64,000 bases of DNA from Eledone cirrhosa. Lineage: Eukaryota. The notes beneath the pieces were generated by a model. That model saw only the letters and a program-made list of their open reading frames with translations, was not told where the DNA came from and ran no database searches. This document shows, piece by piece, positions 1-64,000 of this stretch. The position numbers and the translations under genes were made by a program. Location: contig OZ024743.1 in the NCBI GenBank assembly GCA_964016885.1, positions 324,570,001 through 324,634,000 of the forward strand, given 5' to 3'. The first letter of the stretch is position 1. Every line of letters begins with the position of its first letter.

Positions 1-39
1 CATATACATTGGTGCATATACATTGGTGCAATACATACC

Positions 40-435
40 CTTTTCAAAGACCTCCTGTATAGATAAGAAATGTATAATCTGTAAACTAAGCCCCCATATT
101 AACTGTAAAACTAGAAACTATATAGCATAAGATGTCCTGAAGAACAATGTAGAGATAAGAATATAGTGTACATAAGTAAGACAGCTCGTAGTATAGGAGA
201 ACGGATAAATGAACACTGGCGAGAGCTTCAAGATAGTAAAGAATCATCTGTACTCTACCAACATGTTAAAATAGAACATAAGGGTAAATTAAAGAACATA
301 GAAATAAAAATAGAAACTACACACAGAAAAGACGCAATGTTTAGACAAATCACAGAGGCAATAAACATAAATGAACTCCAACCAAAATTAAATAGAAAGC
401 ATGAATGGAATAGCAACATCACAACTTACAATTAA
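40..435 (+). pseudogene. Penelope-like element GIY-YIG endonuclease C-terminal domain (frameshifted remnant, Neptune/Nematis-like)
   Basis: ORF 166-435 reads YISKTARSIGERINEH...SVLYQH...H...RQITEAINI...LNRKHEW. Upstream out-of-frame codons give CIIC and CKTRN/IYSIRCPEEQC, matching the (G)IY-CxxC-YIG, R..EH, H, E, N pattern of PLE endonucleases. Confidence 0.85.
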
Positions 436-980
<545 letters not shown>

Positions 981-1963
981 GCTTGTGTATATGTGTGTCA
1001 ATCATTCTTTGTCTACTTGTGATGTTGTAAGATGGTTTATATTTTCAAGATGTCCTAGAGATCTTTGTATTTCTATTCCTTTACATTTTAGATAATTACT
1101 TCCGCTCTGCCACAGATATTCTGCCATGGTTTTCCAACCTAATTGAAATATCTAAGAGAAGACATTCTCGTTTTTTTTTTCCTCAGAAGATCCTTAAACA
1201 GAATAACAGATCAGTTTGGTTTATATTCTCAATCACTGAACAGCAGCTTGTTACATGATTAGACATTCACTTTTTGAAATTATTATGGTGTGTGTTTCTT
1301 CCCCATTTCCCAGGGGATAAAGTAATATTGGTAAAACTTCCTTGTGTCTATGAAGCTTTTAACTTTATTATGTCTGTACACATGATGGTGATGGATCCTC
1401 CAACGGTATCGACGATGAGCATTCAGTTGTTTGATCAACTGAACGTTCAACTTGTAAATTATTGTCTGCGGCTGAGTATTCGACAGGCATATGTACCCTT
1501 AATGTAAATCTCATACAAAAAAAACCAGCGGTCACACTATGGGACAAGGCAGGACCTTTGAATTACTATTAGAGTCTAATTGACGAGCTTCCAAACAGTC
1601 TCCCTCTACTTAGTTTCAATGACAAGCTTTGGTTCGATCCAAGGTTATGGTAAAAAAACCTCTTATGCAAGATGTCACACAATGGGATCGAATACGGGAC
1701 CCCATGATTTCAAAGTGAACTTCTTCACCACTCAGTCATGCTTGTGTCTGTGCGTACCCTCGGATCTTAAATAATAAGGTGGGTGGAATAAGCGGGGAGG
1801 GGGAGTAAGAATCGGTAATTTTTCTAAGTTATCTCTGTTGATTTAAAAAAAAACAACAGAATTAGTCGTTTCGTTTATATATTGGGTCCCCAACCCACCC
1901 TATATATTTTATAACATATGGGATTTCTTGAAATGTACTCTTTTGTCATGTATAATATATAAA

Positions 1964-2110
1964 TGTTGCTACTTTTGGCACAAGGCCAGCAATTATCCCA
2001 GTACATTACTGGTACTTTATTTTATCGACCCCCGTAAGGATGAAAGGCAAAGTTAACCTCGGAGGGATTTGAACTCAGAATGGCAAGGGCCGTATTACTT
2101 GTTGCAGGAA
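1964..2110 (-). mobile_element. tRNA-derived SINE family A (5'-truncated)
   Basis: Shares GGCACAAGGCCAGCAATTA...TTTATCGACCCC..AAGGATGAAAGGCAAAGTTAACCTCGG..GGATTTGAACTCAGA with at least 9 other copies. The reverse strand carries a B-box GTTCAAATCC. Confidence 0.8.
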
Positions 2111-2563
2111 TGCTACCATTTAAAATAAAATTTCGCCAGAGATAGATTAGCAAAATTTAATAAGTGGGTGGGGTTGAAAAATATCTGAAAAATTAAATAG
2201 CTGGGGGGAGGGGGGCGATTAGCCGGGGAAAGGGGGGAGGGCATTATTCGAGACTCGGGAATATAGTTTATTCTTGTCAAAAATAAAGAGCTGGAAGCTA
2301 TGTGAAGCATAGTTTATTTTTAGCCATCACATAATTTGCAGTTCGTTATACACGTTTTATACTCAAACATGCACAAATATATACGCACACACACACATAC
2401 ACGCACATACACGCACATACATATACACAATGGGTTGATTTTCCCCACTCGCTGGATTCATTCAGGGAGCGTAACTCTATATGCATGTGTTCAATTCATT
2501 CCCCTAGGCATTTTCGGCTAATCCATTCTTGACATAAATAATCAATGCATTATTTCTTCCCTC

Positions 2564-2594
<31 letters not shown>

Positions 2595-2615
2595 CATTTA
2601 TGTCATATATATATA

Positions 2616-2698
2616 CAGGGTGTCCCCCAAAAATGTATACACACTTTGATTTTATTTCTCTTGAAGTTCTAAAAAATACGTTTTTGTGGGGCACTCTC
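2616..2698. mobile_element. Tiny Tc1/mariner-type MITE
   Basis: Imperfect TIRs CAGGGTGTCCCCCAAAAATGTAT / ATACGTTTTTGTGGGGCACTCTC, flanked by TA on both sides. Confidence 0.55.
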
Positions 2699-2928
2699 TA
2701 TATCTGACATCTTTGCTGAGGAGATCTAATAAGATCTAAACCTGTCAATTGTTTCCCCCAACTTGCCATATAGACAAGATCCACTGTCTCTGTATTGTCT
2801 TAAATTGTTTCAAGACTTGGATCAGCCAACGCTATAGAAATCCTCTTACTTGTTTTCTTTTCATCAGTTGAAATTGCGAAGAGAGTCATGGTTGATTGAA
2901 GAGTTTATCCAATCATATTTATTCAGCG

Positions 2929-2964
<36 letters not shown>

Positions 2965-3229
2965 CCCCCCTCCCACACACACATACACAGACTCACACAT
3001 ATATATGGAACTAGCTACTGAAACGGCAAGAGCTCAGCTGTAGGGCTCCTGACTCTTTATAATATAACCATACCCTACTACCCCAAATATCGAGTACTCT
3101 GTTGAAACCATCCTGATTTATATATATATATATATATGTTCAAAAGAAATTGTTTTGGTAAAAAGAGAAGCAAGCAAGAGAAAGCTCTCTACATTCGTAG
3201 TTTGTAGTTACAATAGAGATTCAGTATAA

Positions 3230-3496
3230 GAATAACATTAAGAAATATGCTGATGTTACATAAATCGTTTATTCATAATAATTATTTCAACGCAATTCAA
3301 GATGTAATTCAGATGAATTTCGATTTTGTGGTGTTTTTTCTGCCTGAGGCATATCACAAAATCGAATTTCATCTAAAGATACCGTTCTCATGACAACAAC
3401 AAATACATGAATTACATCTCGATTGCACGGAAGAACCCTTGAAATAATTATTATGAATAAACGATTTATGTAACATGACCATCTTTCATAATGTTA

Positions 3497-3499
<3 letters not shown>
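3230..3499. repeat. Inverted repeat with nested inner hairpin
   Basis: Arms 3230-3311 and 3408-3499 (ATGTTACATAAATCGTTTATTCATAATAATTATTTCAA and its reverse complement). Inner hairpin at 3311-3374. Confidence 0.8.
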
Positions 3500-3541
<42 letters not shown>

Positions 3542-3547
3542 CAACTA

Positions 3548-3835
3548 GTCATTGCTCTACATGGCTGAATACAATAAATGTAATCTGAGTTTTTCGAATA
3601 TTAATAACAATATTCGATTCGATTGCAATTATACAAACACCCTCTTTTATAAGCCATGTCAGTAGAATGAGCCCCTCATTCTCGCTTTTGTGTTGGCATG
3701 CAAACAGAACTGTAGACACTAATGTTTCTGGCTGATTACCCTTCATCAGTGAAGTTTACTGCCTACTTGCCAACTATCAGAGCTAGTGAAAATATATGAT
3801 ATTTTCTGAAATATACGGTGACTGATTGGCCTGAT
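3548..3835 (-). mobile_element. Diverged copy of the 438-bp HHR-containing repeat family, HHR at 3707-3757
   Basis: Reverse complement of ~18840-19120. Minus strand reads CUGAUGA-AGGGU...CCA-GAAA-CAUUAGUG-UC|UACAGUUC. Confidence 0.75.
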
Positions 3836-4263
3836 TTTTTTAAACAAAGGGGAAGGCGTAAGAAGGCATCTGACCTAAGGATGCACAGTCAGGCGGTAAA
3901 CTCCAGTTCAAAGAGATAAGAACAAAAAAATAGAAAAGAATATAATTTCAGCGTGTAAGGATCAAAGAAAGCAGTTAGAAAGTTTAAGTTAAACTTGCCT
4001 AATCTAACACTTGGTTAAAGAGCAAGGCATTTATATTTTAATACTAATTCAGGTCAGTTTGCCTTCTTCCCCCTTCCCCTTGAATTTCGGCCTGTTTAGC
4101 ACCCCCCAATCCCATCACTATGAAGGTATTTAACTATGTACACCACATCCCAGATCATTGACCACTCCCCGTGACAGACAATAAAAACAACAAACTTTTA
4201 GTATTTTTTGCTTAGATAGTTTTGCCTTATTTTGCTTTGACTGCCTGCCCATATGTGGACTGT

Positions 4264-4360
4264 ACCCCTTGATAAGTTCAGCTAGATTCCCGCTGTTCTA
4301 ATACTGGTGGCTTAGTTCGGATATAGTTGTCGAAACGGCGGGAGCTCAGCCGTCGGAGTC
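4264..4360 (+). ncRNA. Degenerate hammerhead motif with long stem II (GAAACGGC family)
   Basis: ACCCC-UUGAUAA-GuuCAGCUA...UAGUUGuC-GAAA-CGGC(gggagcuca)GCCG-UC|GGAGU. The core is decayed but stems I-III are recognisable. Confidence 0.5.
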
Positions 4361-4403
4361 ATGATTCTTTTCCTATATAAATATATATATATATATATAT
4401 ATA

Positions 4404-5017
4404 AATATAAGTATGTATACGTACATACATATATGTATACAAACGTACAGTAGTATGTATATATATACATACATGCACACACATATATATATATATGTAC
4501 GTATGGGTTTACCGAACATTTATTATAATGTTCGGTTTGTTTGTAAACAAACAGCCTGAATTAAGCCGTACAGTGTTCGGCAACCATCGTTTCCCTTTTG
4601 TTCAACACTGACAAAGGAAAGATGAACTAGTTTCTACCTTATTAGCTGTCATCAGCACCGTATACCTTCCTGTCGATTGAACGTTTGAAAGTATATACTT
4701 TCCTTATGCATATTAACGGCTGAGCAGCCTAATTTGCATATCGAGTGAGTTAGTCGGCCGGGTGTACCGAAAACGATAAATGGAAAAAATGAAATTTCAT
4801 TTCTCACTCTTAGTACGGCTGATACTTAAATATAAGTATGTATACGTACATACATATATGTATACAGGCGTACAGTAGTATGTATATACATACATACATG
4901 CACCCATATATATATGTACGTACGGGTTTACCGAACATTTATTATAATGTTCGGTTTGTTTTAAACAAACAGCCCGAATTAAGCCGTACAGTGTTCGGCA
5001 ACCATCGTTGCCGAACA
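4404..5017 (-). mobile_element. ~425-bp partial tandem (about 1.45 units) pLTR-like repeat with internal HHR and terminal fold-back hairpin
   Basis: 4404-4592 is repeated at 4828-5009. The second copy ends in hairpin TGTTCGGCAAC-catc-GTTGCCGAACA. Flanked by (TA)n. Confidence 0.7.
4621..4659 (-). ncRNA. Minimal type I hammerhead motif
   Basis: Minus strand GGUG-CUGAUGA-cAGCU(aaua)AGGUa-GAAA-CUAG-UU|CAUC. Palindromic ACUAGU stem III; stem II is imperfect. Confidence 0.6.
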
Positions 5018-5032
5018 TTATATATATATATG

Positions 5033-5153
<121 letters not shown>

Positions 5154-5162
5154 CACAAACAA

Positions 5163-5473
5163 AATGGCGTAGGATAGAAGAAAGGAAAGGCACAGAAACG
5201 AAGAAAGAAATCCCCAGTCACTGAAGAGGTCACAGAGTGTGTGACGAAAGAACTATGACTATATATATATAAACAACTATCTGGTTGTGGAACCAACCAA
5301 CCAACCAGAAATTTATAAATTTGTAAATTTATAAATATATATTAAATTAAATTGAAGTGAAAGCAACTGGTGCGTGTGTTTCTTATTGGCAACATGACCC
5401 TCCCAAAGTATAACAATATCGGTTTCAACACACGATTTCAGATAAAGAATCTTGCTAAACAAATTCAGAAACG

Positions 5474-5478
<5 letters not shown>
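5163..5478 (+). mobile_element. Solo pLTR copy of the PLE at 1-878, HHR at 5216-5260
   Basis: Near-identical to 580-878. AGUCA-CUGAAGA-G-GUCACA(gagug)UGUGAC-GAAA-GAAC-UA|UGACU. Confidence 0.8.
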
Positions 5479-5532
<54 letters not shown>

Positions 5533-5620
5533 GGAAAAATTTGAACAGGGACAAAACAGAGAGGCAGTACAACGAATGTTTATTAATTTCACGCTCTGGA
5601 GAGTGGGGTGTTGGTGGGGG

Positions 5621-5653
5621 ACGACGTTTCGGGCATAAGCCCTTCCTCAGGTG
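5621..5653 (-). ncRNA. Minimal type I hammerhead motif in a PLE-like 3' end (~5530-6120)
   Basis: Minus strand AC-CUGAGGA-A-GGGC(uuau)GCCC-GAAA-CG-UC|GU. Canonical GAAACGUC; stem I is weak. Confidence 0.7.
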
Positions 5654-6267
5654 AGAAGTGTGTGGGAACAGAGTTCAAAGGGTGTGTAGGGGAGTGGGGG
5701 AGAGACATATAGCGAAAGGAAACGGTGCGAATGAAAAAATGAAAAATAAAGATAAAAATAAAAATAAAGCATGATCAAAATACAAGGAATGAGATAAATT
5801 TAAAAATAAAGGCATGATCAAAATAAACTGAAATTAAAAGGGGGGTAAACAGGTGGTGGAAGGGTGTGGGGTGTGTTGGGGTGGTGGCGGGTGGAGTGGG
5901 GAGAGGGAGACGGGGTGTCCGAGCGGGGAGGGCTGAAGGTGGTGTGTGTGTGTAGGTGTGCGTGTGTGTGTGTATGTGAAAGTAAGGGTTGGGGGAAGAA
6001 CGGGGTTGCATGTTCAGGAAGAGGTGTGTGTGTGTGGGGGGGGGGGGGGGGGTCGGAGTGTCTGTGCGTTTGTGGATAGAGGGGTGGGGGGAGAGGAATC
6101 AGGAGGCTGAGGGTGTAAATATATATATATATATATATATATATAATCGTAGAGTGATAGGAAATTTATGAATTTGAAAGAGGAATCAAGGTTGTTTGAC
6201 TAAAAAAAAACAAAAACAAATTGTCTAAGTTGGCATATAAGACCGGAAGACAGATAATATTCGTACA

Positions 6268-6340
6268 TCATCGCCCGTGGGACTCAAACTCACGCTGCAA
6301 TATACCGTTTCGCCGTGCATACCATTTACACTAAAGTGCC
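6268..6340 (-). repeat. tRNA-derived head (SINE fragment or tRNA pseudogene)
   Basis: Minus strand GGCACTTTAGTGTAAATGGT...GTGAGTTTGAGTCCCAC gives A-box-like and B-box-like motifs at tRNA spacing. No clean cloverleaf. Confidence 0.4.
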
Positions 6341-6603
6341 ACAAACAAATTTGTCCGTTATAGTAAGCCTTATATGTAAATGTCTCCCTACACATTATAT
6401 GTAAAACTAGTCAAAAGCACACCACACAAATTGAAATTAAAACCCAGCCACTATAGTGGTGCTATAAGGACGAACTTCATCAGGCAATAAATCCCTCAAA
6501 GTCTGGCTTCTATCGTACCAGACGCCTTTCAACAGCGATCATACATAGACCATAGGCATGATTCAATATATGTCCACCCACACACTCACACTCATAAACA
6601 CGC

Positions 6604-6644
<41 letters not shown>

Positions 6645-6765
6645 AGGTGAGTTTTATTGTAGCAACAATAAAGCAATGCAAATATCGGATAAGTAGCATT
6701 CTAAAGTTTGTAGGACTGGAGTAAAAATATTATAAGATCAAAAGATGGTTAAAAGAGTTCCAAGA

Positions 6766-6834
6766 ATTTTATTATGCGCATTTCAAAATCAAATATCATC
6801 ATGGGATGATATCTGCGTTTTCATCATATAAAAT
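6766..6834 (-). ncRNA. Type I hammerhead motif, C3A core variant
   Basis: Minus strand AUUUUAU-AUGAUGA-AAAcgCAGAUAUCAUC(ccau)GAUGAUAUUUGauUUU-GAAA-UGCGCA-UA|AUAAAAU: 7-bp stem I, long stem II, palindromic stem III. Confidence 0.7.
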
Positions 6835-7119
6835 AGGGATACATGATATGAAGCTTAAAAAACACTTGTGAATAGTGAAGTTTTAAATCAACATATGAAA
6901 AATAATTTAAGACTGATGTGTGAGATTGGGAAAAAGTGAGCGGGGGTTGGAAAGGGTAAGGAAGAGGAGGAGATGAGAGTAAAGAATGGTGGGGGAGGAG
7001 TATAAGAAGGAAGGATGAGAGAGGAGGAGAGATGGGTGATAGAGAGAGAGAGATAGCCTTTACAACTGAGAAAAATATATATTGTCTCACAGAGAGAAGT
7101 TAAAAAGCCGTTGGAAGAT

Positions 7120-7162
7120 AATGTGTTGGTTGTAATATACTACACTTATACACACACACACA

Positions 7163-7196
<34 letters not shown>

Positions 7197-7218
7197 TGTG
7201 TGTGTGTGTATAAGTGTA

Positions 7219-7275
<57 letters not shown>

Positions 7276-7318
7276 TGTGTGTGTGTGTATAAGTGTAGTA
7301 TATTACAACCAACACATT
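7120..7318. repeat. Inverted repeat around (TA)n
   Basis: AATGTGTTGGTTGTAATATACTACACTTATACACAC... and its exact reverse complement ending at 7318, with an extra partial arm at ~7193-7221. Confidence 0.8.
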
Positions 7319-7550
7319 GATACATATCTTATTTTTAGTCCTTATTCATTGTTCAATTCTGTGTTTATCTGATGGCCCTATAATATTCCTTCTGGAAAAA
7401 TTTTCTATCTTCTGTGAGAATATTTATTCAATTTAGTTTATTAATTCATAAGCTTTTATAAACATTTCTATCTGTGTCTCATATCTGTTCCTATGACAAC
7501 CAGCATAGGCTTTTGGCATTTATGAGGTTATACACACACACACATACAGC

Positions 7551-7651
<101 letters not shown>

Positions 7652-9477
7652 GTGTGTGTGTGTGTGTTCATGTTTATATATATACATATGTGTATATATA
7701 TATATATAATATATGTACATATATATATATTATATATGTACATATTTATATATATATATATATAGTCCCCCCCCCCACCATCTCTCTCTCTCTTGCACAT
7801 TTCTCGTCATAACCCAGTTACATAACGATGTCTTCGCTTAATCTTCACATCACCAGCCAAAATGTCTTCCTCTGTTTTACGATGACATACTTCTATCTTC
7901 TGAGTTTAAATCCTGTCGATGTCAACTTTGCTCCTCGCCTATCCGTTGTCGATTAAAAAAAGTACAACTCTAAAACTGGTGTCAATTTGATCGACATACC
8001 ATCCTACAAATTTGCTGGCCTTTGGCCTAAATTAGAAAGCTTATTCAATGTGATGAATTATAAGAATCTTTAGAGCGTCGAAGAAATGGTTTGCGGAATC
8101 TCTTCCACAGCACATTATTGCTTTTATCTTTCCTATATCCATATTTGACATTTCTTAGTTTAGTCAGCTTACTAAGTGTACATGTTATCAGGGTTAAAAG
8201 AGATTTACTGCAGACCTAACCTTACATCTTTCACCTGACAAGAAACAAAATGTACATGTGGTGTGGTAAATATATATATACGTATACACCAGGTCTGAAC
8301 ACAATGGAACCAAACTCCCACTGTCACTGCTTCTGTTCCTCCCGCTATACCCATCTTTCACTATTATAAGCAAATAGGGGCCACGCGCTGGCCGCCCCAC
8401 GGCACCGGCGAACAGAAAATCGCAACAACTATCTTGCTTTCACCATGTTAGCTTATAGAGTCCACATCTCCTGTGTTGTTTTAAATTATTCTATAATACT
8501 CAGACAGAGAAAGCTATAGTAGTCGATATAGTTGTCTTACCCATCTCCTCCCGCCACCACCACAATGTTTCTGGCTTTTGCCTGAATAAAAAAACCTTAT
8601 TTAGGATGATGGATTATAATTGTCAGAATCGTTAGAGCGTCGGACAAATGCTTTGCAATATATGTTCCAATGTTTTACACTCTTCCCCTACATATTTCTC
8701 ACATGCTTTTATCTATACATATTGTACAGTGTATGTTTACAAATTGCTATTTTCATGCATGAAAAAAAATATATATCCGGACGTATCTCACTTTGTAATA
8801 TTCCGGAATTAATCTCCGTGAGAACAAATAAGATGTCGGTTCAGGCTCGCTCTGGAAATTAGACACCTTGGTCAGATGGCGTAGCGAGCTGGTTCAGTTT
8901 TGAGCGGCACTCTTTTAGAGAGTGGCACGTTTGGAGCTTCATTCAGTTTATACGTGGAAGGCCTGATAAATTCAATCATTAGCTACACTCTTGGCTAATT
9001 GGAAGGATGGTGTAAATAGTCGGTTCAGCACTCATTTCAAGGTAAAAGATACATACTTGTTAAACGGTAGGTAATTTCACAGCGAGACTAAATATACATG
9101 GAAAATACACTCGAAAAAGGCTTGCTGAACACACAAGCTGAAACCGCTTGGCGCCGCGGTCGCGATTTTACCTATCTCTATACCCACTTTGCATCTCCCC
9201 AAGCATTGCGTACTCCCATGATTTGTGACCTCCTCGGTCTCGGCACTGTAGACTCCTCCCTCTCTCTCTCGCCTTTCTCCCCCCTCTCTCCCTCTTTCTC
9301 CCCTCCCCTCTCTCTTTATATATATATATATATATATAACACTAGGATTTATTTCTTCATGCGCTGTTTTGGTTTTTAACTCATTATAATATTTCTATAA
9401 TATTGTCACAATGCTTTCAAACTTGCCTCGAAATTCAATTCTTATATAGCTGCCACAACTCAGATAACTATAATAAT

Positions 9478-9640
9478 TGTTTCTACTTTTGGCACAAGGC
9501 CAGCAATTACCCAGTACATTTTATCGACCCCATAAGGATGAAAGGCAAAGTTAACCTCGACGGGATTTGAACTCAGGCCGTAAAGGGACGTAACTATGCT
9601 AGAAAGCATGGCGTCCAACCCTCTACCGATACTGCCAATT
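9478..9640 (-). mobile_element. tRNA-derived SINE family A
   Basis: Near full-length match to the other family A copies, with a small internal deletion. Confidence 0.85.
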
Positions 9641-9999
9641 CGGTGAATCTAGCCACACACCTCTTGTATGCCGTAATTGTTTAACTCCTTCTCCCAGCAT
9701 ATGCTTGCTTTGTATATCTGCAGGTGTTTTGTTCACTTATTTCGTCTCCAGATGTGCTTTGTTCTGTATATTCAAACTATTATCATAGTTGACTTCTTTA
9801 ATGCGACAATATTTACGAGTTTCAAATTTCCCAATACTTCGTATATTAACACGAGCTGTAGAAAAGGCAGGGGATCAGCTGTCGGGGTGCCGTAATTTTC
9901 ATATTACTCACTCTACCACTCCAAGTATCGAGTACTCTGGTCTAACTGGTCTAACTCGTTTTTACTGCATCCATTCTGATATATATATATATACAAGAT

Positions 10000-10792
10000 T
10001 GGACAACACATTGAAGAAGTCCAACGTCAGTTCACAGGATGTCAAAACGGCCGCCTCAATCAATATCAAACTCGATAATGTCACCTGACTGGGGTCTGTA
10101 ATCAACAACACTTTTTCACTCGACCTTGAACTTGACAGGCGGCTTAGGAAGTCAAACATCATCATGGCTAAGCTGGCTAAGAGGGTGTGGGAGAATAAGG
10201 CACTGACAGAACACACGAAGATCAAAGTCTACCAGAGCTGTGTTCTTAGCACTTTGCTCTGTGGAATTGAAACCTGGAGCACCTACATGAGGCAAGAACG
10301 CCTTCCACATGCGGTGTTTCAAATGTATTCTCAAATTCAGCTGGCAGGACCATATCCCACACAAAAATATCCTACAACGGGCCAGGATTCCAAGTATGTA
10401 TTCCCTACTGAGCCAGCACCGTCTTCGTTGGCTAGGAAAAATTTGGCGTATGGAGTATAGGAGGTTACCAAAAGACAGCCTGTACGGACAGCTGGCCACC
10501 GGCACCAGGCGAGTGGGCCACCCTTCGCTCCGTTTCAGGGACGCTTGCAAAAGAGACATGAAAGCCTGCAACATCCCTTCTTCCAGCTGGGAGAGACAGG
10601 CGGGAGACGACGATGTCTGGCGTCAGACTGTCTGCAAGGCCATCGCACCAATATATCTGCACCAAAGCAACAAAGACTGGCACTCACGCATCGGTCTGCA
10701 CAGTCACAGCGGAAGATGTCAGTGACCAGACATTACTCCAGGGGCATTAAGCATGGTCTTCCAAGACTGAGCTGCCAATATGATGATGATGA

Positions 10793-10795
<3 letters not shown>
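10000..10795 (+). mobile_element. RTE-clade LINE, 5'-truncated 3' end (RT C-terminal region, frameshifted)
   Basis: LAKRVWENKALTEHTKIKVYQSCVLSTLLCGIETW and RLRWLG..RME..RLPK..LYGQL..G.R..G.P.LRFRD..KRDMK...SRIGLHSH, followed by a (GAT)n tail. Confidence 0.9.
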
Positions 10796-10851
<56 letters not shown>

Positions 10852-10852
10852 T

Positions 10853-11672
10853 ATACTATAAAGTAAAGTATGTCCATAGAATTATTTGATAATATATATA
10901 CATCATTTCTTCTCCCAATTGGCATAATTAACCACACAAAAAACAATTAGACCAGGCTATGAGATTAAAAGGCACCTGTGAAGAAACAGTAAATAAATAT
11001 ACGATAGCAGCGTCTTCGCGGCCAACCGCTATAGAATATTTACCCAACATTTCAACAGCACGAGGAAATTAATTAAATATACGGTCAACCATACACAATT
11101 AGGTATAAAATTAAAGTTAGAAATGCTTATATACAAACCAGGATTAAATCACTAAATCCCGACTCATGGGGTTCGTTCTCATTTTGAGATATTCTATTAA
11201 GGATAAATCTCGAGTTTCGAACTCTTCAGGGACAAACTGGCTAGGACAGATTTTTTTCTGAAGTGGCCCCCGCCAAACACGAATTCAAAATGGCTGAGAA
11301 CTGTGACGTGGCAGTGGTCAAGTCAGAAAGAGTGTGATTGGTTGCTTACGGCGAGTGGGTTGGTTGCTAGAAAGCGCAGCCCAATATCGCCCAAATTGTA
11401 TCTCATTTCTAACTTTAATTTTATACCTAATTGTGTATGGTTGACCGTATATTTAATTAATTTCCATGTGCTGTTGAAATGTTGGGTAAATATTCTATAG
11501 CGGTTGGCCGCGAAGACGCTGCTATCGTATATTTATTTACTATTTCTTCACAGGTGCCTTTTAATCTCATAGCCTGGTCTAATTGTTTTTTGTGTGGTTA
11601 ATTATGCCAATTGGGAGAAGAAATGATGTATATATATATTATCAAATAATTCTATGCTTTACTTTATAGTAT
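10853..11672. mobile_element. Element with ~260-bp near-perfect inverted arms (foldback/MITE-like)
   Basis: 10853-11125 is the reverse complement of 11404-11672, with a ~280-bp unique spacer. Confidence 0.8.
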
Positions 11673-11773
11673 TTTGCTCTGATTATTTAATTTATTAATT
11701 CTTCATTGAGCCACATCGTGAATGGTTGCCAAAACACATATATATCTGTGACTTTGTTTAATTGGTGTATGTG

Positions 11774-11840
<67 letters not shown>

Positions 11841-11901
11841 CTGATGATTTCTAAAGAATGAAACAGTTCTAGTCCTGTAGAATCTCAGCTATATTAAAAC
11901 C

Positions 11902-12021
<120 letters not shown>

Positions 12022-12082
12022 TATGTAAATATTTATGTATATATATATATGTATATATATGTACGATATATATATGTATGTA

Positions 12083-12121
<39 letters not shown>

Positions 12122-12628
12122 TGCTATATATTGCTACTCTAGTAATTAATATCTAATAACGTTGATATATTTAGCGTGAAATATTTCTTGGCAAAATAAC
12201 AAAAGTATGACATTAAAACCACACACACACTGTTATATTCTCGTTTGTGTAAAATAATTACTTGTGCGTGCATGTGTGTGTGTATACGTATATATATGTG
12301 TATGCATGTGTGTATTTGTGTGTGCATGTGTCTGTGTGCGAATATATGTGTGTGTGTGGAGGGGGGGGGGGGGGGGTAAATTAAATATGAAAGTGCTTCT
12401 TTGTACCCCTATGACCAGGTCACTGCTACTCTGACTTCAGTTAATCTACTACCATGATTCTGTCTGCTGCTTTAGTTTCAACTGACGATCTCATAACAAA
12501 TCACTAGACCACCACTCCAGCAAAATTACAGTTGAATCATTTTCTTTTACCAGACATTAAACTGTGATCATACCGGGGCACCGATTTAAGGGGATTTTTG
12601 TCAATCATATTGATCCCAGAACACACAA

Positions 12629-12709
<81 letters not shown>

Positions 12710-12792
12710 AAAGGTGAACAGAAATAACAAAGCAAACAACAGAGTGATTGAAGAAATATATTAGTTTATCGCTTGAAATAGCAGGAAAAGAG

Positions 12793-12828
12793 TCTTAACG
12801 TTTCGAACACTAGTCCTTCATCAGAAGA
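12793..12828 (-). ncRNA. Minimal type I hammerhead motif in a PLE-like 3' end (~12705-12930)
   Basis: Minus strand UCUU-CUGAUGA-A-GGAC(uagu)GUUC-GAAA-CG-UU|AAGA. Confidence 0.8.
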
Positions 12829-12929
12829 TAGAGTTAGAAATAGAAGAAAAATAAAAAGATAAAGAGTCAAAAGAAATGGGGGAAAATGAGAAAAACGGGA
12901 GAAAAAACACACGTGCTTATTCAGTCACC

Positions 12930-13024
<95 letters not shown>

Positions 13025-13178
13025 ACGTAAGATGTGGGAAAAATAATTCAAACTCAATTCAAAAGGAATCAGGATATAGACTTATCCAACAGAATTTAGT
13101 GAAATCCAGGGAAAAAATCAATAGCGCCTTAACTCATGATAAAATAAAGTTTAAAATACTCATCCTTCAATTTGGAAC

Positions 13179-13238
<60 letters not shown>

Positions 13239-13799
13239 ACTTTTTCATATGTAACCCATTTGCAACGCCGCAGCTCCATTATTATCATATTTACACATAT
13301 ATTTTTTCCTCTGCTGCTACCCGTCTGTTTCGTTCTTTGTATCTTTACCCTTTCTAGCAGTCTCTCTCTCTCTGTTAGCCTCTTCCTCACCTTTCACTCA
13401 CTCATTCTCTGTCACTACCTCTCCTCCTCCCCCTTCTTCCCGTTTGACCTGTCCGCATTCTTTTCTCGCGCGTTCTTGACCAAGCCGGCATGAATTTTTT
13501 CTCTCTCTCTCTCTCGTCTGCGACTTCACAGAACTTATGTTTACCGAATTCGCAGACCAGACCCCTTCTTCCTCCCGTTAGACCTGTGCGAAATTCCTTC
13601 CTTGCTCACATTTCAACCAGGTTTGATGGTCTTTATTCTCTCGTTCACGATTTCACCGAACTTATATTCATAGAAATCTGGGACTTGTTTCTTTCTTCAT
13701 CACTTTCTGTTGCTTAAACCATTTTGTTTGTTTACCGTAGCGTCCCCTTTATTTACGTGTCCCAACGACTTTTTTTAGTCGTTGCTCGCACCAACCTGA

Positions 13800-14015
13800 G
13801 GTACCCTTAATATAGTTCTCAGGGAGATTTAGCGTGACACAGAATGTGAACATAGCTGGACCATCGAATTACAAGTACAACTCATTTTTGCCAGTTGAGT
13901 GGACTGAAGTTACGTGAAATAAAGTGTCTTGCTCAAGGACACAACCCGCCTTCTGGAATCGAACTCACGACTTTACGATTGTGAGCCGAATATCCTAACC
14001 ACAAAGCCACACGCT
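13800..14015 (-). mobile_element. tRNA-derived SINE family B
   Basis: CGTGAAATAAAGTGTCTTGCTCAAGGACACAAC...GGAATCGAACTCACGAC...CCTAACCAC.AAGCCAC. A/B boxes on the minus strand; homologous to 45560-45706, 25213-25330 and 36675-37010. Confidence 0.8.
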
Positions 14016-14679
14016 TTTAAATACATACATACATGCATACATACATACATACAACGGGCCTCTGTTTCCGTTTACCAAATTCCACTCACAAAGCATTTGT
14101 CAACCTGAGGCTACAGTAGAAGATACTTTCCCAATGTATTACACAGTGAGGCTTAACACCGAACCACATATTTGTGGAACTCTTTAACTACACAACCATG
14201 GCTCTTGCTGTATAACAATTGTTAAATGATAGTGAACCTTGTTATAATTTGGCCGGGTCATCATGTCCATCTCCACTGCGGAGAGGAAAATAGGGTTTCA
14301 AGATCTAGGGGTACGATATGGTTAGTGTGGCTGGTATTGAGAGGAAGACTGGAGCTTAACGCAATACGACAACTGGTGAAGTGGTCTCGCAGTTAGATCG
14401 AAAACGTGAGCTCACGTTTATGAAGAGAAACTCTTTGCCAGGCAACCATGCTTCCGTCCATCTGGTCTATGTTATTAATTAGAGGAAGTTACTATAGTGG
14501 CGTCTTTAGACAACTTCCGCTCAATTCTCATCTGTCTATTGGCTGGTTGTTGAATCATTCATGCTTGTACGAAAACACGCAAGCTAGACATATTTTATAT
14601 ATCGAGGCAATACACACACATTATGCAATATACAACACCCACTCACACACACACACACACACATCTACACACACACACA

Positions 14680-14745
<66 letters not shown>

Positions 14746-15650
14746 CGTGTGTGTGTGTGTAAATACATATATATATATATGCGTATATATATCTATATAC
14801 GTATATATATATATAAACACATACATACTTAATACATACATTTGTATGAATATTGAAAATCGATTACACAGGACGCTGCGCACATGCAATGAAGAGAGAG
14901 AGAAAAAAAACTTGGTAGGTTCTGAATCACCCCCACGACTCCTTGTTTTGTATCCTACCACGCAATTGAGCAATCTCATTTCCTTCGTATGAAAAATGAT
15001 AAAGAAGATTAAAAACAACAAAATGAAGGAAAAAATATATAGACGTAGCAACGATGCGGGATAGGTTTAACGCCATCATTATTTTCCTGTCAGTAAACCA
15101 AAATAATATACAATAAGAACAACTGCAGGAACAACAAAAATAACAACGATATCGTTTATATTCAGAACCATAATAGCAAAATGCTGACCTTTTGCAAGAT
15201 GTATAAGCATATATTATTTGTAATATTTAATCTCATTTATTTACACAGACAGAAATAGTAAAAAGACCGGATGTTCTTTTAAGGTACTTTTGTAATATTT
15301 AAAATGGCGCCTCATTGGGGTTAACTGTGCATTATGAAATCGATAAAATTAAGGCAGTAAATTTACAGAATCGTTAGAGTGTGAGGTAGAAGGCCCTGTG
15401 CTATTTGTTCTGGCTCTCTACATTCTGGGTTCAAATCCCGTCGATGTCAACATTTTTATTCATCCATTCGGGATTGATAAATGTGTACCAAAAACTGGGG
15501 TAGATTCTTCTCACATATACATACATATATATACACACACGCACACACGCACACACACATATATATATATATATATAACATATTAGAAGTAAGTCTGAAT
15601 TACTCCAATGGATAAATAGCTCTTCCGTAGTACATTGGTTTAATAATATT

Positions 15651-15829
15651 TGTTTCTACTTTAGGCACAAGGCCAGCAATTACCCAGTACATTACTGGTA
15701 CTTTATTTTATCGACCCCGTAAGGATGAAAGGCAAAGTCAACCTCGGCGGGATTTGAACTCAGACTGTAAAGGGACGTAACTATGCTGGAAAGCATGGCG
15801 TCCGACCCTCTACCGATACTGCCAATCCA
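15651..15829 (-). mobile_element. SINE family A inserted into the PLE RT gene, 9-bp TSD
   Basis: AATAATATT at 15642-15650 and 15830-15838. The RT frame (WFNNI|KDKNS) is continuous once the SINE is removed. Confidence 0.9.
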
Positions 15830-15832
15830 AAT

Positions 15833-17263
15833 AATATTAAAGATAAAATAGTTCTAGATTCACCCAATTTGACATTGTAGACTTCTACCCGTCTATTACT
15901 CACCCTCTTTTAACGAAAGCCTTAAATTTCGCTAGAAAGTTTATCAATATTTCTGATATTGAAGAGAATGTCATTTTGCATGCTAGAAACACTCTACTTT
16001 TTGTTAACAATGACGCTTGGGTAAAAATATCTAACCCAGAGAACCCATTCGATGTCTCAATGGGTTCTTTTGACAGCGCTGACATATGTGATTTAGTCGG
16101 CCTATTCCTCCTACATACACTTAAAGAGAAATTCCCTAACCATACCTTTGGGCTTTATCGCGACGATGGTCTAATACTTTCCCATACCACCATAAGCCAT
16201 AACTTAGATAGATTAAGGAAAGACTTAATAAAAACCTTCGCTAGTTTTAATCTTAAAATTACCATTGACACTAACCTTTCCAATGTTAATTTTCAAGATA
16301 TAAACCTAGATCTGCCTACTGCTTCTTATAAACCGTACCATAAACGTAATGAAAATTTAAAATATATAAATAAAGGCTCTTGCCATCCTCCTATAGTTTT
16401 TAAAAACCTTATCCCTAATATTAGCCGCAGGATCTCCACCCTCTCTTCCTCAGAAGCTATTTTCAATAAGGCATTCCCCTACTATAATAAAGGCCCTTCA
16501 AAATAGCGGATTTAGCGAACGGATTAAGTACATACCCAACAATACTAACTCCTTTAAACATAATAATAGGAAAAGAAAAATAATCTGGTCCCCCCCCACC
16601 CCCTACTCTTTAGCAGTTAAAACTAATGTAGGCAAAAAATTCCTAGAGCTCTTAGATAAACATTTCCCTAGAACACATAGATACTATAAGATCTTCAATA
16701 GAAACTGTGTCAAAATCAGCTACTCCTGCGGTCCCCCTATTAAATCTTATATCTCCAATAAGAAAATACCCAGAGAACATCAAAATTGCTCCTGTAGAGT
16801 CAAAAGTGAATGCCCATTACAAGGTAAATGCAACACCAAAGCCATTGTATATGCGGCTAAAGTGACAACCACCAGCAACAACCTACCAGCCACCAGCGAA
16901 CGATATGTGGGTATGACACAAGACACATTCAAAACGCGTTATTACTCACATGTCGCATCTTGCCGACATCCTGAAAAAAGATTTACAACAGCTCTGGCTA
17001 GCAGAATCTGGGATTTGAAAGACCAAGGTATCCAATATAAATTGGATTGGTCAATTTTGAACCAATCTAAAGAATATACAAGAGGAACAAGAAGATGCAC
17101 ACTCTGCATAAGTGAAAAATATTGGATTTTACAGAACCTTAAATCACCAAAAACCTGCCTCAATGCAAAAAGAGAAATTTTCACCAGTTGCCCACACATG
17201 AAATCACACTTGCTTTCCAGCTCATATAAACTTAACTCACTTTCAGATACTTATCCTCCATAA
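15833..17263 (+). pseudogene. PLE reverse transcriptase-endonuclease ORF, frameshifted
   Basis: ORFs 15976-16506 (RT YRDD) and 16862-17263 (GIY-YIG) are joined through frameshifts near 16495 and 16590. Confidence 0.85.
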
Positions 17264-18380
17264 ACTCTTGTTCTTCACTTTCCTTAAATTACCCTCTTTA
17301 CAGACTTCTCTTTCTGATTTACTCTTATTTTTATTTTTAACTTTATTTTTACTTCACATCCACCAGTGACCCCCCCCCCCCCCCCACCTGCTTTTTGATT
17401 CACTTACCTAACTCCACACATTTTACTTCCCCATTTACTTTCACTACCTGATATCACATGTCACTTGCGTTTTCAACTCCAGATATATTCTGTTGTCTCT
17501 CAGTCGCTTTTATGTATGTATAATTTGTACTCATTTATTCATACGGCTGGTTTTTAATTTGTATCTATGAGTGTGAGTGTGCATGTGTGTGTATGCGTGT
17601 TTGTATATGTATACGAACGCATTCGTATGTGCACGTGTGTGTGTATATATGTGTGTATGTGTGTTTTTATATCAATGTTTTTACATACTTATATATACGT
17701 GTGTGTGTGTATGGGTGCACGTATATGTATGTGTATATATATGTATGTGTATGTATGTGTGTATATATATATATATATAGTCGCGTACGTGCGTGTGATT
17801 AGATATGCGTGTGCCTATATATATATATGTGCTTCGTGTGTATGTATGCGCGCCTTTGTATGTATGTACGCATGTATGTGCTTTTATCTGTACATATTTA
17901 TATATATATTTTTATATATATATATGTGTACGTAGGAACCTATGTTTGTTGTCTATTTTTTCTAGTGTTACTTTATAATTGATAACCCCTCCCTCTTACT
18001 TTCTCTTTGATTAAAAAAAATTGTTATTTTTTTCATTTTTATATATGCCTCAGACTGACACTGCTTTGACTGATACACTCCCTTCCCTGTATATATCACT
18101 CGCACGTATGTGGTCGCGCGTGTGTGTGTGTTTATACGCGTGCTTTCATACTTGTATGTGTATATATTTCAATCCTTAATACCTGAATCTGGATGTACGT
18201 TAACTCTATTATCTTACAATTTCTTTTTCAACATATATTATATACGTATTTGTGATCACACATACACTGATATGCTTGCCCTCATATATGTACTTACGCA
18301 CACATTTTCACTTTACACACGCATTTGTACATACACACATATGTACATTTGTGAGTGAATATACACACATTTATACATTT

Positions 18381-18448
18381 ATTGCCTTGTCTGACGAACG
18401 AATGAGGACGTTTTTCGTATTCGTCTTATTCGGGAAACCTCTGGTAAT
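18381..18448 (+). ncRNA. Hammerhead-like motif in the PLE pLTR, long stem II
   Basis: AUUGCCuugu-CUGACGA-A-CGAAUGAGGACG...CGUCUUAUUCG-G-GAAA-CC-UC|uGGUAAU. Confidence 0.6.
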
Positions 18449-18554
18449 GAGATAATTATATTGTATTGTTTATTATACATTAAATTTAGCTCTGGTACTT
18501 ACATAGAGCACTCTTCCCTCCTATGAATTTTTCAATTTTCAACGGAAACTTCAA

Positions 18555-18622
<68 letters not shown>

Positions 18623-18712
18623 GATTCCTGAATTGTGTGACGGGGTAACCATAGCTAAAACAAGTACACAATACATTGGTAGGGTATAGCCGTGAAACAG
18701 TTCTAGTTCTTG

Positions 18713-18792
<80 letters not shown>

Positions 18793-18915
18793 TGTAAACA
18801 GAACTGCAGACACTAATGCCAGTCTGCTAATGTACAAATCAAGCCGATCAGTCACTGTATATTTTAGAAAATAGCATATATTTTCACTAGCTCTGACAGT
18901 TGGCAGGTGAACAGT

Positions 18916-18965
18916 GAGCTGTACTGATGAAGGGTGATACCCAGAAATATTAGCGTCTGCAGTTC
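18916..18965 (+). ncRNA. Type I hammerhead ribozyme motif
   Basis: GAGCUGUA-CUGAUGA-A-GGGU(gau)ACCC-A-GAAA-UAUUAGCG-UC|UGCAGUUC, with an 8-bp stem I. Confidence 0.8.
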
Positions 18966-19353
18966 TGTTTACATGCCAACACAAGAGCAAGAATGAAGAG
19001 TTCATTCTACTGACATGGCTATAAAAATGAGGCTTGTTTGCGTAATTGCAAAGGAATCGAATGTTATTATTAATATTCGAAAAACTCAGATTACATTTAT
19101 TGTATTCAGTCATGTAGAACGAAAATTTTCTTTTTTATTTGAATTTGACAAAGCCGGCCATTTATCGCTCGTATACAGGAAACTGACTGGCCAGTCTGCT
19201 GATATGCAAATCTGGCTGATCAGTGGATCTGCTAATATGCAGATCTGACTGATCAGCCAGTCTGCTAATGTGCAAATCAAGCCAGTCAGTCACTGTATAT
19301 TTTAGAAAATAGCATATATTTTCACTAGCTCTGACAGTTGGCAGGTGAACAGT

Positions 19354-19403
19354 GAGCTGTACTGATGAAGGGTGATACCCAGAAATATTAGTGTCTGCAG
19401 TTC
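19354..19403 (+). ncRNA. Type I hammerhead ribozyme motif (second tandem copy)
   Basis: GAGCUGUA-CUGAUGA-A-GGGU(gau)ACCC-A-GAAA-UAUUAGUG-UC|UGCAGUUC. Confidence 0.8.
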
Positions 19404-19741
19404 TGTTTACATGCCAACACAAGAGCAAGAATGAAGAGTTCATTCTACTGACATGGCTATAAAAATGAGGCTTGTTTGCATGAGAGGTCCCTTTTGATAA
19501 AGCCATATAGTTGATAGCCTTCATTTTTTGCACAATGCAGCAACTGAGAAGAGCAAGTCGCTAATGCACCTACTTAATTCATTCTATGTTGTGGAAACCT
19601 TGGTCTGGGAAAATGTGCAATTTTACGCATTACAAATAACCTATGGTAAGATTCATGTGTTTAATACATTTAAATCTTGTCACATTGGATGAGTAATGAG
19701 ACAAACAGGGCGTAGAGAATACTCTACATAATCCTGTTTGA

Positions 19742-19885
<144 letters not shown>

Positions 19886-19905
19886 CGTGCGTGTGCGTGC
19901 GTGTG

Positions 19906-19938
<33 letters not shown>

Positions 19939-20067
19939 AAGAGAGAGAGAGTTATAAACCCGTTTGCTCCCATTTACCCAATGAGATATAATTTGAAGGT
20001 GTGTCGAACAAAACTTGTCTCAGAGCAAAGTGTAAGTTCGTAATGTAGCTTTTATTTGCACACACCA

Positions 20068-20173
<106 letters not shown>

Positions 20174-20406
20174 TCTATTTATGGTATGTATGTTTACGGG
20201 CGTTCCAACGTGTTTTAAGTGTGTGTTGATAATATAATCATTTGGAAATTGAATTAATAGAACGAAAGCCATATTTTAATTTACTTCAGCGTGGCATAGA
20301 ATTAATACTAACCGATAATTCAAATATGATCTTGCATTATAAAAAGCTACTTGCATCACACTCATGTATTTTACCATGGCATCTCTCTCACTCTCTATCT
20401 CATCCA

Positions 20407-20438
<32 letters not shown>

Positions 20439-20659
20439 CTCTCTCCCTCCCTCTCACTTCTCTCTTTATCCCTCGCCACCTCTTTCTTTATCTCCTCTTC
20501 CCCCACTCCTTCTCCCCCTCTCTCTCTCCCTCTCTTGACATTTCAGGTTCATTCTCGTAAATCATTTGTCAAAGATTTGCATTTCCTTTATAGATGAAGC
20601 AGATATTTTTTGAAAAATAGGGAAGTACAAAAACGAACTTTCCCATTTAATAATTATCT

Positions 20660-20663
<4 letters not shown>

Positions 20664-20708
<45 letters not shown>

Positions 20709-20976
20709 GTGTGTGTGCGTGTGTGTGTGTGCGTGTGTGTGTGTGTGTCTGTGCGTCTGTGTGTGTCTGCGTGTGTTTGCGTGTGTGTGTGTGTGTGTGT
20801 CTGTGTGTGTCTGTGTGTGTCTGTGTGTGTCTGTGTCTGTGTGTGTGTCTGTGTGTATCTGTGGTGTGTGTGTGTGTGTGTATGTGTGTGTGTGTGCCTG
20901 TGTGTCTGTGTGTGTCTGTGTCTGTGTCTGTGTCTGTGTCTGTGTCTGTGTGTGTCTGTGTCTGTGTCTGTGTGTA

Positions 20977-21046
<70 letters not shown>

Positions 21047-21083
21047 TGTGTGTGTCTATGTGTATCTGTCTGTGTCTGTGTGT
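20664..21083. repeat. Compound (TG)n/(TGTGTC)n microsatellite
   Basis: Visible directly in the sequence. Confidence 0.95.
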
Positions 21084-21315
21084 GAAGGCGCGTGATCTAT
21101 AGTGGTTACGTTGGTTGGGTTTACAATCTTAAAATCATCTTTTGGAATCATCCGGGGCGTCGGTGTGTTCTGCCGTTGCGGTCACCCCAGTCCAGTAAAT
21201 CAAAATAAGTGACTACATGCATCAGGGAGGAGTCTTATACTCTCATTTACTTAACACTAATGAAACTGGTCTAAGTTCCTGTCCGAAGAACCACTGGGAT
21301 TGGGGCAGACTTTAA

Positions 21316-21535
21316 CCCTCTAGCATTTAAACCGGCCATATCCGGCCAGAATTCTCTCACCTCTTTCTGTTCAAACCAACCATAACCAGCCGCACATACT
21401 GATATTAAGGTATTGTCTGAAAATAAATAATATCAACATCTCATAGATTCCATATTATGTAAGAATATTATGTAAGATCAAGCCTTTACCGTGAAAATAC
21501 AATAGTATATATAGAGTAATGTAAATGCTAAAGGA
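21316..21535. mobile_element. piggyBac-type MITE
   Basis: TTAA-CCCTCTAGCATTTA ... TAAATGCTAAAGGA-TTAA: 14-bp imperfect TIRs with a TTAA TSD. Confidence 0.7.
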
Positions 21536-21865
21536 TTAACTCTTTTATTACCTTTACCCGTGGTATACAACCAGCTTTTTCCCGTTGAGGAAAGCGACTT
21601 TTTGTTTTCTATTGACTCCAAAGCAATGAAAGCCAATTAATTCGCTCCACTTTTGAGCCCATAATGTAGAGAGACGAAAGTAAACAACAGCGAGTATCAT
21701 ATAATTTATCTGTTGCTGGCGTTTAGTGTACGAAAGAAACTACCTGAGACACCACACTGCTTTCCTGAACTAAAATTATTTTAGAACATGTATAATTTAT
21801 AGTTTATATATATAACATTAATAATAATAACAGTGTTGTTATTAATGGATATAGACTTAACCAAA

Positions 21866-22002
21866 CTAACACATGTTTCAACCGATAGAGATTTATCCCG
21901 AGGATGTGAGAATATAAAATCAGAAATCTTAGAATTCTAAAATTTCGAATTTTATATTCTCACATCCTTGAATGAATCTCTATCGGTTGAAACATGTGTT
22001 AG
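21866..22002. repeat. ~55-bp-arm inverted repeat (hairpin)
   Basis: CTAACACATGTTTCAACCGATAGAGATT...GGATGTGAGAATATAAAAT versus ATTTTATATTCTCACATCC...AATCTCTATCGGTTGAAACATGTGTTAG. Confidence 0.85.
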
Positions 22003-22049
22003 ATTGACAGCATATCGACTCCTTGGTGTTTATTATTCTTTATACATAT

Positions 22050-22129
<80 letters not shown>

Positions 22130-22302
22130 ATAAGAATATTTATACTTATATATGTTTAATATACAATTATAAATATGGAGGGCAGTACTAAGTGCTAGCC
22201 GGTTACCGGTATGACAAAAGGCTCAATGCAAATTATCAAGTGTTTTACAGAGCCGAGATACAAAGTGTTAAAACAATCAAATCTTATTTTAATACATTTA
22301 TT

Positions 22303-22349
22303 TGCTGACAATTGTTTTTTCCAGAGGGAAGTCTGGAATCATCAGAGCA
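22303..22349 (-). ncRNA. Type I hammerhead motif, G12A lesion
   Basis: UGCU-CUGAUGA-UUCCAGA(cuuccc)UCUGGAA-AAAA-CAAUUG-UC|AGCA. Confidence 0.65.
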
Positions 22350-22657
22350 TAGGGGATGTCTAAACAGGTGATTAAAATCCTAGTCATTCAGAACATTTAG
22401 GTAGATACATAAGTGTTGTTAGTGTCATAGACATGATGTAGAGAATCAGGAGATAAAAGGGTGACTTTTTTACCTGTACCTTTTGCTTGTACCTCTTACC
22501 CTTTCAACCGGTGCTCCTTGTAATTGCATTCTCTCAAGCATAACATCTGTTTAACTTCTGATTCTCTACATGATATCTATGACATTAACAACACTTATAT
22601 ATCTAGCTAAATGTTCTGAATGACTAGGATTTTAATCACCTGTTTAGACATTCCCTA

Positions 22658-22704
22658 TGCTCCGATGATTCCAGACTTCCCTCTAGAAGAAACACTTGTC
22701 AGCA
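22658..22704 (+). ncRNA. Type I hammerhead motif, U4C variant
   Basis: UGCU-CCGAUGA-UUCCAGA(cuuccc)UCUAGAA-GAAA-CACUUG-UC|AGCA. Confidence 0.7.
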
Positions 22705-22741
22705 AATAAATGTATTAAAATAAGATTTGATTGCTTTAACG

Positions 22742-22806
<65 letters not shown>

Positions 22807-22807
22807 C

Positions 22808-22880
<73 letters not shown>

Positions 22881-23201
22881 ACCAATCTGGTACTTTCTCA
22901 AAACAACGAAGACTAGGCTTCTTTAGATAGCTACATCACTGGGTTGTGAGAGTTTTCTTGGGAGCTGCAGGTGTCACCTATTGCTCACAGATACTCACAC
23001 ACACAGACACACATATATATATCATATACCTAAATATTACTAGCACATCCTGTCTCTGATTTATGGCAGTATATTATATTTAGCAGCCTGCTTCTTCTCA
23101 TTTACTGTTGCAAACCGCCGTTGGCTCTGTTGCATTTTATTTGTGAATATTTTAATCAATAACCCAAACTCCTTGTCCCCAACAAATGTTCTGTTTTATT
23201 T

Positions 23202-23248
<47 letters not shown>

Positions 23249-23298
23249 CACATAGAAACGCACGGACACACCCATACACGCACATACACACAAATATA

Positions 23299-23329
<31 letters not shown>

Positions 23330-23349
23330 GCCTATATATGTGCATATTT

Positions 23350-23388
<39 letters not shown>

Positions 23389-24029
23389 CACATATGTACG
23401 ATTATACATACATTCACACACACAAACACACACACACATATATTTATTTATAAGGAAAAGAAATCGAAAATTCAACTGGAGTCTTTTTAAGAATATTTGT
23501 TTCCTTTACCGGTTTGACAGTTCTAATGCTTTTCAAAAGTAGAATTGAGATGGGGGTTTTGTTGTTTTTCTCGCATCTGGTTGGTGTTCGAAAGTCATTT
23601 CTGTTTTATACTCCTAAATAGTAGAGCTTTTCTCTGTTGAAAGGCCTCAGCTGCTATCTCTAGCTGTCGATAATCCTATTCACGTCAGTGGGTTGATGGC
23701 GGGGTGACGTGAATATAAAAAACCACACGTGCTTTTTGTCATATCCATATTTGCTTTTGGTGTGTAATTACAGATAGTTAAATCTCCTTTGCCGATGATC
23801 CGGGATTAAACATCTGTGATTTGCCGATTAATGGTGAAATATATATCTTTAATGAAATATATACAAAGGAGATTAATCATTATTGCAAGGTATCTATATT
23901 CGAGGTTCTCGTTAATTTTTAATATGTTACCTACGTAACTATGTGTGTTTACACTCTCTACAAATGATCTCCTGCAATTTTTGATGTGTTTATTTTATAT
24001 ATATATGTCAACCGATTTTTAATTTAATG

Positions 24030-24160
<131 letters not shown>

Positions 24161-24173
24161 TGTGTGCGTGCGT

Positions 24174-24205
<32 letters not shown>

Positions 24206-25212
24206 ACTCTACAATTAAAGTAGCACGTAGAAATTATAATAAGAATTCTTTGCGCGACGGCTAAGCTTATACTGTTTCGGTAACAAAAATATATACAGCA
24301 AAAGAAAATTATAACATAGAAGTAACCTGCACGGCCTCTGTTAACAAGCACATTTCAACTTACATCCTTTGGACAAAATGGTGAAAGCTTTGCCACTAAA
24401 AACAGCGAAAGATATCCTAATCTACAGCATCAGCCATTCCACTCCACGGGCTGGCTACTAAACTGTGAATCCCTAATAACAGTTATGATTGTTAACCTCA
24501 GGGATAACCCTGCTACATCAGGTATTCTTCTTCACGGGACTTCTTACTGAGCTGAGATGCCCTTACCACAATTCTGGTTCCTGACCCCAGGACTCGACTG
24601 TTTGCTACTTATTTTACTGACACCAACTCCGCCAATAGACTTGGAATCAATTTCGGATTCCAATGGAATTGAACTCAGATGGAAACATGTGTAACTGAAT
24701 ACATCATTCAGAAGTTTCCATCAACATATTCAACATTTCTTTGAAGAAAGACCTTACTTTTTTACTCTTTAGATAAAGACGGGTAGGGCGTACTTTTTAT
24801 TATTATTTAATCAGCGAGAGCGAAGGATAGTGCGTACTTTTTTCCTGTTTAATCGGAAAGGAAAGGATAGTGCATCTGGTCGCTTTCGGAGCAGGGACTT
24901 CAAGAATAGAGAGAGAGAATGGGGAGTGTTAAATCTGCCGCCAAAGGGATAGATAGTGGTATTACTCCCCGCGGGATTTTAACCTAGAACTCAATGAGCC
25001 GCTACAAATATTGTAAGACATCCCGTCCAACGTTGCAGAATTTTCGCCAATCCACTATACTGGAATTGTACTTTATTTTATTGACCCTGAAAGGTTGAAA
25101 GGCAAAGTTGATCTCAGTGGTTTGAACTGAGAGCGGAGACAGTTGCAACAACTAACACAACATAGACAATCCTACTCCGTCCATTTTCCGCCTTAATTGA
25201 TTAGATTTTAAG

Positions 25213-25330
25213 AGAAGGCTTGTGGCTTAGTGGTTAGAGAATTGGATTTGCAATTGTGAAGCTTCAAGTTCCATTTCTGGACCGGGCGATGTGTTATGTC
25301 CTTGAGCAAGATACTTTATTTTACGCTGCT
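25213..25330 (+). mobile_element. SINE family B, 5' part
   Basis: GAAGGCTTGTGGCTTAGTGGTTAGAG...AGTTCCATTTC...TGTCCTTGAGCAAGATACTTTATTT. Confidence 0.7.
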
Positions 25331-25801
25331 CTTTCTACCAAGAGTTGAGACTGGTAGATAGTATCAGGAATGGAAAGACCAATGAAAACATTGTCTCCTC
25401 GATAAGTAAATGAGGTCTGGGATCTTAGCGATTCATTGTACTTATTTTAACGACCAACACACATTCACACTCCCACACAACCGAACATTTTTTTTAAAAA
25501 GCACATACCAATGTAGTCCTTTACACCCCTAAAACAGACGGGTTGGTCACAATAGGAATGTATTTGATCATAGGTATTTTCAGTCAAGAAAATGGTGCAA
25601 GACAAAACAGCAACACCATACTTGTGTGTTCGTGTTTGCATGTGCATGCACATGTTACTGTATAAATGTGGGTATGTGTGTATGTGTGTTAATGTGTGCA
25701 TGTAAGTGTAATATGTCATACACATGCACACATACACACACATATATATATCGTATGTTTATGTATACATATATACATATGTGTACATGTGTTTGTGTGT
25801 G

Positions 25802-25871
<70 letters not shown>

Positions 25872-26491
25872 AAAAAGTATGACCCCGACGGCAGAGCCCA
25901 AGCCGTTTCGACGGCTATTTCTGTATACGTACACACACACACATATATATATATATGTGTGTAAGTGTATGTGTCAGTGTCTGTGTCTGCGTGTGCACCA
26001 GTCAGTGTGAGTGTGTGTGTACGTGAGTAGTTATGGAGCCAGTCAGTGTAAACTGCACACTTCATGCATTGTCTATTTAAAAACAAATAGAAAAAATGTT
26101 GAGAAAAAAAATAGAAAAAATAGAAAAACTGTTGAGAGTGTGTAAGAACAATTCGACAATGATATCTGTGTGACGACGTATCTGACGCCTTCTGTGAAAA
26201 TATTTATTACTCAAAATTGGATCATCAACGTAACAGTCTATATCTTGACTGTGGCAGACAACAATCTTCTCAAGTTGTTTACATTCTTACTTCAACCCTT
26301 TCCTTGTCATATTTCTAATGAGAGACATTGCCTAGAATGGTTTAAGTATTTTGAAAATAATGAGGACTTATGGAGGAATTCAGTAATATATTATAATTAG
26401 GATTATTGACTTAGTGTTTGGAACATAACTTAACAAATGTTCTTATATAAAATCGTGATGGAAGGTTTTTAGGTAAATATAAACTCTTTAA

Positions 26492-26856
26492 CACTTTTGT
26501 TGCTATATTTCTAAAGAAAAACACAGTCTACGATTTCCAAATAATCAGGAATTTGGAGGGATTTCATAATAGTATCAGTTGAGGGTCGGACGCCATGCTT
26601 TGCAGCGTAGAGTTACGGCGCTTTCCATTCTGTGTTCAAATCCCGCCGAGGTTAATTTTGCTTTTCATCCCTACGGGGTCGATAAAATAAAGTACCAGTA
26701 ATGCACTGGAGTAATTGCTGGCCTTGTACCAAAAGAAGAAACAATTATTACAATAGGTTTTAAATAAATCTAAACACTTTTAATTAAACACTTTTAATTA
26801 AACAGCTTTGTATCGTAGAAACGAGGACAGATTCAGTCGGTTTGTTAACAACGGTG
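26492..26856. mobile_element. Possible piggyBac-type MITE containing a SINE
   Basis: TTAA-CACTTTTGTT ... AACAACGGTG-TTAA with weak TIRs. Confidence 0.4.
26568..26743 (+). mobile_element. tRNA-derived SINE family A
   Basis: GAGGGTCGGACGCC...GTTCAAATCCCGCCGAGG...TTTCATCCCTACGGGGTCGATAAAATAAAGTACCAGT...GAAACA. Confidence 0.85.
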
Positions 26857-27401
26857 TTAATCTGAGAAGATACGCAGCATAGTGGTAAAGATTCTAGATT
26901 CACGATCGTAAGGTCTTTGGTGAGGTTTCAGGAAAGAGCAGTGCATTATGTCCTTCAGCATGACACTTAATTTCGTGTGTTTTTTAAATCCTTGCAGCTA
27001 AAAATAAAGAAGTAATAACATCAGCGAGGACTTAACTATGTGACGGACTGGCTTCGTGTTCTTTCAGTAGTTTAATAACCAACCAATGAAACCGGAATAA
27101 GCTCGATTATAATGAGCTTCTGGGTTTTAGGACACACTTTAACTTAAATTTCACTTTATACCACTAAAAGTGTTGGTTAGCTGCGAAATTACCTCCCTCA
27201 CACTATTAGAGATGAGGGTACTCAGCCTAATGGTTAGGGTGTTGGTTAGATTCTGTGACTGAGCAGTCCGTTGTATACTTGAGCAAGACACTATATTTCA
27301 CGATGTTTCGGTTCACTCAGGCGAAAAAAGGACTACATGTAGCAAATGCGACGGACAAGAGAAGGTTAGTCTTTAATGTACGGCACCTTATGTCAAATAA
27401 T

Positions 27402-27578
27402 TGTTTCTACTTTAGGCACAAGGCTAGCAATTACCCAGTACATTACTGGTACTTTATTTTATCGACCCCGTAAGGATGAAAGGCAAAGTTAACCTCGGCG
27501 GGATTTGAACTCAGACTGTAAAGGACGTAACTATGCTAGTAAGCATGGCGTCCAACCCTCTACCGATACTGCCAATTC
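27402..27578 (-). mobile_element. tRNA-derived SINE family A
   Basis: Near-identical to 15651-15829. Confidence 0.88.
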
Positions 27579-27677
27579 ACATTTTTGCCACATATCGCGC
27601 TCCCAGTCTTATTTACATCAGTTTATATATATATATAATATATATATATATAATATATATATTTGTGTGTCTATAAA

Positions 27678-28926
<1,249 letters not shown>

Positions 28927-29094
28927 TTATTACTCCAAGTGTTTACAACATAGGAATTACAGCTTACCCGCAGCATCACTATGAAAACGACTTGTTGAGT
29001 CAAACCAAGCCAAGCGTTAATATCATCCACTACCTGGAATACCATAACTGGACTATACCTAAGTGGACTGTATTTAACTATTATTTGTTACCCC

Positions 29095-29147
<53 letters not shown>

Positions 29148-29152
<5 letters not shown>

Positions 29153-29720
29153 AACAATACAATATAATTACCTCATCACCAGAGGTTTCCCGAATAAGAC
29201 GAATACGAAAAACGTCCTCATTCGTTCGTCGGATAAGGCAATTTAAAACATAGTGAAATATTTGAAAAATCTCCTCAAGAAAGGCAAACATTTTAACGGG
29301 CAAAAAAATAAATAAATAAAAGTAATGCAAGAGATATATAAAAAAATAAGGAAATATAGTTAGGGTTTGTGTATAAATGTGTGTATATTCACTCACAAAT
29401 GTACATATGTGTGTATATACAAATGTAACTATATTTCCTTTTTTTTTTATATATATCTCTTGCATTACTTTTATTTATATTTTTTTTGCCCGTTAAAATT
29501 TTTGCCTTTCTTGAGATTTTTCAAATATTTCACTATGATTTCAATTGCCTTATCCGACGAACGAATGAGGACGTTTTTAGTATTCGTCTTATTCGGGAAA
29601 CCTCTGGTAATGAGGTAATTATATTGTATTGTTTATTATACATTAAATTTAGCTCTGGCACTTACATAGAGCACTCTTCACTCCTATGACTTTTTCAATT
29701 TTCAACGGAAACTTCAATAC
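29148..29720. mobile_element. Head-to-head inverted pLTR pair of the PLE family at 15585-18555
   Basis: The minus copy 29148-29415 and plus copy 29426-29720 match 18325-18555. Both HHR cores read CCGACGA. Confidence 0.85.
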
Positions 29721-29736
29721 TTTATATATATATATA

Positions 29737-29851
29737 TAGGAAAAAGTATGACCCCGACGGCAGAGCTCAAGCCGTTTCGACGGCTATTTCTGGACCAGAA
29801 ATAGCCGTCGAAACGGCTCGAGCTCTGCCGTCGGGGTCATACTTTTTCCTA
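29737..29851. repeat. 115-bp palindrome (57-bp arms, 1 mismatch, 1-nt centre) built from the 3' half of an HHR
   Basis: TAGGAAAAAGTATGACCCCGACGGCAGAGC...TCTGG-A-CCAGA...GCTCTGCCGTCGGGGTCATACTTTTTCCTA. Confidence 0.9.
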
Positions 29852-29921
29852 TTACCCACTCTACGTATTGAGTACTCTGGTGCGTTATGATCCATCTGGT
29901 TCCTTACCACAATTCCTTCGT

Positions 29922-29952
<31 letters not shown>

Positions 29953-30129
29953 AAGAAGTCTAAGTCAACACGTTAAAATTTACTTCGCTTACATATACAT
30001 TCCTCTGATAAAGGATTTAACAATAAACGCCAGATCCTTTCATATTTTTACTGTACACACATTGTTCAGATTTGTACCTTTTTTGTTTTAATTTCTTTCA
30101 CTTTCTGTTTAATTTGTTTTAAACCAGTC

Positions 30130-30417
30130 ATTTGCAACCTGGCGCTCGCGAAGCTTTCTGAATGGCTCGCCTACGTCACCTAAGTGAAATCTTCCTGATT
30201 TTTCTACCCCAACTTTTCAGTCGTAATTTATCTTTCTATCTTTTTTACGACTGAGGAAAACAACATGTACGGATTCTGAAGAAACAAATCAAAACAAACT
30301 GAGTTACCACCCTTTTTTTTAATGTGGCCACGAATGTAAATTAGCGCTTGCGGCCCGCCTGATGATGAACCATATTTCATGCGGCCCACTTCTCGAAAAA
30401 AAGGTTGCCCATGCCTA
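30130..30417. mobile_element. hAT-type non-autonomous transposon end
   Basis: Repeated TGCGGCCC subterminal motifs and terminal AAGGTTGCCCATGCCT, as in hAT/Charlie-type ends. The left end was not identified. Confidence 0.45.
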
Positions 30418-30706
30418 TTTTAAACTCTCACATTGTATTTATTTGCTTACTTGTTCTGTTGCGTCGTTATATATAATTTTCATTTTGCTATTTTTTTGTG
30501 TTATTTCCCCTTCCACCAAAATTCTGGTCTTGTGCCATTGTTAGAAAGGAGTATATTATTCATGCACGCTCTACCACCATATTTATAGTCCATGTCGGAT
30601 TTACTTACTCGAATATGTAGTTGTCTTTCCTTGTCGATTGTGGACTCAGATTCAGCTGGAACTATTATCGCCATAACTTTTCATTTACCTGAATAGTTAC
30701 CCTCGT

Positions 30707-30813
<107 letters not shown>

Positions 30814-31201
30814 GTGAATCACCCCCCGTCAGTTATGGCAGGGTTTACACAAAAACGTTCCTCACCAGGAGAAGTGTTTTTGTGGAATTCAATCCGTCGT
30901 CCATGCATGCCAGTCTCCCCTCTCTACGCCATCGATGTTGTCCAGAGGCCAATACAATTTGGTGCTCATTTTTCCAATGAATTGGAGTCAATGAGATGTA
31001 AAGTGTCTTTATTTTGCGGGATCTTCTGAAACTCGGAAGATCCCTTAAAAAGGTGAAAGCAGCGATTCTTTGCTTAAACCTTAATCTGTACAAGTAATAA
31101 ATACTTGCTCTACGGGTTTTATATATATATATTTTTTTATATAATCCAAATATTTGACCCCGACGGCAGAGCTCAAGCCGTTTCGACGGCTATTTCCGAA
31201 C

Positions 31202-31405
31202 TCATTCTTGCTCTTATGTTGGCATGCGAACAGTTCTGTTCGCATGCCAACATAAGAGCAAGAATGAAGTGTTCATTCTCCTAACATGTCTATAAAATTG
31301 AGGCTAGTTTGCAAAACTGCAAACGAATCGAATGTTATTATTAATATTCTAAAAACTCAGATTACATTTATCGTATTCAGCCATGTAGAGCGAAAGTTTT
31401 CTTTC
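31202..31405 (+). mobile_element. Truncated copy of the 438-bp HHR family with a perfect 5' fold-back (32-bp arms, TT loop)
   Basis: TCATTCTTGCTCTTATGTTGGCATGCGAACAG-TT-CTGTTCGCATGCCAACATAAGAGCAAGAATGA, then homology to ~18960-19135. Confidence 0.85.
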
Positions 31406-31859
31406 TTTATATATATATATATAGTTCAATGAAACGACAAAACAGAGGTACAAAAAGTCTTATTAGTTTCACGGTTTATATGGAATATATGTGTACATGC
31501 GTGTGTGTGTGTTCGGTTCAAAGAACATCTTGTAGTGAGCAAATTAGCAAAATAATAATAATAATGACAGGTAGAAATGGTGAGCAAATGGCTTGCGGCA
31601 CTGCAGAAAGGAAGCCTGTCCTAAAAGATAACTTCTGAAGAAAATATATCGTGAAATCATTTTACTGCAGACACACACCTACACAACACACGCACACATG
31701 CCCGCACACATAACACACACACGTGCACACACGCGCGCATATATACATATATATATACATATACACGCACACATAACACTCACAAGTACACACACATCCA
31801 GACACCTCCGCACCCACATGCCCCTACACCCCTGCGCCCACACACCCACACATCTACAC

Positions 31860-31896
<37 letters not shown>

Positions 31897-31966
31897 CATA
31901 TATGTATACATACATCTGTACACACACTCACACATACAAACCCACACCCACACACACACATGTATG

Positions 31967-31997
<31 letters not shown>

Positions 31998-33136
31998 GTA
32001 CAATCAACCGTTAAATCTACACAAGTATTTATCATTATGTGTGTATGTGTGAGAACGTGTGTTGTAATGCTCTATGACCAAATATTTAAGAAGTTCGCTT
32101 CACAATCATAAGGTTAAGACGTTAATCCCGCTGCATGGCCTCATGGGCAAGTGTCACACACCATACCTTTGTAAATACAATTAGGTAGGCGGAAACTGTG
32201 TAGAAGCCCATCATTAAAATTGTGTTTAGAGCACACGTGTTTATAAAATGCTTAGCCACATGCACATTAATTTTACGAGCAAGCTGTTCCATTGATGAAC
32301 AACTAGAACACTCATCGCCGAAACCGACAGAGGTCCATTCCGTATACATACATGTGTATGTGTGAGTGTGTATGTATGTACGTGTGCCTGTGTGTGAGAG
32401 AGTGTGTGTTATGTATTGCATGTTGTGTGTGTGTGTGGTTATCGAAATTGGTGCTAATGCTAACAAAACTCATACATGGCCATTCCTTTACGTTGATCAG
32501 ATGTTCGGGTCACTTCGACCTTTTGCGACTGACTATCAGAATTATCAGCCGAACCTCAGAGAAAGCCTCCACAAACTCGTCAGTGCTAGAAATAGCAGCT
32601 AAATCTCCCTAAAACCACGCCCTGCTCTATTATATATGGAAAGGACATGCTAGATAACGTATTTCTACATATACAGTGGAGGCGCATGGCCTTATGGTTA
32701 CTATGTTTTTGATCGAGACACTTCATTTTACGATCCTTGCCTCCCCTCAACTGAAAAAGTGTACTAGCAGTAGCTGGGGGTTAACTCTGCGATGGATTGT
32801 CTTGTACCCTCAGTTCTAGTGGTTAGTGTGTTGGGCTTATAATCGTAATGTCGTGAATTCGATTCTTTGACCGGGTGGCCCGTTGTGTTCTTAACCAAAA
32901 TAGTTGCACATTCCTCTAGTCCACTCATCCGAAAATGACTACCAGGATAACAGTGTGATGGATTGGAATCCTATCCATGGGTAGGTCTTCTCTGTCGCTT
33001 AAAGCCAATGAAAACAGAGATAATCACCAGCATCAGGAGCCTTTGGGCTTGGCTTCTGGCTAAATAAGATATCGATTTCGAGCAAAAGATTTTAGGGTTT
33101 ACATTTGAGTCCTAATTTTAAATATAATTCAAACGA

Positions 33137-33168
<32 letters not shown>

Positions 33169-33214
33169 ATGTATGTATATATTATCTCTTTCTCTTAATT
33201 TCGAGTATATTCTT

Positions 33215-33847
33215 TTGACCGGCCACCTTCCTGGTGGCAAGGTTGTAAAAGAGAAGAAATTGTCATCCCTTGAATCGCAAGAATGTTTTGCAAATTTTGA
33301 AGGTGCCAGCTATCGCAGCCATTTGTAGACTATGAATTAGGGAGCTGCGCTCTTTGTCCGCAAATCCAAGTTCAGTCATACTTTGGTCCAAGCGGGTTGG
33401 TATATAACCCGTAGCTCCAATAATGATGGGTATGAAGCTAAAGGTGTATCTTGGATACTGGATTTGTAAACTCCTCATCAATGGTCCGTAGATGTCCTCC
33501 TTCTCCTCTATTTTTCTGACAACGTTTACATCAAGTGGGCAGCTGATCTCCACAACAGAATACGTTTTCAATGTGTGGTCCCAAACAACAATATCAGGCC
33601 GGTTGTGCTTTAATTTGGTGGCAGTTTTTATTTTCAGGTTCCACGAGTATTCCTTAGTGCTATCTGTCTCAATATATTCTTCCTCGTTTGTTGTTAATTT
33701 TGTTTTCCGAAGTGCGTTCCAGATGGTTCTAGCTATCCCATCGTGTCTCATGGGGAGGTAGTAGCGAGATGACATTCTTTCGCAGCTGGCAACAATGTGG
33801 CTTACATCTTCGATCTTTGTTTTACATTTATTGTCAGCTGATGGCCC

Positions 33848-33848
<1 letters not shown>
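33215..33848 (-). mobile_element. R4/Dong-type non-LTR retrotransposon 3' fragment (zinc knuckle remnant + restriction-like endonuclease)
   Basis: C..KIEDVSHIVASC...RHDGIA...HNRPDIVVWD...VVEISCP...KIEEKEDIY..L...IPIIIGATG (PD-(D/E)xK-type). The 3' UTR is shared with 37915-37956. Confidence 0.88.
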
Positions 33849-33878
<30 letters not shown>

Positions 33879-34565
33879 TGTATGTATGTATGTATGTATG
33901 TATGTATGTATGTATGTATGTATGTATATGTCAGGTCGCTCGCGAGTGCTACTGGTAATATGTAACCCAGTAGAACCTGTATCATGGTCGGGTCGTCGGT
34001 GACTAAACCGGCAAGTCCACCAAACTTGCTTGGTGGAGAGGGTGATATTTGAACACCCTGTGGAATGAAATGTAAGACCCGGTAAAGGGTGGAGGAACTC
34101 AGCAGAGTCAGCGGCCATCCAAATAGTAGTTTTTTTTTTATACGGAGAGGTTAAACTCCGAGACATAAAAAGCCGAAGGCTGTCGTATTTTCCGTGATAA
34201 ACATTTGCACCCAAGATATGTGTCGTCAGTTCCAAAAAGTGTGGTTGGTCCTATACAAGCCTGCACCACTTAAAACAAAACTTTGTGTGGGTAGTTCAAC
34301 ATCAGTTCACTTTCTCACATTTAACTTTTGTTGGACACTCATACGCCGGATATCGAGTCCACCATATGAGGAGATAAGGGAGCTTTTACATTATGTTAGT
34401 AAAATCGTATTTGTGGAATGATTATGTAAACATTAGGGATAGACAGCTTACCAAATATTTTTTTCTCAACGTGATTAATGGAATGTCTGATATAATATTT
34501 CAGATGTTAAATTCTCAAGTATGATACAAGTCCCATGAATTCGCGGAATAAATTAGTATAAATTA

Positions 34566-34924
34566 TTATATTAGGGAAAACGGGGAAGAATTGAGGAGAT
34601 ATTTGAAGAGAGATTTATTTGATTAAATAATCTAACACGTATTTAATCACCGGTTATAATTGCCTACGAGAGTTGAATAGTTATATTTTTTCTAGTCACT
34701 CACCCGTCATACGTCTATTATCGGTGAATCCTCAGAGAATAAAGGTTATTATTCTCTGAGAATAATAGACGTATTAGGAGTTAGTGAATAGAAAAAATAT
34801 ATAACTATCCAGCTCTCGTAGCCAATTATATAACCAGTGATTAAATACGTGTTATAATAATTATATAATCAAATAAATCTCTCTTCAAATTTCTCCTCAC
34901 TTGTTGCCTGTTTTCCTTAATATA
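34566..34924. repeat. Diverged inverted repeat with nested central hairpin
   Basis: Arms ~34566-34721 and ~34762-34924. Inner hairpin CTCAGAGAATAA-aggtta-TTATTCTCTGAG at 34731-34760. Confidence 0.8.
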
Positions 34925-34932
34925 ACAATAAT

Positions 34933-35113
34933 TTTTCTACTTTAGGCACAAGGCCATCAATTACCCCAGTACATTACTGGTACTTTATTTTATCGACCCC
35001 GTAAGGATGAAAGGCAAAGTTAACCTCGGCTGGATTTGAATTCAGAACGTAAAGGGCTATAACTCTATGCTGTAAAGCATGGTGTTTGACGCTCTACCGA
35101 TACTACCAATTCA
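34933..35113 (-). mobile_element. tRNA-derived SINE family A
   Basis: Matches the family consensus. Confidence 0.85.
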
Positions 35114-35628
35114 CCACCTTATATAACAATAATGATAATTATACACACACACACACATGTATGCATATACATATATATACATATATGTATGTATGTATAT
35201 ATGTATGGCCATCCAAAATCACCGGGAGAGATGACTCCTTAGCCTTTGTCAAGGCAGAATTCTAGGAGAAGGAAAACTCTGATATAACACCTGCAACCCT
35301 GATGGTATCCAATGATGTTGACTTGTTCTTCTTTTTGGTAAATATCATCTTGGTTAAGAGAGTGGGACTGGCTTTGTGCAGTGCCTTTGCTCACTATAAA
35401 AGCTTCACGGCACAGGCATTGCTTTATATCTGGAGATCTCTCTGCACTTGTCGTCACATGATACCATGGGCCCGGCACTATGTGTCAATAATTGTCACAA
35501 GTGTAGTGTTTGTACCAGAGTTTTCAAGTCGCTGGCTGGACTAAAAAGTCACACTCGTTCAGCGCATCGGTAGGGGTTCTCCTACATGGATATAAAGTAG
35601 TGGCCGTACTCGAAAACGAGTTGGCAGC

Positions 35629-35705
<77 letters not shown>

Positions 35706-35849
35706 TGTCATGGGAAGTAATGACGTTAGGGAGAGAAAGGTGTACAGAGTGGAACCGCCTATATTTATACACATGTGTCAGACAACCAGTGTGGGAGGTG
35801 TGGTATGACTTACTCGTCGTATTTTCATTTCACCTGATACTGCCAACAA

Positions 35850-36528
35850 GGACCCTATGTTCCTGAATATCATGATAACAAGAGATGAGACATGGGTGTA
35901 CGGGTAGAACCCGGAAACAGAAACTTAGACATCACAGTGGAAGCTACCCAATGTTACCAAAAAAACCCCCCAAAAACAAGTCAGATGCGAATCAAAATGA
36001 AGGTGATGCTGACTGTTTTCTTCAACTACCGAGGCGTTGTGCATCACAAAATATACACCAGAAGGACAAATAATTACAAAGGAGTACCACCAGGAAGTCC
36101 CCCACCTCCCCCGATGTCTTCGGGATGAAGTTCTGTGCATGAAACTGGATTTGTGGGCTTCACAAACTTGGCAACTGCATTATGACAATAACCCCTCTCA
36201 TTACAGGCAGCTGATCGAATGTTTCTTGGCAAAGGAAGACATTTCGCTCATTCACCAGGTTCTCTACTCTCCAAACATGTCTTCTTCCGACTGTTGGCTG
36301 CTCTCAGAAATGAAGATGTCATTGAAAAGCTCTCACTTTGAGAGCCGAGAAGACGGCAGAATTGAAAACCATTCCAGAAAATAAAACAAATAAAAAAAAA
36401 CTTTAGTCGTACTTCGGACATTGGAAAATAACTGGACCACTTCGAAGTGGATTAGCAATTGAACCTTACCGAATACGCCCTCCCTCAACCTCATCCTAAT
36501 GCTGGATACTTTTAAAACAGACCTCATA
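35850..36528 (+). mobile_element. Mariner transposase relic (D,D34D catalytic domain) with right TIR
   Basis: IT.DETWVYG, KVMLTVFFNYRGVVH, WQLHYDN.PSH and YSPNMSSSDCWL across frameshifts. It ends in GGATACTTTTAAAACAGACCTCA-TA. Confidence 0.88.
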
Positions 36529-36674
36529 TATATTTCCTATGATGTTAAATATATTTTAACGAAGCTAGTTTTCGTCTTGTGTATTGGTCTTTCTGATATT
36601 GTTTCAGGAATTCTTGTTAATGATGTTCTTTGTGCTACATTTAGCTTCGGAATTTAACAGACATGTTATATAAC

Positions 36675-37010
36675 CCGTGGCTTGGTGGTTAGAGTGCTGG
36701 GCTCACGTTTATAAAGTATCATGTTCGATTCTTGGACCGTGTCGCTCGTTGTATCTTTGAACAAGAGACGTTATTACAAGTCTTTTTTTTTTTTTAGTTG
36801 AGTTAGCTGGCAAAAATGAGTTGGATATATAATTTAAAAGGCCAGCTTTGTCACACACTCTTTCATGCTTAATCTCCCTGAGTACTATATTAATTGTACG
36901 TGCGTTTGTGGAATACGCAACCACTTACACGTTTATTTCACGAGCAATCTGTTCCGTTATTCATAAAGCTGAAACACTCATCGTCGGAACTGACGGAAGT
37001 TCAATACATT
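36675..37010 (+). mobile_element. SINE family B
   Basis: CGTGGCTTGGTGGTTAGAGTG...GTTCGATTC...; the body is the reverse complement of 13800-14015. The 3' part is shared with 32250-32340 and 48400-48505. Confidence 0.75.
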
Positions 37011-37189
37011 TCTAACCCTAGGCCAGCCCAGACTGATCAAAATAGTTTCAGTCATTTGAACGTAGGGACATGTTGTGTCATTGCATATCTAGGATTGCAT
37101 TATATAAAGTGCTTCTCCCTTGTCGAGGCGATAAAGGCGTAATTTGAGGGTCCTTTGGCTGCTATTTCTAGCATATCAATTGACTTCAA

Positions 37190-37301
37190 GGTGGTGGTGG
37201 TGGCAGGTAGATGTGGTAGCAGTGGTGATGGAGTAGATCATATAGTAGTACCAGCAGTAGCAACAGCAATAGTGGTGCTAGTGGTGGTGGTGCCAGTGCT
37301 G

Positions 37302-37350
<49 letters not shown>

Positions 37351-37487
37351 CCCCAGCAGCAGCACCAGCAGTAGTAGTAGTAGTAGTAGCAGCAGTAGCA
37401 GCAGTAGTAGTAGTAGTAACAGCACCACCAGCAGCAGCAGTAGTAGTAGCAGCTGCAGTAGTAGTAGTAGTAGTAGTAGTAGAAATG

Positions 37488-37533
<46 letters not shown>

Positions 37534-37577
37534 CACCAGCAGCAGCAGCACCAGCAGTAGTAGTTAGTAGTAGTAGC

Positions 37578-37636
<59 letters not shown>

Positions 37637-37703
37637 CAGCAGCAGCAGTAGTAGTAGTAGTAGTAGTAGCAGCAGCAGTAGTAGTAGTAGTAGTAGTAGT
37701 AGT
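37190..37703. repeat. Compound (TAG/CAG/TGG)n trinucleotide microsatellite
   Basis: Visible directly in the sequence. Confidence 0.95.
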
Positions 37704-37914
37704 AAGGAGACGGTTGCTATGCTAAATATGACATCTCCGAGATGGAATCATTTTTCGCTCTAAAAATAGCAATCGTCTTTATTTTGATTATTTAAACAAC
37801 TTTTTTTTTAAATCAATACATTTGTCTCAATAATATTCTATATATTGATACTAATTCTTGTGTAAAACAACTTCATTCTAACACATCTTGTCTCGCTCTC
37901 AATTTTTAGTTTAT

Positions 37915-40255
37915 TTTTGACCGGCCACCTTCCCGGTGGTAAAGAGAAAGAAATTGTTGTCGTCGTCGTCGCATGGTTACGCGTTCTTTATTACAGATAC
38001 CATTATAGGATATGTTCTCATCTATCCCCAGGTATCTGTAGCAGTCCTCATCAGATATCGGTGAAACAGTTAGACCATTGATGACAATGTTGCTAGATTA
38101 GGTTGTTGTTTTTCCCCACTTTACAGTCATGTATGAGCATTTATCTTGGCCAAACTCCATTCCTATATCCTTTGAGAACGTTGTAACCAGGTCAAGATTT
38201 TTCTTCATCCCATCCATGTTCTTGGCATAGAGTTTCAGATCGTCCACAAAGAAATTATGGGTTAGGTTCGTATTTCTGTCCTTCTGTGAGCCAATGATGT
38301 ATCCCTCACATTTCTTGAGCAGAAAGGACAAGGGGTTTAATGACAAGATGAACAATATCACAGAGAGACTGTCCCCCTGAAATATACCCCTGCAATATTT
38401 TATTTTATCAGTGAAAATAGAGTCCTCCCTCTCTGTCTTTAACCTTAGGATAGTAACCCAAGAAGAAGACAGCCTCTCTATGGCTCTGATAATAATGTCT
38501 GGGACTTTAGCAAGTTGGAGGGCCTCTATCATCCAAGAGTGGGGAACAGAATCGAAAGCTTTCCTGTAGTCCAGCCAGACTGTAGTCATATTCCTCCTAA
38601 GTTGTCGCACCTCCGCCATCGCAGTTTTGTTGATTAGGAGTTGTTCAGCACATCCCCAAACCCCTTTCTTTCCAGCTGCTTGTTCATTTGTGATGATGTT
38701 ATTATTTTTACAGTGATCTTGGAGGAATAGGTTCAGGCAGGCTATATACATCTTATACATCAGGTTCTGGCATGCAATGGGTCGGTAGTTTTTTGCCAAG
38801 TGGGTGTCTTTTTTCTTGGGGACCAGTAACGTTTGTGCTAATGTCAACCATTCTGGTATAAGTGTATCTCCCTTAAGAACTTGTTGGTAGAGGTCAGTAA
38901 GATACCTCCGATAGAATATTAGTTTTTTGTACCAGTAGCCGACAATCATGTCTCTTCCTGGTGTTTTCTTATCTTGGAGTTTTCCTATCACAGTCTCAAG
39001 GGTACCCTCACTTATTTCGTATGTTTTTGTTGTAGTGTAGGAGCAATAGTTCTTTCGGATTTCTCTTAGCCACACTGCATCTTGGTTTAAATTCTTCTTT
39101 TCACCCCATATTTTTCTCCAAAAGGAATCTATGTCTTTCTGGGATGGGGCCTCAGTGACACTTATTATTTTGCCCTTCATATCTCTATAGACTGATGTTT
39201 GGTTTCGTCTGAATCTTTTATTAAGCACTTTTCTCTCATCTACCTTCTTCAGGTATCGCGTTTTTCGCTAACAGCTCTCAATTCTTGTTTGAGGGTGATC
39301 AGCTTATATTGGAGAGTTCTGGTTCTACTGTTACCAAACATCGTCTCTATTTTATTTTTCACTCTTTGTTGGTGAGGAGTGAGGTTTTTTTGTGTTTGTT
39401 TGCATGTAAGGAGCATTGTCACATGTCCTATGTTTTTTCGTAGGTCAGCACTCTTTTTTTCTATTTTAGTTATATATGATGGTATTTTTGGTGGTGTTTT
39501 GTTCTTGTTAATATCTCTGCTATCACCAAGATAATGCTTCACTGTCGTTGGCATATAAACAGGCGTTGATTTGCCAAAATGTTGGGATTTTTATCCGTCG
39601 TAAATATCCATCCCTTATTTCGTCAATAACACGTAATATTTCATTATTTGTTTTTTTTATTAAATATTGTTGTTTAAATACGTTCAGCAAGAGAGATATT
39701 TATACGCGAATTAATTTCTCTCTGGGAGATTTCGTTGAGAGAAATTTTCAATTGTTTATACTTTTGATAATTATCATTATCGATAGTATTTTCCACAATA
39801 GTCGAGGTAGACTCGGATGGTACACGTGGTGTCAAATTTCTTTGATTATTATTTCTATTTCTTCGACTATTATTATTATCGATATTGTTTTCCCCAGCAT
39901 TCGAGGTAGACTTAGATGGTACACGTGGTGTTAAGTTTCTTACAGGGATAGTTGTTTCAAGGCACTGTTCAACTTGGCTGCTAGGAAGTCTAGTAGCATG
40001 GCGACCTGTAGCACGTGTTGTTGATCCCATATTTGTTGTGGGGGACTTACCATTAATAATATTTATCTTATTTTTACGTTCAACAAACGTGGCTTGTTGG
40101 CGTAATTGTTTCGCTGTGAAATAACTTAGCTCTGGGTGCATTTCGTCCCAATGTAACTTCATTCTGTTCATATAGCCAATGGAGGGATTGTTTTTTGTCA
40201 TTTTATAAAAGTTAAATAAATCATCATTAAGTTCGCAACTCCAAGAGAAATACGA
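37915..40255 (-). mobile_element. R4/Dong-type non-LTR retrotransposon, degenerate, N-terminus + RT, internally deleted for thumb/endonuclease
   Basis: GYMNRMKLHWDE..P...KQLRQQA N-terminus. RT motifs NYRPIAC, GCAEQLLIN, WLDYRKAFDSVPHSW, GIFQGDSLS, FFVDDLKLY, IGMEFGQDKC, YRYLG. The sequence then jumps to the 3' UTR. Confidence 0.9.
38098..39228 (-). pseudogene. Reverse transcriptase domain of the R4/Dong-type element
   Basis: 376-aa open segment with RT motifs, bounded by stops and frameshifts. Confidence 0.9.
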
Positions 40256-41082
40256 TTTATGTATGTATGTATATTTTCTTCCGGTTTTATAATTTCACAA
40301 ATTTTTATCAATAGAGAGAGAGTCGGTTTTTAACATATACAAGACTCTCTCATTGGAATTTACACATCAACTAGGTAGATATGTATGTATGTCTACATGC
40401 ATGTGTGCAGGTATAGATGTTATTGTATGTGCGGATGTGTATTTTTTGTGTTGTATGTATACATGTATGTATGCATGTATGTATGAATGCTCCCAGAACG
40501 AGGTTTGAAAGAAACTCTTACCCGTGGAGAATGAGAACGTGTATGTATGTCAAAAACTGGGCTACTAAGCCGTCAGACATTATACTCATAGAAATAACAC
40601 CTTTGTGTACCCCCATACACCTTGACTTTGCATATGGCATCAGCAACAAAATGTGTCACTCTGCATGTGGGCTAACACAGCACCACAAGGCATGCCATGC
40701 CAACCAGACTCAAGCAGGTGTGAAACTTAACTGCACACTGTGTCACTTCCTGGTTTAATGAGCCACCTAAGGCGGCATCAGCGACGGCAACATCAATGAC
40801 ATGTTTTTAGAGTTGTCTATATGTCTATTTTTTTCGCTCTAAGAAGTGACCATACTCGGACTAGGCTTTCCGTCATTAAGTAAGTATGTATGTATGAGAA
40901 GGTGCATGAAGATCCTGAAGTTACCGATCAAACTGCGTATTATGTAGTTACCTATTAAAAGGTCCCTAACTACCAACACCAGCGCTAATTATACGCAAAT
41001 TACTACGTCCTTTTCAGATTAATACTAAGAGTGAATGGGTATATAAGCCCGTCAAATTCCTTGTGATTGTTCGGGTGATATA

Positions 41083-41131
41083 CATCCCTTTTGATGAGGG
41101 TCGAATTAGGTCCGAAAATCGATTAAGGATG
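41083..41131 (+). ncRNA. Type I hammerhead motif, C3U variant
   Basis: CAUCCcuU-UUGAUGA-GGGUC(gaauua)GGUCC-GAAA-AUCGAU-UA|AGGAUG, with palindromic AAUCGAUU stem III. Confidence 0.65.
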
Positions 41132-41250
41132 TTTATATTTTTTTTTCAATTTACAGCGAAATTGATATTTCCCGGCATGTTTACATGCCTACATATTAAA
41201 TATTGTGTATATTTATATACACATTGCTGAAGTCGCGGCTACCCACTCTG

Positions 41251-41287
<37 letters not shown>

Positions 41288-41585
41288 CAGAATTAGCCGT
41301 CGAAACGGCTTGAGCTCAGCTGTCGGGGTCTTACTGGTTCCTATATATATATATATATATACCAAGACACCAAAAATATTTTCGTCTCATATATATATAT
41401 ATATATATATATACCAAGGCACCAAAAATATTTTCGTCTATCTCACTTACATATCGATCTCCCTACCATAGTGACAGGCTTATAATACCGCTAGAAATAG
41501 CAGCCAAAAGATGGTCTGACACACCTCAACAAATCAGGAGCAGCTTATAAATACTTGAATATTAAGTAGTCTTAATTATTAAACA

Positions 41586-42014
41586 TCTCAATGAATTGAT
41601 AAAATATATAGACAAAATATCACTCGGAGAAGCAATATTGCATATTAAATTTAAGTGAACAAAAAAACAACTACCGTATTTATGGGAGTATAAGCCAGAC
41701 AGACCAAAACAATTTCTAGTCTATCTCATTTATATATCGATCTCCCTACCATGGTTTCATTTGAGGAAGAAGTAATTATTGGAAAAGACCATTATTTGAA
41801 GAATTCACAAATTCGTCAGGGGAGTATTCTTAAATTCAAAGAGACTATATATGAAACCATGGTAGGGGATCGATATATAAATGAGATAGACTAGAAATTG
41901 TTTTGGTCTGTCTGGCTTATACTCCCATAAATAGTTGTTTTTCACTTAAATTTAATATGTAATATTGCTTCTCTGAGTGATATTTTATCTAAATATTTTA
42001 TCCATTCATTGAGA
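41586..42014. repeat. Inverted repeat, ~170-bp arms
   Basis: 41586-41760 versus 41851-42014. Partial related copies occur at 41360-41470. Confidence 0.85.
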
Positions 42015-42030
42015 CTAATTAATAGCTAAT

Positions 42031-43359
<1,329 letters not shown>

Positions 43360-43433
43360 TAATGGTAGCTAAGATGCTTCCATAGGCGGTATGCCGGTTG
43401 AGCACTCTATGCTTCTACGGAGCAGAGTATTAT

Positions 43434-43732
43434 AGAATGGAAAACGAAAAATCAGTGATGCATCGGAACTCAATTTATTGTGTGTTACAATTGTTTTCCC
43501 GGCGAACAGCTCGAGGTGTGATGCATGTGTGGATCTACCTGACTCTAGACTCGCTGGTTCCTCGGACACGTCTATTGATTTCGGATCATATCCTCTTTCA
43601 GAAAGAGGATATGATCCGAGGAACCTGCGAGTCTAGAGTCAGGTAGATCGCACCTCGAGCTGTTCGCCGGGGAAACAATTGTAACACACAATAAATTGAG
43701 TTCCGATGCATCACTGATTTTTCGTTTTCCAT

Positions 43733-43735
<3 letters not shown>
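43434..43735. mobile_element. Inverted pair of HHR modules with a perfect central hairpin
   Basis: Arms 43434-43566 and 43615-43735. Centre TCGGATCATATCCTCTTTC-A-GAAAGAGGATATGATCCGA. HHR reads GUGU-CCGAGGA-A-CC.GCGAG...UUCGCCGG-G-GAAA-CAAUUG-UA|ACAC (the left copy has G12A; the right copy lacks the 5' strand of stem I). Confidence 0.8.
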
Positions 43736-43781
<46 letters not shown>

Positions 43782-43801
43782 CATTCTATATATATATATA
43801 T

Positions 43802-43841
<40 letters not shown>

Positions 43842-44027
43842 GAAGAAAGTTGGTTGATTGAAAATCTGCTGACGTTATCTTAACAGATGTAAAGCACTCC
43901 CCGATTTTTGTTCATCCGGAGTTTTATTATATAAAATAAACAAGAAAGACGGTTTCATTTGTTAATCTCTATTTTGTACAAAATAAATAGGTATGTTCAA
44001 ATGAGAACGTCTTTCGTGTGCGTGGGT

Positions 44028-44072
<45 letters not shown>

Positions 44073-45324
44073 AAAATCAATATAGACATACGTCTGACAA
44101 TACTCTCAGGAAAGCTTCCATTCTGAACACGAACACAATTGAGACGAGACAATTTTCACCGTGATACAAACAAATTAGCTAATAAATGAAAACGTTATCA
44201 TTATTATTAGTAAACAAACAAATAAACAAACAAATAAAACATTATTATTAGTCAAAAGAAATAATTATTATTATCAGTAGTTGTTATTGTTGTTGTTATA
44301 TTTAAATTAGAAATATATAATACATACGAAGTCACAATTATTAATATCATTAATATTATTTATAAGTATAGTGAGATGGATTGGTAGAATCGGTAGAACA
44401 TAGTTAGGACTTTCTACATTCTGTGTTCAGATCGATTTTGCTTTTCTACAAACAGAGATCGATAAATTTAATTACCAGCTAAGTACTGGGGTCGATATGA
44501 TCGATTTTCCCCTTGACCCAAATTGCTGCCTTTGTATCGATGTTATGGAAATTACAGAGGAAAGAATTTTCTCCGTTTTCTTTTTGTTTTTTTTTTCTTT
44601 GATTAATAAATAAATCCGTATTATACTTCCATGCCTGACACTTCCAACATACAGAGGAAAAAAACCTAGAATGGTTTGATTTTTTGAGGGGACAATTATT
44701 GTTAATACTGCTGAAGCTACTTGAGGGCTTTCAACCTGGAGAGGGTGAAAACTAGACGAAGTAACGTGTGGGTTCCTGAGAGTACTATTCCAGTAACACC
44801 GCATGTCGTACTACAAGTACATTTCCTTGTTTCCTGAAGAGGACGCTGTCATGTTGCCTCCTTCTAATCCTGCAATAGTAGAGGAAGCTACATCACACTT
44901 GGTCTTATAGGTGAAAGATGCCAAAGTTCCACCTTGTTTATGATGATGGTAAAATGGAGGTTGAGGAAGGTCTACAAAATGGCGTAAAAGAATTAGAAAA
45001 GAAGGAGATAAAAAGGAAATAAAAAACAGTTTGTCAAAAGTCTTTAAAAAATAGTTAGTAAGATTCAACGAAATATATGGTCGGCAGAACCAACAAGTTC
45101 GGTTTGCTTAATAAAAGTGTACGAATTGGAGGAGGTAAACCGATGCCATGTATTGATAAACACTGGAGTGGGATAGACTTCCATCTAACCACAAAGAATT
45201 ATACGTAAAAATGAATTCTTTATTGAAAAAAATGAAGTCCTTTATTAAGATGAACCCACCGAAAGAGTGCTCTCGGTGAGGGACTTCAAGGGATTTCCAA
45301 GAATGTATGGTGGGTAAGTAGAAA

Positions 45325-45875
45325 TATGGGTGCCTTGTCACGATTTAACTAGTGGATTCCAACATGTGAGTGGAGTTAACACAAATGTGTGGTGCTGTGA
45401 TACATTTAAGCAGTGGGTTCCAACTTGTGATGTGGGTTAGTACAATATGGGATGTGTGTGAGTGACAGCTCACACCTCTGCAGGTTTAGCTGGCCTCCTA
45501 CAAGGGATATCTCGTTAGAGGTGTCTTGGGTGTTTTAATGATATGGATCCCAGTCCTATCATCTCATTTCTACAGCTGAGTAAACTGGAGCAACGTGAAA
45601 TAAAGTGTCTTGCTCAAGGAAACAACACATCACCCGGTCCGAGTATTGAACTCACAACCTTTCGATTGCAAGCCTAATGCTCTAACCACTAAGCCATGCG
45701 CCTTCACATAATATGGGGTGCTATGACACGATTCAAGAAGTGGGTTCCAACTAGTGAAGGAGGTTAACACAATGTGGGATGCTGTGATACGATTTAACTA
45801 GTGGGTTCTAGCTTGTGAAATGTACTAATACAATGTGGGGTGCTGTGACACTAGTGAGTTTCCACCCGTGTGTGG
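45325..45875. repeat. Diverged ~61-bp minisatellite interrupted by a SINE-containing insert
   Basis: Units ATRTGGGRTGCTGTGAYACGATTTAASYAGTGGGTTCCAAC...TAAYACA start at about 45325, 45385, 45711, 45772 and 45833. Confidence 0.75.
45560..45706 (-). mobile_element. SINE family B
   Basis: CAACGTGAAATAAAGTGTCTTGCTCAAGGA...TGCTCTAACCACTAAGCCATGCGCCTTC. Confidence 0.8.
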
Positions 45876-46195
45876 GTGGGTAAACCTAAATGGCTTTTCA
45901 TGTTTCATATATCTTCTGTTAATTACTGTGTTTGTGTCTTTTCCAAGTACTTTATACCTATTTCATGATTTTCTGTTTCTTAGAAATAATTACAGAAGAT
46001 CTTGTTCTTTTTCTTTAATTAATGAATCCGTTGCGTACCTCCATACGATACAGTTTCAAAATACAGAGGACCCCCCCCCCCCCCCAAAAAAAAAAACAGA
46101 ATGGTTTGACTTGGTGAGGTGACATTTATTGTTAATAGTGTTGAAGATACTTTATTCAATGTGAAAGCTCTTGTGGCAAATGTACTAATAATAAG

Positions 46196-46366
46196 TGTTT
46201 CTACTATAGGCACAAGGCCAGCAATTTGAAGGGAAGGGGAAGTCGATTAAATCTACCCCAGTGCTGAACTGGTACTTTATTTTATCGACCCCTTAAGGAT
46301 GACAGGCAAAGCTAACCGCGACGGGATTTGAACTCAGATCGCAAGGGGCCGTAACTCTATGCTGCG
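46196..46366 (-). mobile_element. SINE family A variant
   Basis: Family motifs plus an extra GGGGAAGTCGATTAAATC segment. Confidence 0.8.
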
Positions 46367-46406
46367 ATAATAATAATGATGATAATAATAATGATAATGA
46401 TAATAG

Positions 46407-46456
<50 letters not shown>

Positions 46457-47186
46457 GCTGGTTTGCACAACAAATATGATGATTACTGGATCATCTACTA
46501 TGTTTCGTGGCTCAACAAGGACATTAGACAACCAACAATTTTCACAGTATATGTGCAGTGCTCAATTATCGGCCGACTCTGTCCTGAAGATCTCCACACT
46601 TCCTTCTTTTGGTGAAAGAGCTTGTGTGGTGGTGTCATGACAGAAAGGAGTGAAGATAGACACATTCTTCTTCGGTGAAGTTCTCATCGACTTTTTCATG
46701 CTCCACTTTAAAAAAAAAAAGTCAGGGTGGAGAGGAAGTGCTGCTCTGCTCCAGTATATATGTTAAAAGGTGGGTGAATGTAGCGAGAATGTAGCATGCA
46801 TCTGTAGACTAAATAGAATAGAAAGGTAATGGGTGTTTGGTTATGGTGCCCTTGTGGGGGTTCCTTTTACTCCTAAGTGTTGCTCCTCTATATTGAGGAA
46901 TTCTGTTTTCTTCTTCTTCTTCTTCTTCTTCTTCCTAAGAGGGTCGTAAATACTCCTTCCAACGGGTTCTGTCAGAAGCAACAATTTCCAATTGATCGAA
47001 CTGAATTCCTAAGCAAGACCAGCCAAGCTCATAGATGTTATCCCTGGGTCTCCTGTCGGTTAGTTTTGCTCGTAAAATTTGTCCAGCGATTCTTTCCAGA
47101 GACATTCTGACCACATAGCCATGTCTATATCTAAATCACCATTGCACCTGTTTATTGTATTGTACTCGGAGTTTTCTGCCCCAGAA

Positions 47187-47396
47187 ATGGCAGTATCTGT
47201 AGAGCACCGGACAGCATGTTTTGTGGTATATAGTTACGTCCCTTTACATTCTGGGTTCAAATCCTGCCGAGGTTAGCTTTGCCTTTCAGCCTTACGGTGT
47301 CGATGAAATAAAGTATCAGTACCGCAACGCAATGGGATCGATTTAATCGACTTTCGCCTCCCCATAAATTGTTGGCCTCGTGCCAAATGCAGAAAC
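47187..47396 (+). mobile_element. SINE family A variant
   Basis: TGGCAGTATCTGTAGAG...GGGTTCAAATCCTGCCGAGG...GGCCTCGTGCC...GAAAC. Confidence 0.8.
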
Positions 47397-47583
47397 TATC
47401 CCCATGAATATCATCACCATCGTCATCATCAACATCGTCTATATGATCAACGTCGTCATCTTCATCATTATCATCCCCATCATGGACAACACCATCATCA
47501 TCATCATCACTATCATCATCACCATCCTCAGCTTCATCATCACCACCATCATCACAGCCAACATCAACTTCGTCACCACCACC

Positions 47584-47617
<34 letters not shown>

Positions 47618-47775
47618 TTAATCCTACATTTCAACACTGTCAATGTCTGTTTATTTCTAAATGAAATATTTTTAATATTTTTAAAATTATTTTTCTTTTC
47701 CCTTATTTTCTTGTTCGTCATTAATTTCACAGTTGAAATCTTACAAACATGTTCTTCTCTCTCCTAGTGTGTATG

Positions 47776-47807
<32 letters not shown>

Positions 47808-48177
47808 TGATACTGGTGGGTGTGGAATTGATGGTGGTGGCGATGGTGGTGATGGTGGTGATAGCAGTAATAGTAGCAGCAGCAGCAGCAGTAGTAATAG
47901 TAGTAGTAGTAGTAGTAGTAGCCGCAGCAGCAACAGCAGCGATGTTGGTGTTGCCAGGTGGTGATACTAACAGAAACACAGTCGTTAGAAAGTTGCGGTA
48001 CATGTTCCGACTCTCTGCATTCTGTGTCCAAATCCTACTATTGACATACGGCATTTCTTATACATTTTAAGCCTGGCGGAGCCCATCCCTCTCCAGGCCT
48101 AAGTACTGCAGGTTTCTTCCAGAGAAAGATAGAAAGTGAGAGAGAGAGAGGAAATGAGAAAGAGATATATAAGAAGA

Positions 48178-48328
48178 ATTGACCCCAGTAGTAGACTGGT
48201 ACATTTTTATCGACCTCGAAAGGATGAAAGGCAAAGTTGACATTCGCTGGATTTGAACTGAGAGAACAGAGAGCTGGATCGAAAACCATAAAGTATTCTA
48301 TCCGACGTTCTAACGACTCTGCCAGTTC
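48178..48328 (-). mobile_element. Older SINE family A-related copy
   Basis: GACCCCAGTA..ACTGGTAC.TTTTATCGACCTCGAAAGGATGAAAGGCAAAGTTGAC...GGATTTGAACT. Confidence 0.7.
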
Positions 48329-49361
48329 GCTTATGTTATCTACTTTACTACCTTATAATTCAGAGGGCCAGTCTTCTCAGACACCGTGTCACATTGAATC
48401 CACGTGTCTGTTGATTGCTCAGCCATTTACACGTTGTTTTCATGGACAGGTTCACCATTGATCGAACAACTGGAACACTCATCATCGAAACCGACAGAGG
48501 TCCATTCCAAACTACGTCTCACCTGTCTGAGTAGTCCTGAAACGTATCATGGACACTGCCCTTCCCTCTTGACTAAACAGTTTTGAAAGTGACCGCAATA
48601 ATAAAGTCGGTCAACAGCCAGAGCCGGCCCCTGGGTATTTAATACCCTTGGTTAGCTCAACAGTGTGCGTCTCCTATACCAACTTTCACCCCCTTTCTTT
48701 CAGAAATTCGCCTCCCTTCTCACAGTTATTCGCCCCTCCTTTCTCCCAGTCATTGCCCCCTTCTCCCAGTTATTGCCCCCCCCCCCCCTCTTCCAGTTAT
48801 TCGCCCTACTCTCTGTTACAGTTTGCTCTGAACACACACTACGAACATTACCATGTCTGCATTTTCAACATTTTCAACACAGTCCCCCCACACCCCCGGG
48901 TTATAACATGTGATAGGTCATAACACCACACCACCTTCTCCACCACTTGAGATATTTCCACAACACTGCTACACAGCAAATATGTTTAGCGGTTTATTTA
49001 TTGACGGCAGGAAATTATTACATATTTAATTAAATAATATATATTTGTGAGGTGTGCGCCCTAAACGATTGTCTACGTGGCCCAACAGTAGCACCAGCCC
49101 TATCAACAACAACTAGTATTTTCATGAATACAAACCCAAGTAACTGAAATCTCTGAAAATTAAATTCATGATCGATTCATTAATATCGAAAATATATTAT
49201 TTAATGTAAGTTATCTTATTCATTAACATTATAAAGCAATGAAGTATAAAAAATAATTGCAAACAAACGAAATTTATTCATTATATTAGACATTAAGACA
49301 CTTAATTTACAAAACAGAAAATTAAAATCTTTAAAGTCGTTTTTGCTTTTTAATCAATAAC

Positions 49362-49540
49362 TGTTTCTACTTTTGGCACAAGGCCAGCAATTACCCAGTA
49401 CATTACTGGTACTTTATTTTATCGACCTCTGTATGGATGAAAGGCAAAGTTAACCTCGGCGGGATTTGAACTCAGATCGTAAAGGGACGTAACTATGCTG
49501 GAAAGCATATCCGACCCTCTACCGATACTGCCAATTCACC
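49362..49540 (-). mobile_element. tRNA-derived SINE family A
   Basis: Matches the family consensus. Confidence 0.88.
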
Positions 49541-50759
49541 GCCATAATTGTTGGCGAATAGGCAAAGTCGTTAGGGTGTCTGTATGTGTTCCAGCTCCCT
49601 GAGTTCAAATCTCACCCAAGTCAATTTTGTTTTTCATCCTTTCGAGGTCGATAAATAAAATAGCAGTCCATGAGGTGGTGGGTTGGTGGAATTGTTAAAG
49701 ATTCGGCCAGGATGCTTTGTGGTGTCTGATCCGGTTCTGTGTGTTGTCACTCCAAATTCTGTCTCCTTCTACCAGGGAGTTGCGACTGCCAGACAGTATC
49801 AATAATAGCAAAAGCAATGGAAGCATTGTTTCCTTTGTCCGGTCTGACGATCGATTTCGTTCCTTTAAAAAATTCTGTCGATTTGGCAGTCAGTAGATCG
49901 TTGGATAGAATGCTTTACGATATTGTGTTATGTGTTCTGAATTCCCACGCCTTGCGTTCAAATCCCGCCGTGGTCCACTTGGGTTTTCCTTCTTTCAAAG
50001 TTGATAATGGAAGTACTCGGTTAGCTGCCGTATCCTGGAAATTCTGTTGGATCAAGGGTGAAAGATTCGAGAGAGTATCTATATTTGCTTCAGACCTGTC
50101 AACTCTTCCCGTCCTACGGGGAGATCTCCCACACACTTTGGGGTAGGTGAGAGATGTCTTCTTTTGTGAAAATCGGTAAAGCCCTCATTGTGTAAATTCT
50201 CCCCATTTTGTTTCATTTCTCCTCGTTTGGGGTCACTTTCTTTCATGGTACACCCCGTTTTGGTTTTTAGAGGTTGGCAGGTCTACTGCTTGCAACTATC
50301 TGGGATCCTAAAACCATGAGTGAAAGCATGACCCATGCTACCAAGTCAATCTCGATTGCCAGTAACAGCTGTAGTTCTTGTTTTAAATCGATAACAATAA
50401 TAAAAAACGAAGTAAACAATGTAGACATCTTGGAAAGAAAATAATATTGGAAAACCTTCATTTAAAATTTGAAAACTAAACAAACACAGATAAATTGTAT
50501 GTCTTCACATTCTCTGGATATTGCGCTACCATCAGCATATTGGGTGATGTGACGAGGAGGGATGAGACATTAAATATACGTCTGTACACTTCACTCCCCT
50601 TCTCCCTCTCCATCTGCACACCCGACTTAACCCTCATCATCTTTCTCCTTCCTCTTTTCCCATTTCTCCCTACCCCTCCTTTATATTCTCTTTCATCCTC
50701 TTTCTACTACTAAGACTAGTATTACAAGCACTACCCGATTATTATTACTTTCAACATCC

Positions 50760-53700
50760 CCACCACTGGTACTACCAATACCACTAGTACTACCACCACT
50801 ACCAATACCACAAGTACTACCACCACTACCAATACCACGAGTACTACCACCACTACTAATATCACAAGTACTACCAGCACTACCAATATCACAAGTACTA
50901 CCACCACTACCAATACCACAAGTACTACCAACACTACAAATACCACAAGTACTACCAGCACTACCAATATCACAAGTACTACCACCACTACCAATACCAG
51001 AAGTAATTTCACCAATACCAATGCCACAAGTACTACCACCACTACCAGTACCACAAGTACTACCACCACTAACAATACCACGAGTACTACCACCACTACT
51101 AATATCACAAGTACTACCACCACTACCAATACCACAAGTACTACCAACACTACAAATACCACAAGTACTACCAGCACTACCAATATCACAAGTACTACCA
51201 CCACTACCAATACCACGAGTACTACCACCACTACTAATATCACAAGTACTACCACCACTACCAATACCACAAGTACTACCAACACTACAAATACCACAAG
51301 TACTACCACCACTACCAATATCACAAGTACTACCACCACTACCAATGCCACAAGTACTATCACCACTACCAATGCCACAAGTACTATCACCACTACCAAT
51401 GCCACAAGTACTATCACCACTACCAATGCCACAAGTACTACCACCACTACCAGTACCACAAGTACTACCACCACTACCAATACCACAAGTACTACCACCA
51501 CTACCAATACCAGAAGTACTATCACCAATACCAATGCCACAAGTACTACCACCACTACCAGTACCACAAGTACTACCACCACTAACAATACCACAAGTAC
51601 TACAACCACTACCAATATCACAAGTACTACCACCACTACCAATACCACTAGTACTACCACCACTACCAATACCACTAGAACTACCACCCACTACCAATAT
51701 CACAAGTACTACCACCACTACCAATACCACAAGTACTACCACCACTACCAATACAACAAGTAGTCCCACCACTACCAATACCACAAGTACTACCACCACT
51801 ACCAATACCACAAGTACTACCACCACTACCAATACCACAAGTACTACCACCACTACCAATACCACAAGTACTACCACCACTACTAATATCACAAGTACTA
51901 CCACCACTACCAATACCACAAGTACTACCACCACTACCAATACCACAAGTACTACCACCACTACCAATACCACAAGTACTATCACCACTACCAATGCCAC
52001 AAGTACTACCACCACTACCAGTACCACAAGTACTACCACCACTACCAATAACAAAAGTACCACCAACACTACCAATACCACAAGCACTACCACCACTAAC
52101 AATACCACAAGTACTACCACCACTACCAGTATCACAAGTACCACCACCACTACCAATACCACAAGTACTACCACCACTACCAATATCACAAGTACTACGA
52201 CCAGTACTAATACCACTAGTACTACCACCACTACCAATACCACAAGTACAACCACCACTAACAATACCACAAGTACTACCACCACTACCAATACCACAAG
52301 TACTACTACCACTACCAATACCACAAGTACTACCACCACTACCAATACCACAAGTACTACCACCACTACCAATACCACAAGTACTACCACCACTACCAAT
52401 AACAAAAGTACCACCAACACTACCAATACCACAAGCACTACCACCACTACCAATACCACAAGTACTACCACCACTACCAGTATCACAAGTACCACCACCA
52501 CTACCAATACCACAAGTACTACCACCACTACCAATATCACAAGTACTACGACCAGTACTAATACCACTAGTACTACCACCACTACCAATACCACAAGTAC
52601 AACCACCACTAACAATACCACAAGTACTACCACCACTACCAATACCACAAGTACTACTACCACTACCAATACCACAAGTACTACCACCACTACCAATACC
52701 ACAAGTACTACCACCACTACCAATACCACAAGTACTACTACCACTACCAATACCACAAGTACTACCACCACTACCAATACCACAAGTACTACCACCACTA
52801 CCAATACCACTAGTACTACGACCACTACCAATACCACAAGTACTACCACCACTACCAATACCACAAGTCCTACCACCACTACCAATACCACAAGTACTAC
52901 CACCACTACCAATACCATTACCAATACAACAAGTACTACCACCACTAACAATACCACAAGTACTACCACCACTACCAATACCACAAGTACTACCACCACT
53001 ACCAATACCACAAGTACTACCACCACTACCAATACCACTAGTACTACCACCACTACCAATACCACAAGTACTACCACCACTACCAATACCACAAGTACTA
53101 CCACCACTACCAATACCACAAGTACTACCACCACTACCAATACCACAAGTACTACCACCACTACTAATATCACAAGTACTACCACCACTACCAATACCGC
53201 AAGTACTACCACCACTACCAATATCACAAGTACTACCACCACTACCAATACCACAAGTACTACCACCACTACTAATATCACAAGTACTACCACCACTACC
53301 AATACCACAAGTACTACCACCACTACCAATACCACAAGTACTACCACCACTACCAATACCACAAGTACTATCACCACTAACAATACCACAAGTACTACCA
53401 CCACTACTAATATCACAAGTACTACCACCACTACAATACCACAAGTACTATCACCACTACCAATGCCACAAGTACTACCACCACTACCAGTACCACAAGT
53501 ACTACCACCACTACCAATACCACAAGTACTACCACCACTACCAAAACCACAAGTACTATCACCACTACCAATACCACAAGTACTACCACCACTACCAAAA
53601 CCACAAGTACTACCACCACTACCAATACCACAAGTACTACCACCACTACCAGTACCACAAGTACTACAACCACTACCAATATCACAAGTACTACCAACAC

Positions 53701-56700
53701 TACCAATACCACAAGTTCTACCACCACTACCAATACAACAAGTACTACCACCACTACCAATATCACAAGTACTACCACCACTACCAATACCACTACCAAT
53801 ACCACAAGTACTACCACCACTACCAATACCATAAGTACTACCACCACTACCAATATCACAAGTACTACCACCACTACCAATACCACTACCAATACCACAA
53901 GTACTACCACCACTACCAATACCATAAGTACTACCACCACTACCAATACCACTAGTACTACCACCACTACCAATACCACTAGTACTACCACCCACTACCA
54001 ATACCACAAGTACTACCACCACTACCAATACCACAAGTACTACCACCACTACCAATACCACAAGTAGTCCCACCACTACCAATACCACAAGTATTACCAC
54101 CAATACCAATACCACTAGTACTACCACCACTACCAATACCACAAGTACTACCACCACTACCAATACCACAAGTACTACCACCACTACCAATACCACATGT
54201 ACTACCACCACTACTAATATCACATGTACTACCACCACTACCAATACCACAAGTACTACCACCACTACAAATATCACAAGTACTACCACCACTACCAATA
54301 CCACAAGTACTACCAGCACTACCAATACCACAAGTACTACCACCACTACTAATATCACATGTACTACCACCACTACTAATATCACATGTACTACCACCAC
54401 TACCAATACCACAAGTACTACCACCAATACCAATACCACTAGTACTACCACCACTACCAATACCACAAGTACTACCACCACTACAAATATCACAAGTACT
54501 ACCACCACTACCAATACCACAAGTACTACCACCACTACTAATATCACATGTACTACCACCACTACCAATACCACAAGTACTACCACCACTACAAATATCA
54601 CAAGTACTATCACCACTACCAATGCCACAAGTACTACCACCACTACCAGTACCACAAGTACTACCACTACTACCAATACCACAAGTACTACCACCACTAC
54701 CAATACCACAAGTACTACCACCACTACCAATATCACAAGTACTACCACCACTACCAGTACCACTAGTACTACCACCACTACCAATACCATAAGTACTACC
54801 ACCACTACCAATACCACTAGTACTACCACCACTACCAATACCACTAGTACTACCACCCACTACCAATATCACAAGTACTACCACCACTACCAATACCACA
54901 ATTACTACCACCACTACTAATATCACAAGTACTACCACCACTACCAATATCACAAGTACTACCACCACTACCAATACCACTAGTACTACCACCACTACCA
55001 ATATCACAAGTACTACCACCACTACCAATACCACAAGTACTACCACCACTACCAATACCACTAGTACTACCACCCACTACCAATATCACAAGTACTACCA
55101 CCACTACCAATACCACAAGTACTACCACCACTACCAATACAACAAGTACTGCCACCACTACCAATACCACTAGTACTACCACCCACTACCAATACCACAA
55201 GTACTACCACCACTACCAATACCACTAGTACTACCACCCACTACCAATACCACAAGTACTACCACCACTACCAAAACCACAAGTACTACCACCACTACCA
55301 ATACCACAAGTACTACCACCACTACCAATACCACTAGTACTACCACCCACTACCAATATCACAAGTACTACCACCACTACAAATACCACAAGTACTACCA
55401 CCACTACCAATACCACAAGTACTCCCACCACTACTAATATCACAAGTACTACCACCACTACCAATACCACAAGTACTACCACCACTACCAATACCACAAG
55501 TACTATCACCACTACCAATGCCACAAGTACTACCACTACTACCAGTACCACAAGTACTACCACTACTACCAGTACCACAAGTACTACCACCACTACCAAT
55601 AATACAAGTACTACCACCACTACCAATACCACAAGTACTACCACCACTACCAATACCACAAGTACTACCAGCACTACCAATATCACAAGTACTACGACCA
55701 GTACTAATACCACTAGTACTACCACCACTACCAATACCACAAGTACAACCACCACTAACAATACCACAAGTACTACCACCACTACCAATACCACTAGTAC
55801 TACCACCACTACCAATACCACTAGTACTACCACCACAACCAATACCACAAGTACTACCACCATAACCAATACCACAAGTACTAACACCACTACCAATATC
55901 ACAAGTACTACCACCACTACCAATACCACTAGTACTACCACCACTACCAATACCACTAGTACTACCACCAATACCAATAACACAAGTACTATCACCACTA
56001 CCAATGCCACAAGTACTAGCACCACTACCAGTACCACAAGTACTACCACCACTAACAATACCACAAGTACTACAACCACTACCAATATCACAAGTACTAC
56101 CAACACTACCAATACCACAAGTACTACCACCACTACCAATACCACAAGTACTACCACCACTACCCATATCACAAGTACTACCAGCACTACCAATATCACA
56201 AGTACTAACACCACTACCAATACCATTACCAATACCACAAGTACCACCACCACTACCAATACCATAAGTACTACCACAACTACCAATACCACTAGTACTA
56301 CCACCACTACCAATACCACTAGTACTATCACCCACTACCAATATCACAAGTACTACCACCACTACCAATACCACAAGTACTACCACCAATACCAATACCA
56401 CAAGTAGTCCCACCACTACCAATACGACAAGTACTACCACCACTACCAATACCACTAGTACTACCACAACTACCAATACCACAAGTACTACCACCACTAC
56501 CAATACCACAAGTACTACCACCACTACCTATACCACAAGTAATACCACCACTACCAATACCACAAGTACTACCACCACTACTAATATCACAAGTACTACC
56601 ACCACTACAAATACCACAAGTACTACCACCACTACAATACCACAAGTACTATCACCACTACCAATGCCACAAGTACTACCACCACTACCAGTACCACAAG

Positions 56701-59700
56701 TACTACCACCACTACCAATACCACAAGTACTACCACCACTACCAAAACCACAAGTACTATCACCACTACCAATACCACAAGTACTACCACCACTACCAAA
56801 ACCACAAGTTCTACCACCACTACCAATACCACAAGTACTACCACCACTACCAGTACCACAAGTACTACCACCACTACCAATACCACAAGTACTACAACCA
56901 CTACCAATACCACAAGTACTACCACCACTACCAATACCACAAGTACTACAACCACTACCAATACCACAAGTACTACCACCACTACCAATACCACAAGTAA
57001 TACCACCACTACCAATAGCACAAGTACTACCACCACTACCAGTACCACAAGTACTACCACCACTACCAATACCACAAGTACTACAACCACTACCAAAACC
57101 ACAAGTTCTACCACCACTACCAATACCACAAGTACTACCACCACTACCAGTACCACAAGTACTACCACCACTACCAAAACCACAAGTACTACCACCACTA
57201 CCAATACCACAAGTACTACAACCACTACCAATATCACAAGTACTACCAACACTACCAATACCACAAGTTCTACCACCACTACCAATACCACAAGTACTAC
57301 CACCACTACCAATATCACAAGTACTACCACCACTACCAATACCACTACCAATACCACAAGTACTACCACCACTACCAATATCACAAGTTCTACCACCACT
57401 ACCAATACCACAAGTACTACCACCACTACCAATATCACAAGTACTACCACCACTACCAATACCACTACCAATACCACTAGTACTACCACCCACTACCAAT
57501 ACCACAAGTACTACCACCACTACCAATACCACTAGTACTACCACCCACTACCAATACCACAAGTACTACCACCACTACCAAAACCACAAGTACTACCACC
57601 ACTACCAATACCACAAGTACTACCACCACTACCAATACCACAAGTACTACCCCCACTACCAATACCACAAGTACTACCACCACTACCAATACCACTAGTA
57701 CTACCACCCACTACCAATATCACAAGTACTACCACCACTACAAATACCACAAGTACTACCACCACTACCAATACCACAAGTACTCCCACCACTACTAATA
57801 TCACAAGTACTACCACCACTACCAATACCACAAGTACTACCACCACTACCAATACCACAAGTACTATCACCACTACCAATGCCACAAGTACTACCACTAC
57901 TACCAGTACCACAAGTACTACCACCACTACCAGTACCACAAGTACTACCACCACTACCAATAATACAAGTACTACCACCACTACCAATACCACAAGTACT
58001 ACCACCACTACCAATACCACAAGTACTACCAGCACTACCAATATCACAAGTACTACGACCAGTACTAATACCACTAGTACTACCACCACTACCAATACCA
58101 CAAGTACAACCACCACTAACAATACCACAAGTACTACCACCACTACCAATACCACTAGTACTACCACCACTACCAATACCACTAGTACTACCACCACAAC
58201 CAATACCACAAGTACTACCACCATAACCAATACCACAAGTACTACCACCACTACCAATATCACAAGTACTACCACCACTACCAATACCACTAGTACTACC
58301 ACCACTACCAATACCACTAGTACTACCACCAATACCAATACCACAAGTACTATCACCACTACCAATGCCACAAGTACTACCACCACTACCAGTACCACAA
58401 GTACTACCACCACTAACAATACCACAAGTACTACAACCACTACCAATATCACAAGTACTACCAACACTACCAATACCACAAGTACTACCACCACTACCAA
58501 TACCACAAGTACTACCACCACTACCCATATCACAAGTACTACCAGCACTACCAATATCACAAGTACTAACACCACTACCAATACCATTACCAATACCACA
58601 AGTACCACCACCACTACCAATACCATAAGTACTACCACAACTACCAATACCACTAGTACTACCACCACTACCAATACCACTAGTACTATCACCCACTACC
58701 AATATCACAAGTACTACCACCACTACCAATACCACAAGTACTACCACCAATACCAATACCACAAGTAGTCCCACCACTACCAATACGACAAGTACTACCA
58801 CCACTACCAATACCACTAGTACTACCACAACTACCAATACCACAAGTACTACCACCACTACCAATACCACAAGTACTACCACCACTACCTATACCACAAG
58901 TAATACCACCACTACCAATACCACAAGTACTACCACCACTACTAATATCACAAGTACTACCACCACTACAAATACCACAAGTACTACCACCACTACAATA
59001 CCACAAGTACTACCACCACTACCAAAACCACATGTACTATCACCACTACCAATACCACAAGTACTACCACCACTACCAAAACCACAAGTTCTACCACCAC
59101 TACCAATACCACAAGTACTACCACCACTACCAGTACCACAAGTACTACCACCACTACCAATACCACAAGTACTACAACCACTACCAATACCACAAGTACT
59201 ACCACCACTACCAATACCACAAGTACTACAACCACTACCAATACCACAAGTACTACCACCACTACCAATACCACAAGTAATACCACCACTACCAATACCA
59301 CAAGTACTACCACCACTACCAGTACCACAAGTACTACCACCACTACCAATACCACAAGTACTACAACCACTACCAAAACCACAAGTTCTACCACCACTAC
59401 CAATACCACAAGTACTACCACCACTACCAGTACCACAAGTACTACCACCACTACCAAAACCACAAGTACTACCACCACTACCAATACCACAAGTACTACA
59501 ACCACTACCAATATCACAAGTACTACCAACACTTCCAATACCACAAGTTCTACCACCACTACCAATACCACAAGTACTACCACCACTACCAATATCACAA
59601 GTACTACCACCACTACCAATACCACAAGTAATACCACCACTACCAATACCACAAGTACTACCACCACTACCAGTACCACAAGTACTACCACCACTACCAA

Positions 59701-62700
59701 TACCACAAGTACTACAACCACTACCAAAACCACAAGTTCTACCACCACTACCAATACCACAAGTACTACCACCACTACCAGTACCACAAGTACTACCACC
59801 ACTACCAAAACCACAAGTACTACCACCACTACCAATACCACAAGTACTACAACCACTACCAATATCACAAGTACTACCAACACTACCAATACCACAAGTT
59901 CTACCACCACTACCAATACCACAAGTACTACCACCACTACCAATATCACAAGTACTACCACCACTACCAATACCACTACCAATACCACAAGTACTACCAC
60001 CACTACCAATATCACAAGTTCTACCACCACTACCAATACCACAAGTACTACCACCACTACCAATATCACAAGTACTACCACCACTACCAATACCACTACC
60101 AATACCACAAGTACTACCACCACTACCAATGCCACAAGTACTACCACCACTACCAGTACCACAAGTACTACCACCACTACCAATAACAAAAGTATCACCA
60201 CCACTAACAATACCACAAGTACTACCACCACTACCAATACCACAAGTACTATCACCACTACCAATGCCACAAGTACTATCACCACTAACAATACCACAAG
60301 TACTACCACCACTACCAATACCACAAGTACTACCACCACTACCAATACCACAAGTACTACCACCACTACCAATACCACAAGTACTACCACCACTACCAAT
60401 ACCACAAGTACTACCACCACTACCAATACCACAACTACTACCACCACTACCAAAACCACAAGTACTACCACCACTACCAATACCACAAGTACTACCAGCA
60501 CTACCAATACCACAAGTACTACCACCACTATCAATACCACAAGTACTACCACCACTACCAATACCACAAGTACTACCACCACTACCAATACCACAAGTAC
60601 TACCACCACTACCAATACCACAAGTACTACCACCACTACCAATATCACAAGTACTACCACCACTACCAATACCACAAGTACTACCACCACTACCAATACC
60701 ACAAGTACTACCACCACAAACAATACCACAAGTACTACAACCACTACCAATATCACAAGTACTACCAACACTACCAATACCACAAGTTCTACCACCACTA
60801 CCAATACCACAAGTACTACCACCACTACCAATATCACAAGTACTACCACCACTACCAATACCACTACCAATACCACAAGTACTACCACCACAAACAATAC
60901 CACAAGTACTACAACCACTACCAATATCACAAGTACTACCACCACTACCAATACCACTAGTACTACCACCACTACCAATACCACTAGTACTACCACCCAC
61001 TACCAATATCACAAGTACTACCACCACTACCAATACCACAAGTACTACCACCACTACCCATACCACAAGTAGTCCCACCACTACCAATACCACAAGTATT
61101 ACCACCAATACCAATACCACTAGTGCTACCACCACTACCAATACCACAAGTACTAGCACCACTACCAATATCACAAGTACTACCACCACTACCAATACCA
61201 CTACCAATACCACAAGTACTACCACCACTACCAATACCATAAGTACTACCACCACTACCAATACCACTAGTACTACCACCACTACCAATACCACTAGTAC
61301 TACCACCCACTACCAATATCACAAGTACTACCACCACTACCAATACCACAAGTACTACCACCACTACCCATACCACAAGTAGTCCCACCACTACCAATAC
61401 CACAAGTATTACCACCAATACCAATACCACTAGTGCTACCACCACTACCAATACCACAAGTACTACCACCACTACCAATACCACAAGTACTACCACCAAT
61501 ACCACAAGTACTACCACCACTACTAATATCACAAGTACTACCACCACTACCAATGCCACAAGTACTACCACCACTACCAGTACCACAAGTACTACCACCA
61601 CTACCAGTACCACAAGTACTACCACCACTACCAGTACCACTAGTACTACCACCCACTACCAATACCACAAGTACTACCACCACTACCAATAACAAAAGTA
61701 CCACCACCACTAACAATACCACAAATACTACCACCACTAACAATACCACAAGTACTATCACCACTACCAATGCCATAAGTACTACCACCACTACCAGTAC
61801 CACAAGTACTACCACCACTACCAATAGCACAAGTACTACCACCACTACCAATACCAGAAGTACTATCACCAATACCAATGCCACAAGTACTACCACCACT
61901 ACCAGTACCACAAGTACTACCACCACTAACAATACCACAAGTACTACAACCACTACCAATATCACAAGTACTACAAACACTACCAATATCACAAGTACTA
62001 CCACCACTACCAATACCACAAGTACTACCACCACTACCAATACCACAAGTACTACCACCACTACCAATACCATAAGTACTACCACCACTACCGATACCAC
62101 TAGTACTACCACCACTACCAATACCACTAGTACTACCACCCACTACCAATATCACAAGTACTACCACCACTACCAATACCACAAGTACTACCACCACTAC
62201 CAATACAAGAAGTAGTCCCACCACTACCAATACCACAAGTACTACCACCACTACCAATACCACAAATACTACCACCACTACCAATACCACAAGTACTACC
62301 ACCACTACTAATATCACAAGTACTACCACCACTACCAATACCACAAGTACTACCACCACTACCAATACCACAAGTACTACCACCACTACTAATATCACAA
62401 GTGCTACCACCACTACCAATACCACAAGTACTACCACCACTACCAGTACCACAAGTACTACCACCACTACCAATACCACAAGTACTATCACCACTACCAA
62501 TGCCACAAGTACTACCACTACTACCAGTACCACAAGTACTACCACCACTACCAATACCACTAGTACTACCACCACTACCAATATCACAAGTACTACCACC
62601 ACTAACAATACCACAAGTACTACCACCACTACCAATAATACAAGTACTACCACCACTACCAATACCACAAGTACTACCACCACTACCAGTATCACAAGTA

Positions 62701-64000
62701 ACACCACCACTACCAATACCACAAGTACTACCACCACTACCAATATCACAAGTACTACCACCACTACCAATACAATTACCAATACCACAAGTACCACCAC
62801 CACTACCAATACCATAAGTACTACCACAACTACCAATACCACTAGTACTACCACCACTACCAATACCACTAGTACTATCACCCACTACCAATATCACAAG
62901 TACTACCACCACTACCAATACCACAAGTACTACCACCAATACCAATACCACAAGTAGTCCCACCACTACCAATACGACAAGTACTACCACCACTACCAAT
63001 ACCACTAGTTCTACCACCACTACCAATACCACAAGTACTACCACCACTACCAATACCACAAGTACTACCACCACTACCTATATCACAAGTAATACCACCA
63101 CTACCAATACCACAAGTACTACCACCACTACTAATATCACAAGTACTACCACCACTACCAATACCATAAGTACTACCACCACTACCGATACCACTAGTAC
63201 TACCACCACTACCAATACCACTAGTACTACCACCCACTACCAATATCACAAGTACTACCACCACTACCAATACCACAAGTACTACCACCACTACCAATAC
63301 AACAAGTAGTCCCACCACTACCAATACCACAAGTACTACCACCACTACCAATACCACAAGTACTACCACCACTACAATACCACAAGTACTACCACCGCTA
63401 CCAATGCCACAAGTACTACCACCACTACCAGTACCACAAGTACTACCACCACTACCAAAACCACAAGTACTACCACCACTACCAATACCACAAGTACTAC
63501 CACCACTACCAATACCACAAGTACTACCACCACTACCAATACCAGAAGTACTACCACCACTACCAATACCACTAGTACTACCACCACTACCAGTACCACA
63601 AGTACTACCACCACTAACAATACCACAAGTACTACAACCACTACCAATATCACAAGTACTACCAACACTACCAATACCACAAGTTCTACCACCACTACCA
63701 ATACCACAAGTACTACCACCACTACCAATACCACAAGTACTACCACCACTACCAATACCACAAGTACTACCACCACTACCAATATCACAAGTACTACCAC
63801 CACTACCAATACCACAAGTACTACCAACACTACAAATATCACAAGTACTACCACCACTACCAATACCACAAGTACTACCAGCACTACCAATATCACAAGT
63901 ACTGCCACAAATATCAATACCACAAGTACTACCACCACTACCAATACCACAAGTACTATCACCACTACCAATGCCACAAGTACTACCACCACTACCAGTA
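50760..64000. repeat. 27-bp satellite array (consensus ACCACAAGTACTACCACCACTACCAAT), >13 kb, with higher-order structure
   Basis: Roughly 490 monomers. Variant blocks recur at a 2361-bp offset (for example 55518/57879, 56004/58365, 56328/58689). The array continues past the window end. Confidence 0.97.

What the first reader, a model, noticed from the sequence alone, without database searches (positions are those of the whole stretch)
31202..31405. Copy starts at the predicted ribozyme cut and is capped by a perfect fold-back
Seen: homology to the 438-bp family begins at CAGTTCTGTT (31231), 2 nt downstream of the predicted GUC|UGCAGUUC cleavage. It is preceded by a perfect 32-bp inverted copy with a 2-nt loop. 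Inference: a genomic fossil of a self-cleaved RNA that was reverse-transcribed to its 5' end, after which the cDNA snapped back (CAG-tt-CTG) and self-primed. This would be indirect in vivo evidence of ribozyme activity and hairpin-primed second-strand synthesis.
Basis: partly seen in the sequence, partly recalled or inferred. Interest (0 to 1): 0.75.

Follow-up and report, generated by a model that had tools for sequence, protein, structure and literature searches.

The report
Penelope-type insert ending near ribozyme cut
This is one of thousands of copies of a small non-coding repeat with a predicted self-cutting RNA fold, likely pasted in by a Penelope-type jumping-gene enzyme; its short mirror-image cap is a likely repair patch of a known kind, but across the genome copies begin about four times more often just downstream of the predicted cut than just upstream, which may record the ribozyme working in the animal.

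Summary
The palindrome is real (32-bp arms, TT loop), and the copy starts 2 nt after a predicted type I hammerhead cut. The locus is a chimera in a (TA)n site. Its left end is a complete short copy of a second repeat family (B), its right end is the 438-bp family (A), and the 32-bp inverted patch bridges them. Head-to-head layout is the family norm (63 of 90 loci), and 44 of 63 pair a long with a short 3' end, the known Penelope 'tail' signature of two primings. The second test fails: near-symmetric joins are no commoner there (22 of 65 against 5 of 16), and many need two RNA-primed cDNAs. Snap-back is the likelier source of this patch (~0.6), as end repair rather than second-strand priming. 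Cleavage is unproven: stem II base is A·A, Rfam finds nothing, and most copies read through. The scan noted similar cases on other DNA.

The parts
31231..31410 (+). Family A sense arm, u143-u321: 5' end 2 nt after the predicted cut, 3' end at the long ('tailed') end
   Evidence: BLAST to window 18960-19138; alignment to the family majority shows the first 49 nt identical and 10 or so differences beyond; 3' end histogram
31202..31233 (-). 32-bp inverted copy of u148-u179 (patch); its outer end is neither of the family's two usual 3' ends
31234..31235 (.). TT loop of the natural CAG-TT-CTG micro-palindrome (u143-u150)
31140..31203 (-). Family B short arm, from B's fixed 5' end to its short 3' end; 2-nt microhomology with the patch at 31202-31203
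   Evidence: 64 of 94 B copies match at least 13 of the 16-nt leader
31120..31139 (.). Left (TA)n / T-rich target tract
   Evidence: sequence
31409..31423 (.). Right (TA)n target tract
   Evidence: sequence
18818..19480 (+). Partial-tandem reference copy of family A (period 438) with two hammerhead-like cores; predicted cuts after 18957 and 19395
18924..18957 (+). Predicted type I hammerhead core (CUGAUGA, stem II, GAAA, 3-bp stem III, GUC); A·A at the base of stem II
   Evidence: no Rfam hammerhead hit
3523..3837 (-). Third family A copy in the window, reading through the hammerhead

Best explanation
This is likely a single Penelope-type insertion in which both ends of a cut (TA)n site primed reverse transcription on different small non-coding RNAs, and the 32-bp mirror copy is likely a short snap-back patch that joined the two cDNAs. 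Shown: the layout B arm / patch / A arm, the two fixed 3' ends of family A, and the genome-wide step in 5' ends at the predicted cut. Inferred: the left DNA end copied a family-B RNA to its fixed 5' end; the right end copied family-A RNA from u321 to about u143. The A cDNA likely stopped because the template had been cut by its hammerhead and lost a few bases (about 0.5 for this copy). Its 3' CTG likely folded onto CAG, was extended about 32 nt and annealed by 2 nt to the B cDNA end (about 0.6). Two-ended Penelope-type priming as the frame: about 0.9.
For: 63 of 90 loci picked only by a 3' motif are head-to-head; 44 of 63 pair a long 3' end (u300-329) with a short one (u275-293). This matches the two RT start sites and extension of both DNA strands reported for a Poseidon element (PMC11167929). 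Estimated 5'-end rates per nt: u132-140 0.38%, u141-148 1.71%, u149-158 1.42%, u159-164 0.46%, u165-180 0.49%. The step holds without near-symmetric joins (43 against 11). A second hairpin of similar energy (-47.2 against -48.3 kcal/mol) shows no pile-up: 5 of 1952 against 25 of 1952. Subfamily variants in stem I keep pairing, and core columns vary less than the others (4.7 against 8.6%; 154 rows). The patch has a 3-nt fold, a 2-nt rejoin and a non-canonical outer end. In L260/L261 (one duplicated event) a 34-nt patch at u141 carries the adjacent arm's variants (4 shared, 0 different) and not those of the arm it joins. Family B shows that run-off at a fixed 5' end gives near-perfect palindromes with long and short ends.
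Against: No cleavage assay. The base of stem II is A·A in 141 of 154 copies, Rfam has no hammerhead hit, and the hammerhead fold is 8.9 kcal/mol above the minimum-energy fold. 2228 exact copies read through the cut against 61 hits for a start at u141, of which 24 of 30 viewed were true starts. In the 90-locus sample alone the contrast with u119-138 is weak (25 of 1952 against 11 of 1596, p=0.09) and with u159-178 also (p=0.06). A second pile-up of similar height at u308-320 (8 of 486) has no ribozyme. The patch has no private variant, so its donor cannot be read. Short non-canonical arms are not more symmetric than others (10 of 30 against 40 of 146). No autonomous partner was linked to family A.
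Confidence: 0.55

Rival explanations
1. The two-ended insertion is as above, but the patch came from an RNA template: the RT that finished the B RNA jumped by 2-nt microhomology onto family-A RNA at u179, copied about 30 nt, and the two cDNAs annealed at CAG/CTG. No snap-back.
For: Gives the identical sequence. The same junction in L257 needs two RNA-primed cDNAs. Near-symmetric joins at the cut split 19 long-first, 18 short-first, 4 equal. 'Extra template' junctions are a described class for R2 protein (PMC11331408, passages).
Against: RNA-primed A arms nearly always begin at u283-288 or u305-321; u179 is not such a site. The patch starts exactly at a micro-palindrome at the neighbouring cDNA end.
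Confidence: 0.25
2. The ribozyme does not cut. The pile-up of 5' ends reflects the RT stalling at the folded three-way junction and at the top of the long stem I, whose boundary coincides with the scissile bond by construction.
For: Non-canonical stem II base and no Rfam hit. Highest density at u146-148, the internal loop, not at u141. For Poseidon, cleavage was not needed in vitro and no reads began or ended at the cut (PMC11167929).
Against: The entry to stem I (u159-180) is at baseline, and an equally stable hairpin elsewhere gives no pile-up. By eye, 16 of the first 50 of 79 short-centre head-to-head sites have an arm starting exactly at u141 and 1 passes upstream.
Confidence: 0.3
3. One reading: hairpin self-priming at the cleaved end is how the second strand, and the inverted arm in general, is made.
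For: Near-symmetric joins exceed independence about twofold (14 of 64 against 6.3 expected, p=0.003) and arms share variants (379 against 148 expected). Self-priming was proposed from such palindromes in 2013 (PMC3846280, passages).
Against: Variant sharing is the same in asymmetric joins and at all distances from the centre. The short-ended arm reaches further 5' in 29 of 47 loci. No enrichment at the cut. Here the patch is 32 nt of a 180-nt arm.
Confidence: 0.08
4. An ordinary A/A head-to-head insert whose left arm was later shortened when a single B arm inserted with a deletion; or a local assembly error.
For: B is very abundant and inserts near other repeats. The arms are identical, and no read evidence spans the site.
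Against: B is usually two-armed (61 of 94 have an inverted partner); here it supplies exactly the missing short-ended arm. The junction type recurs with diverged arms elsewhere.
Confidence: 0.15

Closest known systems
Metazoan non-LTR retrozymes (Cervera and de la Pena 2020, PMC7229834, passages; Li, Clavereau and Pollet 2026, bioRxiv 10.64898/2026.07.22.740005, part 1 of 5)
   Same: Short non-coding tandem unit with a type I hammerhead-like core, thousands of copies, low GC, proposed Penelope mobilisation.
   Different: 438-nt unit is above the 170-400 nt quoted; copies are mostly 0.3-1.7 units in head-to-head inserts, not long arrays; A·A at the base of stem II; no RNA data here.
Endonuclease-bearing Penelope-like elements (Craig et al. 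2021, PMC8557442, passages; Frangieh et al. 2024, PMC11167929, parts 1-2 of 4; Arkhipova et al. 2013, PMC3846280, passages)
   Same: Inverted 5'-truncated copy, 30-40 nt tail on one end, partial tandems, (TA)n targets, palindromes at the inverted junction.
   Different: No coding region; partner enzyme not identified; 5' ends step up at the predicted cut, whereas Frangieh et al. saw no RNA ends there; this locus pairs two different families.
Ribozyme-defined 5' junctions of R2 (PMC3774820, search listing; PMC11331408, passages) and Perere-3 (PMC8501958, abstract)
   Same: Genomic 5' ends mark a ribozyme cut; 'snap-back' and 'extra template' junctions occur at low frequency with R2 protein.
   Different: HDV-like or twister ribozymes in LINE-type elements, where the cut defines the element's 5' end; here it is an internal site that most copies read through.
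Fold-back templated inverted duplications at DNA breaks (PMC11724301, abstract)
   Same: 5-34 bp inverted duplication next to a DNA end, primed by microhomology and captured by end joining.
   Different: Yeast nuclease breaks, not retroelement cDNA ends; the enzyme here is unknown.

Membership tests
Type I hammerhead ribozyme | CUGANGA and GAAA core with NUH cut triplet | tested here: met
   Seen directly; core columns 4.7% non-majority against 8.6% for the rest in 154 rows
Type I hammerhead ribozyme | Three stems, open stem I, pairing kept across variants | tested here: met
   Stem I pairs 84-95%, stem II 81-92%, stem III 93-95%; subfamily variants are wobble or compensatory. Related copies, so not independent covariation.
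Type I hammerhead ribozyme | Base pair 10.1-11.1 closing stem II next to G12 | tested here: not met
   A·A in 141 of 154 rows. A U-U mismatch there is reported as tolerated (PMC3088659, passages); nothing seen on A·A.
Type I hammerhead ribozyme | Match to an Rfam hammerhead model | tested here: not met
   0 hits at gathering score in the window; none among 10 hits at E<=10 on 18800-19500
Type I hammerhead ribozyme | Self-cleavage | not testable with these tools
   Only indirect: step in 5' ends
Non-LTR retrozyme | Tandem non-coding unit with a type I core in at least two consecutive units | tested here: met
   Window 18818-19480 holds two cores 438 nt apart; unit too short to encode an RT
Non-LTR retrozyme | Expressed as linear and circular monomers | not testable with these tools
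   No usable RNA data (see Tried and rejected)
Penelope-mobilised insertion | Inverted 5'-truncated partner copy | tested here: met
   63 of 90 loci
Penelope-mobilised insertion | 30-40 nt tail on one end (two RT start sites) | tested here: met
   3' ends cluster at u283/288 and u305-321; 44 of 63 long plus short
Penelope-mobilised insertion | AT-rich or (TA)n target | tested here: met
   Seen in the flanks printed and at this locus; not counted
Penelope-mobilised insertion | Autonomous RT plus GIY-YIG element sharing the terminal repeat | tested here: inconclusive
   No shared extension in held loci. Of 8 flanking frames scanned, 2 hit RVT_1 (1 above cut-off) and 1 GIY-YIG; none tied to family A.
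Fold-back templated insertion | Short, adjacent, inverted, microhomology at fold and rejoin | tested here: met
   32 bp, 3-nt fold, 2-nt rejoin
Fold-back templated insertion | Donor shown to be the adjacent strand | tested here: inconclusive
   Both arms equal the family majority, 0 private variants; shown only for L260/L261

The most novel reading that the evidence does not exclude
The family's 5' ends are a genome-wide fossil record of a Penelope-type hammerhead cutting in vivo despite an A·A stem II base: roughly one template in six or seven is cut and runs off. The second pile-up at u307-324, where both long- and short-primed arms stop after one lap, records copying of the religated circle by an enzyme that primes both DNA ends and can pair two unrelated passenger RNAs in one insertion.
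Probability: 0.3. Interest if true: 0.65.

Novelty: new member of a known kind. Interest (0 to 1): 0.4.

Why it matters
The role of hammerheads in Penelope-like elements is called unclear (PMC8557442) and lacking in vivo evidence (PMC4209133), and the one in vitro study found cleavage dispensable and no RNA ends at the cut (PMC11167929). A counted step in genomic 5' ends gives a cheap, general assay for in vivo cutting that can be run on any such family. My six literature searches showed no such breakpoint count for a Penelope hammerhead; they cover open-access papers only. The single locus and its palindrome are a known kind of by-product and add little by themselves.

Tried and rejected
Rfam scans found no hammerhead. 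RNA expression: no RNA holder listed; this is no evidence either way. Laying contigs of four runs on the locus gave no listed piece across the palindrome, with most pieces not shown: no verdict on assembly. Search for the autonomous partner in held flanks gave no linked frame. Arm identity as a test of fold-back failed, because sharing is the same in symmetric and asymmetric joins and at all distances. A test that short non-canonical arms are more symmetric was negative. A recurring A/B chimeric subfamily was not found: 1 of 305 loci and no other full-length hit among 40 scored candidates. My first idea that family B holds a whole hammerhead was dropped: B starts at a fixed point with no CUGANGA upstream. 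Natural stem I with the core deleted was rejected as the source of the palindrome, because the left arm matches the inverted right arm, not u70-96. The pattern did not exclude the consensus base at u148, so its 26 rows starting at u148 were dropped, as were 6 deletion rows. Earlier-finding look-ups by place and by sequence returned nothing. No supplementary files were read.

Full report
Observation. The window has perfect inverted arms at 31202-31233 and 31236-31267 around TT. From 31231 to 31410 it matches u143-u321 of a 438-bp unit, numbered from window 18818. The unit carries CUGAUGA, a short stem II, GAAA, a 3-bp stem III and GUC, with the predicted cut after u140. The copy therefore starts 2 nt downstream, or up to 5 nt if the shared CAG is given to the other arm. 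The host is an animal genome of 3.0 Gb. It looks like an octopus; that label is my recollection and was not tested.

What the locus is. Left of the palindrome lies a second repeat, family B, on the minus strand. B is a unit of roughly 150 nt with a fixed 5' end (64 of 94 copies match at least 13 of a 16-nt leader; 61 of 94 have an inverted partner) and its own short and long 3' ends. The finding holds B from that 5' end to the short 3' end, joined to the inverted A piece by 2 shared bases. The block B arm / 32-bp patch / A arm sits between (TA)n tracts. It was the only such A/B junction in 305 loci.

The family norm. A 29-nt motif near the 3' end has 2314 exact hits. I took 90 loci covering 96 of the first 100 listed places, all on the first 110 Mb of one contig and biased to young copies. 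63 of 90 are head-to-head, and 44 of 63 pair a long 3' end with a short one; 3' ends cluster at u283/288 and u305-321. This is the Penelope inverted copy and tail (PMC8557442, passages), which Frangieh et al. tie to two RT start sites and extension of both target strands (PMC11167929, parts 1-2 of 4). The two arms share variants more than random pairs (379 against 148 expected), equally in symmetric and asymmetric joins and at all distances from the centre. They likely come from the same RNA or source gene.

Test 1, 5' ends against the cut. A pattern that catches breaks in u132-u148 gave 465 hits. All of the first 100 were classed by script: 14 read-throughs with small changes, 5 internal deletions, 81 breaks. 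Of these, 16 fall in the 9 nt upstream and 65 in the 8 nt downstream (p about 1e-9); without near-symmetric joins, 11 and 43. One of the 65 (L375) looks like a further deletion, and three sites are counted on both strands. Counts by position run 9, 5, 7, 4, 5, 11, 11, 13 for u141-148, so this is a step with a plateau. Two more patterns (343 and 417 hits; first 100 rows tallied by eye, first 30 of each checked by script) give estimated rates per nt of 0.38% (u132-140), 1.71% (u141-148), 1.42% (u149-158), 0.46% (u159-164) and 0.49% (u165-180). Denominators are scaled from the 90-locus sample and are rough. In that sample u139-158 has 25 breaks in 1952 positions against 135 in 32180 elsewhere; the window was chosen, and the contrast with u119-138 is only p=0.09. 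By my arithmetic the excess is 13-20% of cDNAs reaching u158. Most copies read through: 2228 exact read-throughs against 61 hits for a start at u141, 24 of 30 viewed being true starts.

Cleavage or stalling. The entry to the long stem I is at baseline, and a second hairpin of equal energy has 5 breaks in 1952 positions. Both favour run-off from a free end with some trimming. Against this, the cut and the top of stem I are the same position in any hammerhead, the densest positions are u146-148, stem II starts with A·A in 141 of 154 rows, Rfam sees no hammerhead, the hammerhead fold is not the minimum-energy fold, and a pile-up of similar height at u308-320 needs no ribozyme. I put cleavage at about 0.65-0.7 for the excess, and about 0.5 for this copy.

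Test 2, fold-backs at the cut. Near-symmetric partners make up 22 of 65 breaks downstream and 5 of 16 upstream; with a tighter window, 16 of 51 against 14 of 81 (p=0.09). Such joins are about twice as common as independent pairing predicts across the unit (14 of 64 against 6.3). Among 41 near-symmetric joins at the cut with one long and one short end, the long-ended arm starts first in 19, the short-ended in 18, and 4 are equal. A single folded cDNA cannot give the 18. L257 has the finding's exact junction and is one that needs two cDNAs. Family B makes near-perfect palindromes simply by both arms ending at its fixed 5' end. A palindromic centre is therefore no proof of self-priming.

This locus. 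The left cDNA is B, so the inverted A piece cannot be the ordinary second arm, and it ends at u179, not at a start site. It has the anatomy of a fold-back patch: 3-nt fold, 32 nt, 2-nt rejoin, as described for DNA breaks in yeast (PMC11724301, abstract) and as a minor junction class with R2 protein (PMC11331408, passages). L260/L261, one duplicated event, shows a 34-nt patch at u141 with the adjacent arm's variants, so the process occurs in this family. Here the patch has no private variant, and an RT jump to A RNA gives the same letters. I put snap-back at about 0.6, as end repair, not second-strand synthesis.

Known and new. The family works like a non-LTR retrozyme riding on Penelope machinery (PMC7229834, passages; bioRxiv 10.64898/2026.07.22.740005, part 1 of 5). 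I do not file the motif as a proven hammerhead, because the 10.1-11.1 pair and the Rfam test fail. Palindromes at Penelope inverted junctions and a self-priming reading date from 2013 (PMC3846280, passages). Ribozyme-marked 5' junctions are known for R2 (PMC3774820, listing) and Perere-3 (PMC8501958, abstract). What is modestly new is the counted step at a Penelope-type hammerhead, where in vivo evidence was said to be absent (PMC4209133, passages). Six searches showed no such count; supplements were not read, and those of the preprint could bear on this. The scan's own notes report similar cases in other genomes and one in this genome; they are unchecked and not counted as support. Interest 0.4.

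Noticed in passing
family A u307-u324; e.g. L012, L024, L040, L076, L080, L116, L118, L216, L250: Second pile-up of 5' ends (8 of 486 positions in the 90-locus sample). Most of these arms are 400-438 nt long, and both long- and short-primed arms stop here. Could mark the RNA start, a U-tract drop-off, or one lap on a circular template.
   Followed up: partly
family B: window 31140-31203, 29721-29852, 25844-25921, 41284-41361, 4314-4397; L307-L325: Very abundant mini-element of about 150 nt with a fixed 5' end, a tail of about 75 nt and only the 3' half of a hammerhead-like motif. An extra G precedes the 5' end in 20 of 43 best-matching copies, possibly a copied cap; the set is biased by the query. 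A few copies (L010, L073, L106, L313) share upstream sequence that may be the parent promoter.
   Followed up: partly
family A u249-u266; e.g. L037, L084, L101, L110, L256: A tRNA-like SINE of about 185 bp sits at one site in many copies, with fixed 3' and variable 5' junction, usually in one arm only (19 long only, 14 short only, 5 both, 90 neither of 128). Suggests an insertion hot spot.
   Followed up: partly
L213, L218, L335, L336, L354: Internal deletions that remove part of the hammerhead core and rejoin at u133-146; may be RT jumps onto the still-paired upstream fragment.
   Followed up: no
90-locus sample: The short-ended arm reaches further 5' than the long-ended arm in 29 of 47 loci against 15, which may reflect the order of the two primings.
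   Followed up: no
window 3225-3504, 7120-7318, 10853-11672, 21862-22006, 22258-22749, 27707-28927, 29143-29643, 34549-34944, 41577-42024, 43431-43738: About ten other long fold-back elements, many with a (TA)n tract at one end; likely further Penelope-type families.
   Followed up: no
window 50771-63997: 13-kb array of a 27-bp unit, about 488 copies, strongly strand-skewed; may encode a Thr/Pro-rich mucin-like repeat (not tested).
   Followed up: no
family A u198-u368: The family majority has a short open frame of about 56 codons running across both 3' end sites (read by eye); may be a relic of a parent element's start or chance.
   Followed up: no
L050:563-1141, L053:2059-2811, L252:466-1371: Flanking fragments with GIY-YIG and RT matches, showing retroelement machinery nearby but not tied to family A.
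   Followed up: partly
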